Shown here: one piece after another, positions 1-64,000 of the stretch | Numbering within the stretch: the stretch's first letter is position 1 | Layout of the letters: each line of letters starts with the position of its first letter | Origin: a virus | DNA length: 64,000 nucleotides | IMG/VR virus record: IMGVR_UViG_3300035034_001742 | Location: 1 to 64,000 of that record | Direction: 5' to 3' (one strand) | Made by a program: the position numbers and the translations under genes | The notes under the pieces: model-generated | The model's database searches: none | Told to the model about the DNA's origin: nothing | Seen by the model: only the letters and a program-made list of their open reading frames with translations

Positions 1-8498: not shown

Positions 8499-9485
8499 GA
8501 AGTAATGCAAGCATTACTTCAAATTACCTTTCATTCTGCATTGCGTTCGTATTCACTCACTGCATGCATAACTCAGTTAATTTATTAGCTTTATTGATCT
8601 TCTAAGAGAATAGCTTTAATGTTTAAGTTTAATATTTGTTTTTATATTGCTTTTAATTATTAACTACTACATGGCTATTCTTGATTAAGACTGGCTCAGA
8701 ATTCGCTGTTGCCAGCGAAAGTCTAAGAGAAACCACGAACTTGATTCAGCGCGGGCGAAACTAGGCCATTAAACGTGAAGCTTTATTATCGCAACCGAGG
8801 CGGGTATCGTCTTCCTCTTAGTCTATCGTGATTGCGTTCGCAATCAATACCGCTACCTGCTAAAAACCTAATGGCTAGTTAAAAGCAAGCTCCTGTTGCC
8901 GCTCGCCAAGCGAATTGCTTGCTTGATATTTTTATCAGAGCTAGTGTATTCAGTTGGGTCATCACTCTCTTAATTGCAGAGCAGGATCCAATTTACTCGA
9001 GTGCTTTTACATCCTGTGAATCGTCAGTAACGACTGAGTACCGAGCACGGACCCCGGCAAGAAGGATGTATTATGTCAAAGCTATCTCAAGTGTCGAAGA
9101 AACGTTTGTTATCATTGCACGGACATATCCTATGCAGTACGTTCTTCTGTGGCAACCCAGATCATATTTTAATAACCTACACGATCAACTTCTTCGCTAG
9201 GCACAAGGGTGATAATTTCTATTAACAATAGCCTTTCGGCACAGAGCCACTTTTGGTATTCACTCAATTATTTTTTGGTTTATAATTTTGTTGTAATGCT
9301 GTGGACCTAATGTACCTTGCATAACGGTGTACATATATTGGGACTTTAGTAACCTAAACGCTGATTTGTGGACCAGTGTTAACAATGCGTTAATGTTAAC
9401 CCTTGAGGTCTCTGGTATGTTTGATTGTACGATATGTGCATAGGATATAGGCTCGTCAACTCTATAACCGGTAAATTTTGTAACT
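8499..9485 (-). ncRNA. Candidate large structured ncRNA (~1 kb), family not assigned
   Basis: No credible ORF. Many nested inverted repeats, with GNRA loops on the minus strand (GCAA at 8709-8712, GAAA at 9234-9237). A near-consensus sigma70 promoter lies directly upstream and a terminal hairpin at 8499-8520. Confidence 0.62.
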
Positions 9486-9491
9486 TCGAGT

Positions 9492-9520
9492 AGTATACAT
9501 TCGAACGCCGTAACTGTCAA
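9492..9520 (-). promoter_or_regulatory. Sigma70-type early promoter TTGACA-N17-TATACT
   Basis: Perfect -35 box, 17-nt spacer, 5/6 -10 box, A-tract upstream. Confidence 0.85.
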
Positions 9521-9532
9521 CCTCTTTTTTTA

Positions 9533-9540
9533 TATAAATA
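9533..9540 (+). promoter_or_regulatory. T4 late promoter TATAAATA
   Basis: Exact T4 late consensus upstream of the 9598 ORF. Confidence 0.75.
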
Positions 9541-9597
9541 GTAGAAAGTTGCAAATAATTATAATATTCTACTGAGCAAGCAAGGAAAAACTGATCT

Positions 9598-10008
9598 ATG
9601 TCAGATTACGGACACTGGACCCCAAAAAAACAGTTCGATCCTGAAGAGCATTATGGCTTTGTCTATCAGATAAAAAACATGATAACGGGCGAGAAGTACA
9701 TTGGGCAAAAACAGCTATGGTCCAAGTTTAAAAGGCCTCCTCTAAAAGGAAGAAAGAACAAACGTCATGCCACACGCGAAAGCGATTGGAAAAAGTACAC
9801 AGGAAGTTCAACCCGACTCAACGAAGACATTGAACAGTTAGGAAAGGATAAATTTACGTTTGCTATACTAGAGTTATATCAATCCAAGTGGGAACTAAGC
9901 TATGGTGAGTATAGCAAGATCATCAAAGAAGATGCAATCCCTAAAAATGAATATTACAACGGATTTTTAGGGCGCATTGGCGCTTGTCCATCTAAGGCAA
10001 AATACTAA
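9598..10008 (+). CDS. Stand-alone GIY-YIG family nuclease-like protein
   Basis: GFVY-x10-YIG motif, plus ESDWKKYTGSS and YYN. Confidence 0.8.
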   Translation: MSDYGHWTPKKQFDPEEHYGFVYQIKNMITGEKYIGQKQLWSKFKRPPLKGRKNKRHATRESDWKKYTGSSTRLNEDIEQLGKDKFTFAILELYQSKWELSYGEYSKIIKEDAIPKNEYYNGFLGRIGACPSKAKY

Positions 10009-11255
10009 TGAGATTTTTAGATATATTTTTATCGGAAAGCAGGAAGTCCGAATTACTTGCAACACAGCAAGGACCAAAATTGTTGTCCGCATTAAAAAAA
10101 GATAGACTTGCTGACCAATCAATGACTGCTGACCAGTTAACTCTTGAGCTTGAATCAATGGATCCGCTCAAAGGAAAATCATTGCAATGGCTGGTCAACC
10201 GATATGCGGAGGGCAATTTTAAATTAGAAGATGCCCCACGTGTATCAACATCACTATCCGATTTTGCAAAAAAGAAAAATCAACTAGCAAAGAAAGACCT
10301 CAATCAATACCGGTCGTTGTCTGAGCTGGAAGATGCAGTTGAAGATGCAGTTGAAGTGAAAAGTAAAAAACAGCAAAAGGCAGAAATAAAAACCGAAGGT
10401 GCCGATGTGGTATACAAATCGAGTACGTACAGCATTGTTAAATTAAAAACCGAGGAAGCCGCATGTTATTACGGAAAGGGTACCAAGTGGTGCACTGCCT
10501 CTGATAATAACAACATGTTCAATCGATACAACGACGAGGGGCCGATTTATGTAATACTTGATCACGTCAACAATCGCAAGTTTCAGGTGCAGGTGACTAC
10601 TGCTCAATTCATGGATGAAAAAGACGAACCGGTAGATTACCAGCGATTAAGAAAACAGTATCCTGCAATGCAAAAAATTGCTGTACATGATGCTAATGAC
10701 TGGATCAAAGGCGTAGACATCGAAGATCACGAGCAGTTAGCTGACACAATTATACGATTAGCTAACGATGTATTCGGCGGGCGGTGGCCTGAGGCCGAAG
10801 ACGTAATCAGTGAAGATGGTGTGCTGGCATACAACTATGCAATATATATACTCAAACAACCATGGCCAGCAGCCGAAGCCGCCATTGCCGCCGATGCCGG
10901 GGCTGCATACCGGTATGCAAAGGGTGTACTCAAACAACCATGGCCAGCAGGCGAAGCCGCCATTGCAACCAAGCCCATAAGTGCATACAACTATGCAAGT
11001 GATGTAATCAAAGGACCATGGTCAGCAGGCGAAGCCGCCATTGCTACCGATCCCTACTCTGCTTACAACTATGCAAAACGTGTACTCAAAAAACAATGGC
11101 CAGCAGGTGAAGCCGCTATTGCAACCATTGCTGGATTTGCATATCAGTATGCAAGAGATGTAATCAAAAAACCATGGCCCGCAGGCGAAGCCGCTATTGC
11201 ATCCGAGCCTTACTATGCACGCCAATACCAAGAGCGATTCGGAATACAACTATGA
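10008..11255 (+). CDS. Probable head-packaged protein with a PcfJ-like segment and C-terminal 26-aa helical repeats
   Basis: Leader MRFLDIFLSE; segment AACYYGKGTKWCTA...FNRY..EGPIYVI; six AYxYAxxVLKxPWPAGEAAIA repeats. Confidence 0.7.
   Translation: MRFLDIFLSESRKSELLATQQGPKLLSALKKDRLADQSMTADQLTLELESMDPLKGKSLQWLVNRYAEGNFKLEDAPRVSTSLSDFAKKKNQLAKKDLNQYRSLSELEDAVEDAVEVKSKKQQKAEIKTEGADVVYKSSTYSIVKLKTEEAACYYGKGTKWCTASDNNNMFNRYNDEGPIYVILDHVNNRKFQVQVTTAQFMDEKDEPVDYQRLRKQYPAMQKIAVHDANDWIKGVDIEDHEQLADTIIRLANDVFGGRWPEAEDVISEDGVLAYNYAIYILKQPWPAAEAAIAADAGAAYRYAKGVLKQPWPAGEAAIATKPISAYNYASDVIKGPWSAGEAAIATDPYSAYNYAKRVLKKQWPAGEAAIATIAGFAYQYARDVIKKPWPAGEAAIASEPYYARQYQERFGIQL
10770..11235 (+). repeat. 78-bp coding tandem repeat, about 6 copies
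   Basis: CATGGCCAGCAGGCGAAGCCGCCATTGC-like cores start near 10861, 10939, 11017, 11095 and 11173, with a diverged copy near 10783. Confidence 0.9.
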
Positions 11256-11695
11256 GATTATATGACCTAATAAATGAAGAAGTATTAAAAAAGCATGAAC
11301 ACGGATTTGGATTTTCCGAATACGAAGGTTCGATATATAGCTTAGTTGGTGGCTCGCGTTCGGGTAGTAGTTCCGCAGGGTTGACTCGGTTGAAATACGA
11401 TATAATCGACAGAGAAACAATGATTGCAACAGACGACTACGAACAATCAAAACGTGGATATGTTGAGTTGTTTGTCAATAATAGCGGCGGGATAGACGGG
11501 CTAGTAAATATTGTGCTTCCTGTTAAAGGTCGCAAACAAGGACTCGGCGCCAGCGTTATAAAAGACCTTGTTGATACTGCCGGTGGCTCGTTAAAGATAT
11601 ATGATATTCAACCTAAAGCAAAGGGCTTCTGGAAAAAGGTGGGTGCAGAGTTAACAAAACGTGGTTCTCCTTACGATGCGATTATAACAAACTAA
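11252..11695 (+). CDS. GNAT-like acetyltransferase, probably head-packaged (start corrected to 11252)
   Basis: ATGA overlap with the upstream stop; leader MRLYDLINEE; acetyl-CoA motif RKQGLGASVI and AKGFWKKVG. Confidence 0.7.
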   Translation: MRLYDLINEEVLKKHEHGFGFSEYEGSIYSLVGGSRSGSSSAGLTRLKYDIIDRETMIATDDYEQSKRGYVELFVNNSGGIDGLVNIVLPVKGRKQGLGASVIKDLVDTAGGSLKIYDIQPKAKGFWKKVGAELTKRGSPYDAIITN

Positions 11696-12159
11696 TGAGA
11701 CTATCTGAACTAGAGAAAACGCGCACAACTAATCCGTTGAACAACGGCACAGTCGATGATAGAGCGTGGGAAATTATGGATGTTTTCGATGATGTTCAAG
11801 CAGACTTGTCTGATGAATTAAAACTGATCAATCCCGAAATACATCGTGATGAATTGGTTGCACAGCTTGTAAGACTTCGACGAGAATGCGGAAGAACCAC
11901 AACTATTGCAATCGATAAGCTAATATCAATAGAGCCTGATTTTAGCAAGGCCCATGTCGACAAAATAACAGGATCCGATACCAAACTGCCTCTGGTATTT
12001 AAAATTAAAAATGAATACGTTATTGCCGATGGTAATCACCGTATAATAGCAAAATATCTTTCCGGTGACAAAACAGTTGCGGTAAATTCAGTTGATATTA
12101 AAGACTTTGTAGATTTAGTAGATACATATTATCGTGCAAGAACAAAAAAAGGCGCATAA
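11695..12159 (+). CDS. ParB/Sulfiredoxin-like domain protein
   Basis: Motif PLVFK...YVIADGNHRIIA...G; leader MRLSELE; TAATG coupling. Confidence 0.72.
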   Translation: MRLSELEKTRTTNPLNNGTVDDRAWEIMDVFDDVQADLSDELKLINPEIHRDELVAQLVRLRRECGRTTTIAIDKLISIEPDFSKAHVDKITGSDTKLPLVFKIKNEYVIADGNHRIIAKYLSGDKTVAVNSVDIKDFVDLVDTYYRARTKKGA

Positions 12160-12170
12160 AGCGCCTTTGT
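12144..12170. terminator. Bidirectional intrinsic terminator
   Basis: AAAGGCGC-ataaa-GCGCCTTT between convergent genes. Confidence 0.75.
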
Positions 12171-12174
12171 GCAT

Positions 12175-13317
12175 TTAAACAATAGCAGTTACATCAAACT
12201 CAATGTTAAACTTTGTTTTTAATCTAATTTCTTCGACCAGCGTAGCTTTAATTGCATCAACATGTTCGTTAGTAAATGTTAATCCCATTACAAAATCAAA
12301 ATAACTCACAACATCTTCGTCGTTGAAGTTTTCTATATTTTCAACAAGCCAATCTGTTGTTCTTGTATAATGTGCCTCAGATACCCAGTGATAAGGAATC
12401 CAGCAACACTCTCCACGTTCGAATCTTCTGAACCAACCTTGTATATCATCACTCTGGTGTGTCTTGTGTATAATCTTGTGGCCGTCTTCGCCCATTACAA
12501 TACAGCCTAGCATTTCATTAACATCGGATGCTTCTAAGTTTTTATAAGACATCTTGTTCATGTACGTGCTAGGCTCCTTGCCGTTTTTGTGTACGGACTT
12601 AGCATTGACAAATAAAGCGTGATGAATGGTGTAACTGTTAACAACCTTTTCACGTTGTTCAATATCATTGTAAAGCGATAAGCCTTCACATGATGTTTTG
12701 GTAAATGTATCAAACAATGGGCGTTGATGCATGTTGGCACCATACATTAACACACGCAAGAAGTGACTGTTCTCTTGCCGAAAGCCACGACTACGCTTCA
12801 TTTTAGCAGTTCTTACGTCCGGCGACTTCTGATATGCCAACCGTCCTTTGCTTGAACCCTGGTGACGTATGTGAGTTTCTTTGGTGGCAGGTCGTGTGTC
12901 TTTGCTGGTTATAAAAAAGTCAAAGCGATCTACAATGGTATCGTCTAAGTTCCTGTAGCTTAAATACTTGCATTTGCCGTAAATATAACCCGTATATGAT
13001 GGGTTTTTGTGGTCTGGTTCGCCTGCGTACTGCTCTGCGTAAGCGGCTTTTAAAAGTGCGTTAAAAAACTCTTTATTGGCGTCTATGCCAAGTGGAATAA
13101 TACCCTTATTGATAAAGTAAACAACACCACGCCCTTGTTTAAAAGAGTAGTATTCACGTTTATCAATATCGGCGATATCTTGTGTTTCTTTGCCTAGTAG
13201 GCATTGTTTTGCGAGGTTGTTCAATACAGGGCGTATTGCTTCATTAAAAGCGATCTGACCGTCCATCTCATATAGATTAAAACTTTGGCCATTGAATTGG
13301 TAATCACGAAGTGACAT
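12175..13317 (-). CDS. Hypothetical protein with a possible degenerate HNH nuclease motif
   Basis: YTIHH...EMLGCIVMGEDGHKIIH resembles the HH...CxxLCxNCHxxxH pattern; AAGGA RBS. Confidence 0.5.
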   Translation of the reverse strand: MSLRDYQFNGQSFNLYEMDGQIAFNEAIRPVLNNLAKQCLLGKETQDIADIDKREYYSFKQGRGVVYFINKGIIPLGIDANKEFFNALLKAAYAEQYAGEPDHKNPSYTGYIYGKCKYLSYRNLDDTIVDRFDFFITSKDTRPATKETHIRHQGSSKGRLAYQKSPDVRTAKMKRSRGFRQENSHFLRVLMYGANMHQRPLFDTFTKTSCEGLSLYNDIEQREKVVNSYTIHHALFVNAKSVHKNGKEPSTYMNKMSYKNLEASDVNEMLGCIVMGEDGHKIIHKTHQSDDIQGWFRRFERGECCWIPYHWVSEAHYTRTTDWLVENIENFNDEDVVSYFDFVMGLTFTNEHVDAIKATLVEEIRLKTKFNIEFDVTAIV

Positions 13318-13400
13318 GTTTGTATATCCTTATACGTTTGGATTAGTTACAAGCAGGTATGATAACGTTGCTTGTAACTGTGTCCGTGGTTATTTTATTT

Positions 13401-15176
13401 TTAAACTAAATTTGTATCGGTATTCTCGAAACTTGTAAAACCTCCCTCTTTAATTACCTTAAGAACGCTTGATACTCTACCGATAAGTTCATCACGGTGA
13501 CTGATTAAATATATGCATCGTTGATTCTCGCGTGTCATGCGTTTGAGCACTCCTAACGAATTTTCAACTCCGCTTGTGTCTAATCCACCGTCGATTAATT
13601 CATCAATAAACAATAAATTAATCTTACCATTTAAGCTTTCGTATACATCACGGAATGCCCATGACAGTGAAAGTATTAACCTTGTTCTTTCACCGCGGCT
13701 TAAATTATCAAAGTCGAACTCACGTCCGTATTGTGATATTTCAACTTCTAGATCGGATCTAAACTTAACATCATGTGGCAAGCCAACTTTAGACAAGTAT
13801 GACGACAGTCTGCTATTCAAGTACGACAAGTTTTGATCTATGATCTTCTTACGAATAAAGCTGTCCTTGCTGGTTAACAATTTAAGTAAAAAGTCCTGAT
13901 GATCTTTTAACGTAGTATAGTTGTTAATTGTTTCAAAGTCAACCTCTTGAAGACCATCTTTGCGTAAATCTACAATTTGATCAGTGAACGGGTTGACATT
14001 TGTTATTTCCTTTTCAAGGTCGTTTGCTAATGTATCAAGTACAGTCTTGTGATGGTATGCATCGTCAACAGAAGAGTAAAATGTTTTAACCAGTTGGGCT
14101 GGTTCCGCAAGCGACTCAAGCTCTTTGGTAAACTTGTCTATATCAACTTGACATTCGACAATTTTAGCTTGTGCATCATTGTATTGCGTTTTGTACATTG
14201 CAACTATTTCTTCATGTGCTTCATCAGCAAGGCCTTGTTTGCAAGTGGGACACTCTTTGCTATCATGCGTGGTGTTCATCTTGTCTTCGGCTTGCTCACT
14301 GGTTTTCTGGAATGACTTTATCTTCCAATTAACTGATGACAACTCTTTTTCAGCCCACTGTATGGTAGACGATAACTCTTTGCTAATTGCATTTGACTTA
14401 TGGTACTCGATCTCTTGTTCAATATCGAGTTCATATAAGCTCTCGAGTTCACTTTGAGTGTTATTAATTTTAGCTGTGTGACTTCTATCCCATGTCTTGC
14501 TTTTGAGTTCAAGAGAAGATATATTCTTTTCGATTCTTTTGTTTGAATCTTGCACGGCTATAATTTTAAACTCTTCTTCCTTGATGCGATCGCGTGTTAA
14601 CTTGACCAGCACTTTGAGAACTTCTGCCTTTTCGGTTAGCTTGGTAATACCTAGCAACTGTTCTATAATGGCACGCTGGTCGTTAGCACGCATGCTCAAG
14701 AACGGTTCGTTGTACGTGTTCAGCGCAACAATTTGTCTGAACATGGTGTGCGACAATCCGATGATGCGTTCTATCTCGTATTGAGTTAGTCGACTATCAC
14801 CCTGCGCCTCATCCGTTTCTTCTTCGCCGAACTCTTGCCCGTTAGCAATGAACTTGAATATGTTTGGCTTACGACCGCGTTCAATGCGATAGTGTATTCC
14901 ATTCTTTTCAAACTCAAGTGTTACTATCATTGACTTTTGATTAACTTTGTTGACCAGGTTGTCTTTGCGTATCTTGACAATGGCCTCCCCATACAATGCG
15001 TATGACAAGGCGTTTATGATTGTAGTTTTACCTACACCATTTCTCGAGTCGTTGCCACCAAGGTCTAGGTTTTCACCTAGAACCAACACCAGTTCGTCAT
15101 CGACAAACTGGATTGCTTGGCTAACATTACCGACACTGAGAAAGTTTTTAATTGTGACATTGTGTACTTTAAACAT
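13401..15176 (-). CDS. gp46: Recombination endonuclease ATPase subunit (gp46, Rad50/SbcC-like); start corrected to MFKVHN
   Basis: Walker A NGVGKTT, zinc hook CPTC, signature LSRGE, Walker B LLFIDE, H-loop ISH. Confidence 0.95.
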   Translation of the reverse strand: MFKVHNVTIKNFLSVGNVSQAIQFVDDELVLVLGENLDLGGNDSRNGVGKTTIINALSYALYGEAIVKIRKDNLVNKVNQKSMIVTLEFEKNGIHYRIERGRKPNIFKFIANGQEFGEEETDEAQGDSRLTQYEIERIIGLSHTMFRQIVALNTYNEPFLSMRANDQRAIIEQLLGITKLTEKAEVLKVLVKLTRDRIKEEEFKIIAVQDSNKRIEKNISSLELKSKTWDRSHTAKINNTQSELESLYELDIEQEIEYHKSNAISKELSSTIQWAEKELSSVNWKIKSFQKTSEQAEDKMNTTHDSKECPTCKQGLADEAHEEIVAMYKTQYNDAQAKIVECQVDIDKFTKELESLAEPAQLVKTFYSSVDDAYHHKTVLDTLANDLEKEITNVNPFTDQIVDLRKDGLQEVDFETINNYTTLKDHQDFLLKLLTSKDSFIRKKIIDQNLSYLNSRLSSYLSKVGLPHDVKFRSDLEVEISQYGREFDFDNLSRGERTRLILSLSWAFRDVYESLNGKINLLFIDELIDGGLDTSGVENSLGVLKRMTRENQRCIYLISHRDELIGRVSSVLKVIKEGGFTSFENTDTNLV

Positions 15177-15177
15177 T

Positions 15178-16191
15178 CTATAACTCGTTGTAGATTGAAA
15201 GAAGCTTAGCATTGTCGAAAGTTGAACTTTCTATGCTACTAAGTTGTTCCAGTACAATCTGATCGACTGTCTGGTGCTCAATTTCACCATCGAACTCATG
15301 TTCTTCGGCTTCCTTGGCATCGTGTAGCAATTTGAATTCGCGAATGTCGTAGTTCTCCATGAATGTCTCACGCAAAAAGTTTGCTTCTTCGTAAGTGATG
15401 TCTATGTCAAGTGTTACCTTGGCATACGTCTTCGGAAGCAAGTAATGATCAGTATCATCAAGCAACTTGGAAAGCCTACAAGTGACATACTTTGGACCAT
15501 CCGGCCAGTTCACATACTCGGGTTCGCCGTTCCACTCTAAAAACATTGCGCCACGGTCAAAGTCCCATGCATCAGCAAAGTTGTGCCCAAAGGGGTTACC
15601 AATGTAATGAACATTGCCACTTTGTTGTCGTTTGTGAAAGTGCCCACTGAATACATATTCCTGATGTACAAAATGCGTTCTGTTAATTTGTCCGTGATCG
15701 GGCATGTCAACCAATGCATTCATTTTAAATCCGGGTATCTCAAAGTGCCCAAACATGTATTTAGATTTAATCTTCTTAACTTCTTTCCATTCGTCTTCAA
15801 CTAGCCACGGAACAATAGCAACATCACCGTCTTGAAATAACTCGTCGACAATTTTTATGTTGTTAAATTCTGCGCCCATTATAAGCGAATGTATTTCACG
15901 CTTCTCACGATAAAATAAATCATGATTGCCAGTTATAATATAAACTTTTTCAAATGCATTGTTAAGCATTCTTAGCGCAGACATGGTATAGTTTAATGTG
16001 GAAACGTTAACGTTTGATCTATGATGGTGCCAATCACCCAAGAAGATGCATTTTTCGCACCCTCTTGACTTCGCTTCGATGATAAACCATTTTACAAAAT
16101 CTTCGCAGTCATTGTTATGAACGCGAGAGTTATGTTTATTACCAAAGTGAATATCAGTGAAGCAGGCCACGTGTTTAAATAGATTACTCAC
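15178..16191 (-). CDS. gp47: Recombination endonuclease nuclease subunit (gp47, Mre11/SbcD-like)
   Basis: Metallophosphoesterase motifs DIHFG, LGDW, GNHD, GHFE, SGHFH. Confidence 0.95.
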   Translation of the reverse strand: MSNLFKHVACFTDIHFGNKHNSRVHNNDCEDFVKWFIIEAKSRGCEKCIFLGDWHHHRSNVNVSTLNYTMSALRMLNNAFEKVYIITGNHDLFYREKREIHSLIMGAEFNNIKIVDELFQDGDVAIVPWLVEDEWKEVKKIKSKYMFGHFEIPGFKMNALVDMPDHGQINRTHFVHQEYVFSGHFHKRQQSGNVHYIGNPFGHNFADAWDFDRGAMFLEWNGEPEYVNWPDGPKYVTCRLSKLLDDTDHYLLPKTYAKVTLDIDITYEEANFLRETFMENYDIREFKLLHDAKEAEEHEFDGEIEHQTVDQIVLEQLSSIESSTFDNAKLLSIYNEL

Positions 16192-16202
16192 AATAATTCC
16201 TT

Positions 16203-17111
16203 TTATTTTTGCTGTTGCGGTTTTGCAGGACGATGCGATTCTTCCCAGTTTCTACGAATTTCCTCTTCGTGTGCATTTTGTCTGGTGTGACTTGGTGCTT
16301 GTCCTGCCGCTTCTAACAAGTCATCGCGAATGTTCTGATTGCGCTTTTCTAAGTTTAATATACGTGTAAAGCTGTTCTTTACAGAGGCCGTAAAGTAAGA
16401 AAAAGGATTATCACTTTTTGCTTCATTGAACTGTAATCCCATTTGCGATAGCTGTAACAATGCCTGACCTTTCATCTCGTCAATGTAAGTGTATCCGCGC
16501 CAGTTGCCACGTTGTCCATAGCGTGCAACCATCAGCAAGTACATTTCTGCAAGCTTGCGTGTTACCGAACCGTGCGTTAACGAAAACTCACCTTTGTGAT
16601 TATGCGAACGTAGCACTTCTTTAACAAACAATTTTTCTTTGTTATCATCTTCGATTTCAAAAAAACGATCACCTTCTGCTGGTTGCACTCTGTAATGCTT
16701 GAAAGGAGGAAAGTTTAATTTGACGTGACGATCGGCCACTGTCTTGTGTGTTTTTTTACGCTCCAGGTCCTCTGGTATATGATCAAACGTCATCACGCGG
16801 AATACCAAATCTTCAACTGGAATATCAGTTGGTTCAATTTTGTATACTGCTAACTTGGGTTTGGTCTTCTGTTCCATTTCTCCACGATCGAAAATCTCAA
16901 CAGCCGCCACGTGCGCTTCTTTGGAAAGACGCTTGGCTTGTGCTTCTTGTGCTTCGAAGATCTTTTCTTGTGTAATTTCGGAGAGGTTGTCAACTATGCT
17001 GTCGAACATTGTGTCGGCTTCGGTATCGTAGTCGCAAAATTGTATTTTGCTTAGATGTATCTGCTTTAACATATCCTTGTTATTGAGATAGTTCACTTTT
17101 CTTTTTGTCAT
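16203..17111 (-). CDS. gp55: Late-transcription sigma factor (T4 gp55-like); start probably MTKRK at 17111
   Basis: YLNNKD near the N-terminus; NWRGYTYIDEM...FNEAKSDNPFSYFT...SFTRILNLEK; GGAG RBS; next to gp47. Confidence 0.85.
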   Translation of the reverse strand: MTKRKVNYLNNKDMLKQIHLSKIQFCDYDTEADTMFDSIVDNLSEITQEKIFEAQEAQAKRLSKEAHVAAVEIFDRGEMEQKTKPKLAVYKIEPTDIPVEDLVFRVMTFDHIPEDLERKKTHKTVADRHVKLNFPPFKHYRVQPAEGDRFFEIEDDNKEKLFVKEVLRSHNHKGEFSLTHGSVTRKLAEMYLLMVARYGQRGNWRGYTYIDEMKGQALLQLSQMGLQFNEAKSDNPFSYFTASVKNSFTRILNLEKRNQNIRDDLLEAAGQAPSHTRQNAHEEEIRRNWEESHRPAKPQQQK

Positions 17112-17155
17112 TCGAACTCCTGTGTTCAATCCATTGGACACTTTAATTTACATGT

Positions 17156-17184
17156 ATTTTACTACAGTTTGTGTCCTTTGTCAA
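17156..17184 (-). promoter_or_regulatory. Sigma70-type promoter TTGACA-N17-TAAAAT for gp55-47-46
   Basis: Perfect -35 box, 17-nt spacer. Confidence 0.8.
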
Positions 17185-17210
17185 CCTATTCCATACCAGT
17201 ATTTTTAGTT

Positions 17211-17218
17211 GATAAATA
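17211..17218 (+). promoter_or_regulatory. Late promoter GATAAATA for the baseplate operon
   Basis: Same motif as at 6872, 22548 and 37173. Confidence 0.72.
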
Positions 17219-17231
17219 CAGATATAGATAA

Positions 17232-17852
17232 ATGGAGTACCCAATGACAGATATGAGATGCTCACTCAGAGCAAAAGGTTCAGGCGCAGATATTGTGTTT
17301 GGTCCAAAAGGCGATCCCAATAACATACTATCACCACTGCGGCAGGTGAATAAACTGGTGTTTCCTTACACGCCTACTATACAGACTGGCAATACAGCTG
17401 AGTACGATGAGTATTCCTATGCACAGAGCGCATTTAAGTATCCGTCTTATGTTAAATCGTACCCAAAGGAAATTATGATCTCAGGCGACTTCACTGCTCA
17501 GACTGATTTAGAGTCAAAATACATGTTGGCAGTAATGCATTTTTTCAAGTCCATTACCAAGCCGTATTTTGGTATTTCAAATCAAAGAGCCGGGTCGCCA
17601 CCAGCAGTAATACTTTTTAACTACCTCGGTGATCAGCAATTCAAAGATGTTCCTGTGATAGTAAAGGATTACAGCTACTCGCTTGAGCCCAACGTAGATT
17701 ACGTGTTTGTCGAATCGTTTAACAGCTATGTTCCTACCAAGCTAAATGTGAGTATTGTGCTCGAGTCATACTTTAATCCTGCTATAATAAGAGACAATTT
17801 CGACTTAGACAAGTTTAAAACAGGCGCCCAATTCGGACGAGGATTCATATAA
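17232..17852 (+). CDS. Baseplate tail-tube initiator/cap-like protein (gp48/gp54-like fold)
   Basis: Motifs FPYTPTI, ISGDFTAQ, GSPP...FKDVPVIV; precedes the LysM wedge and hub genes. Confidence 0.65.
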   Translation: MEYPMTDMRCSLRAKGSGADIVFGPKGDPNNILSPLRQVNKLVFPYTPTIQTGNTAEYDEYSYAQSAFKYPSYVKSYPKEIMISGDFTAQTDLESKYMLAVMHFFKSITKPYFGISNQRAGSPPAVILFNYLGDQQFKDVPVIVKDYSYSLEPNVDYVFVESFNSYVPTKLNVSIVLESYFNPAIIRDNFDLDKFKTGAQFGRGFI

Positions 17853-18148
17853 TGGCAGATTTTCACAAGCAAACAAGTTTCTACAAATCTACACCAGTAA
17901 ACGATTTCTATTTAGGCCTATGGAATCCAATTGACGTACCGACCAGCATCAACGATCGCGAATATGTAATCGAAAGCAAGTACGAACAGCGACCGGATCT
18001 ATTTGCGTCACAAGAATACGGCTCCCCTAGACTGTGGTGGGTACTTGCAATGGCAAACAAGGACATACTAGTTGATCCGATTGGCGATTTCAATGCAGGT
18101 AAAATAATAACAATACCGTCCAAGGCAACAATCGAAAGGCTAGTATAA
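17852..18148 (+). CDS. gp53: Baseplate wedge LysM-like protein (gp53-like)
   Basis: Motif YEQRPDLFA..EYGSPRLWWVLAMAN...DPI.DF.AG..I.IP. Confidence 0.82.
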   Translation: MADFHKQTSFYKSTPVNDFYLGLWNPIDVPTSINDREYVIESKYEQRPDLFASQEYGSPRLWWVLAMANKDILVDPIGDFNAGKIITIPSKATIERLV

Positions 18149-20277
18149 TGATACCGTATCGCGAAGGACTAAAACCACAAGAAAATGTTGAAAATAAACT
18201 TGTGGCTAAACCCAGAGAAACCAAGACATCCGAAACTGATTTTTTACCCAACGTGCTCGATCAGTACGATAACACGACTTATAATCTCAAGCTGTTCATG
18301 ATATCAGAAGCTGATATCATCAGACGCAACTATGATACCAAAGACAGAGTTGTTATAGCCGAAACCGGAGTAACAACACAGATACTCATAGACGACTTAG
18401 AAATTAGAAGTTTTATTGCACCTGGAAGAAGCATCAAAAATCAGGAAGCCAATAAATTTAATTTTGTGTTACGGGAATACTACGGTGCTGGGCTGATTGA
18501 TAAAATTTTCATAGCCAGTACAGATCTTGGTATAAAAAATTATCAAAAGACTCCATATTTTCTCGAGCTAACGTTTGCAGGACGCCAAGTCGGAGATAGT
18601 TCACCGGACATCGAGTCTAAAGCATTGCGTTGGTTATGGCCAATATTCATAAGCAAAGTCGAAACAGAAGTCGATGCGTCGGGTTCGCGCTATTCAATTG
18701 AAGCAAATATATACGGAAACGTTGCCAACTGGGATGAATACGGCAGTATACCCAAGGGCATGTCAGTACAAGGCACAACTGTAAAAGAAGCTCTTACCGA
18801 TCTCCAAACAAAGCTTAATACTGCGGCAAGACAAGAAGCTGTCACAACCACTACTATTCCTGACCTATATTCGATATCAGTAGCGGCGGTATTTGGCGAT
18901 ATGAAACTCACTGAAGACAAGGGTACCAATGCCAGTGCCAAGACGTCAGCTGAAAAAAATGGCGAAGAAAAACGAGACATACGAACAATCGCACTGGACA
19001 AGCATCTACACATAGGCGAAGCAATTAATCGAATCATATCAGTTGCGCCAAAATATCAATCAATCAGTAAGAATACAAGCACTGCCAGTGAACAAGAGCC
19101 AAACGACGCCGAAAAAACAAAACTACTACATCGCATATACACTGATGCTCAAATAAATAGATTCGACTACGGAAGAGGTGATTATGCAAAGACACTTATA
19201 TATAACGTACAGCCGTACGAAATGACAAACTTGCAGTTGTCACCATCTGAAGCAATCGCCAATGGATTAAAAAAATACAAAGAGATACAAGGCAAAGGAC
19301 TAATCAGAAAGCAGTACAACTACATATACACTGGTGTAAATGACCAGGTGCTAGACTTCGACTTAAAGTTTAACTTTGGTTGGTATGTAAAGTTGCCCAG
19401 TCAAGGCGGCCTCGGTACTCAGCACTCGGGTGCTGAAGAAGGGCAACACATCACAAATGTGTTTAAAGAATACAGAAGACTGCGCGAAGAGATCAACAAG
19501 TCGCGTGAGTTGGTTGCAAATGCACCAGATACAAATTCGTTTGTTTTAGGAGGCGTTAATTCAACTGCAAACAACGAAACAGATCGCGTACAAGCCGAAA
19601 TCAATAACTCGAATATATCCGATGCAGAGAAAGCTCAATTAGAAAGACTGTTAGAGTCAGCTATATCTGCCAGATTGCCATTTGATCAGCAAAGTGCATA
19701 CAACGAACGCTATGCAAAATCACAAAACACCGGAAACAGCGTGAGACAAGATATACCACAGAGTGTAACACCCATGAATAGATTTGTGAGTGACTACAAA
19801 ATTAACAAAAAATCATTAGAGACTGCATACAGAAATTACCCAATAAGTTACGCCGAGAATAGAAAAGATACAACAGGTAGCGATTACAGTCGCAGTGTCG
19901 AAGGCAACAAAGGCGCCGGAAGACCGTATGTGAACAGCTTATTCGAACAGGCATTTGCAGGAAACACTGGAGACTTGGTAAATGTTGAAATCAAAATCAA
20001 AGGTGATCCGTATTGGCTAGAATCTCAAGAAGGTCAAGCACCACAGGGAGTGGTTAACACTCGCATCGGTCAAGTCAATTTTGTATTTAGGGTACAAACA
20101 GCAGATTTACCATCGACCACAACCGGGATAGTGGAGCACTCGAACAGCTCATTCAGTGGTGTGTACGGTGTCAAAGAAGTAGAACACAATTTCAGCGGCG
20201 GACAATTTACCCAAACTCTGTTCGCATACCGCGACCCGCAAATATTAATTACCGACGTCACAGGAGCCGACAAATAA
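18148..20277 (+). CDS. Baseplate hub protein (gp27-like)
   Basis: Motifs IKGDPYWL and SGVYGVKEVEHNFSGGQFTQTL; lies between gp53 and gp5. Confidence 0.68.
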   Translation: MIPYREGLKPQENVENKLVAKPRETKTSETDFLPNVLDQYDNTTYNLKLFMISEADIIRRNYDTKDRVVIAETGVTTQILIDDLEIRSFIAPGRSIKNQEANKFNFVLREYYGAGLIDKIFIASTDLGIKNYQKTPYFLELTFAGRQVGDSSPDIESKALRWLWPIFISKVETEVDASGSRYSIEANIYGNVANWDEYGSIPKGMSVQGTTVKEALTDLQTKLNTAARQEAVTTTTIPDLYSISVAAVFGDMKLTEDKGTNASAKTSAEKNGEEKRDIRTIALDKHLHIGEAINRIISVAPKYQSISKNTSTASEQEPNDAEKTKLLHRIYTDAQINRFDYGRGDYAKTLIYNVQPYEMTNLQLSPSEAIANGLKKYKEIQGKGLIRKQYNYIYTGVNDQVLDFDLKFNFGWYVKLPSQGGLGTQHSGAEEGQHITNVFKEYRRLREEINKSRELVANAPDTNSFVLGGVNSTANNETDRVQAEINNSNISDAEKAQLERLLESAISARLPFDQQSAYNERYAKSQNTGNSVRQDIPQSVTPMNRFVSDYKINKKSLETAYRNYPISYAENRKDTTGSDYSRSVEGNKGAGRPYVNSLFEQAFAGNTGDLVNVEIKIKGDPYWLESQEGQAPQGVVNTRIGQVNFVFRVQTADLPSTTTGIVEHSNSSFSGVYGVKEVEHNFSGGQFTQTLFAYRDPQILITDVTGADK

Positions 20278-22005
20278 ATGGCAACTCACACAACGACATA
20301 CAACAATAAACCCGAAGCAGGCATGTACGTGGGGTTTGTTAAAGAAGTAGTTGACGTAAAACGTGCCGGGAGACTCAAGGTATGGATACCAGAATTCCAT
20401 GGCAGAGAAGATGATCCCGGTGCTTGGATACTTTGTAACTATTGCTCACCATTCGGTGGTGCAACACCCTGGACTTCACTCTCCGAAAACGAATTTGATA
20501 GCTTTCCTAAAACTCAGCAGTCATATGGCTTTTGGGCAGTACCACCCGATAAAGAAAACGAAGTTTTGGTTGTTTTCCCAAATCGTGACTTGGGCAGGGC
20601 GTTGTGGATAGGAAGTGTGTTCAAAGAATACATGAATCACATGGTTCCGGGTGTACCATCGTCTACCAAGAACAAAAATTTTAAAGGCACTGAGCTACCG
20701 GTTGCTGAGTATAACAAATTTGATCAAGTTTCGGGAGATACTGCTAAACCGTTAGATCCGGTTAGGCCATGGCACAGAACCAGAACTGAGGCAATTGGTA
20801 ACCAGGGGTTAGTCAAAGATAAAGTACGCGGTACTAGCACAAGTGGAGCACAACGTGAGTCACCGTCGCAAGTTTACGGCATGAACACACCGGGACCAGT
20901 GCATCCTACTGTCGAGGGTGCTAGATTGGGCGGTAGTTCGTTTGTGATGGACGATGGCGAAGGCTCTGAGTACATTGGATTTAGGACACGATCGGGCGCA
21001 CAAATAAAAATTGACGAAACAAATGGCATCATGTATGCCATTAACAAGAAAGGTACGTCCTGGATACAAATGGACGAAGATGGCAATGTTGATATATTCA
21101 GTGCAGAGAGCATAAGTGCCAGATCACGCAAGGATATAAATTTCCGCGCTGATAGAGACATAAACATCGAGGCCGGTCAGAACATCAATGTAAAAGCGGC
21201 CATGGATACCGATGCAGAACTTGCAAATGTAGGCCAAGGTGCTGGACTTGGCGGTGATATAAAGATACAGGCATTAAATAATCATCATACCACAGTTGAA
21301 GAAAATCAATTTCATCTTATCAAAAACGGCAACTACGATTCGAAAATCGAAACAGGTAACTCTACCACATACATCGAAGGCACATCAAACGATACTGTAG
21401 TTGGCAATGTCATAACTGAATTTAGAGGGAACCTTGATAATAAAGTAGTGGGCAATCAAACAACAGAAGTTGCGGGCAACTTAACAGTTACCGTAGGCGG
21501 CAACCTAGTGTTTGATGTAGGTAAGGCAACAGAACTACCGGGTACATTTGGATTATCATCGTCAAATGTTCAGGTATCAACCGGCGGCGACATCGGCGGC
21601 AACGGAAATTTTATAGCCGGTGGACAAATGTTTGCTACTAACTTTAAAGCACCAGGCATTGGACTAGTAGGCCATATACACGATATATCCGCCTGGGTCA
21701 AGGCGGATACACACGGCAAGACAGTTGATCCAGGAAGTGCGGATGGTGGCAGTAGTTCAGCAAGCGGACCGAGTGGTTCTGCGCCAGGCGTCCCGGCACC
21801 ACCACTATTAGCAGAAGTTAAAGTAATGCTTGCCAAGACAGATATATTAGCAACATTCCCGAACACTTCAATTACTGCCAATGGCGGTAAAAATATAGAA
21901 ATACCAGACTGGTGGAATCGTGACATATTAGATGTAGAGACAATAGTCGAACGCCTAATGACATACGAGCCTTGTCCAGCACACTTAAATAAAGGTGACT
22001 CATAA
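20278..22005 (+). CDS. gp5: Baseplate central spike (gp5/VgrG-like)
   Basis: N-terminal OB fold (GRLKVWIP, SYGFWAVPPD), beta-helix repeats (VxGN) and an HIH motif. Confidence 0.85.
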   Translation: MATHTTTYNNKPEAGMYVGFVKEVVDVKRAGRLKVWIPEFHGREDDPGAWILCNYCSPFGGATPWTSLSENEFDSFPKTQQSYGFWAVPPDKENEVLVVFPNRDLGRALWIGSVFKEYMNHMVPGVPSSTKNKNFKGTELPVAEYNKFDQVSGDTAKPLDPVRPWHRTRTEAIGNQGLVKDKVRGTSTSGAQRESPSQVYGMNTPGPVHPTVEGARLGGSSFVMDDGEGSEYIGFRTRSGAQIKIDETNGIMYAINKKGTSWIQMDEDGNVDIFSAESISARSRKDINFRADRDINIEAGQNINVKAAMDTDAELANVGQGAGLGGDIKIQALNNHHTTVEENQFHLIKNGNYDSKIETGNSTTYIEGTSNDTVVGNVITEFRGNLDNKVVGNQTTEVAGNLTVTVGGNLVFDVGKATELPGTFGLSSSNVQVSTGGDIGGNGNFIAGGQMFATNFKAPGIGLVGHIHDISAWVKADTHGKTVDPGSADGGSSSASGPSGSAPGVPAPPLLAEVKVMLAKTDILATFPNTSITANGGKNIEIPDWWNRDILDVETIVERLMTYEPCPAHLNKGDS

Positions 22006-22033
22006 AAAAAGCGCCATTTAGGGCGCTTTTTTT
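22004..22033. terminator. Bidirectional intrinsic terminator
   Basis: AAAAAAAGCGCC-atttag-GGCGCTTTTTTT between convergent genes. Confidence 0.88.
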
Positions 22034-22045
22034 ACATCTTCTAAC

Positions 22046-22213
22046 CTACGATAGTCGTTTACGACATTCGGCTAATTCACCTTGCAGTTCTGTCACATTC
22101 CTTTCGAGTATGGTTTTTTCTACTTGTAGATTATGAACCATGCTTTCTAATAGCTGACATCGTGTTTGCAATTCGTTTCTCTGACGTTGTAGCTCTGCTT
22201 CCGCTTGTGACAT
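22046..22213 (-). CDS. 55-aa coiled-coil protein (not in ORF track)
   Basis: MSQAEAELQRQRNELQTRCQLLESMVHNLQVEKTILERNVTELQGELAECRKRLS; AAGG RBS; heptad pattern. Confidence 0.65.
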   Translation of the reverse strand: MSQAEAELQRQRNELQTRCQLLESMVHNLQVEKTILERNVTELQGELAECRKRLS

Positions 22214-22218
22214 GGCAA

Positions 22219-22449
22219 TTACCTTGCGACGGCTACCAGTGCGTTGATCTCATCAAATATATCGTTAAGATCTGAAGTCGGTGTGCTAAGTACAAACTTT
22301 TTAATTTTGTAATCGTACATTCCGAATTCCCACAGTTTACCGCTCTTGGAGTGGATTGGATAAAAGCGTCTGAAACCTAAACGTCCATTGATTTCATCTA
22401 CTTCGTCGACCAAACTATTAAATAGCTGGAAGTTGATTTTTTTGCCCAT
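22219..22449 (-). CDS. Hypothetical early protein
   Basis: GAGGA RBS; downstream of a sigma70 promoter. Confidence 0.7.
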   Translation of the reverse strand: MGKKINFQLFNSLVDEVDEINGRLGFRRFYPIHSKSGKLWEFGMYDYKIKKFVLSTPTSDLNDIFDEINALVAVAR

Positions 22450-22486
22450 ATATTCCTCTTATCTGGCAAAGTTAAACACAGCCTGT

Positions 22487-22515
22487 ACTTTAACATGGAC
22501 AGAATAGAATGTCAA
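22487..22515 (-). promoter_or_regulatory. Sigma70-type promoter TTGACA-N17-TAAAGT
   Basis: Perfect -35 box preceded by AGAGG, as at 9520. Confidence 0.72.
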
Positions 22516-22547
22516 CCTCTATTTTTTAAAACGGTGTTTTATTTAAT

Positions 22548-22555
22548 GATAAATA
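22548..22555 (+). promoter_or_regulatory. Late promoter GATAAATA for gp25-gp6-gp7
   Basis: Motif lies upstream of gp25. Confidence 0.72.
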
Positions 22556-22582
22556 CACAAAACAATAGGATTCAACTACATT

Positions 22583-22960
22583 ATGGCACGACAAAAGTTT
22601 ATTGGCTTTAGCACTTACGGAAAGTTACGCCCACCGTTTACACTGGTTGACATTGATTTGGTTAAGCAGGATTTGCTGAACCATTTCATGACACGCAAAG
22701 GCGAGAGAGTGATGCGTCCTAACTATGGCAGTATTGCACATGAGCTTTTGTTCGAGCCGTTCGATGACTTAACTAGACAGGAAATCATCGATGACACCAT
22801 GGACATAGTCACCAGTGAACCAAGGGTGAGGTTAATAGACATGGATGTACAAGAGACAGACTACGGCATTGGCCTAGCAATTCAATTAGAATTTTTACCA
22901 TCGTACACCGTTGATCAGCTATTTGTAAAATTCGACAGAAACAATAAGGAAACACTATAA
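22583..22960 (+). CDS. gp25: Baseplate wedge protein (gp25-like)
   Basis: Motif DLLNHFMTRKGERVMRPNYGS...LLFEP...EPRV. Confidence 0.92.
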   Translation: MARQKFIGFSTYGKLRPPFTLVDIDLVKQDLLNHFMTRKGERVMRPNYGSIAHELLFEPFDDLTRQEIIDDTMDIVTSEPRVRLIDMDVQETDYGIGLAIQLEFLPSYTVDQLFVKFDRNNKETL

Positions 22961-25900
22961 TGTCAGCAATCGTAAGACAATCAAATTTATTTGCTGCCGA
23001 GGACTTCGTAAAAGTATACAAGTCGTTCCAGGATATTAATTTTACTTCATACGACTTTGATACAATTAGAGAATCTCTAGTTGAATACATCAGAGTACAG
23101 TATCCAGAGGATTTTAACGACTTTACTGCGGATTCGGAATTTATTGCAATTATAGAATTGCTTGCATACCTTGGTACCAGTCTTGCCTTTAGAACAGACT
23201 TAAACGCAAGAGAAAACTTGCTAGACACAGCTGAAAGACGCGAAAGTATCATACGTCTAGCACGCATGATCAGCTATCAGCCCAAGCGAAACATTGCGGC
23301 CAACGGCTTGTTCAAAGTGCGTTCTGTTGCAACCAACCAACCAATTAGAGACAGTGCCGGAAATCAGATAAATGGTCTGAATGTCACATGGAACGATCCG
23401 AATAATCCTAATTGGTACGATCAGTTTACCAGCGTACTGAATGCGTCATTGAATCCGACCAACCAATTTGGTAATCCTAGTAAATCACAGCCAATCGGAG
23501 GCATACCAACTGACCTGTACGAGCTAAACAGTGTGCTGGGCATCAACGTTGCATACAATCAGACAATCAACATCAACGGTGAAGAAGTTCCGTTTGATAT
23601 TGTTAACCCTGATTTAGATACCACTATTGTTGAACGTCACCCAGATCAAAACGAAGCGTTTAGCATGATTTACAGAAATGATAGCCTGGGTGTAGGTTCA
23701 GCAAACACAGGATTTTTCTTAAAGTTTGTACAGGGCACGCTGGTTAGTCAGGACGTGAGGTATGATTTTCCACAGCCTAACCGAGTACAAGAAATTGAAG
23801 TCGAGAACATAAACAACTCAGATGTCTATTTGCAAGAAATTAATGATCAGGGTACTGTTCTTGAGAAGTGGGCCAAGGTGCCTAGTGTAAACGGAACAAA
23901 CATCATATATAACAGCATCAATTTTGATGAGCGAAATGTATTTGAACCTATATCAGGACTCAATGACACAGTATCAGTTAAGTTCAGCGATGGTAACTTT
24001 GGTAATGTGCCAAGCGGAATATACAGATACTGGTACAGAACAAGCATCGGCAGAAACATCATTGTTCGCCCTGAAGATGCAAACAACTTACAGCTTGCAT
24101 TGCCTTATGTAGGTAAAGACGGACAGCGTTACACATTGGCCGTATCGTTTGCACTTGAAAACACAGTTGCAAACGGCGCACCACCAGAAACCAATGGCCA
24201 AGTTAAAATAAGAGCACCGCAAACATATTACACTCAGAATCGAATGATCAACAACGAAGACTACAATGTCTTTCCGTTAACGTTTGGTAACGAAATACAA
24301 AAGCTTAGAGCAATCAATAGAACTCACTCCGGGCACAGTAGATATGTACCATTGCGTGACCCAACTGGGTTTCACGACGGTATAACTGTTCTTGGTGAAG
24401 ATGGTGCAATTTACAACGAGTTTAAAAATCAGCGTAGCAAGCTTGAACTTACTGCTACATTAACCGGTGAAGTATCAGTGCAAGCGTCATTTGCATTACA
24501 AGATGCAGTTGGTAATCGCAATTTAGAAAACTTCTTTTACACTGAGTATATTCCTGCTCTTGCTGGTGCTAACCCAGGTGAATTTGTGTTAACTGGCGAA
24601 GGCGCCGAAGTTTCGTTTACGAACAATAACGACGGCGAGATTACCGATATAATTATAGACAACGGCGGCACCAATTATGTTAATCCGCGTTTGAATATAA
24701 TTCGTGCGGATGCTAGTATCAGTTTACTTAATGCCGCAATCGAGTTCGTGACCAATGACGCCGGGGTGATAACGGGTGTACAAGACCTCGACAACGCTGG
24801 TCTAGGATACGATAGTAGTGTAGATACAGTTATTATTACCGACACAGTGTGGAAAACCGCACCCGATACAATTAAAAACGAAACTGGATTTTTTATCAAA
24901 GATCAGACACAGGGTTTACCAAGTGATATTGATTACATTAGTGACTGGCCATACGGCGATGGCAATAGCGGTTCGTACCCTAATATACAGGATACCACCG
25001 GTAGCCAAGTTGTTAATCGCGCCTATCGATATATTACGCCCGGTGCCACTGTTAAGTTTGTGAATAATCCTAACCTGCCATCAGCACAACAACAAGTATT
25101 CAATACATCTGTTGTCTCGATTAATAACTTCGGGCAAGCATACAATCCTTTAATTACCGAAACCGGCACAATTCAACTTGGATCCGATGTTAAGGACCTG
25201 TGGACGCCGCTTGAAGTTAGTCCTATGTTTAGAACCAGCTTTACTGCCGCAGAACTAACTGCAATACAAATTGAGTTTGAAAATTCAACATCGTTTGCAC
25301 TAAAATATCAAGTAGAAATAGATAGCTGGGTAATTATACGCTCAGGATACGATATTGAATCCAGTTACGAATACAACGACAGCGATCCAACTGTTAATAA
25401 TATTAAAGACTGGATGGTGTATGTAGAATATCAGCCAGCCGAAGGTGGCAACAATCCTTTTTACACATTTATAACACGTGGTATAGTAACAGTATTTGAG
25501 TCACTTAACGAAGTTAGATTCTACTGGGATCCTGATAACGTTGTTATAGATTCAGTAACAGGGCGTGCCAATTTTGATAAGATTACAGTGCTGGGAATTA
25601 ACGAAGGTGTTGTGCAATCGGTCGAGTGGGACTTGTCAGGCGTGTTCACTGAAAGCGACGGGTTCCAAGAAACATCAAAGGTGGAAATATCACCAACTGA
25701 TATCAACGAAGATAACACAGCTGACAACCCTGGTAGCTTTAGAGATATTGTTGGCACAAACAACGAAGTAATATTCGAGCGTTACTTTGATATTGACGGT
25801 TATCAAAGAAGTAGACCTTGGTTAACAGGATGGGTAAGTATTGGCGTTAATACAGACTTACCCGAAGCAGAACGCACTGTTATCAGCGGTGATGGTAATT

Positions 25901-26907
25901 CGATATTACGGGTTATTGATAGTAACAACGGCAATACTGCTGACATTTCAGTTGAAGATTACGGCTTATTTATATTTGAGACACTTGCAGAGCTAGGCGA
26001 AACAACAACCGACATTGATGCATTCAGCGCACCGGAAAACACAATGCAAAAGGTATTACAGGAATATATTAACGATCCGCTCGAAACTAGAACACTAGAT
26101 TTTCTCGAAGGCAAATCGTTTAGAGTAGGCGAACCTGATTCGGGTATATCAAATGCAGATCAATTTTATATATTTGAAATTGAGAAGAACGCGTCGGGCG
26201 AGAACATTGTTGTTATGACCCCGGACGATAACCATTATTCGAGAAACGGTAGATCGTTTACGCAGAACACCAATATGCCAATACGCGAATCGTTTTTCTT
26301 TAAATGGAATCATTACATATCTAAGAATCAAATAGTTGACCCAAGTTCAACCAATATTATTGATATGGTGGTGTTAACCAACTTGTATTACAACGATATA
26401 CTAGTTTGGAAATCGCAAGGCGGGTCAATATTAACAAAGCCTAAGGCACCAACAACAGAAGATTTGAGGGTCCAGTTTGCAGAGCTAAATAACTTTAAAA
26501 GCATATCGGATGAGATAATTTATAACTCCGGAAAGTTCAAAATATTATTTGGACCGCAGGCAGTAGACGAACTTCAAGCTACATTTAAAGCGGTCAAGAT
26601 ACCGACTTCAAAGATTAGCAACAACGAATTGAGAACTAGAATTATACAATCAGTAGATCAGTACTTTGACATTAACAATTGGGACTTCGGCGAGCAGTTT
26701 TATTATACGGAGTTGGCTGCATTTATTCATACGCAACTATCGAAGTTTTTGAGTTCGGTTGTTATTGTGCCAAAGCAAGCAGATTCGGAGTTTGGCAACT
26801 TGTTTGAAATATCATCAAGACCAGACGAAATATTTATATCAACTGCTACAGTAGCAGATGTTGAGATAGTTAGTAATTTCACTGAAACAAATTTGAGAAT
26901 TAATTAA
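22960..26907 (+). CDS. gp6: Baseplate wedge subunit (gp6-like), enlarged
   Basis: Motifs YDFDTIRESL, ENLLDTAERRESI..LA, FSDGNFG, TQNRMINNEDY. Confidence 0.88.
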   Translation: MSAIVRQSNLFAAEDFVKVYKSFQDINFTSYDFDTIRESLVEYIRVQYPEDFNDFTADSEFIAIIELLAYLGTSLAFRTDLNARENLLDTAERRESIIRLARMISYQPKRNIAANGLFKVRSVATNQPIRDSAGNQINGLNVTWNDPNNPNWYDQFTSVLNASLNPTNQFGNPSKSQPIGGIPTDLYELNSVLGINVAYNQTININGEEVPFDIVNPDLDTTIVERHPDQNEAFSMIYRNDSLGVGSANTGFFLKFVQGTLVSQDVRYDFPQPNRVQEIEVENINNSDVYLQEINDQGTVLEKWAKVPSVNGTNIIYNSINFDERNVFEPISGLNDTVSVKFSDGNFGNVPSGIYRYWYRTSIGRNIIVRPEDANNLQLALPYVGKDGQRYTLAVSFALENTVANGAPPETNGQVKIRAPQTYYTQNRMINNEDYNVFPLTFGNEIQKLRAINRTHSGHSRYVPLRDPTGFHDGITVLGEDGAIYNEFKNQRSKLELTATLTGEVSVQASFALQDAVGNRNLENFFYTEYIPALAGANPGEFVLTGEGAEVSFTNNNDGEITDIIIDNGGTNYVNPRLNIIRADASISLLNAAIEFVTNDAGVITGVQDLDNAGLGYDSSVDTVIITDTVWKTAPDTIKNETGFFIKDQTQGLPSDIDYISDWPYGDGNSGSYPNIQDTTGSQVVNRAYRYITPGATVKFVNNPNLPSAQQQVFNTSVVSINNFGQAYNPLITETGTIQLGSDVKDLWTPLEVSPMFRTSFTAAELTAIQIEFENSTSFALKYQVEIDSWVIIRSGYDIESSYEYNDSDPTVNNIKDWMVYVEYQPAEGGNNPFYTFITRGIVTVFESLNEVRFYWDPDNVVIDSVTGRANFDKITVLGINEGVVQSVEWDLSGVFTESDGFQETSKVEISPTDINEDNTADNPGSFRDIVGTNNEVIFERYFDIDGYQRSRPWLTGWVSIGVNTDLPEAERTVISGDGNSILRVIDSNNGNTADISVEDYGLFIFETLAELGETTTDIDAFSAPENTMQKVLQEYINDPLETRTLDFLEGKSFRVGEPDSGISNADQFYIFEIEKNASGENIVVMTPDDNHYSRNGRSFTQNTNMPIRESFFFKWNHYISKNQIVDPSSTNIIDMVVLTNLYYNDILVWKSQGGSILTKPKAPTTEDLRVQFAELNNFKSISDEIIYNSGKFKILFGPQAVDELQATFKAVKIPTSKISNNELRTRIIQSVDQYFDINNWDFGEQFYYTELAAFIHTQLSKFLSSVVIVPKQADSEFGNLFEISSRPDEIFISTATVADVEIVSNFTETNLRIN

Positions 26908-29900
26908 TGAATAACAACAAAGTTTTTAACAAGTTACCATCTGTATTTCAGAACGTAACACAGAGAAAGTTTTTCGATGCAACTGTCGATCAGCTGTTCT
27001 CAAAGAAAAACAGTGAAAAAATTGACGGGTACATTGGTAGACGCACCAGCGGCATATACGATCCGCAGAATGATTACTACATTCCGCAAAAGAACAAAGA
27101 GCGCACATGGTATCAGTTAGAGCCAAGTGCTGTTGTTACCAATCCGGAGACCGCTGAAAAAAGTAATTATTACTTTTACTATGATCTGATTAACCGCATT
27201 AATTCGTTAGGCGGTGTAACTGACAATCATGATAGATTGTTTCAATCGGATCAGTATTCGTACTCACCGCCTATAGACATGGACAAGTTTGTTAATTTTC
27301 AAAACTATTACTGGGTGCCAAGACGCTTTGACCCAATTGAACTGTTTGGCTTAACTGACGATTTTGTAGAAAACCAGATATTAGGTAAAACTAAATTTGT
27401 TGCTAGTGGATATTCTCAGTTTGACGATACGCCGTTACAAGACATGGTGTTTACGTCGGGCATGCGGGTAACATTTCCTGACTCGGAGTCGTACAACGAT
27501 CAATACAGCATCGATGGTGTTGGATCATCGATAAGACTGGTACGAGACGAACTTGAAATATTGTCAGCAGTTACATACAATTCTTTGCCGTGGGATGGCG
27601 ATGCAAGTGTAGGTACAGTATCTCTCAACAACACATTATGGGATAATATTCCATGGGATGCAGTCGAGCGCGAAACCACACTAGCTGACTATATTACCAT
27701 TCAAAAAGGTGCGATTAACAGTAACTTATGGTCGCGTACCAACAAGTGGTACCATATTTCTGCAATTGAGCAAACTGTTCGATTTAGCGGTAAAGTGTTC
27801 CCACAGACAGCAGAACGAGCAAGGCGCCCAATTATTGAGTTCTTTAGCAACCTCGAACTTGAAAAATCAGGTATATTCTTTTACAGCGAACTTGATTTTT
27901 ACTCAACGTCACTTACATTCAATGATGTGAACTTAAAAACGGTTGCCGAAGTAAGAACATTACTTGACTCTAACAGCGTTAACAACGGGACACGCATACT
28001 ATTCGCCAACGATGATTTTGTATTCCAGGGCATTGGCTCTAAAGTGAATACAATTGTATGGAAGGTGTTTATACTTGCAGGAATTGTGTATTTAATACCA
28101 GACAACTACAATGTGGTACGTCCGATACCGGTTGAACTATTTTATAACAGATTACCATGGGATGCCGCTAACTCAGAAGTAGATAATACACTGTGGGATG
28201 CGCTAGCGTGGGCGGCAATTGAACTCGATGACGAACAAGGCGTAAAGCGTTTGCTTGAGATCGGCGGCAACTACGTATATGACAATGCGACAGTTACGCT
28301 TCCTGAGAGTGCTAATCTTCCAATAGGCACAGAAATACGTGTGCGTGTTTCACCCGGAACCACTGCAAGAATAGAAGCATTTACACAAGCTGAATTTTTA
28401 TACAACCTAAACGGTACTCAATCGACTGAGATTGAGTTTGACGACAACGAAACTGACATCGGATTTATACTAACATCGAGAGGATGGGAATCGTTTACTA
28501 TTGTTTCGTTTGCTGACACAGCAGAAATAAATGATATTGCATTTGTTACATTTGGTGATTTACCAGTCAATGGTGGAAACAGAGGCGAAAGCTATTACTA
28601 CAATGGCACAACTTGGGTACTTGCAAGCAATCAGAAAATACGCCAGAACCAAACCCCTAAATTTGCGCTTTACGATAACAATAAAATTTCACTAACTGAT
28701 ATAAACAAATATCCGTCGAGTAACTTCGTAGGTTCGGATATATTTTCGTTTAAGGTCTCCAATGAAGCAAGTGTGCCAAATGATCCGATTCTTAGATTGC
28801 CACTTGTGTACAAGAGTTCAGCTCAAAGTTCGGACATTGTGTTCGAGAATGATTTAATAACCGATCGCTACACTTACCTATCGTCAGACAACGATGCCAT
28901 TACTGAAATATCAGGGTATTACTATTATCGTGTTGTTAGCGAAACTGATAATAGAATCGACAGTACTAACTGGGCGTTTGATAACAGCTGGTATGCAATA
29001 TCCGAAAGAACCAAACAGCGTGTGGTCGATAAGTTTGCTGTATTTGACGCAGATGTTAACGAATACCAATTAAGTGTATTTCCGATAGGCGGACGAGACG
29101 GAATTGAAGTTCAATTATCCGGAGTCAACGTCGAGGATTTCGATTACTTTGTGCAAAACAACATTCCGAGTATCAGAGTTAACCGACCACTAAATGTCAA
29201 TGACGACATCGAAGCTAAAACATACTCATCGGATAGCTTGCCTGACGATTCGCAGGGATTCTACGAAATTCCAAGAGAATTAGAATCTAATCCTGAAAAT
29301 GCCGAAGTAGGCGAATACTCGTACGGTGAGTTCGTGCCGCACTTTAGTTCAGTAATTTTCAATCAAGAAAACAACCAAGTAAACCCGAGATCTCGTGCAA
29401 ACATGTACAGAGATACAGTGCGTGACCCATCACTTGGTACTTTAATTATACAGACCAATGCATCCATGCTTAAATCTATGTTGTTTTCGGATCCTAAGGA
29501 TGTGGATGTTATTAGTGCAATACGCTATGCCAAGAACGAATATGTTAACTTCAGAAACTCATTTATAAATGAAGCGTCTCGCTACAAATACGATTTCAAT
29601 CAAGTAGATAACTTCACATTGTATAACTGGGTTTCAGAAATACTTGAAGCATCTGGTCTGTCACGAAGAACAGCAGGCGCGTTCGAAAACGCTTTCATGG
29701 TTGCTTTTGGAGATCCGACGTCTGAAGAACAGTTTGTCATAGACAGATTGTTCAACAATGGCGGTGGCCAAAGCGTTTTACTTTCCAATGTTGGACCTGG
29801 ACAATTCCGCACAATACTTAATGCTGAGCTACCGGGTGTGATATACGATTATAATCTAATTACATTATACGATAACCAAGCAGATCGAAATCTCGACCTA

Positions 29901-32900
29901 GGAACTGATTACTCACTTGAGCGTTCAGGCAGATCTGTAATAATTAGATTCGCAGAGCAATCAGGAGTAACACCTGATGGGCTTATATCGGTTGATATAC
30001 AATCTACTACATCTCAGCTAACATCTTCAATTACGGATGTTACATTACAGAACAACATATTGTATGTGTACGAAGTTGGATCAGATTTTGAGACCAACCC
30101 AGAAACAGCGCAAAAGTTATTACTTGAATCGCAAGATTACTTTGTTAGATACGAAGATGGATTGATCAATATTGACTTTCCGCAAGAAGATGGTTACCCT
30201 CAGGCAGGCAAGATTTATTATGCACGAGTATTTGCTAACAGTGACCCGGCATACATTCCTGCAACTCCTGCAAAATTAGGAATGAGCAAAGTTAATGTAC
30301 CTAGACTTGAAATAGATTCAAGTTACACATTACAGCAAGCAGTTATAGTAGGTCACGATGGTTCACGAACAATTGCGTTTGGTGACTTTGCCCGAGACGG
30401 TAACAACGATTTAATACCAGACGAAAATGGTGCTCCGTACCCAGCCGGACTTGATATTTCAGGCGGAGTTGACAACATACCGTTAACAAATTTAACTAAG
30501 TTTTATGATGTTCGTGATTTACTGTTGCTTGAACTCGAGAGACAAATATACAACAACATTCCTAGTAAGTTCAAGCTAGAATACAATTTATTACTACAAG
30601 AGTCAGACATTAGACCTAGTGCATTGGCTGTAACTGATTATTCACGCCAAGAATATTATCAGTTAGTAACAGAATCATTGTTTTCGAAGTGGACGGCCAA
30701 TAACAGACTTGATTTTAGAAAAAATGAATTCTACAACGAATTCGATTGGAGAACATGGAATTACAGTTCGTTAAATATTAAAATATGGAATGCGTTTACT
30801 AACGAAGTAGTCGAAATACCGGGAACAAAATTACCCGGATCGTGGAAAGGTATATACCTGTACTATTATGGTACCATTGAACCTCATGCTAAACCTTGGG
30901 AATGCCTTGGATTTAGCGAAGAGCCAAGCTGGTGGAGAATCACTACCCAAGCAGGATTCAACGATGGTTTCACTGGCTATGGAAATAATTTTACTGCAAT
31001 TAATACGGCACTGTGGGCCGACATCGAACAAGGCATTATACGCCGGGGTGATAGATCAGGAGTGTTAACACCTGAGCAACAACGCCGAGGATTGTTAGGT
31101 AACTGCAACTTTGATAGAACTGTGTATTTTCAAGACTTACCTAACGGACAGCGCACGTTTAGAGCACCGTACGAAGGCGTTGCAGGCACTGACAACCTAG
31201 TACCAGTTTATGATAACTCAGACAAGAAGTCAATACTTGATATTTTCAATTATCAAGACGGTGATATTGTTAACATCACTGGCGGGTGGGTATACGGTGA
31301 TTCCGGTCCGGTTGAAAACGCATGGTACAGATCATCAGAATTTTTCTTCTCGTTGCTTGAATTCTTTTACATGCTCAAGCCAGCCGCTTTCGGCGAAAAG
31401 TTTTGGGATCCCGAGAGCATAGATTTTGTCGGTGATCAGTTTATTGATGTCAGAACTGGCTTCCGTCCAGTGAACAGTACTCAATTAGTGCATGCCGAAG
31501 TAGACGATGGCGAAACCGTTGTACGCTCAGGATATCAGCAATATATCTCGGATTACTTGATTTTCAACAATGTTGACATCAGGACCAATGTCGGCGATAA
31601 GGTAAGAGGACTCGGAGTACAGCTAGCACATAAAATAGGCGGGTTTACCAACCGTGATAGATTAAAACTTTACCTTGAATCAGTATCAAGCACCGATCAA
31701 GGATCGCTGTTGGTACCGTCGGATAACTTTGATGTTGCACTATACACCGGCGCTCCGATTAGAAGTTATGCATACTCAGGTGTGTTAATTAATGTTAACG
31801 ATGATTCGACGTTCACTGTTTACGGTTACGACCTCATATCGCAAGAGTTTAAAGTATTGCCTGCTAAGTCAAACAGCAAGCAAGTTAGAATAAATGAAGG
31901 CGGTACGCCAGAGTCATTTACCGAGTTTGATTTCGGTAAAAGATATATCGAAGGACAACTTGTGAGATATGAAGGAATCTTTTATCGTGCAAACAGTTCT
32001 TTAATTGCAAATAGTTTTGTATCTGGTGATTGGGTACGTTTACCAGGGCTACCTACATCAGGTGGTCTTTCAGTTGTGTATCGTCCAGATAGAACACAAG
32101 ACTTTCAGCGCGTGGCTTACGGTACTAGATTGACATCAGTGCAAGACGTATATGACTTCATGATTGGCTACGGTGCCCACTTAGAAAGCGAAGGCTGGAA
32201 ATATGATACAATTGACATATACGGCAAAGTAGATAACTGGAAGACTGCCGCCGGCAAGTTCTTGTTTTGGGCAACCAACAACTGGGAAACCAACAATGCA
32301 CTTGCACTGAGCCCGAATGCAACTAATATCACCCTCGAAGTCGAAGACGGTTACCCGGATAACGTGGAACGTCTTACTAATGGTGTATACAGCATATTAG
32401 ACAAAGATGGCTTTGCAATTGCACCAGAAAACACCATAATACAGCGAGACGGCAAGAAGATTACCATTACACCCGTTAATGATGGCGAAGGCGTGTTCTA
32501 TTTGCGTGTTAATGCAAGCGAAACAGAGCACATTGTGATAGTAGACAAGTTAACCGACTTCAATGATACCATATACGACCCAGTGCTAAACACTAGACAA
32601 TCGCGCCTGCGCTTTTCTGGGACCAGAACACTAGATTGGACAGGTAAATTAGAAGCACCGGGTTATTTAGTACAGGGCAATGACTTATTGCCTAACTTAG
32701 AAACGTTAACTGAAAACCTTAGAAACTTGTACGACGAAAACTCAGTCGATGATAACGAAGACTTCGAAAATGCGGCAAGGCACTTAATTGGGTTTGAAAA
32801 CAGAGCGTACTTGGATGCACTTAACGTTACTGATCAAGCACAGTTTAACTTCTACCAGGGATTTGTTGCTGAAAAAGGCACAGCCAATGCAATTGATAAA

Positions 32901-35900
32901 CTGTTAAGATCAAGTAGCATAAATGATAAAGATAAAATATCATATTACGAAGACTGGGCATTCAAAAGCAGTAACTTCGGTGCAACCACAAACGATATAA
33001 GCATCGAGATATTGTCCCAAAGAGATAAAATTAAGTCAGATCCGCAAATCTATAGACTAAACTACAGTTTACGCGACACTGGTTCGATATCGTTAATTGC
33101 TATTTACAGTGCAGAAGAAATATACAGTTCGGTACCGACCGTAACAATCGATCCGCCGACTGGAAACACTGGCACACCAGCGACAGCAATTGCAGTACTG
33201 AACAGTGCTAGACGCATTGAAAGAATCGAAATTACAAATAAAGGTGCAGGATATACGTCGAGACCAACTATAAGAATCGGAGAAGGTCAAGAAACACAAA
33301 ACTTAATCATACGCAACAATAGTACATTCGATCCAGTGACATTGCTTCCTGTTAACACTGATATTGCGTATGCAACTATTCAGCGTACGGTGATCAAAGA
33401 CAATCCAAGAGATCAGATAATCGATATAGATAGTGATGATACAACTCGTTGGATCAGTAAGCCAACAGGTGTTAACTTTGAAAACAGCGTACCCACTATT
33501 GTAGAAGCAGTAAATGGGTTACCAACTGCTGGTAATGTTCATCGTGATGATGTTGACCATGCTGTTTACAGTGATGTATCTCCGTTGTGGGATACTAGAT
33601 TAGATGCAAGACCTAGCATAAATGACACAATATGGGTAGCACAGTCGCCATCGTCTAAATGGGCAGTTTACAAAGTTGCAGAGCGAGAAGTGGTCGAATC
33701 TGCATTGCAAACATTAATGATTTCACAGGCATTAGATTATGATCCTAGCACAGTCGAAGCAATATTTAACATAATGTCGATCGACCTACATGATCAATTT
33801 AGCGAAAATAGTTTCATCAGTAATAGAAATCGCTATCCTGCATGTGTTGTCGGTATAGATGATACAAGCGGCGACTATGTTGCGCAAGAAACTACTTTAA
33901 TAACCGAATTATTAGGTGCCAATGGCACAACCGATAAACTATTATTAACTGCAAAGCGTATATCGGAAACTCAGTATCAGTTGTTTGATGCTAACGACGA
34001 ACCGGTTACGCTCGATGTGTTTTTCAGCAACAACGAAGTTCCGGTTGAATATGTTGTTAAGTTTAGCACATTTGTTAACTTGCGTTTCTCGACACAGAGT
34101 GCAGTAACTGAGTACGCCGGTGACGAAATAATCGATTCTGACTTAGTGTGGATTGACAACAACGGAAACGACAAATGGATAGTTGCTGAATATAGTAGCG
34201 TCGAATTAGACGTGTTGCATCGCAAACAACAACCCCTTATTGACACTGATCTTTACGAAAACATTTATTTGCGTGAAAGAAAGTCAGGCAAAACAATTGC
34301 ACAGTTACCAGTCTACGATCCGGTAAAAGGCATACTGTTCGGCAGTGTCGAAAAGAACGTATCATACAAAACGCCATCTGATCCTGCAAAATACCAAGCA
34401 GGCGGAAACCGAGGACGCACATTCGGTGCACAAGAAGTTGGTCGCGTGTGGTTAGACACATCAACTCTTAGATTTGTTGATTATGAGCAACCACCGGTAT
34501 TAACAGGTGATAGAGCTCAGGCAGTTAGCGATATAATAGAATACAGACGTGATAACTGGGGCAGAGTGTTTGACGGATCGCCAATTGATGTGTATGAATG
34601 GGTCGAAAGTGAAACACCTCCGCTCAATTACAGAGGCAACGGTTCGCCACGCAACACCACAGACTTTATAGAAGATCGCACATACGATTCGTTCAATGAC
34701 GAATCTGAAGTGACATACTTCTTTTGGGTCACCGGCAAAACTGAATTCCCTGCAACCGCACAGAATCGTTCCATGTCAACTACGGAAATTGCCAACACCA
34801 TACGTAACCCAGGCAAGCAAGGCATACAATACTTTGCTCCGATACAGTTCAGTGCAACCAATCAGTCGTTTATTATAGCAAACGCAGACAGCTTGCTCAG
34901 TAACCGAAATTGTGTAATACAGTTGAATTACAGACAGACAGAAAGTGATAATGTAACGCACGACGAGTGGTTGTTATTGCGCGAAGGTGATAGATTTTCT
35001 AAAGTGCCAGATAGACTGTGGGACAAGATGGTAGACTCATTGATTGGATTTACCAAACCGTTACCAGCAGGCGATTATGAAAATGGAATACCGTTTAACG
35101 AAAACGGTGAGTCGATTGTACTTCCGGTACCGTCTACCAGTTTAAGCGAAGATCAGAAATACGGTCTTGGCATTAGACCACAGCAATCCATGTTCACGGA
35201 TGACACTGAAGCAAGACGAATAATTGTTACTAAACTTAACAGCATGATCGAAAGATTGCGCTTTTGGGAATCACCATTGCTAGGTTGGGATGCCGATATT
35301 ACCACCAGTGAATACTGGGGAAATGTAGACTGGTTTGCTGATGGATTTGATAGACTTAATTCCAGAACAAATAGACAAGTTGAGACATTGCAAGCATTGC
35401 TTGGTATAATCGGCACACTAGAAGATGGAGACTTGATAAGAGTGTATCCGTTTAATCCCGATCTATTAATTGATAAATCGGAAGTATACATATATGACTC
35501 AAGCATTAATAATGTGAGACTAATTGCTAGACAAGATGGTGCTGTTAGAATTAACGATAGCATTGTTGAAAACGGTTCGAGCAGAACAGCCAAGTCAGAG
35601 TTACGACAGTTGCTCAATGAACTTAAAGCCAACGTGTTTGTTGCGAGCAATGAAGTTATGCAAAACCAGTTGTTCTTTACTGCGGTGAACTTTGTGGTAA
35701 GCGAACAGAAGGCGTTGGACTGGTTGTTTAAAACATCGTACATCACCTTTGTGCAAGATGGGTTAGCACTTGACCAGGCCAAATTCTTCCAGCCAGACTT
35801 GTTTGATGACTTTCTTGATTACGTGCGCGAGGCAAAACCTTATCACACCAAAATTAGAGATAGCATAATTATTATCACATATGAGTCGCCAGAAGAAACG

Positions 35901-37157
35901 GCAGACGGAACGGCTTTTGATAACTTCATAGGAGACTATGCTTGTGCAAACGGTGTGTGCTCAGGCAGTGTCGAAACCTACCTTAGAGAAATGATTATTA
36001 AAATTGAGTTTGCTCGCACAGGTGAAAACAGTTTAATAATTGACCCCAACCGTAACGGAACAGCTGACCCGACTAGAGTATGGGACAAGCCCGGCACACG
36101 CTGGGACGAAGAGAACTCATTGTGGGATAAGACACTTATTGTGGGCGGTCTGATAGATGCACAGGAAAATTCACCTGTAATTTACAGCTCGGAGCCAGCC
36201 ACAGATGAGCTAGTGTATATTGATCCAGCTGAAACGCTAATAATTGATACGTTCACGTCAGTTTCTCCAGCTGGTAATGATTATTGGGATATAAATAGAT
36301 GGGACAGTGCAAACGGATACGACGAATTGCCAAACCTTGTATTGGCTCAAGAAGTTGCATACAAAATGCACATTCGCAAATACGGCATTGAGTTTGGAGA
36401 ATTCACAGCAAACGCACAAAACACAAGCGCCGAATTAGTTTCGTATTTGCCACCATCACGTTTTGTGCCTAGAGTCACAATTGTTGGCAACGGTAGTTTT
36501 GCCGAGGTGTCTGTTAACAGCATCGACGAAAACGGTGGCATAGCTGAGTTAGAAGTTACATCACCGGGTTTTGGGTATGTAACTGCTCAACTCGATATTG
36601 ACCACCCAAGCGGCACTGGCTTTGCTGGCACGGTTACTATTCTAAATGGATTTGTAACCGCTGTTACTATAACCAATCCAGGATCAGGTTACTCATATTT
36701 CTTTGATAATGGACAGGTTAACAGTATTGAAATCACAAAAGAACCATCGTTTTTGTCTGTATCAATAGAAAACCAAATGTGGATAGGCAACGAACTAATA
36801 ACATACAGTAATGTGAACGACAATGGCGAAACACTAATTGTAACAGGAATACAGCGTGGACAAAAAGGAACCGGGATAATGGAACATCAACCTGGTGTAA
36901 CGATATTCACGGGATCTGATTTCTTGCCCGATCCATTACTTGCAAAAAATAATGTACCAGGCGCCGATGCGCTACTTACTAACAGCGATCAGTACACTAC
37001 TATTGTAAGACGATACGACAATCGTCAAGTAAGAGTACCTAACTGTAATCCATGGTTTAGAAGAGCAAGTCAAGATAATACCAAGTTTGTTGCCAATTCA
37101 GCCGCGGCCAACTACTTGTTAGCAAACGGAACAGGCACATATCCAGGATTTGGATAA
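26907..37157 (+). CDS. Giant baseplate wedge/structural protein (gp7-like), 3416 aa
   Basis: Follows gp6. Motifs PIDMDKFVNFQNYYW, KGT.NAIDKL, EAKPYHTKIR; ITNxGxGY beta modules; a CBM-like segment. Confidence 0.75.
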   Translation: MNNNKVFNKLPSVFQNVTQRKFFDATVDQLFSKKNSEKIDGYIGRRTSGIYDPQNDYYIPQKNKERTWYQLEPSAVVTNPETAEKSNYYFYYDLINRINSLGGVTDNHDRLFQSDQYSYSPPIDMDKFVNFQNYYWVPRRFDPIELFGLTDDFVENQILGKTKFVASGYSQFDDTPLQDMVFTSGMRVTFPDSESYNDQYSIDGVGSSIRLVRDELEILSAVTYNSLPWDGDASVGTVSLNNTLWDNIPWDAVERETTLADYITIQKGAINSNLWSRTNKWYHISAIEQTVRFSGKVFPQTAERARRPIIEFFSNLELEKSGIFFYSELDFYSTSLTFNDVNLKTVAEVRTLLDSNSVNNGTRILFANDDFVFQGIGSKVNTIVWKVFILAGIVYLIPDNYNVVRPIPVELFYNRLPWDAANSEVDNTLWDALAWAAIELDDEQGVKRLLEIGGNYVYDNATVTLPESANLPIGTEIRVRVSPGTTARIEAFTQAEFLYNLNGTQSTEIEFDDNETDIGFILTSRGWESFTIVSFADTAEINDIAFVTFGDLPVNGGNRGESYYYNGTTWVLASNQKIRQNQTPKFALYDNNKISLTDINKYPSSNFVGSDIFSFKVSNEASVPNDPILRLPLVYKSSAQSSDIVFENDLITDRYTYLSSDNDAITEISGYYYYRVVSETDNRIDSTNWAFDNSWYAISERTKQRVVDKFAVFDADVNEYQLSVFPIGGRDGIEVQLSGVNVEDFDYFVQNNIPSIRVNRPLNVNDDIEAKTYSSDSLPDDSQGFYEIPRELESNPENAEVGEYSYGEFVPHFSSVIFNQENNQVNPRSRANMYRDTVRDPSLGTLIIQTNASMLKSMLFSDPKDVDVISAIRYAKNEYVNFRNSFINEASRYKYDFNQVDNFTLYNWVSEILEASGLSRRTAGAFENAFMVAFGDPTSEEQFVIDRLFNNGGGQSVLLSNVGPGQFRTILNAELPGVIYDYNLITLYDNQADRNLDLGTDYSLERSGRSVIIRFAEQSGVTPDGLISVDIQSTTSQLTSSITDVTLQNNILYVYEVGSDFETNPETAQKLLLESQDYFVRYEDGLINIDFPQEDGYPQAGKIYYARVFANSDPAYIPATPAKLGMSKVNVPRLEIDSSYTLQQAVIVGHDGSRTIAFGDFARDGNNDLIPDENGAPYPAGLDISGGVDNIPLTNLTKFYDVRDLLLLELERQIYNNIPSKFKLEYNLLLQESDIRPSALAVTDYSRQEYYQLVTESLFSKWTANNRLDFRKNEFYNEFDWRTWNYSSLNIKIWNAFTNEVVEIPGTKLPGSWKGIYLYYYGTIEPHAKPWECLGFSEEPSWWRITTQAGFNDGFTGYGNNFTAINTALWADIEQGIIRRGDRSGVLTPEQQRRGLLGNCNFDRTVYFQDLPNGQRTFRAPYEGVAGTDNLVPVYDNSDKKSILDIFNYQDGDIVNITGGWVYGDSGPVENAWYRSSEFFFSLLEFFYMLKPAAFGEKFWDPESIDFVGDQFIDVRTGFRPVNSTQLVHAEVDDGETVVRSGYQQYISDYLIFNNVDIRTNVGDKVRGLGVQLAHKIGGFTNRDRLKLYLESVSSTDQGSLLVPSDNFDVALYTGAPIRSYAYSGVLINVNDDSTFTVYGYDLISQEFKVLPAKSNSKQVRINEGGTPESFTEFDFGKRYIEGQLVRYEGIFYRANSSLIANSFVSGDWVRLPGLPTSGGLSVVYRPDRTQDFQRVAYGTRLTSVQDVYDFMIGYGAHLESEGWKYDTIDIYGKVDNWKTAAGKFLFWATNNWETNNALALSPNATNITLEVEDGYPDNVERLTNGVYSILDKDGFAIAPENTIIQRDGKKITITPVNDGEGVFYLRVNASETEHIVIVDKLTDFNDTIYDPVLNTRQSRLRFSGTRTLDWTGKLEAPGYLVQGNDLLPNLETLTENLRNLYDENSVDDNEDFENAARHLIGFENRAYLDALNVTDQAQFNFYQGFVAEKGTANAIDKLLRSSSINDKDKISYYEDWAFKSSNFGATTNDISIEILSQRDKIKSDPQIYRLNYSLRDTGSISLIAIYSAEEIYSSVPTVTIDPPTGNTGTPATAIAVLNSARRIERIEITNKGAGYTSRPTIRIGEGQETQNLIIRNNSTFDPVTLLPVNTDIAYATIQRTVIKDNPRDQIIDIDSDDTTRWISKPTGVNFENSVPTIVEAVNGLPTAGNVHRDDVDHAVYSDVSPLWDTRLDARPSINDTIWVAQSPSSKWAVYKVAEREVVESALQTLMISQALDYDPSTVEAIFNIMSIDLHDQFSENSFISNRNRYPACVVGIDDTSGDYVAQETTLITELLGANGTTDKLLLTAKRISETQYQLFDANDEPVTLDVFFSNNEVPVEYVVKFSTFVNLRFSTQSAVTEYAGDEIIDSDLVWIDNNGNDKWIVAEYSSVELDVLHRKQQPLIDTDLYENIYLRERKSGKTIAQLPVYDPVKGILFGSVEKNVSYKTPSDPAKYQAGGNRGRTFGAQEVGRVWLDTSTLRFVDYEQPPVLTGDRAQAVSDIIEYRRDNWGRVFDGSPIDVYEWVESETPPLNYRGNGSPRNTTDFIEDRTYDSFNDESEVTYFFWVTGKTEFPATAQNRSMSTTEIANTIRNPGKQGIQYFAPIQFSATNQSFIIANADSLLSNRNCVIQLNYRQTESDNVTHDEWLLLREGDRFSKVPDRLWDKMVDSLIGFTKPLPAGDYENGIPFNENGESIVLPVPSTSLSEDQKYGLGIRPQQSMFTDDTEARRIIVTKLNSMIERLRFWESPLLGWDADITTSEYWGNVDWFADGFDRLNSRTNRQVETLQALLGIIGTLEDGDLIRVYPFNPDLLIDKSEVYIYDSSINNVRLIARQDGAVRINDSIVENGSSRTAKSELRQLLNELKANVFVASNEVMQNQLFFTAVNFVVSEQKALDWLFKTSYITFVQDGLALDQAKFFQPDLFDDFLDYVREAKPYHTKIRDSIIIITYESPEETADGTAFDNFIGDYACANGVCSGSVETYLREMIIKIEFARTGENSLIIDPNRNGTADPTRVWDKPGTRWDEENSLWDKTLIVGGLIDAQENSPVIYSSEPATDELVYIDPAETLIIDTFTSVSPAGNDYWDINRWDSANGYDELPNLVLAQEVAYKMHIRKYGIEFGEFTANAQNTSAELVSYLPPSRFVPRVTIVGNGSFAEVSVNSIDENGGIAELEVTSPGFGYVTAQLDIDHPSGTGFAGTVTILNGFVTAVTITNPGSGYSYFFDNGQVNSIEITKEPSFLSVSIENQMWIGNELITYSNVNDNGETLIVTGIQRGQKGTGIMEHQPGVTIFTGSDFLPDPLLAKNNVPGADALLTNSDQYTTIVRRYDNRQVRVPNCNPWFRRASQDNTKFVANSAAANYLLANGTGTYPGFG

Positions 37158-37170
37158 GGGGTATTTTTAG

Positions 37171-37290
37171 ATGATAAATAAAGCAAGTAATAAAAAGAAA
37201 CCAGATGATCATGCGGTGTGCGATGCTATTGCACACCTTGTCATAAAAGATAAAGATACTGGTAAAATAATCGTTAACAGAAGAGGATAA
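37171..37290 (+). CDS. 39-aa small virion protein (not in ORF track)
   Basis: MINKASNKKKPDDHAVCDAIAHLVIKDKDTGKIIVNRRG; similar to the N-terminus of the next ORF (HITIADAETGDILVDK). Confidence 0.6.
   Translation: MINKASNKKKPDDHAVCDAIAHLVIKDKDTGKIIVNRRG
37173..37180 (+). promoter_or_regulatory. Late promoter GATAAATA
   Basis: Context matches the 17199-17218 site at 19/20 positions. Confidence 0.7.
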
Positions 37291-37291
37291 G

Positions 37292-37960
37292 ATGTTCGAT
37301 ACAAGCACAGCGAATATCAAAGGACATATCACTATTGCCGATGCAGAGACAGGTGATATTTTAGTCGACAAGCCAAATGCAATACATTTTGGTAACATCT
37401 CGACTAAAATTGCAGAAGCATTAATTGGTAAGCCTTCGTCGTTTATTGCCTACATGGCGTTTGGAAACGGCGGTGTTACTGTGGATAACACAGGACAGAT
37501 TATCTACAATGAGCCCAATGTTAGCAATACAAAAGTACCTTCGGCACAATTGTATAACACTGCATTTGTCTACGAGATAAAGAATTATAACGCAGACAAC
37601 CAAAGTAACGCAACACGCGATGCGAACACCGGCGGCGGCGTCAACAACTACGAAGATATCACAATAGTAGTTACACTGACCAGCGACATGCCCAACAATC
37701 AAATGCTGATTGATATTGCCGATGGCTCAAACGGTGAAACAGCAACCAATACAGATTTTGTGTTTAATGAAATAGCATTATACACCGGTCTTAAAAACAA
37801 GGGTAATTTAACCGACCCTAGCGATATAACTGGGTTCTTAACAGATACGTCTGATGTTAGACCGACAATGATAACTCATGTTGTGTTTCACCCAGTTCAA
37901 AAATCACAAAACAGAACACTTGAAATAACATATAAATTACGAATACAGATGGGAAGTTAA
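37292..37960 (+). CDS. Baseplate/fibre-attachment structural protein
   Basis: Motifs NAIHFGN, MAFGNGG, FVFNEIAL, THVVFHPVQKS.NR..EI.Y.LRIQ; structural operon context. Confidence 0.65.
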   Translation: MFDTSTANIKGHITIADAETGDILVDKPNAIHFGNISTKIAEALIGKPSSFIAYMAFGNGGVTVDNTGQIIYNEPNVSNTKVPSAQLYNTAFVYEIKNYNADNQSNATRDANTGGGVNNYEDITIVVTLTSDMPNNQMLIDIADGSNGETATNTDFVFNEIALYTGLKNKGNLTDPSDITGFLTDTSDVRPTMITHVVFHPVQKSQNRTLEITYKLRIQMGS

Positions 37961-37962
37961 GC

Positions 37963-39267
37963 ATGGCTTACGAAATTAATAAATCCGATGGTTCGACACT
38001 AACGATCAATGATGGTCAGATAAATGTTCAAACCAGTTTGCAACTTATTGGTAGAAACCGCGCAGATTACGGTGCACCAATAGCACAGAATTTTCTACGC
38101 ATGCTTGATAACTTTGCAAACGAAGTATCACCAGATCAGGCTGCTACTGGTACTGGTGCCGACCCTTTGATAGGGCAATTATGGTACAAGCCGAGTGTAA
38201 AACAATTAAGCGTTTACACTGCAAGTGGACCCACTGGCTGGCAAGGATTGGTTCTTGTTGCAGAGGCTGGTGAAAATACTACCATTGCAAGTTTGGTGTC
38301 GACTGAAATATTAACAGGCTCGATGTCAGTTGGCGCAGGTGGCGTGAATATTACAGACGGCGGCACACTCACAGTCGACGGTATTAGTACATTCAACAAC
38401 AATGTAGATATAACTGGTAATGTTGATGTCGACGGAAATGTGGTTATAAGCGGTAACCTCACAGTTGATACAATAGTTGGATCAAGTAACTTGGTCACAA
38501 TACAAGACACACTAAGCGTCGACAACATTAATATTACAACAGGCGCAAGTACAGCCTACACAATTAATGACGAAGGCATTGCCGCCGTAACTAGTGGAAG
38601 TGCTAGGGCACCAGTTGGTTTCTTTGGTCTTGTAAATAGTAACACCATTGTTGCTAATACAAGTATAGTAACACCCACTATCCAAACCAATGCACTGACA
38701 GCAGAAGGCGGCACCGCAACAATTTCGGGAGCTTGGACCACAAGCAACTTTAGCTTTATTGGAGGCGGGTCACTAGGTGGCGCTTGGCAAGTACCTACCG
38801 GAAGCACATTAACTGCTAACGGTAATATTGTGATAGGCACAGGCACAATTGAAGCAAACTACGCGGATATCGCGGAACGATTCACTGCTGATAAAGTCTA
38901 CACACCCGGAACACTGGTTGATATCGGTGGGGTTGGTGAAGTGACAGAAACTGTGTTAGCATACTCAGACAATATATTTGGTGTGGTTGCTGATAGCCCG
39001 GCGTTTATACTAAACATGAATCACTCAGATCCAAATGTAGCAGTTAATCTTGACTACATGCCTGCTATCACTTTAGTTGGACGTACACCAGTTCGCGTCA
39101 TCGGTGCAGTTAGCAAAGGTGATAGATTAACCAGCTCAAGTATTCCTGGCGTGGCCATGTCTGCTGATAAGACTCAGCTTACCATGTTTAATTACATTGG
39201 CAGAGCGTTAGAAGACAAGACTGATGAAGCTGAGTCATTAATAATGGCAGCATTCGGAGCAAGATAA
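37963..39267 (+). CDS. Tail fibre/spike protein with C-terminal chaperone-like domain
   Basis: N-terminal LQLIGRN..DYG..IAQNF..MLDNFA...GQLWY; beta-rich shaft; ANYADIAERF...GTLV.IGG C-terminal domain. Confidence 0.75.
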   Translation: MAYEINKSDGSTLTINDGQINVQTSLQLIGRNRADYGAPIAQNFLRMLDNFANEVSPDQAATGTGADPLIGQLWYKPSVKQLSVYTASGPTGWQGLVLVAEAGENTTIASLVSTEILTGSMSVGAGGVNITDGGTLTVDGISTFNNNVDITGNVDVDGNVVISGNLTVDTIVGSSNLVTIQDTLSVDNINITTGASTAYTINDEGIAAVTSGSARAPVGFFGLVNSNTIVANTSIVTPTIQTNALTAEGGTATISGAWTTSNFSFIGGGSLGGAWQVPTGSTLTANGNIVIGTGTIEANYADIAERFTADKVYTPGTLVDIGGVGEVTETVLAYSDNIFGVVADSPAFILNMNHSDPNVAVNLDYMPAITLVGRTPVRVIGAVSKGDRLTSSSIPGVAMSADKTQLTMFNYIGRALEDKTDEAESLIMAAFGAR

Positions 39268-39269
39268 TA

Positions 39270-40148
39270 ATGACATATTCTGTTAACGGTAAGATACAAG
39301 CATCTGACTTCAACGGGTTTCGCACGTTAGTAAATGACGTGTACGCCGATGGCAATTCTGGTGCAACCGCAGAAGGGTCAGCCAGCTTCGGATACGGTCA
39401 GTCGCCTATCGGACCTGTATCAGTCGGTGATAAGATTGTTAAAGACAACTGGAACACATTGTTTGCGGCAATACGTGATTGTAGTACCCATCAGGGTTCG
39501 ACCATTACTGACTTGCCAGCAGTAGACACAGACGATCCGGTTTTGATTATACCTACTCTTGTAGATAGAATTAATACCATTCGTACAAATCGTCTGAATC
39601 TTGATCCGTCGCTCGGTACAGTTACATCGGACACAGTTACCAATGCAACCGGTAACTGGGACGGAACGCGAACGCAGACACTTACCTCGACCTTTACTAG
39701 CTGGAATGCAATGCGTTACTTCTTTAATGGCGGTGGTGAAATAAGATTTGCATTTACCTTCACCGGTACACCTAATAACACAACTGAAACTAACTGGATA
39801 GGAATGTCCAGCGCAGTCGATTTAGTTCGCGTTGGCGAAACGACAACTATATCTAACGGTGGCGTCGGTGCATCGAATCTAGGACTATACGACTTTACTG
39901 CATCAACTCAAACAATATTCAGTTATACACCAAGCTTGTATACGTCCGAGCAGTATATCATCCAGGCAAGATTGAATGGTGCACCTGGTTCAGCAACTGC
40001 TATTATTTTCACGCTATCGTTTGTTACACCGGCAGGCGGTGATGTTATAGATTTAACACTCAATAGTCGTACTTATAACCTTAATCCTTCAACACCCGGG
40101 ATTACAATTGCATCTCCTACCATGAGTGCAAGTTCGATTACTCCGTAA
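39270..40148 (+). CDS. Virion structural/fibre-associated protein
   Basis: Thr/Ser/Gly-rich; GYGQ and RYFFNGGGEIRF motifs; follows the fibre gene. Confidence 0.65.
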   Translation: MTYSVNGKIQASDFNGFRTLVNDVYADGNSGATAEGSASFGYGQSPIGPVSVGDKIVKDNWNTLFAAIRDCSTHQGSTITDLPAVDTDDPVLIIPTLVDRINTIRTNRLNLDPSLGTVTSDTVTNATGNWDGTRTQTLTSTFTSWNAMRYFFNGGGEIRFAFTFTGTPNNTTETNWIGMSSAVDLVRVGETTTISNGGVGASNLGLYDFTASTQTIFSYTPSLYTSEQYIIQARLNGAPGSATAIIFTLSFVTPAGGDVIDLTLNSRTYNLNPSTPGITIASPTMSASSITP

Positions 40149-40184
40149 CAAATCATAATATAAAAGGTCCAGTGTTGTTCTCAG

Positions 40185-40192
40185 CATAAATA
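40185..40192 (+). promoter_or_regulatory. Late promoter CATAAATA heading the enzyme island
   Basis: ATAAATA core about 30 nt upstream of the 40223 ATG. Confidence 0.65.
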
Positions 40193-40222
40193 GCTAAAAC
40201 TACATAACACAGAGAACAATAC

Positions 40223-40570
40223 ATGGATCCGAAGTTAGCAAGAGCCCTCGAGTTTTCTCAGTATCGAGAAACCCTAAACAACCAAATGCAAGCCTTAAAA
40301 TCTCAAGTAGAAGTAAAGCTCATGCATTCTATTAACGGCGGCACGTTTCGAGTATCACCTGAGTTAATTACATTTGTTGATTTATTAATAGCTAAGGGAC
40401 AGTCTGAAACTGTACTGCTTGACATCAACAATACACCTATTAAAATCGCAGACTTAGCAGATTTCAGCACAGACATCTTATCACGCTATCACGAAGTTAC
40501 TAACGACTATCTCACGCAATACGAAAATATTCGTAAGGCTCGCTCGGTCACCAAAATAGTAGGGAAATAA
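40223..40570 (+). CDS. Hypothetical protein (possible fibre assembly factor)
   Basis: First ORF after the late promoter; NGGTF...LITF...VLLD.NNTPI motif. Confidence 0.6.
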   Translation: MDPKLARALEFSQYRETLNNQMQALKSQVEVKLMHSINGGTFRVSPELITFVDLLIAKGQSETVLLDINNTPIKIADLADFSTDILSRYHEVTNDYLTQYENIRKARSVTKIVGK

Positions 40571-40573
40571 ACA

Positions 40574-41461
40574 ATGTCAAAGGGTGCAATGATGTTTGCA
40601 CACAACAACGAAGAAATTGACTACATCAAGATTGCATGTTTAAATGCACTAATGATACAAGCGAATCTCGATGTTGGTGTAACACTAGTAACTGATGTCG
40701 GTACATTAAAGTGGGCCAAAGAATCTCTAGGAGCCGATTATCTCGACCAGTGCTTTGAGATTATTATAAGTGAAGATCCGGACTATGTGTACAAGCAAAA
40801 CAATATTCGCGTATTTAGAGATACAGTATACACCACCAAGCATTTGCCTTTTTACAATTGCGATCACTGGAAAGCATACGAGTTATCTCCATACGACGAA
40901 ACACTGTTCATCGATGCAGACTATTTGATAATGAGCGATGCATTAAACAGATGCTGGGGTTCGGCGCACGAAGTAATGATCAACAAAGACATAAGCGAAT
41001 TGTACTTTGGTCGCACACAAGAAAATAGCACAGTGGGCAAATCGGGCATTGACACATACTGGGCAACATGTATATACTTTCAGAAGTCAGAGCTAGCAGA
41101 GCATTTGTTTTACATGGTAAAATACATTTACGACAACTATGCTTACTATCGCGACCTGTATACAACTCCTAATTCGATGTTTCGAAATGACTATGCATTC
41201 AGCATTGCAGTACACATAATGAATGGATTTAGTAACAGTGACTTAATAAAGCAATTGCCAATCCCGGCATTGTACAAATCATTTGACAATGACGATATAG
41301 TTAGCATCAATGGCGTTAATGATATTACATTGCTACTCGAAAAACCTAAGTGCCACGGCGATTATATATTGTCCAGGTTCAAGGGAATGGATGTTCATGT
41401 CATGAACAAGTGGGCAATACTTCGCAATTACGATAAGCTAAAGGAGTTATACAGTGAGTAG
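40574..41461 (+). CDS. GT-A fold glycosyltransferase-like protein
   Basis: SPYDETLFIDAD (DxD motif) and FRNDYAFSIA. Confidence 0.75.
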   Translation: MSKGAMMFAHNNEEIDYIKIACLNALMIQANLDVGVTLVTDVGTLKWAKESLGADYLDQCFEIIISEDPDYVYKQNNIRVFRDTVYTTKHLPFYNCDHWKAYELSPYDETLFIDADYLIMSDALNRCWGSAHEVMINKDISELYFGRTQENSTVGKSGIDTYWATCIYFQKSELAEHLFYMVKYIYDNYAYYRDLYTTPNSMFRNDYAFSIAVHIMNGFSNSDLIKQLPIPALYKSFDNDDIVSINGVNDITLLLEKPKCHGDYILSRFKGMDVHVMNKWAILRNYDKLKELYSE

Positions 41462-42311
41462 AGGATATTTAGTCATTGCACAAAACTCCGGTGACATAGA
41501 CTACATACGTCAAGCATACGCATTAGCACTAAGCATAAAGAACACACAGCGCATAAACAGCTTTGCCATTGCAGTTGCAGAGAATGATATAGATCTCATT
41601 CCTAAGGACTATTTAGACGTGTTTGATCACGTGGTCGAGATACCTTATACCGATCATGCCGAAGGCGAACAGTGGAAGATACAAAATAAATGGAAGTATT
41701 ACTACATGACTCCATTTGATGAAACTGTTATACTTGACACCGACATGATATTCACCGCTGATGTTAGTTTTTGGTGGGACCACCTTGCAGAACGCGAAGC
41801 TTGGTTCACTACCAATGTTAAAACTTTCCGTGGTACTGATGTCACTTCTGATCACTACCGAAAAACATTTACCAGCAACCATTTGCCTAACGTATACACT
41901 GCATTTGCTTATTTTAGAAAAACTAAAAAAGTAGCAGAGTTATTTGAGTTGACCGAAACCATATTCCACAACTGGGAAAAGTTCTACTTTGAATTTTTAG
42001 ACGACACCAAGCCAGACTGGTTATCGGGTGATGTGGCGTATGCACTTGCAATAAAGTTACTTGGATACGAACACGAATTCACACAACCGTTGAAAAATAT
42101 ACCAACGTTTGTACACATGAAAACAAAATTACAAGACCACAACAACGACATACCATCGGAAGAGTGGACCAAGCACTTGCCGTCGTATTTTAAAACAAAT
42201 GGCGACTTAAAAATAGGTAACTTTAATCAGTTCTATCCTGTTCACTATCACGACAAAGCTTGGTTAACTGATCTAGTTGTTAAACGGTTAGAGGACATTT
42301 ATTATGGATAA
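41454..42311 (+). CDS. GT-A fold glycosyltransferase-like protein (paralog of 40574)
   Basis: TPFDETVILDTD (DxD motif), FVHMK, HYH. Confidence 0.75.
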   Translation: MSRGYLVIAQNSGDIDYIRQAYALALSIKNTQRINSFAIAVAENDIDLIPKDYLDVFDHVVEIPYTDHAEGEQWKIQNKWKYYYMTPFDETVILDTDMIFTADVSFWWDHLAEREAWFTTNVKTFRGTDVTSDHYRKTFTSNHLPNVYTAFAYFRKTKKVAELFELTETIFHNWEKFYFEFLDDTKPDWLSGDVAYALAIKLLGYEHEFTQPLKNIPTFVHMKTKLQDHNNDIPSEEWTKHLPSYFKTNGDLKIGNFNQFYPVHYHDKAWLTDLVVKRLEDIYYG

Positions 42312-42891
42312 GAAAATGTATGTGTTCTTTAACGAAGATGGTGATATAATGTCTGTATCACCTCGGTCTACAACTGATTTAGAAAATATACAGTCTGCTG
42401 AGCTACCGCGTCAGCAAGCAATTGATTTTTTGTCCGGTACAAAGAACATGTATCGTTATGCAATTGTAGCAGATAAGGAAACCGGTAACTTCAAGTGTGT
42501 ATCAAAAGAAACTGAAGTAAGTCAGCTCAACACAGTAGGTAGGTATTTAACAGAAGTCACCTCCGAGTTTTACGACAAACACGACATAATGATTGAACAT
42601 GATGTCCGTCGTAAAAAGTTGCGCATTACCATGTCAGGCACAGGCATCAGTAAGGCTGATACCAAGCGTAACAAAACACTTATATCGAACCATCGTAAAT
42701 TATCTTTTTATTTTACTTTATTTGGTGATCCAAATATGTTAATATGCGGTTTCGATGTAACTGTCAAGGAACTTGTAGACGGTGACGTATGTGTGAGTTT
42801 TGAGCACCTTGATAGTGAGCTAAATAATGCGACACTATTTACAAAGCAGATCCTAAGCAAGTATCATTATAGGAAGTTACAATACACATGA
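42304..42891 (+). CDS. Hypothetical protein
   Basis: Overlaps both neighbours within the operon. Confidence 0.6.
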   Translation: MDKKMYVFFNEDGDIMSVSPRSTTDLENIQSAELPRQQAIDFLSGTKNMYRYAIVADKETGNFKCVSKETEVSQLNTVGRYLTEVTSEFYDKHDIMIEHDVRRKKLRITMSGTGISKADTKRNKTLISNHRKLSFYFTLFGDPNMLICGFDVTVKELVDGDVCVSFEHLDSELNNATLFTKQILSKYHYRKLQYT

Positions 42892-43874
42892 CAACAGAAT
42901 TAAATCAATTAGATGTTATTTTTATCAGCTTTGATGAAGATAATTGCGAACAGAACTGGGCAGACTTGTTGACCAAGGTTCCATGGGCACAGCGCGTTCA
43001 TGGTGTAGAAGGCTCCGATGCGGCACACAAAGCCGCGGCACAGTTAAGCAGTACAGATAGATTCATAAGCGTGGACGCAGACAACATTGTTGATATTAAA
43101 TTCTTTGATCAGAAGATTGACTTCGAGAACGAAAAGTTCAAAGACAAAGTTGTTAGCTGGACTGCAAAGAATCACATCAACGGCTTGGAGTACGGCAACG
43201 GTGGACTAAAATGTTGGCCAGTTGAATATGTAATGAACATGCGCACACACGAAGCTGCCGAGGATGATAAGAACCAAGTTGATTTCTGTTGGGAAGACAC
43301 CTACGTACAAATGAACAATCGTTTTTGTACAACATTTCCAAATGGATCGCCACGCCAAGCATTTAGAGCAGGGTTTAGAGAAGGTGTTAAAATGTCTCTG
43401 GACCAAGGCAAGAAAGTAAACTACAAAGGCATAAAGAATAACATTTGGTGGGGCAACTACAATCGTCTTGTTATATGGGCCACTGTAGGAGCCGATGCCG
43501 CTAATGGCGACTGGGCAGTTTACGGTGCAAGACTTGGCTTTTACATGACCAATCTCACCGACTGGGACTTTGTGAATGTAAGAGACTTTGCATATCTTAA
43601 TAAGCTGTTTGCAGAAACAGTAGGTCCGCAGTTTGCAAGCAAAGACACCCATAGTTTTTATTGTCATAACTCCAAGTACTCGTGGAGCAAAGTAAAACTC
43701 GACGAAGAAATAAAACGGTTAGGCATGATTATACGCAAGGAATCAGGCATGGAAATTGCTGAACTTGACTGTACGCAAAGCCGTTTCTTTAAGGGCGCAT
43801 ATATAAACTTACCACGTACAGGATCCTACGTAACCGAAGATGAAATGAATCAACTTCGTGATTTAAACAGCTAA
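42888..43874 (+). CDS. GT-A/GT2-like glycosyltransferase
   Basis: Motifs DVIFISFDE, HGVEG..AAH.AAA, FISVDADN (DxD), NGLEYGNGG, AFRAGFREG. Confidence 0.68.
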   Translation: MTTELNQLDVIFISFDEDNCEQNWADLLTKVPWAQRVHGVEGSDAAHKAAAQLSSTDRFISVDADNIVDIKFFDQKIDFENEKFKDKVVSWTAKNHINGLEYGNGGLKCWPVEYVMNMRTHEAAEDDKNQVDFCWEDTYVQMNNRFCTTFPNGSPRQAFRAGFREGVKMSLDQGKKVNYKGIKNNIWWGNYNRLVIWATVGADAANGDWAVYGARLGFYMTNLTDWDFVNVRDFAYLNKLFAETVGPQFASKDTHSFYCHNSKYSWSKVKLDEEIKRLGMIIRKESGMEIAELDCTQSRFFKGAYINLPRTGSYVTEDEMNQLRDLNS

Positions 43875-43893
43875 CACAACACAGGATACAAAT

Positions 43894-45291
43894 ATGTCAG
43901 GAGAAATGGAACGACTTGCAAAAGTCAAGACCAAACTGGATGCGATTAGCCCCTCATTCTGTACTGCAAAGTGGTTACAAGTAACATTGCATCTGCAAAA
44001 TGGATTTAATCACAGTTGCCACCATCCTAAAACACACAAGATTCCGTTAGAAGAAATAGCTAATAATCCTAGTGCATTGCACAATACTCAGTACAAAAAG
44101 CAACAACGTAAGATGATGATCGAAGGCAAGCGCCCCGATGAGTGTCAGTATTGCTGGAATGTAGAAGACTTACCAGGCGACCAATTATCAGATAGGTATA
44201 TCAAGTCAGGCGACATTACCTGGGCCAATGATAAAATAGAAGAAATTGCACAAAGCGATTGGCGAGATGATGTTACACCCACTTATGTAGAAGTAAGCTT
44301 TTCAAATCATTGTAACTTCAAGTGTTCGTACTGTTCTCCAGTACATTCGTCGCAGTGGGCAAAGGAAGCCGCAGAGTTCGGACCGTACCCAACTAGTCAA
44401 AAATTCAACGGTATCGAATACCTTAAGCAAACTGGACAAATGCCAATACCGCACGATGAGTATAATCCGTATGTCGAGGCATTTTGGGAATGGTGGCCCG
44501 AGCTAAGTAAAACGCTTAGAGTATTCCGTGTAACAGGCGGTGACCCGCTAATGGAAAAGAATACGTTTAAGGTAATGGACAGAATTATTGCTGATCCTAT
44601 TCCTGCATTAGAGCTCAGCGTAAACACTAACGGTGGCGTATCAGATAGTCGCATACGCAAGTATGTCGAGAAAGCCAAGCAAGTTGAGAAAGTAATAAGA
44701 TTAAATCGTGTGTACACCAGTGTCGACACACATGGCAAGCAAGCCGAGTACATCAGAAGCGGACTTGAATACGATCGCTGGCTGTCGAACATAGATTACA
44801 TGATGACCGAGCTACCACTTACCAAGTTTACAATTATGTGTACTGCAAATATCTTTAGTGTGGTCAACTTTAAACTGCTACTCGAAGACGTATACAAACT
44901 GAAGTTAAAGCATTACAGTAAACATCGTAAGGTTGCTATCACAATTGATACTTCTATATTGCGCTGGCCTGGTCACCAACGTGCAAACATATTACCACCT
45001 GAGTATGCAGACATGATGCAACCAGCTCTTGATTATATGCGAGCACATGAAGAAGGCAACGAAGAAAACAATATACCGCATTATCAAGGCTTCTTTGATT
45101 TTGAAATTGCAAAGCTAGAACGTTTTATTGAATTCATCAAGGCGCCAAAGCATGCAAACGAAGACTACGATCTAGCAACAACACGAAAAGACTTTGTTAA
45201 GTTTGTCGATGAGCACGATCGCAGACGTGGCACAGACTTTAAAGGAACCTTTCCGGAGTTGCTTGATTTTTATAATACACACAAGGAGTAG
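43894..45291 (+). CDS. Radical SAM protein with N-terminal SPASM/twitch-like domain
   Basis: CNFKCSYC; TGGDP; N-terminal FC.AKW, SCHHP, CQYC. Confidence 0.9.
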   Translation: MSGEMERLAKVKTKLDAISPSFCTAKWLQVTLHLQNGFNHSCHHPKTHKIPLEEIANNPSALHNTQYKKQQRKMMIEGKRPDECQYCWNVEDLPGDQLSDRYIKSGDITWANDKIEEIAQSDWRDDVTPTYVEVSFSNHCNFKCSYCSPVHSSQWAKEAAEFGPYPTSQKFNGIEYLKQTGQMPIPHDEYNPYVEAFWEWWPELSKTLRVFRVTGGDPLMEKNTFKVMDRIIADPIPALELSVNTNGGVSDSRIRKYVEKAKQVEKVIRLNRVYTSVDTHGKQAEYIRSGLEYDRWLSNIDYMMTELPLTKFTIMCTANIFSVVNFKLLLEDVYKLKLKHYSKHRKVAITIDTSILRWPGHQRANILPPEYADMMQPALDYMRAHEEGNEENNIPHYQGFFDFEIAKLERFIEFIKAPKHANEDYDLATTRKDFVKFVDEHDRRRGTDFKGTFPELLDFYNTHKE

Positions 45292-45294
45292 ACA

Positions 45295-46338
45295 GTGATT
45301 GACATTGTTGACGGTGGTTTGCCAGAGCATTGGGAAATTACAAAAGAATATAATCAGACAATTTATTATATCACAAAACAAATTAACACTCGTTTCCCAC
45401 GCGATAGAAATTTGCTTATTAGCACACAATGGGAATGGATGATACCGCCTGATAAAAATTTAAACAGTCCACGGTACGAAAAGCAATACGATAATGTGTT
45501 TATACTGTCCACTCTCGATACTGTTCCGCGTGACCGTGTAGAAGAATACGAAGCAAAGGGTATTAATGTTTATTACATAGGCAATACTACCGGCCGTGGT
45601 TATTTTAGTTTTCATAGCATAAACAGCAAGCATTTTAAACAGTATACCAACCAAGAACTGGAACCGGTGTCATTTAAAAACAAGTTTTTATGTTACAACA
45701 GAAATCCACATGAACACAGGCTCAAACTTGTAAACGAGATTGTAAAACGTGGACTAGACAAACAAGGCGTAGTTACGCTAGGCGACAACTTTTACACTCA
45801 CAATGTCACTGGCAAGTATCCACTTGCACATGCTGCCGCACCTCGTTCAGTTGAGGAAAATATTAACCAACTAATAACGCAAGGCGATGCCGAAGCGTTA
45901 AATGAGTTGACAATACCGCATGATACCTATACACTGGGTAACATGGAAATATGGCAAAATACGTTTTTGGTTGTTGTAACTGAGACATCAGTTGAGTCTA
46001 ACATGCACATAACAGAAAAGATACTCAAGCCAATGATTGGCAAGCGTCCGTATATAGTGTTAGGTGATGTCGGACTTGAAGATCACTTACAGACGTGCGG
46101 ATTTAAGTCGTTTGGTAAATATTTCGACACAGCGTTTGACAAACTACCTTCCTATAGCATGGAAAAGTATGTTGCCATATGCGAAATTATCGAACAAATT
46201 ACAAACAAGTCCGAGCAAGAGTTGCAAGAACTGTACAACGACATGCGACCAACCATTGAACACAATCACGAAAATGTTAAATGGTTCCAGGATCATAATC
46301 AATTAAAGATACAAAACAAAGGACTTTTTAGGTTATAA
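45295..46338 (+). CDS. GT-B/GT10-like glycosyltransferase-related protein
   Basis: FLCYNR.P..HR and VVTET...ITEK..KP...KRPYIVLG. Confidence 0.6.
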   Translation: MIDIVDGGLPEHWEITKEYNQTIYYITKQINTRFPRDRNLLISTQWEWMIPPDKNLNSPRYEKQYDNVFILSTLDTVPRDRVEEYEAKGINVYYIGNTTGRGYFSFHSINSKHFKQYTNQELEPVSFKNKFLCYNRNPHEHRLKLVNEIVKRGLDKQGVVTLGDNFYTHNVTGKYPLAHAAAPRSVEENINQLITQGDAEALNELTIPHDTYTLGNMEIWQNTFLVVVTETSVESNMHITEKILKPMIGKRPYIVLGDVGLEDHLQTCGFKSFGKYFDTAFDKLPSYSMEKYVAICEIIEQITNKSEQELQELYNDMRPTIEHNHENVKWFQDHNQLKIQNKGLFRL

Positions 46339-46339
46339 T

Positions 46340-48004
46340 ATGGCTAAAAAACAAGGCGAGTCGTACAGAGAATATAGAGATAGAGTTGTAGACCCTATCT
46401 CCGGGGCCTTCTGTGGTGCCAAATGGTACAATGCAACCATATGGTTAAACAACGGCACAACTACTAGCTGTCACCACCCACCCGCGCACAAAATAGTCGA
46501 CTTCGAAAACGGAGAGACATATGAAGACCTTAAAGCCAATCCTTCATTGATACACAACACCACATACAAGAAGAATGTGCGCAAGCAAATGCTCATGGGC
46601 GAACGTCCTAAGGAATGCGAGTATTGCTGGAAAATTGAAGACTTAGGTCAAGACAAAATTTCCGATCGCGTGTTCAAGAGTGTTATATACACCGATGAAG
46701 AGCTTGAAGAATGCCGTGACGTACATGCCGAAACAGAAGATGTCGATTTAAAGACATTAGAAATTGCGTTCGATTCAAACTGCAACTTTGCATGTTCATA
46801 TTGTAATGCAAGTTTCTCAACCACATGGCAAAAGGATATTCGTCAGAATGGCGCATACCAAAACCTACACAGCGATGGCGCAAGAGCATTCCAGCAAGAC
46901 GGTGGGTGGACCAAGCAGTTCAAGAAGAACGAAGCCAATCCGTACACAGAAGCTTTTTGGGACTGGTGGCCTAAACTTAGTAAATCACTGGATCAGTTGC
47001 GTGTAACAGGCGGCGATCCTCCTATGAGCCCAGACTTCTGGAAGCTTGTAGACTGGTGGAAAGACAACGGGCAAGATTTAGACATGAAGTTCGCAGTAAA
47101 CAGTAACATGGGCCATAAAGGCAAGACCATGGATAAGTTTGTTGAGTGTTCGCACATTTTTAAAGAATTTATTGTTTACACTTCAAACGAGTCCACGTAT
47201 GCGCAAGCAGAGTACATTCGCGATGGTCTAGAATGGTCCTACTGGAAAGAGTCAGTTAATAGATTACTTCAGGAAGGTAGTGTACAGGAGTTGCATGTGA
47301 TGATGACAATCAACAGTTTATGTTTGTTTAGCATTACTGACTTCATGGACTATTGCAACACACTCAAGCGCAAGTACGGACACATGTATGGTGTTTGTTC
47401 TGTTAATATATTGCGTTTTCCAAGTTTCCAAGCACCGGGCACATTGCCTGCAGAGATACGCCACGAACGTGCCGACCATATAGAAAGATGGTTAGCTGAT
47501 AATCGTGATAATGGTGTTATGCATGACATGGAAATAGACGGTGTTGACCGATTGGTAGAGTATTTGCGTAGTGTAGATGAGCCACATAGGTACACCAGCT
47601 CAATTGAGTCGCGCCACAAGGACTTTAAATCGTTTTACAAGCAGTACGACGAACGCCGAGGAAAGGACTTCGTGTCTGCATTTCCTGAATTAGCCGAGTG
47701 GTATAACAGCTTACCTTATCAAGAGTCAATACCAATTTTGCAATTGTACGACGGCGACTCAAGCAAAGGAACAGCAGATCGCAGAGAGCTTGAAGTTCGT
47801 GCCAAGACAGACGAGTGGAAAAACCAAAATACTAACCCCGGTGCCAAGGAGTACAAGGAGAAGAAGTATAATGTTGTAGACTTATCGAGCCTAGGAATTA
47901 CCGAGCTGAGAAAAGTCTACAAGCAAGTGTCAGTGGAGGCAATGAATGTCGACTGGGAACGATCGGAGCTCATTGAAGAAATACTTAGGGAACAGGAAAA
48001 GTAA
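46340..48004 (+). CDS. Radical SAM/SPASM-like protein with a C-terminal extension
   Basis: CNFACSYC; TGGDP; SCHHPP; CEYC. Confidence 0.9.
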   Translation: MAKKQGESYREYRDRVVDPISGAFCGAKWYNATIWLNNGTTTSCHHPPAHKIVDFENGETYEDLKANPSLIHNTTYKKNVRKQMLMGERPKECEYCWKIEDLGQDKISDRVFKSVIYTDEELEECRDVHAETEDVDLKTLEIAFDSNCNFACSYCNASFSTTWQKDIRQNGAYQNLHSDGARAFQQDGGWTKQFKKNEANPYTEAFWDWWPKLSKSLDQLRVTGGDPPMSPDFWKLVDWWKDNGQDLDMKFAVNSNMGHKGKTMDKFVECSHIFKEFIVYTSNESTYAQAEYIRDGLEWSYWKESVNRLLQEGSVQELHVMMTINSLCLFSITDFMDYCNTLKRKYGHMYGVCSVNILRFPSFQAPGTLPAEIRHERADHIERWLADNRDNGVMHDMEIDGVDRLVEYLRSVDEPHRYTSSIESRHKDFKSFYKQYDERRGKDFVSAFPELAEWYNSLPYQESIPILQLYDGDSSKGTADRRELEVRAKTDEWKNQNTNPGAKEYKEKKYNVVDLSSLGITELRKVYKQVSVEAMNVDWERSELIEEILREQEK

Positions 48005-49215
48005 TGGATGAATCCAATAATCATTTTTGCATGGCGCCATGGCTTCATTTACACATGTGGCCAAATGGTAACGTGTATCCATGTTGTACTGCACCGTCAG
48101 AGGATCCATTTGGCAATACCAAGACTGAATCATTAGAAGAAGTATGGAATGGAGATCGTATGCGAGAGCTACGATCTAACATGCTCTCCGATAAGCCAAG
48201 CAAGTCATGTGAACGTTGTTACAAACTGGAGGAGCATGGTTCCTTTAGTATGCGCAAAGACATGAACCAAAAATTCAAGCACCGCTATAACGATACCAAA
48301 AAGACACACCAAGATGGGCATCATCCCGAAATGAAAATGCGATACATGGACATTCGGTTCAGCAACATTTGCAACTTCAAGTGTCGCAGTTGTGGGCCTG
48401 AGTTGAGCTCGCTGTGGTACGACGATCAGGTTATATTACATGGCAAGCCGGATGGCAAGCGAATACAGCGTCCGTTTAAAACTACCACTGAGCTATGGCA
48501 AAACCTTGAAAAGATTCTTCCTTATGTTGAAGAAGTTTACTTTGCAGGTGGCGAGCCTCTTGTGTCCGTTGAGCATTATGAGATACTAGATTACTTAGTC
48601 GAGCATAATAGAACTGATGTGCGTTTGGTATACAACACCAACTTCAGTAAACTGCGTTTCAAAGGCAAAGACGTATTTGATTATTGGAAAAAGTTTGCAG
48701 ACGTTAATGTTGGTGCTAGCTTGGATGCCATGGGAGAACGCGCCGAGTACATGCGTGCAGGAACAGTGTGGGAAGACATAGAAATAAACAGACAGCGTTT
48801 GCAAAAAGAATGCCCGCATGTTTCTTTCTTTATTGCCGCTACTGTATCTCTTTACAACGGCTGGCACTTGCCCGACTTTTACTTGGACTGGCTAAACAAA
48901 GGGTTTTCGCATTGGGAATCAATCAATATAAATATATTGCATTACCCAGCACACCTCAGCTTAACTGTGTTACCTGCAGAAATCAAAGAACAGATAACTG
49001 CAAAGTATAAAAGAGCAATTGCACGCATACCACCTGAGTACAGAGAATTTAATAGACTGGCAAGCGTGGTTGACTACATGAACAGTCGTGATGACAGTCA
49101 CATGATTCCAGAATTCTTCAAGCGCAATGAAACACTTGACGACATCAGAAATGAAGACTTTATTACTGCATTTCCTGAACTAAAGCCCATGATGCAATAC
49201 AAGGAAACAAAATGA
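48004..49215 (+). CDS. Radical SAM/SPASM (twitch) protein
   Basis: CNFKCRSC; AGGEP; FCMAPW...YPCC...CERC. Confidence 0.9.
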   Translation: MDESNNHFCMAPWLHLHMWPNGNVYPCCTAPSEDPFGNTKTESLEEVWNGDRMRELRSNMLSDKPSKSCERCYKLEEHGSFSMRKDMNQKFKHRYNDTKKTHQDGHHPEMKMRYMDIRFSNICNFKCRSCGPELSSLWYDDQVILHGKPDGKRIQRPFKTTTELWQNLEKILPYVEEVYFAGGEPLVSVEHYEILDYLVEHNRTDVRLVYNTNFSKLRFKGKDVFDYWKKFADVNVGASLDAMGERAEYMRAGTVWEDIEINRQRLQKECPHVSFFIAATVSLYNGWHLPDFYLDWLNKGFSHWESININILHYPAHLSLTVLPAEIKEQITAKYKRAIARIPPEYREFNRLASVVDYMNSRDDSHMIPEFFKRNETLDDIRNEDFITAFPELKPMMQYKETK

Positions 49216-49325
49216 AAAACGACAGACATGTTGTACTATACAATCGGTATCTAATCTGTTACTACTTGTACATTCCAACATACCGCATTGTAGATGATCA
49301 GTTTTGGGACGATGCTAGTAAATGA
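49212..49325 (+). CDS. 37-aa Tyr-rich peptide (not in ORF track)
   Basis: MKNDRHVVLYNRYLICYYLYIPTYRIVDDQFWDDASK; AAGGA RBS; ATGA overlaps at both ends. Confidence 0.68.
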   Translation: MKNDRHVVLYNRYLICYYLYIPTYRIVDDQFWDDASK

Positions 49326-50539
49326 GCAAAGCCAAAACTAACTTCTGCGTGCTGCCTTGGGTACACCTAAGTGCCGATACAGATGGCACCTTTAGTCCGT
49401 GCTGTCTGTATCAAGGTGCCATCAAACGCGACGATGGTAAGAAGCACATAACCGAAGGTGTTACTGTTAGTGACGTGTGGAACGGCAAATACATGCAGGA
49501 TCTGCGTACCCAGTTTATTAACGATGAGAGGCCGCATGAGTGTCGTTACTGCTGGGACTTAGAAGACGGTGGCATGAAAAGCAAGCGAATAAACGACTTA
49601 GAGCGGTTCCATGTACCAGAACAAGCCTATGAGGCTGTTACCTCGGAAAAACCCATCTATTTCGACTTAAAACTAGGCAGTATATGCAATCTAAAGTGCC
49701 GTATATGCACGTTTGAGAACAGTATCAAGTGGGCCAAAGATGCCAAAGCGTTAAAGCTTGCAGACGACAGTCTTGTGGATTACTACCTTGCAAACAGTCG
49801 GTGGGCAGAAGACTATCCTGAATTTTGGCAAGACCTATTGCAATACACAGATGATGTTGTGCAAATAGACTTTGCAGGTGGTGACCCATTACTGATCAAG
49901 GAGCATTACCGTTTCTTAGAAATGTTAACTGAGCGTACAGATGTATCTAACATAGCCATTCACTATAATACCAACGGCACCATACTGCCCTCGGATCATG
50001 TACTACAAAATATATGGCCGCAGTTCAAGCGTGTCGAGATAATGCTAAGCATAGATGCAGTAGGCAAGAAGTTTGAATATCAGCGACATGGAGCAAAGTG
50101 GCCAACTGTGGATAAGAATGTTGCAAAGTTTGATGCATTCGACAATACTGTTTTACAGGTTTGCCATACAGTAAATATACTAAACGTTCTTGACATTTGC
50201 GACTTCGTGGTATGGGCAGAAGATAAGAACCTTGAAATCTATTTTAACATGTTGTATCATCCGGATTATTACAATATTAAAAACTTGCCGCTGTCGGCAA
50301 AACAAGTTGTAACTAACCGAGTTAAACACATGCTAAATACACATACGTTTAAATACAAGTCGGCCAGTAAGTCACTTGAAGAAATACGCGACTATGTTGG
50401 TACACCAGGTGGGACCGGCGAGTTAATTGCATTTAATGATATTACACACAAACTTGATGATTTTAGAAATGAAGACTTTGCATCAACTTTCCCGGAGTTA
50501 AAAGAGCACCTATATGGAGAAGCCAAACAAACTACCTGA
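49322..50539 (+). CDS. Radical SAM/SPASM (twitch) protein
   Basis: CNLKCRIC; AGGDP; FCVLPW...SPCC...CRYC. Confidence 0.9.
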   Translation: MSKAKTNFCVLPWVHLSADTDGTFSPCCLYQGAIKRDDGKKHITEGVTVSDVWNGKYMQDLRTQFINDERPHECRYCWDLEDGGMKSKRINDLERFHVPEQAYEAVTSEKPIYFDLKLGSICNLKCRICTFENSIKWAKDAKALKLADDSLVDYYLANSRWAEDYPEFWQDLLQYTDDVVQIDFAGGDPLLIKEHYRFLEMLTERTDVSNIAIHYNTNGTILPSDHVLQNIWPQFKRVEIMLSIDAVGKKFEYQRHGAKWPTVDKNVAKFDAFDNTVLQVCHTVNILNVLDICDFVVWAEDKNLEIYFNMLYHPDYYNIKNLPLSAKQVVTNRVKHMLNTHTFKYKSASKSLEEIRDYVGTPGGTGELIAFNDITHKLDDFRNEDFASTFPELKEHLYGEAKQTT

Positions 50540-51842
50540 TGTATTCTGTACGGCACCGTGGACTCACACCTATGTTAGTCCTCAAGGCGAAAGACGCCTA
50601 TGCTGTGCCAGTAGAGAAGACGCATCATTTCAACGACAGTACATAGATGCTGACACCGGAACAAAGACCGACACGTTCAATCCTGATACTTTAGTCCAGC
50701 ACTGGAACTCAGAGTACATGAAAGATATTCGCAAGCGCATAATGGCCGGTGAGAAGATATCACAATGCGAAGTGTGCAACGATCAAGTTCTCAATCTACA
50801 CACCTATCGTAACTATTTTACTCAGACTCTCTTTCCTCATCACATTGATAAAATTTACGAGAGTACATCGGAAGATGGCCACACCACACTTGAACCCGTT
50901 AGCTTCGATTATCGACTTAGCAACCGTTGCGACTTTAAATGTCGTATGTGCGGAGAGCAACTTAGCTCAAGCTGGGAAGCCGAAAAGCGAAAGCATGGCA
51001 TGTGGGATCCTAAGATTGACAAGTGGATGGCACCAGAACTACGCATTCCAATCAAAGACTTTCAAGAGAATGTGCTCGAAGATGAGCTACAACGTGCCGT
51101 AGACAACGAAACAGTTGAAGAATTATATTGGGTAGGCGGCGAACCATTGATGTGGGAGAAGCACTGGACCGTGATGCAACAACTTGTTGATACAGGTCAC
51201 TCCAAGAATGTGGTTGTGCGCTACAATACGAACCTAAACCGATTGAGTCGTAAAGATTCAAAGCTGTACGACTTGTTGCCGCATTTCAAGCGCGTTAACC
51301 TGTGCGCTAGCATAGACGGTGGTGGGCCAATAGGCGAATACATACGAACCGGATTAAACTGGACAAAATGGTTAGACAATTTCAAACAAGGACTATTCTT
51401 AAAAGAACAGTTCGGTAACGACGGCATTGTGTTCGATGTAACACTGACCATGCCCGGGTTGTTTGCCCTGCAAGACATGTTTGACTTGGCAATTGAGTTA
51501 GACGTCAAAACTTATTTAAAGATTACATTTTCGTTTGACAGTACTGTTCTCATGTCGCCCATGTCATTGCCACGCAATGTTCTTGATGGCATCATAGATG
51601 ACTTGTTGGTTCATATGACACCACGAGCAACCGATAAAACACAAGTGTACATTGACACGCTTAAAGAAATGAAGAAGCGCCCTGTATTTGAAGAGCAGTA
51701 TGACAACTATCAAGACGGCTTTCGAGAAGGACGTAAACGTTTGCTTGACATAGAAGCAATTAGAAAACAACCAATTATCATGGAAGAAATACTTTCGACC
51801 AACAGTCTTGCACTGAGTTGGTGGAATCAGGAGATACAATGA
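50514..51842 (+). CDS. Radical SAM/SPASM (twitch) protein
   Basis: CDFKCRMC; VGGEP; FCTAPW...RLCC...CEVC. Confidence 0.9.
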   Translation: MEKPNKLPDVFCTAPWTHTYVSPQGERRLCCASREDASFQRQYIDADTGTKTDTFNPDTLVQHWNSEYMKDIRKRIMAGEKISQCEVCNDQVLNLHTYRNYFTQTLFPHHIDKIYESTSEDGHTTLEPVSFDYRLSNRCDFKCRMCGEQLSSSWEAEKRKHGMWDPKIDKWMAPELRIPIKDFQENVLEDELQRAVDNETVEELYWVGGEPLMWEKHWTVMQQLVDTGHSKNVVVRYNTNLNRLSRKDSKLYDLLPHFKRVNLCASIDGGGPIGEYIRTGLNWTKWLDNFKQGLFLKEQFGNDGIVFDVTLTMPGLFALQDMFDLAIELDVKTYLKITFSFDSTVLMSPMSLPRNVLDGIIDDLLVHMTPRATDKTQVYIDTLKEMKKRPVFEEQYDNYQDGFREGRKRLLDIEAIRKQPIIMEEILSTNSLALSWWNQEIQ

Positions 51843-53104
51843 GCAAAGATCCAAATAAAACATTTTGTGTGCTACCGTGGATTCACTTAGCAACACATCC
51901 TATGGGGCATGTTACTCTTTGTTGTGAAGCTGACATGAACAATAATGCTAGTAGCAGTAGAGACAAGTTCGATACCATAGACGGCAAGCAACTAGAAGAA
52001 CTAAAGTATTTAGGCAAGCATGCAATAACAAAAATACACAATAGCGATTACTTTAACGAAGTGCGCAAGCAAATGTTAGAAGGCGAACGTCCTTCGGCTT
52101 GTACCAGATGTTTTGACCGCGAAGACCAAGGACTAGACAGTAAGCGATTGCTGGAACACCGTGAGTATCCCAATTATAAAATCGAAGAAGCAATCGAAAA
52201 CACAAACGACAACGGCAGTCTAAAGAAAACAGATTTCAGATTTGTTGAGTTTAGGCTGGGCAATGTGTGTAATGTAAAATGTAGAACATGTAACCCTGCT
52301 AGCTCAAACAGATGGAAAACCGATTACGAAAAACTACAAGACGGTGACTGGGATGGTGCCAAAGCAATTCCTCAGTACCGTGGAATAGATTGGAGTACAT
52401 TTGACTGGTGCGAAGACCCAGACGTTTATGAGGATATTCTTGATAAGTGTGAAAACTTAGAAAGCCTATATATAAATGGCGGTGAGCCAACACTCATTAA
52501 AGAGCATTGGACATTCCTTCAGCAACTCATTGACAAAGGATTTGCAAAGAATATTAAAGTATGGTACAGTTTGAATATGACAATGATTCCAGACATTGCA
52601 TTTGAGTTGTGGAGTCAATTTAAAGAAGTTGAAATACGCGCAAGCATAGACGATATTGAACACCGTAATACTTACATAAGACACCCGACCAAATGGAAGA
52701 ATGTGCTGAAAACTGTTGACCTATGCTTGAATAGTGACACTGTTAGAATTAAAATATTGCAAACTATAAGTGTATATAATTTCCCATACTTGAGTGAGTT
52801 TCACGATTACTGGAACAACTACAACGACCGCATAGAAATTGCACACAACTTTGTTATGTATCCTGACTTCATGGCACCCGATGTAATTCCGTTGGAAATA
52901 AGAAAGAAAATAATTGAAAAGATTATGCAATGCAATACAATGTCGCAACAACAGAAGCATGAAATACAACAATTATACGGAACAAAAGAACACGATCCCG
53001 AGAAATGGCAACTGTTTCTTAATTACACTGCTGAGCTTGACTCAATAAGACGCGAATCGTTTGATGAAACTTTTCCTGAATTTAAAGAATTAATAGATGG
53101 TTAA
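51839..53104 (+). CDS. Radical SAM/SPASM (twitch) protein (start corrected to MSKDP)
   Basis: CNVKCRTC; NGGEP; FCVLPW...TLCC...CTRC; GGAG RBS and ATGA overlap. Confidence 0.9.
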   Translation: MSKDPNKTFCVLPWIHLATHPMGHVTLCCEADMNNNASSSRDKFDTIDGKQLEELKYLGKHAITKIHNSDYFNEVRKQMLEGERPSACTRCFDREDQGLDSKRLLEHREYPNYKIEEAIENTNDNGSLKKTDFRFVEFRLGNVCNVKCRTCNPASSNRWKTDYEKLQDGDWDGAKAIPQYRGIDWSTFDWCEDPDVYEDILDKCENLESLYINGGEPTLIKEHWTFLQQLIDKGFAKNIKVWYSLNMTMIPDIAFELWSQFKEVEIRASIDDIEHRNTYIRHPTKWKNVLKTVDLCLNSDTVRIKILQTISVYNFPYLSEFHDYWNNYNDRIEIAHNFVMYPDFMAPDVIPLEIRKKIIEKIMQCNTMSQQQKHEIQQLYGTKEHDPEKWQLFLNYTAELDSIRRESFDETFPEFKELIDG

Positions 53105-54179
53105 TTTAGTTCATAGCAGAAACAAAGACTTAAAACGTAAATCTTACCGCGGCAAAGATTCGTTATTTGGTTATCTTGATTATTATGATGTTGAGTACTC
53201 GAGTGTTTACCGACATCATGGATATCTGGTTATAGAATTAGTTAACATTTTCGAAACTGCTGACCTGCTTGATTACTTTAGCCCGTGTGAACGCGCAATG
53301 GTAGCAAGCGGTTGGTACAAATTGTTATTGTTTTATCCGAAGGAACCGGTAAGTTATCGGTTAATAAAGACATCGTTGGATGCACTAAACAATCATTTCA
53401 TACCGAATAAAAATATTATACTTGTGACAGGTGAACACGGACCTGAACTACTGCGAGAGTTTCCGTCGGATCTAACTGTTATACCGTACTTCTGGTTTGA
53501 TATGTCCACCTTGCACAGTTATAGTGGACGCACCGATATATCACATAACCCGAGCAAGAGTTTTTTGTGTTATAATGGCACAGTAAAGCTACATCGAACA
53601 CTGATGTTCGAGCAACTTCAGGACAACAAAGACGGCTATGTTAGCTACCTCAAGCGCATTTACAGCAAAGATGTTGTGCAGGATGAAATAGATAACAGTT
53701 TGCTATCAGTACATGAAAAGATAGTTGCACAGAATATATCCTATTCGTCACCTGTTGAAATTGATTTGTCTCCGAGCCAATGTATTACAAATCAGTTTAC
53801 AGACGACTTAGATTTATATCACGACACCAAATTTAGTATTGTTACTGAATCTATCTCGAGTACCGGCTCTTTGTTCATAACAGAAAAAACATTTAAAGCA
53901 ATATTATCTATGCATCCGTTTATGATTTCGGGAAGCCCAGGGCTGATTGCGTTTATGCAGTCACAAGGCTATAAAAGTTATGACTTGATGTTTGACGAAA
54001 CGTATGATAATATACGACACCTAACAGATCGCATGCGAGCCATTGTCGACCAGGTAGCTAATTGTAAATCAACAAATCCGGAATCGGTGTTTGATATTGC
54101 ACATTTTAACCGAGAGAGATGCCTAACCACTGACTATGGCTCTCGACTAAACAGTTTACTTGAGCTCATCGACAAATGA
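53097..54179 (+). CDS. GT-B/GT10-like glycosyltransferase-related protein
   Basis: FLCYNG...HR; FSIVTES...FITEKTFKAI...HPF; FDETYD. Confidence 0.6.
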   Translation: MVNLVHSRNKDLKRKSYRGKDSLFGYLDYYDVEYSSVYRHHGYLVIELVNIFETADLLDYFSPCERAMVASGWYKLLLFYPKEPVSYRLIKTSLDALNNHFIPNKNIILVTGEHGPELLREFPSDLTVIPYFWFDMSTLHSYSGRTDISHNPSKSFLCYNGTVKLHRTLMFEQLQDNKDGYVSYLKRIYSKDVVQDEIDNSLLSVHEKIVAQNISYSSPVEIDLSPSQCITNQFTDDLDLYHDTKFSIVTESISSTGSLFITEKTFKAILSMHPFMISGSPGLIAFMQSQGYKSYDLMFDETYDNIRHLTDRMRAIVDQVANCKSTNPESVFDIAHFNRERCLTTDYGSRLNSLLELIDK

Positions 54180-54820
54180 AAATACTATTACTGGTCCCGG
54201 ATTTTAGCGATCCTTTCGTATCGCATATGATGAGTAGATTATCCAGCAATGATGATAACTTAGATATTAAAACATTTAGTTATGAGTTCGATGTAAGCAT
54301 GTATGATATTATATATATATTTCCCGGAATGATCCACGGACATATTACAGATAGCATTATTAAGAAAAAAGTAGGACCACTCGTGCTTGGGTTATTATCA
54401 CACCATAACAGTGTGCTGTTATTGCACCATCATTACTCCTGTTTTTATCATGCAGTTACGCTAACTTTTCGTGTAGTTACTGAAAATTTATTTATTAATC
54501 CTTTTGGTATGCTGGTGTTGTTACACAAATATCCGGTAATAGAAAACTATCAATTCGGCAACGGTGACCACGATACCTTCATTTTTGCGAATAACAGTGC
54601 TATAATCTGCTTGGTATCAAGGGTTAATGTTGAAGAGCATGACAAAAAACTAATGCCTGTTATACCGCTTAACGAGTATGTATCGACAAACTTTGAGTTT
54701 GATATTTTCTTTAATGAAAGTTATATATCCTTACCTGTCTTAAGAGAGTTCGGTGATTCATTTTGGAAAATGAATTTTTATCAAATATGGGAGAGCTTTT
54801 ATCATAAAACTTATGGATGA
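54176..54820 (+). CDS. Hypothetical protein
   Basis: Coupled ORF; no recognised motif. Confidence 0.5.
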   Translation: MKILLLVPDFSDPFVSHMMSRLSSNDDNLDIKTFSYEFDVSMYDIIYIFPGMIHGHITDSIIKKKVGPLVLGLLSHHNSVLLLHHHYSCFYHAVTLTFRVVTENLFINPFGMLVLLHKYPVIENYQFGNGDHDTFIFANNSAIICLVSRVNVEEHDKKLMPVIPLNEYVSTNFEFDIFFNESYISLPVLREFGDSFWKMNFYQIWESFYHKTYG

Positions 54821-55955
54821 GCATTCGTACAAGACAGGACGTACATTTTACGATACTGTGTTTTACTATGACTACAAATATGCAAATATGCATGTTAAGC
54901 CAGTCGATTGCAGATATGTAGACTATTCAATAGGGATCATACATTATATTGTTTCGCACTGGGGGTATTTCGGCGACAAGCCGGCTGACATAACAGATGA
55001 AATGATTCGATATGCCAAGCAAGGAAAGGTTAACATTCTATTTGATTTTTCATTCGAGGGAGAATTATTACCACTACAAAATTTCTTAGATCATATGAGT
55101 GGGTTGGGATTGCCAGAAAATTCTTACAGTGCAATCACATCTGCAGGGTATCTCGACGGGTTTTGTCTGCCGGATAAACGCATGATACATTCACCTATGT
55201 TTGAAGTAAAGGCGCTAAAGTGCATGCGATATGAAATTGATAAGCCCATACACAGTTTCGGATTAACGGAACGTCGTAAATTTATAATGCTGAATGCAAG
55301 ACCGAGGCCAGGTCGAATTATACTTTCGTATTTACTATATGCCGCCAATGTTCTCGATAAAGGCTATTGCTCTGTGCCAGCAGAAACAGGAAACGTTGTG
55401 GAAACTTACGATTTTTTTGAAACAATAGAAGTAGAAAAAAAGAGAGGGTTTAGTAACATCAATCCTGCCACAGTGAGTAAAATGCATGCACAGCTACCCT
55501 TTGTGGTCGACCAAGTTAATTACAACAATTCAATAATAATCAATGATACTATATTCTCAGATATATATGACCTAGTAGACTTTGCATTGATTACCGAAAC
55601 CATGGCCGATGAATACCCGGGTAAAGTTTTTATAACAGAAAAAGTACTTAAAGCAATTGCAAATAAAGTTCCGTTTATTGTGCTCGGAGATATACACACA
55701 TTAAAATATTTAAAACAGTTAGGATATAAAACGTTTGATTTTTTAATTGACGAAAGCTATGACTCGATGCCGTATGTCGATAGAGTAAATACAATAGTTG
55801 CAGAAGTAACACGATTATGTGATGTAGATTTTAACAAGTACAGTACCCAGATTAAAGCAGTGACAGAACACAATTATAGTGTGCTGTCCAATGCAGACAA
55901 CTACACAAAGAGAATATCTAATGTAATAGATTTTCTTAGCAAACGCCCTACATAA
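54813..55955 (+). CDS. GT-B/GT10-like glycosyltransferase-related protein
   Basis: FIMLNARPRP.R; LITET...FITEKVLKAI...PFIVLG; GYKTF..LIDESYD. Confidence 0.62.
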   Translation: MDEHSYKTGRTFYDTVFYYDYKYANMHVKPVDCRYVDYSIGIIHYIVSHWGYFGDKPADITDEMIRYAKQGKVNILFDFSFEGELLPLQNFLDHMSGLGLPENSYSAITSAGYLDGFCLPDKRMIHSPMFEVKALKCMRYEIDKPIHSFGLTERRKFIMLNARPRPGRIILSYLLYAANVLDKGYCSVPAETGNVVETYDFFETIEVEKKRGFSNINPATVSKMHAQLPFVVDQVNYNNSIIINDTIFSDIYDLVDFALITETMADEYPGKVFITEKVLKAIANKVPFIVLGDIHTLKYLKQLGYKTFDFLIDESYDSMPYVDRVNTIVAEVTRLCDVDFNKYSTQIKAVTEHNYSVLSNADNYTKRISNVIDFLSKRPT

Positions 55956-56096
55956 TTAATTTTTAAAAGAGACATCAATGTATAATTTACTACTAATACA
56001 ATTTAGTAACAACCTGTTGGAGAATATCTCCGACTCACTTAACAAGTAAAATGTCACTGGCACGTAATAAATAAACTAAAACATATTAGGACAATC

Positions 56097-57311
56097 ATGA
56101 AAGTTGGATTTATAGGAATTGGAAAATTGGGTGAGCCATGTGCTTACCAAATGTCAAAACACTACGATGTAATAGGTTATGATTCGTTTGCAACCCAATC
56201 ACGCTTTCCACAAGCAGATTCAGTACAAGAATGCATGCAAGGCAGAGATATAATTTTTATTGCTGTGCCTACGCCACATGACCCAGCATACGATGGCAAA
56301 GAACCTACCACTCACTTAGAGCCAAAGGATTTCAATTATTCTATAGTTGAAGAAGTATTAAATGAAGTCGCTAAACACGCATCTAACAAACAATTAGTTG
56401 TTCTCATCAGCACAGTGTTACCTGGTACTACTAGGTCAGTTTTTCAGCCATATTTAGGCGGATTTAGGTTCGTGTATAACCCTTATTTGATAGCAATGGG
56501 GACTGTAGAATTTGATATGGTAAACCCAGAGATGATCATTATAGGAACCGAAGACGGATCGTTAACTGGCGATGCGCAAGCACTCATTGACTTTTACAAA
56601 CCTATAATGGAAAACAACCCGCGCATCGAAGTAGGCACGTGGGATGAAGCCGAGTCAATCAAAATTTTCTACAATACCTGGATTAGTTCTAAGTTAGCAT
56701 TGGTTAACATGATGCAAGACGTAGCCGAAAAGAATGGCAACATCAATGTCGATGTGGTTACATCTGCATTGTCTAAATCAACATTTCGCATAACCGGACC
56801 CAAGTACATGACTGCCGGACTAGGCGACGGCGGTGCGTGTCACCCTAGAGATAATATTGCACTGCGCCACATGGCCGGTCAACTGGACCTCGGATATGAT
56901 TTGTTCGATGCAATCATGGTGGCCCGCGAACAGCAAGCCAGCAACATGGCCAAGAGCTTGGTTTCATACGGTTTGCCAGTTGTTATAGTGGGCAAGTCAT
57001 ACAAACCTGGTGTTCAGTATTCAGCAGGATCAATCAGTATCTTAACAGGTGAGTATGTAAAAAAACATGCAGGCGAAGTGTATTATATAGATCACGACAA
57101 ATGCGATGACGATCGAGACTGTGCAACATTTGACGAAAGTAAACCAATGACATACTTAATGGCACACTCCGAGGCAATAACGTACGATAACAATAGTGAT
57201 AACGCTGTGATCAGTCCAGTTGCAGGATCTGTTATTGTTGATCCGTGGCGCAAGCATCCGCCGGTCAACGGCGTAAAGGTTGTACACTACGGAAATACCA
57301 GACGTGTATAA
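56097..57311 (+). CDS. ugd: UDP-glucose/GDP-mannose dehydrogenase family protein
   Basis: Rossmann GFIGIGKLG, FIAVPTP, ISTVLPGT, AESIKIFYN, GDGGACHPRD; AATAAATA late motif at 56066. Confidence 0.9.
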   Translation: MKVGFIGIGKLGEPCAYQMSKHYDVIGYDSFATQSRFPQADSVQECMQGRDIIFIAVPTPHDPAYDGKEPTTHLEPKDFNYSIVEEVLNEVAKHASNKQLVVLISTVLPGTTRSVFQPYLGGFRFVYNPYLIAMGTVEFDMVNPEMIIIGTEDGSLTGDAQALIDFYKPIMENNPRIEVGTWDEAESIKIFYNTWISSKLALVNMMQDVAEKNGNINVDVVTSALSKSTFRITGPKYMTAGLGDGGACHPRDNIALRHMAGQLDLGYDLFDAIMVAREQQASNMAKSLVSYGLPVVIVGKSYKPGVQYSAGSISILTGEYVKKHAGEVYYIDHDKCDDDRDCATFDESKPMTYLMAHSEAITYDNNSDNAVISPVAGSVIVDPWRKHPPVNGVKVVHYGNTRRV

Positions 57312-57696
57312 GGTTGTTTCGTCGCCAATGTATTACGAAGAAATAAAAATAATGCATCTTATGTTACTTGCAAAACTAAAAGCATCTAACATGCTAGCCG
57401 CTCTGCCAGTAGACAATTCAATCAGCCACGACATTGCAAATAAATTCTTTAATACAGACTGTACCGGTAGTCATTTATTCCACCTACCGGCTGCTAAATG
57501 CTTTCGATTTAATGTGCCTGCGATTATAATTACAATGTTTGCATCGCAAGCAACACAAGGCAATCTTGTAATTAACAATGACATTATCATCAACGACGGA
57601 AGCACACCGTCGTTGATGATGTATGGAAACAACTTAAGAATTATCAATACTGTATCATCAACAGTGAGCTTAATAATATCATGCAAGAAAATTTAA
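57304..57696 (+). CDS. Hypothetical protein (paralog of 58145); start uncertain
   Basis: Shares VDN...IANKFFN...SH...LP...CFRF with the 58145 ORF. Confidence 0.65.
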   Translation: MYKVVSSPMYYEEIKIMHLMLLAKLKASNMLAALPVDNSISHDIANKFFNTDCTGSHLFHLPAAKCFRFNVPAIIITMFASQATQGNLVINNDIIINDGSTPSLMMYGNNLRIINTVSSTVSLIISCKKI

Positions 57697-58145
57697 TAAA
57701 GTTTCGTTTACCAAACTCAGTATGCTCACAGTTAGACAACATTGAATCTCGGTATACAATAGCTAAAGAAACCGGCAAGAAGAAATTTTTAAACAGCGGA
57801 TTCTATCTTAGTGAGTTGGACGCCAACGACTTTGACATGACTGAGACTTACCAGTTCATTGGTGACAAACTAAAATCAGCTGGGTTTAGAATATCAAAAG
57901 ACTTTAACTTAACGTTCATTACCAATTGGCCGGGGCAGACATATATACGACATACCGATAATGTTTTCTTTGTGCATATACCTGTCATCACACACGCAGA
58001 TTGTATGATGATTATCGAAGATACTTTATACCATCTTGAACGTAACTGTTTTTATATTCTTAATACCAAGAAGTGGCATAGCGCATTTAATCTAAGCGAC
58101 CAGCCGCGTTTACACTTGCTCCTAACTGCAGAAGAAATCAATTAA
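57681..58145 (+). CDS. 2OG-Fe(II) oxygenase, Asp/Asn beta-hydroxylase-like
   Basis: PG....HTD...VHIP..T...HSAFN....RLHL. Confidence 0.78.
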   Translation: MQENLIKFRLPNSVCSQLDNIESRYTIAKETGKKKFLNSGFYLSELDANDFDMTETYQFIGDKLKSAGFRISKDFNLTFITNWPGQTYIRHTDNVFFVHIPVITHADCMMIIEDTLYHLERNCFYILNTKKWHSAFNLSDQPRLHLLLTAEEIN

Positions 58146-58528
58146 TGATTTCAACAACGGATATGCAAACAGCAAAAAGTCACACAGCTACATTGCAAGC
58201 GCAAGAAACATACGCTGAACTAATACATCGCTTAACAAGAACTAATGTGTTCTCAGCTAATGCTGTCGATAATAACTTGGCAAATTCTATTGCAAATAAG
58301 TTTTTTAATTGCAGTTCAGTTTACAGTCATGTATTGTATCTACCATCGAGGACTTGTTTTCGCTTTGCTAAGCCGACCATGGTGGTTCCTTTGTTTGTTT
58401 CCGGTGACACTGTAATAGTTAACAACAAACACACCATTGTCAAATGCACCAATGACAGTATATTTTATAATAATGGGCTAGGTGTTGTTAATACCGGAGC
58501 ACCGTCGTGTCTGTTGGTGTCGCAGTGA
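58145..58528 (+). CDS. Hypothetical protein (paralog of 57304)
   Basis: VDNNLANSIANKFFN...SHVLYLP..TCFRF. Confidence 0.65.
   Translation: MISTTDMQTAKSHTATLQAQETYAELIHRLTRTNVFSANAVDNNLANSIANKFFNCSSVYSHVLYLPSRTCFRFAKPTMVVPLFVSGDTVIVNNKHTIVKCTNDSIFYNNGLGVVNTGAPSCLLVSQ

Positions 58529-64000: not shown

Follow-up and report, generated by a model that had tools for sequence, protein, structure and literature searches.

What, if anything, is encoded by positions 8499-9597 of the phage DNA considered here, the sole ORF-free stretch of more than 400 bp (at an ORF threshold of 70 aa) in a 64-kb window? The window, by which is meant the whole of the DNA analysed, comprises positions 1 to 64,000 of a 79.5-kb IMG/VR contig whose completeness is estimated at ~22%. 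Its source is an uncultured T4-like jumbo myovirus, and among the genes present are those for a gp26/T4_baseplate hub protein (6926-7768), an ORF of 3416 aa, a Rad50/gp46-like gene and others of that kind. An initial annotation, made from the letters alone, had pointed to a leftward promoter followed by many potential helices and proposed a large and ornate phage RNA. The answer reached here is that the minus strand of 8499-9520 is very probably a gene in its own right, with a structured non-coding RNA as its product, and the sections below set out the comparative evidence for this and the other readings that have to be weighed against it.

The phage and the neighbourhood

The hub protein shares 39% identity with its counterpart in Pseudomonas phage PA5oct and 31-37% with those of Phosso, Atu_ph07, EJP2, GAP32 and CBB. 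Metagenomes from aquatic settings, among them lakes, salt lakes and ice, contain DNA nearly identical to that of the window; the DNA matches are short Logan contigs, and no RNA run is among the listed sequencing runs that match the phage sequence. ARAGORN found neither a tRNA nor a tmRNA in the window. To the left, the gap is bounded by an ORF of 170 aa for which Pfam and PHROG gave no match and whose homologs are few, with identities of 73% (P0002), 48% (L011, described below) and 23% (L005, of a sister clade). To the right stands a GIY-YIG endonuclease gene (Table 1), and both its late promoter, TATAAATA, and its start are kept in L011.

Constraint without a coding signature

A metagenome scan with the 170-aa ORF returned one contig, CETA01153548.1 (hereafter L011), in which the gene order is the same: hub gene, short gp51-like segment, 170-aa homolog, gap and GIY-YIG gene. 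At the DNA level, identity between the two phages is 74% for the hub gene, 59.5% for the 170-aa ORF and 70.4% for 8674-9485, where conservation is patchy, with invariant blocks of 15-26 nt standing between variable stretches.

Could a protein be the reason for this conservation? That no credible ORF is present had been claimed at the outset, and the comparison bears it out. The longest frames in the gap, 93 aa on the plus strand and 86 aa on the minus, begin with TTG, none of the six reading frames contains a long stop-to-stop stretch, and the frames of the gap in L011 offer no counterpart to those of the window; the sole ORF with the same start in both (9073 in the window, 9093 in L011) is read in differing frames across an invariant block. 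Divergence between the two sequences is 29-30% at each of the three codon phases of the gap, whereas the three flanking genes differ from their L011 equivalents by 46-57% at third positions and by 10-36% at first and second positions. The indels in the gap, of 1, 2, 4, 5, 21 and 27 nt, are not confined to multiples of three and carry no frame signal, and the protein-coding test for a conserved frame and three-base periodicity between window and L011 was negative. The flat divergence across phases, the 70% identity and the mixed indel lengths together imply a region that is constrained but not coding.

The same is seen at much shorter evolutionary distance. Among close variants, Logan contigs from four metagenomes compared over 7900-10100, a tally gives ~11 differences in ~1,290 bases of RNA core and ~52 in ~1,070 bases of flanking coding sequence, i.e. 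some five times fewer in the former. Four differences within the core can be placed individually: that at 9106 affects an unpaired position and substitutes the base that L011 has, that at 9343 changes a U-U mismatch to G-U, as in L011, and those at 9404 and 9405 are both in an internal loop of the predicted fold. As judged by these alignments, purifying selection acts on the RNA region but leaves no sign of coding, and the constraint on it exceeds that on the adjacent protein genes.

A promoter of its own

The near-consensus sigma70 promoter that had been noted firing leftwards from 9520-9492 stands up well. Its TTGACA-17-TATACT matches the consensus at 11 of 12 positions and is the top sigma70-like site within 7800-10200, and it is conserved in L011 as GGTTGACA-17-TATAAT with the 17-nt spacing exactly retained. 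Two copies of the extended motif GGTTGACA-N16-18-TAWAMT are present in the 64 kb, where 0.00 would be expected, and the second copy (17156-17186) fronts a protein gene. From the position of the promoter the RNA would start at about 9484-9486.

Anatomy of the RNA

The conserved core so defined would be ~810 nt long (8674-9485), or the whole ~990 nt if the RNA ends at the hairpin at 8499-8520; its predicted parts are collected in Table 1. The 5' domain contains a variable A-rich linker, and in L011 an additional GAAA-capped hairpin stands just past the RNA start. The core module that follows is marked by invariant blocks predicted to be single-stranded, AUCACCCUUGUGCC and GGUUAUU-AAAUAUGAUCUGGGUUGCCACAG, together with a hairpin of variable length. 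Inside the central rod are UACAUCC/GGAUGUA (9070-9064/9014-9008) and two terminal hairpins, and in the comparison with L011 the rod shows a change of U-G to U-A as well as a compensatory pair. Downstream of the core, the tail has islands that are conserved in L011 (AGUGAGUGA, ACGAACG and UCUCUUAGA), and it may belong to the mature RNA. No canonical intrinsic terminator was found after the RNA core; the hairpin at 8499-8520 lies directly behind the stop codon of the 170-aa ORF, is without a following U-run, and is likely to be either the 3' end of the RNA or a terminator that serves both directions.

Table 1. Features of the locus, listed in the direction in which the RNA would be transcribed (window coordinates; identities and compensatory pairs are relative to L011)
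Feature	Position	Strand	Remarks
SegE-like GIY-YIG endonuclease gene	9598-10008	+	Pfam PF19835, E 8e-31
T4-type late promoter TATAAATA	9533-9540	+	for GIY-YIG gene; divergent from RNA promoter
Sigma70-type promoter	9492-9520	-	-35 TTGACA 9520-9515, 17-nt spacer, -10 TATACT 9497-9492
5' domain	9216-9485	-	69.7% identity, 59 gap columns
Hairpin with conserved U-U mismatch	9469-9443	-	one compensatory pair
Hairpin built on GUUAAC	9410-9371	-	in 5' domain
GAAA-capped hairpin, expansion site	9240-9231	-	longer hairpin there in L011
Conserved core module	9083-9215	-	common to three PA5oct loci; models R2, R3
Module helix enclosing hairpin 9136-9116	9147-9139/9105-9096	-	from covariance models
Central rod	8995-9092	-	ACUUGAG/CUCGAGU 9092-9086/9001-8995 outermost
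Hairpin with 26-nt invariant block UGGAUCCUGCUCUGCAAUUAAGAGAG	8954-8991	-	A-C mismatch in window is A-U in L011
3' domain	8700-8900	-	six covariation-tested helices
3'-domain helix	8899-8891/8701-8694	-	invariant
3'-domain helix	8890-8884/8861-8855	-	3 compensatory pairs
3'-domain helix, 10 bp	8875-8866/8774-8765	-	3 compensatory pairs
3'-domain helix	8853-8847/8807-8800	-	better supported than overlapping GAGG/CCUC
3'-domain hairpin	8846-8840/8835-8829	-	3 compensatory pairs
GCAA-capped hairpin	8719-8713/8708-8702	-	2 compensatory pairs
Invariant single-stranded block GAAUUCUGAGCCA..CUUAAUCAAGAAUAG	8674-8699	-	window vs L011
AU-rich tail	8521-8673	-	68.3% identity, 10 gap columns; 29-36% GC
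Terminal 9-bp hairpin, G(CUUG)C loop	8499-8520	-	two compensatory pairs
170-aa ORF, baseplate gene block	7986-8498	+	convergent with RNA; outside RNA gene

Several short repeats had also been remarked upon initially. Both copies of CTTGATT(A/C)AG are invariant in L011; the two copies of TGTGGACC are not conserved, and of TCTAAGAGAA only one copy is. Further searching for repeats within the region gave nothing beyond short two-copy matches, with neither tandem repeats nor family repeats. CUGAAUCAAG at 8749-8740 is related to the invariant block at the 3' edge of the core. Searches of the region for tetraloop receptors, anti-Shine Dalgarno sequences and similar short motifs found none.

Compensatory change, not folding energy

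How good is the description 'highly structured' that the region had been given? In the energy of the single sequence it does not show: the minimum free energy of 8660-9485 has a z score against shuffles of -1.05 on the minus strand and -0.31 on the plus, two sub-domains that have covariation support are at z of about 0, and the only outliers are the 8995-9092 rod (-3.24 minus, -1.22 plus) and the 8499-8520 hairpin (-4.18). On the comparison with shuffles that had been put forward as a test of the proposal, the RNA formally fails at the minus-strand value of -1.05, though that comparison is insensitive for large RNAs. Neither the energy of the whole region nor most of the local energies are better than those of shuffles; the evidence for structure is comparative and not thermodynamic, and by covariation with L011 the description stands.

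That covariation was assessed by counting helices of at least 7 bp, within a span of 200 nt, which pair in both the window and L011 at aligned columns; outside the module it rests on these two full-length sequences, for which ~250 pairs are predicted. Twenty such helices are paired in both, where column shuffles give 4.8 and none of 200 reached the observed number. Local helices with at least two compensatory double changes number six (0.23 expected; 0 of 200 shuffles), and those with at least three number four (0.01 expected; at most one of 200 shuffles); for the helix counts, block-wise shuffles agree with column shuffles. The RNAalifold energy of the pair of sequences is -446 for the minus strand and -419 for the plus, to be set against -324 +/- 10 in column shuffles. 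The raw number of compensatory pairs reported by RNAalifold, 34-44 against 26-27 in shuffled alignments (26 +/- 3.5), was dropped as a statistic, being uninformative for two sequences.

The 3' domain provides the most closely inspected case. Its six hand-set helices contain 45 pairs, all of which are paired in both sequences with none broken, and 14 of them are changed on both sides, a number reached by none of 500 shuffles; in controls with the helices slid along the alignment 31-44% of positions are paired and 0-2 changes are compensatory. Within this domain the helix 8890-8884/8861-8855 crosses 8875-8866/8774-8765, each with three compensatory pairs, which points to a pseudoknot if the two form at once, or else to alternative folds. 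Many predicted helices, the two that cross included, have thus been kept by compensatory changes.

Most of the helices picked out by eye from the letters have fared well against L011. That at 9378-84/9394-9400 is kept with a U-A to U-G change, 9008-15/9063-70 is kept with one compensatory pair, and the long-range pairing of 8759-71 with 8869-80 is conserved in the refined form of the 10-bp helix of Table 1. TGATTGC/GCAATCA (8846-8829) and TTCGCTG-GCAA-CAGCGAA (8719-8702) are also kept, with three and two compensatory pairs respectively, and GCC-GAAA-GGC (9240-9231) is present at a spot where L011 has its longer hairpin. Two others have to be given up: 8883-90/8917-24 is unpaired in L011, 8890-8884 pairing with 8861-8855 instead, and GAGG/CCUC, though it shows a single compensatory change, competes for positions with 8853-8847/8807-8800, for which the support is better.

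Which strand?

Most of the helices would pair in either strand. The features that differ between strands, the promoter among them, favour the minus strand as that of the RNA. The lower of the two alifold energies given above is that of the minus strand, and four helices with at least three compensatory pairs are found on it against two on the plus; the z score of the 8995-9092 rod is likewise the better one there (-3.2 against -1.2). Read from the plus strand, three invariant G-U pairs of 8875-8866/8774-8765 would turn into A-C, and U-G to U-A and U-A to U-G changes are seen within 9092-8995 and 9403-9375. The minus-strand loops are GCAA, GAAA and G(CUUG)C, and two insertions specific to L011 are hairpins, one of them GAAA-capped. 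The helix at 8954-8990 had been taken to favour the plus strand; it proves to hold the sole plus-leaning position, where the window has an A-C mismatch and L011 an A-U pair.

Relatives in PA5oct

A covariance model (R2) of 9083-9215, built from the window and L011 only, has a match in the syntenic ORF-poor region of PA5oct with 25.3 bits, at E 5e-4 for 172 kb and 7.5e-6 for 2.5 kb; these E-values, like the others from the short-calibrated covariance models, are rough. A sequence-only profile searched with nhmmer locates the same syntenic site (E 3.6e-6). Two more copies in PA5oct are 83-84% identical to the syntenic one and score 37.0 and 34.5 bits with R2 (E 2.8e-8 and 1.3e-7). One of these two, at 246,189-246,334, falls within annotated ncRNA004 (NC_071039.1 246116-246734), a 'putative lncRNA' annotated from RNA-Seq (Lood et al. 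2020, PMC7318152). That paper gives ncRNA004 as a transcribed ORF-less region, with no structure, family or function described. Another copy, at 12,938-13,088, sits in a CDS-free gap of 911 bp in an unannotated locus at ~12.83-13.7 kb, and the syntenic copy, likewise unannotated, is at 75.8-76.8 kb.

In the five-sequence alignment of the module the pairing holds in 98.9% of cells, and 14 out of 23 pairs have changes on both sides, a number that none of 500 shuffles reached, the alignment having been fitted to the model in a way that biases such pair counts. The module consensus, YUAUCNCC-N-U-Y-GUGC, a hairpin, GUUAUU-N-AAA-UAUGAUYUKGGKUGC and then a helix, is present, and TTGACA-17-TAnnnT is found 79-270 nt upstream of the module copies in this phage and at all three places in PA5oct, where the distance is 79-201 nt; in the case of ncRNA004, 19 nt separate the end of the -10 element from the annotated 5' end. 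What is common to the loci is hence a ~135-nt module, alike in sequence and predicted structure, in an ORF-free unit of 0.6-1 kb that has its own sigma70-type promoter, and the alignments and the R2 and R3 models (the latter an improved version) make the core module homologous to three such promoter-led PA5oct loci.

The syntenic unit, too, is downstream of the hub gene and on the opposite strand to it. It begins at GGTTGACA-17-TATAAT and ends ~965 nt further on (compared with ~990 nt here), at a strong terminator (z -7.3). A very AT-rich tract comes after the unit; the terminator stands between this tract and the RNA. The differences are also plain. No similarity was detected outside the module, the 3'-domain model R1 having found nothing in PA5oct; the syntenic copy is without the second helix of the module; PA5oct has three module copies where one was found in the 79.5 kb of this phage; and its syntenic unit ends at a strong intrinsic terminator, which the window RNA does not.

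Known families and wider searches

The search of Rfam that had been suggested initially was run with cmscan against Rfam 15. There were no matches at gathering score in the whole window, and at E <= 10 nothing relevant over 8300-9800, where GOLLD, ROOL, OLE and HEARO were all absent from the results. Nor was there an Rfam match to group I or group II introns, RNase P, tmRNA, 6S RNA or rRNA fragments; the check for the exons of a split gene was negative, and the RNA strand is opposite to that of both flanking genes. GOLLD, ROOL and OLE are large ornate RNAs (Kretsch et al. 2025, PMC12286853). The window RNA resembles them in size class (~0.6-0.8 kb or more) and in being a stand-alone non-coding RNA rich in covarying helices. 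Like it, GOLLD and ROOL occur in phages, but its sequence and helices are unrelated to theirs and it has no tRNA genes nearby. The proposal of a large phage ncRNA of the GOLLD/ROOL class accordingly survives in its first half, through the promoter, the covariation, the selection and the homology to the PA5oct lncRNA, and not in its second, as there is no Rfam match and the RNA is not a member of either family.

Very few RNAs of ~1 kb with complex conserved folds are, to our knowledge, known in bacteria and phages, and we are aware of none among GOLLD, ROOL and OLE for which the function is fully settled; the window RNA adds a further family, unrelated to these three.

Searches further afield yielded little. 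With blastn the region had no match among INPHARED phages, and scans of IMG/VR with the conserved blocks gave no confirmed relative: a block match there (L012) was rejected for having no extended similarity, and another candidate (L028) since it covered part of the module only, at 19 bits, in ORF-bearing DNA. A GTDB candidate in a Bacteroidetes MAG (L014) was a chance 21-mer and was also rejected, the other GTDB scan being empty. R1 found the window and L011 only, and when R1, R2 and R3 were run on loci and whole records of the sister clades and of Phosso, Atu_ph07 and EJP2 there was no significant match, the best being 19 bits (E 0.08) in Atu_ph07.

The sister clade merits separate mention. 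In L005 (6509-7055), L002 and L006, IMG/VR contigs of uncultured jumbo phages with hub proteins 45-47% identical to that of the window, there is an ORF-free, well conserved region which likewise follows the hub gene and a homolog of the 170-aa ORF on the same strand, and in which conserved helices of 7 bp or more number 18 on that strand and five on the other, with GNRA loops. It differs in that no homology to the window RNA is detectable (by nhmmer, R1, R2 or R3) and in that its upstream neighbour is a GH108 lysozyme gene.

What might the RNA do?

Host RNA polymerase would transcribe the RNA leftwards from its sigma70-type promoter, probably early in infection, and the transcript from ~9485 would end at or before the 8499-8520 hairpin. 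The long invariant blocks that stay single-stranded in the predicted fold, with covarying helices to position them, could then serve as binding surfaces for a protein or nucleic-acid partner. This anatomy fits an RNA that acts through its fold, be it a scaffold, a decoy, part of an RNP or possibly a catalyst or self-assembling particle, and it fits a base-pairing regulator less well. Our tentative preference, to which we would give not quite an even chance, is that the RNA acts in trans through its three-dimensional fold, as scaffold or decoy, rather than by antisense pairing to a neighbouring gene. A bolder thought is that here is a new class of ~1-kb ornate jumbo-phage RNAs built on a duplicating 135-nt module, being catalytic, or forming an RNA-only particle in the manner of ROOL and GOLLD, or acting as an early decoy for a host defence or RNA-processing factor; as matters stand this is rather unlikely. 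Of the roles suggested at the outset, nothing was found in support of a ribozyme, and nothing either for a partnership with the GIY-YIG protein or the 170-aa protein: the neighbours of the module are different ones in PA5oct, and a homolog of the 170-aa ORF is present also in relatives without a detected homologous RNA.

Might the RNA instead be a primer for DNA synthesis? A structured transcript that runs into the AT-rich tract at 8521-8673 could leave an R-loop there, much as with the RNA II pre-primer of ColE1 and the oriF and oriG origins of T4, and the layout of a strong promoter followed ~800 nt later by a tract of 29-36% GC is suggestive, the more so as the PA5oct unit is likewise trailed by a very AT-rich tract. 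In PA5oct, however, the terminator lies between RNA and tract, so transcripts should stop short of it, and the three dispersed module copies, one of them in an lncRNA without such a layout, are not what an origin would lead one to expect; for these two reasons the role of origin primer is very unlikely. The AT-rich tail is moreover the least distinctive part of the locus, its 68% identity to L011 being no better than that of the core, and we know of no T4-type R-loop origin that needs ~800 nt of covarying structure. About as improbable is regulation in cis, with the RNA a long leader or an antisense or interfering transcript for the 170-aa or GIY-YIG gene. The RNA does converge on the 170-aa ORF, with a conserved hairpin common to both 3' ends, and its promoter is back-to-back with the GIY-YIG late promoter, yet a transcript that stops at 8499 overlaps neither coding region, no ORF follows downstream on the minus strand, the neighbours and their orientations differ at the PA5oct homologs, and such a role has no need of ~800 nt of covarying and crossing helices with invariant single-stranded blocks.

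A last reading is that no functional RNA is involved, the region being a decayed gene, the scar of a homing endonuclease, or a packaging or recombination signal with hairpins in the DNA itself. A SegE-like GIY-YIG homing endonuclease gene does adjoin, the folding energy is unremarkable and most of the helices would pair in the complementary strand also. Against this, the region is better conserved than neutral sites and, among close variants, about five times better than the flanking genes; its indels are not multiples of three and there is no frame signal; compensatory changes are far beyond chance; the G-U pairs and GNRA loops are strand-specific; and the promoter is kept in L011 while the ncRNA004 homolog in PA5oct is transcribed. 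A DNA-level or non-functional explanation is the most improbable of those considered.

It is fortunate in this regard that the relatives are in PA5oct, a cultured and genetically tractable phage of P. aeruginosa PAO1 for which RNA-seq data exist, so that expression, structure and loss of function are directly open to experiment. Current annotation passes over the probable RNA gene at the syntenic locus: in 11 records of the PA5oct group the homologous 1-kb locus, at least 99.4% identical among them, carries no annotation at all or else a series of tiny 'hypothetical protein' ORFs, four to six in number, which are probably spurious.

The promoter and the syntenic PA5oct RNA

In the window the −10/−35 promoter of the RNA, GGTTGACA-N17, stands back-to-back with a late promoter, TATAAATA, on the other strand, and this pair is kept in L011, the syntenic metagenome contig CETA01153548.1. 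The extended −35 element, GGTTGACA, is also present upstream of the syntenic RNA of Pseudomonas phage PA5oct. There, four annotated coding sequences, gp338-gp341, fall within the promoter-to-terminator RNA unit of ~965 nt. Four of the 11 PA5oct-group records carry no annotation at all at this locus, and these small ORFs are probably spurious.

Features at the RNA locus, at syntenic sites and in cultured relatives
Feature	Location	Remarks
GGTTGACA-N17 promoter (minus) and TATAAATA late promoter (plus)	window 9492-9540	back-to-back
GGTTGACA-type promoter site	window 17156-17186	second copy of the extended form, in front of a protein gene
SegE-like GIY-YIG endonuclease gene	window 9598-10008	short, 136 aa; nuclease domain only
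gp338-gp341 CDSs, PA5oct	L013 7189-8001 = NC_071039.1 ~75,704-76,516	38-50 aa 'hypothetical proteins'
ORF-free conserved regions, sister clade of uncultured jumbo phages	L005 6509-7055; L002 3036-3674; L006 5015-5654
Annotation gaps or tiny-ORF runs, 0.7-1 kb	L017 8233-9246 (Phosso); L019 7029-7748 (EJP2); L018 6832-7938 (Atu_ph07)

The corresponding site in other phages

A sister clade has an ORF-free region downstream of a GH108 lysozyme gene, at a site syntenic with the window RNA and on the identical strand; its helix conservation is strongly strand-asymmetric (18 versus 5) and GNRA loops are present. No homology to the window RNA was detectable in its three representatives. The gaps of the cultured relatives Phosso, EJP2 and Atu_ph07 sit between the baseplate hub gene and the resolvase/gp46-gp47 block, with an RNase HI gene preceding that of Phosso. 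Since searches of them with the models of the 3′ domain (R1) and the core module (R2, and its improved version R3) gave no significant matches, they may be other RNAs, or nothing.

A degenerate two-block pattern search gave a weak partial module match of 19 bits in IMGVR_UViG_3300020043_005633 (L028 10376-10465), which is probably due to chance because the central UAUGAU..GGKUGC block is absent and the surrounding DNA is ORF-bearing. A weak R2 match in the window itself (58903-59035, minus strand; 16 bits, E 0.13) lies within coding sequence and is regarded as noise.

Flanking genes and segments

The GIY-YIG gene is at the same place in L011, with ~70% amino-acid identity over the part of the gene that the contig covers, and from this conserved position it does not seem to have been inserted recently. 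Among the segments measured, conservation with L011 is highest in the stretch that separates the hub gene from the 170-aa ORF (window 7769-7985; 79.7% identity, 0 indels).

Follow-up and report, generated by a model that had tools for sequence, protein, structure and literature searches.

A 37-codon open reading frame on a lineage-specific insertion, possibly a translational bridge between two radical SAM genes of a giant phage

Between two adjacent radical SAM genes of a phage operon, we have found a micro-ORF of 37 codons that is carried by an insertion of approximately 110 nt, restricted to the lineage of the DNA under study; we tentatively read this micro-ORF, with a confidence close to even, as a young, lineage-specific bridging ORF, which would preserve the translational coupling of the two enzyme genes that it separates. 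The analysed DNA, which we refer to as "the window", is the 64,000-nt stretch with which a 79.5-kb IMG/VR record (CheckV completeness approximately 22%) begins. The genes of the window include a portal gene, genes of a T4-type baseplate hub and wedge, and a gene for an SbcC-like nuclease; since the portal and the T4-type baseplate genes are present and the closest relatives are located on contigs of 320-335 kb, the window is taken to belong to a giant myovirus.

The features that are concerned here are the following:

43894-53104, plus strand: array of six NF033640 paralogs, with the micro-ORF inside it (NCBIfam profiles; collinear with the relative L030)
48004-49215, plus strand: upstream N-terminal-twitch radical SAM gene (P0003, 403 aa; NF033640 at 427 bits; AF2 model with pLDDT 91)
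49201-49205, plus strand: AAGGA Shine-Dalgarno site, 6 nt 5' of the ATG of the micro-ORF (from the sequence and from the alignment with L030 and L031)
49212-49321, plus strand: lineage-specific insertion of approximately 110 nt (from the alignment with L030 and L031), present as a single copy in the 79.5-kb record
49212-49325, plus strand: micro-ORF (P0001), an ATG-to-TGA frame of 37 codons, stop included in the coordinates (codon-usage log-likelihood 5.9; spanned entirely, without indels, by contigs of three studies)
49322-50539, plus strand: downstream N-terminal-twitch radical SAM gene (P0004, 405 aa; NF033640 at 365 bits)

The micro-ORF is connected with both of its neighbours through stop/start overlaps, the arrangement that is expected of a bridging ORF: its ATG (49212-49214) overlaps the TGA stop codon of the upstream gene (49213-49215) within the ATGA at 49212-49215, and at its other end, the TGA that closes it (49323-49325) and the start codon of the downstream gene (49322-49324) share bases within the ATGA at 49322-49325. 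As is also expected of a bridged gene, P0004 has no well-placed Shine-Dalgarno sequence of its own: the only such motif in the 20 nt before position 49322 is a weak GGA at a distance of 12 nt, and a TAA is located in the frame of P0004 immediately 5' of its ATG. At nearly every junction of the operon, the genes overlap or are separated by no more than 3 nt, the 106-nt gap that holds the micro-ORF being the second largest among the 24 junctions. The preliminary description of this DNA had reported the 37-aa ORF, the composition of its product (six Tyr, one Cys, one Trp and one Phe), the AAGGA site and the ATGA overlaps on both sides, all of which we have found in the sequence as described.

The same description had placed the micro-ORF between radical SAM/SPASM genes, and both neighbours do match the Pfam SPASM and Radical_SAM families (residues 9-73 for SPASM/twitch, 118-270 for Radical_SAM) as well as the NCBIfam family NF033640. 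The six paralogs of the array are full-length members of NF033640, with scores of 306-427 bits against a curated cut-off of 170 bits; P0003 and P0004 cover positions 2-397 of the 398 positions of the profile and carry both the CxxxCxxC motif and the N-terminal Cys motifs of the family, the Cys columns being invariant in the alignment. A UDP-glucose-dehydrogenase-like gene and an NAD epimerase/dehydratase gene are located downstream of the array. In the comparison of the AF2 model of P0003 by Foldseek, the nearest folds (anSME, SkfB, viperin, CteB, BlsE, MoaA and DesII) have been retrieved at TM values of 0.35-0.42, so that the modelled structure is related to radical SAM enzymes in a generic manner only; a sequence search of the PDB returned no relative, and our search of the literature on NF033640 found no paper. 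Several additional observations have been made in the same operon. The 554-aa paralog (46340-48004) is matched by the family profile up to approximately residue 455 and ends in a C-terminal extension of approximately 100 aa, without a family match, which is 82% conserved in L030. Eight proteins of the operon (40574-43874, 45295-46338 and 53097-55955) are without a Pfam match (E<=0.01), and three of these eight, encoded at 53097-54179, 54813-55955 and 45295-46338, are mutual distant paralogs by BLASTP.

The insertion is revealed by the comparison of the window with two close relatives that we have fetched, a 319.6-kb metagenome contig (L030) and a 5.2-kb contig (L031), whose cassettes are both collinear with that of the window, with 75-87% amino acid identity per gene. 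In these relatives (75-78% amino acid identity), no spacer separates the orthologs of P0003 and P0004, which share 8 nt in L030 and 17 nt in L031; in the DNA alignment, the approximately 110 extra bases of the window begin directly after the common ...TACAAGG, and they are bounded by a direct repeat of 6 nt, AAATGA (49210-49215 and 49320-49325). The position of the AAGGA differs accordingly: it is located 5-6 nt before the ATG of the downstream enzyme gene in L030 and L031, and before the ATG of the micro-ORF in the window, which indicates that the insertion displaced this site from the downstream gene to the front of the micro-ORF. As to the source of the inserted DNA, the insert shows no similarity to either flank, to any of the six paralogs or to the extra gene of the relatives that is described below, so that a tandem duplication, a piece of a paralog and a remnant of that gene have each been rejected; the suggestion of the preliminary description that the micro-ORF may be a gene remnant has, for this reason, found no support. 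The extra gene just mentioned encodes 246-254 aa and is located one junction upstream, between the genes for the 554-aa and the 404-aa radical SAM proteins (L030:6027-6791 and L031:267-1007); its product has an N-terminal GDS motif and a weak match to DUF6071 (E=1e-4). The window is devoid of this gene, and at the corresponding junction (48004) its two genes share one base.

Since L030 and L031 group together in a separate subclade, further lineages have been examined through the ends of their proteins: in an out-of-frame overlap, the last residues of one protein and the first residues of the next are read from the same bases, and the tail and the head of a cognate pair should thus be compatible in frame. 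Overlaps of 11-14 nt fit the cognate pairs P0242/P0013-type, P0243/P0010, P0245/P0014 and P0247/P0016, of which P0242 is the closest upstream ortholog that was found (85% identity); in the latter three pairs, the longest contigs of the two members are equally long. Non-cognate pairs gave fits of 0-4 nt only, or fits that are due to a shared N-terminus, and the pair P0244/P0229 gave a fit of 4 nt only, which is uninformative. In four lineages besides L030 and L031, the two enzyme genes would therefore appear to overlap directly, without a spacer, this comparison of junctions being made apart from the contigs of the nearest orthologs, P0007 (95%), P0008 (81%) and P0009/P0229. In the more distant L007, the enzyme pair occurs as a single 832-aa ORF without a linker (L007:5968-8466), and approximately 100 clusters contain proteins of approximately 735-1,470 aa, most of them double-domain proteins of approximately 815-850 aa (P0127-P0228), at 29-46% identity. 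Fusions of N-terminal-twitch radical SAM proteins with TPR repeats or with methyltransferase domains also occur (P0196-P0207, P0212). Among the distinct junctions between two radical SAM genes in other viral loci, 21 of 23 overlap or abut. The direct overlaps in the relatives, the fusions and these junctions together indicate that the absence of a spacer is the ancestral state, and that the insert was acquired in the lineage of the window itself.

The course of events that we propose is as follows. In the recent ancestry of the window's lineage only, approximately 110 nt of DNA were inserted at the overlap junction of two coupled radical SAM genes, which took the AAGGA away from the downstream enzyme gene; the version that survived would be one in which a single open frame begins at the former start site, with its ATG overlapping the upstream stop, and ends in an ATGA newly formed where the downstream gene starts. 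After ending translation of the upstream gene, or after loading at the AAGGA, ribosomes would read the 37 codons, stop at the TGA and presumably re-initiate on the overlapping ATG, so that the downstream enzyme would still be produced in step with its partner, and the peptide itself would be a by-product whose particular sequence has little or no function. Our preference for this bridging role follows from the direct overlap of the two genes in L030 and L031 and its probable occurrence in four more lineages, from the fusion of the pair in L007 and in the approximately 100 clusters, and from the overlapping or abutting state of the 21 junctions; it follows equally from the place of the AAGGA in front of the micro-ORF, with the downstream gene left without a well-placed site, from the construction of the whole operon on stop/start overlaps, and from the lack of a homolog of the peptide in any search. 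The population data that are presented below, free of indels and with four non-synonymous changes to one synonymous change among the listed sites, likewise fit a frame that is kept open while its sequence is free. The gene-like codon usage, the excess of Tyr and the pattern of a constant 5' part and a variable 3' part are left unexplained by the bridging role.

Whether the frame is a gene or a product of chance has been addressed through its length, its phase and its codons. When the insert is shuffled with its dinucleotides preserved, 7.5% of the sequences have an open frame of 36 codons, and random sequences of matched composition have one in 9.2% of cases (approximately 8%), and the phase that is needed to join both ATGA sites has a one-in-three chance. 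The codon-usage log-likelihood of the micro-ORF (5.9) is to be compared with 8.8+-4.1 for windows of real genes and -3.5+-5.1 for open off-frame windows; it is attained by 4% of the open shuffles and by 0.9% of the open off-frame windows in real genes. Given the openness of the frame at these chances, its phase, its gene-like codon usage and the size of the gap, we take the micro-ORF as probably a translated frame and not noise. The opposing explanation, i.e. an untranslated spacer or an RNA or DNA element whose open frame is a chance by-product of an insert rich in TAC and GTAC, seems to us distinctly improbable. It can draw on the 7.5-9% of random sequences that give an open frame of such length, on the RNA fold, which is modestly more stable than that of shuffles (z=-2.15), and on the repeated TTGTAC/TAC motifs of the DNA, which may account for the enrichment of Tyr in P0001 (6 of 37 residues, p=0.007); yet the joint odds of the phase (one in three), the open frame (approximately 8%) and the gene-like codon usage (1-4%) are very low, the insert matches no Rfam family (there is only a sub-threshold miRNA match), has no second copy in the record and contains no promoter-like or terminator-like site on the plus strand. 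The T4-type late-promoter motif TATAAATA, in particular, is absent from the insert. A perfect 8-bp stem can be formed between positions 49300-49307 and 49332-49339, with the downstream ATG in a loop of 24 nt; one pair of this stem is lost in the common variant T49303A, and no compensating change occurs among the listed variants, which also speaks against a structural element. No RNA run is listed among the public runs that hold the stretch.

Variation of the insert in nature has been followed in public metagenomes: part of the stretch is present in 16 runs of 13 studies, which comprise metagenomes of lakes, salt lakes, ice and other aquatic habitats, and contigs from four of these runs, each of a different study (X3-X6), have been compared with it. 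In X4, X5 and X6, single contigs bridge the whole insert without an indel, at 93-99% identity, and in X3 the insert is covered by overlapping contigs, again without indels. Among the 40 listed of the 84 variant sites, the flanking genes have 28 synonymous and 7 non-synonymous changes, while the micro-ORF has one synonymous and four non-synonymous changes (V27R/G, F31Y and A35V), a contrast with a Fisher p of 0.015 per site and 0.012 per codon for these 40 sites; the changes in the micro-ORF, as far as they are listed, are all located in its last third, at codons 27-35. A 151-nt contig of X5 (record 12) matches the window up to position 49274 (codon 21) and diverges completely afterwards; its next 30 bases are open in the frame of the micro-ORF only, and the divergent part, aligned without gaps at 43% DNA identity, has the residue pairs I/V, D/D, D/E, Q/E and F/Y. 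From position 49274 of the window onward, the 3' third of the insert seems to be hypervariable, as judged from this contig. The confinement of the listed variation to the last third, together with the divergent contig in which the frame is kept, could reflect constraint at the level of the protein.

This population pattern and the X5 variant, thin as they are, constitute the main reason why we have kept under consideration a functional peptide, i.e. a young micro-protein outside the RiPP class that the lineage has gained as a partner, a regulator or an Fe-S helper of the flanking enzymes, which we regard as unlikely. Such a micro-protein would be in accordance with the gene-like codon usage and the Shine-Dalgarno site, with the frame that is intact across four studies, and with the retention of the frame and of some residue classes in the divergent X5 variant. 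A genuine accessory gene is, moreover, nested in the same way elsewhere: in a 322.6-kb phage record (L021:2302-2637), a 111-aa gene of the FeS_assembly_P family (PF01883, E=8e-15) is located between two N-terminal-twitch paralogs, with an ATGA on both sides, and from its sequence it would be a phage-borne Fe-S helper of the array; the arrangement of two ATGA overlaps cannot, therefore, separate a bridge from a gene when taken alone. In the same record, a 41-aa ORF (7456-7581) occupies the only other gap that was seen. Against a functional micro-protein, the peptide has no homolog and belongs to no family, it is absent from every relative examined even though all six enzymes are kept there, the replacements among the listed variants include the radical V27R, and the AF2 single-sequence model of P0001 is a generic helix, which is uninformative.

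The searches for homologs of the peptide have been extensive. No homolog of P0001 was found in 1.84 billion protein representatives (phmmer), in a six-frame tblastn of 50,697 phage genomes (best E = 3) or in the related loci that we have fetched, and no known family was assigned to it; a back-translated 15-residue pattern of the peptide had no match in IMG/VR, the region and the insert had no match among GenBank phages (megablast and blastn), and the ESM Atlas contained no look-alike of the peptide (best score 0.78). With the ortholog alignment as query, the genomes of IMG/VR and GTDB yielded distant relatives only. The sole phmmer match, P0006, is a four-fold tandem-repeat protein whose score sums four weak matches of approximately 12 bits, and it has been read as a chance match. 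The tblastn for syntenic peptides had been proposed in the preliminary description as a check of its main interpretation, a RiPP precursor, and the lack of a homolog in related clusters is the first half of the outcome that it had named as contrary to this interpretation.

According to the RiPP interpretation, the peptide is a precursor or substrate in which aromatic or Cys residues are cross-linked by one or both of the flanking radical SAM enzymes; we consider this very improbable. The gene of the peptide does adjoin those of two radical SAM enzymes that carry an auxiliary cluster, the peptide itself being considered here: it is rich in aromatic residues and contains aromatic-X-X motifs, which are non-specific evidence in a 37-mer, and among the listed variants its N-terminal two thirds look constant and its C-terminal third variable, resembling a leader and a core, an impression to which the 40 listed of the 84 sites and the single divergent contig contribute. 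The nearest folds of P0003 also include the peptide and protein modifiers anSME, SkfB and CteB, yet at the same low TM values and beside viperin, BlsE and MoaA. A precursor is expected to be conserved together with its maturase, but the six-gene enzyme set is kept without the peptide in L030 and L031 and, as far as the protein ends indicate, in four more lineages, and no peptide is present at 21 of the 23 other junctions; since the six enzymes are conserved in relatives without the peptide, their substrate would be something else. The order of domains is also opposite to that of known peptide maturases: cyclophane and other peptide maturases carry the SPASM/twitch as a C-terminal extension and make use of an RRE (PMC11851443), while in both P0003 and P0004 the twitch is N-terminal to the radical SAM core. 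In agreement with the preliminary description, the Pfam and NCBIfam scans of 20 operon proteins identified no RRE or PqqD-like element, no leader protease and no exporter, with the reservation that such HMM scans may miss divergent RREs. The matches to the XyeB and YhhB profiles reach 28-30 bits against cut-offs of 445-450, and over all the characterised maturase families that were compared (XyeB, YhhB, WgkB and PapB) the highest scores lie at 19-30 bits, the cut-offs being 340-650, while the island itself carries the UDP-glucose-dehydrogenase-like and epimerase/dehydratase genes. The interpretation of the preliminary description has thus held in part: its fallback, a coupling spacer, fits the anatomy of the overlaps and the relocated Shine-Dalgarno sequence well and is the best-supported reading, while the RiPP precursor, for want of a homolog in related clusters, with an N-terminal twitch, no RRE in the scans and a context of sugar enzymes, has found no support, and neither has the gene remnant.

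As a feature, the micro-ORF is of an ordinary kind, a lineage-specific orphan micro-ORF; if it is a bridging ORF, it would provide a tidy, small case of a phage operon that tolerates an insertion between coupled genes by means of an open relay frame. The comparison also removes a tempting false lead, as the six-enzyme cassette comes without a precursor peptide, so that the sugar-handling context is where its substrate should continue to be sought. A newborn peptide that is bound or modified by the flanking enzyme pair, and whose N-terminal part is constant while its acidic and aromatic C-terminal part changes rapidly, is in our estimation a long shot; if true, this would be of far greater importance, since such a peptide would offer a first experimental access to the class of substrates of an enzyme family that is widespread in phages.

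Three kinds of known systems can be compared with the locus. Radical SAM/SPASM RiPP systems, i.e. the triceptides or three-residue cyclophanes of XyeB/YhhB and WgkB, the streptide of SuiB and the sactipeptides, share with it a short, aromatic-rich ORF beside radical SAM enzymes and the auxiliary Fe-S Cys motifs of these enzymes; they differ from it in that the enzymes here belong to NF033640, with an N-terminal twitch, no RRE found, a peptide that is not co-conserved and sugar enzymes nearby. The ATGA termination-reinitiation coupling of phage and bacterial operons is similar in its stop/start overlaps, which occur here on both sides of the micro-ORF, and in a downstream gene without a well-placed Shine-Dalgarno sequence; the locus differs by an extra 37-codon frame that is located on an insertion and would serve as a relay between two genes whose counterparts in relatives overlap directly or are fused. 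Finally, the NF033640 (N_Twi_rSAM) arrays of T4-like and giant phages correspond to the array of the window in their full-length members and in its collinearity with the 319.6-kb relative, the difference being the micro-ORF, an addition that is seen in the window's lineage only.
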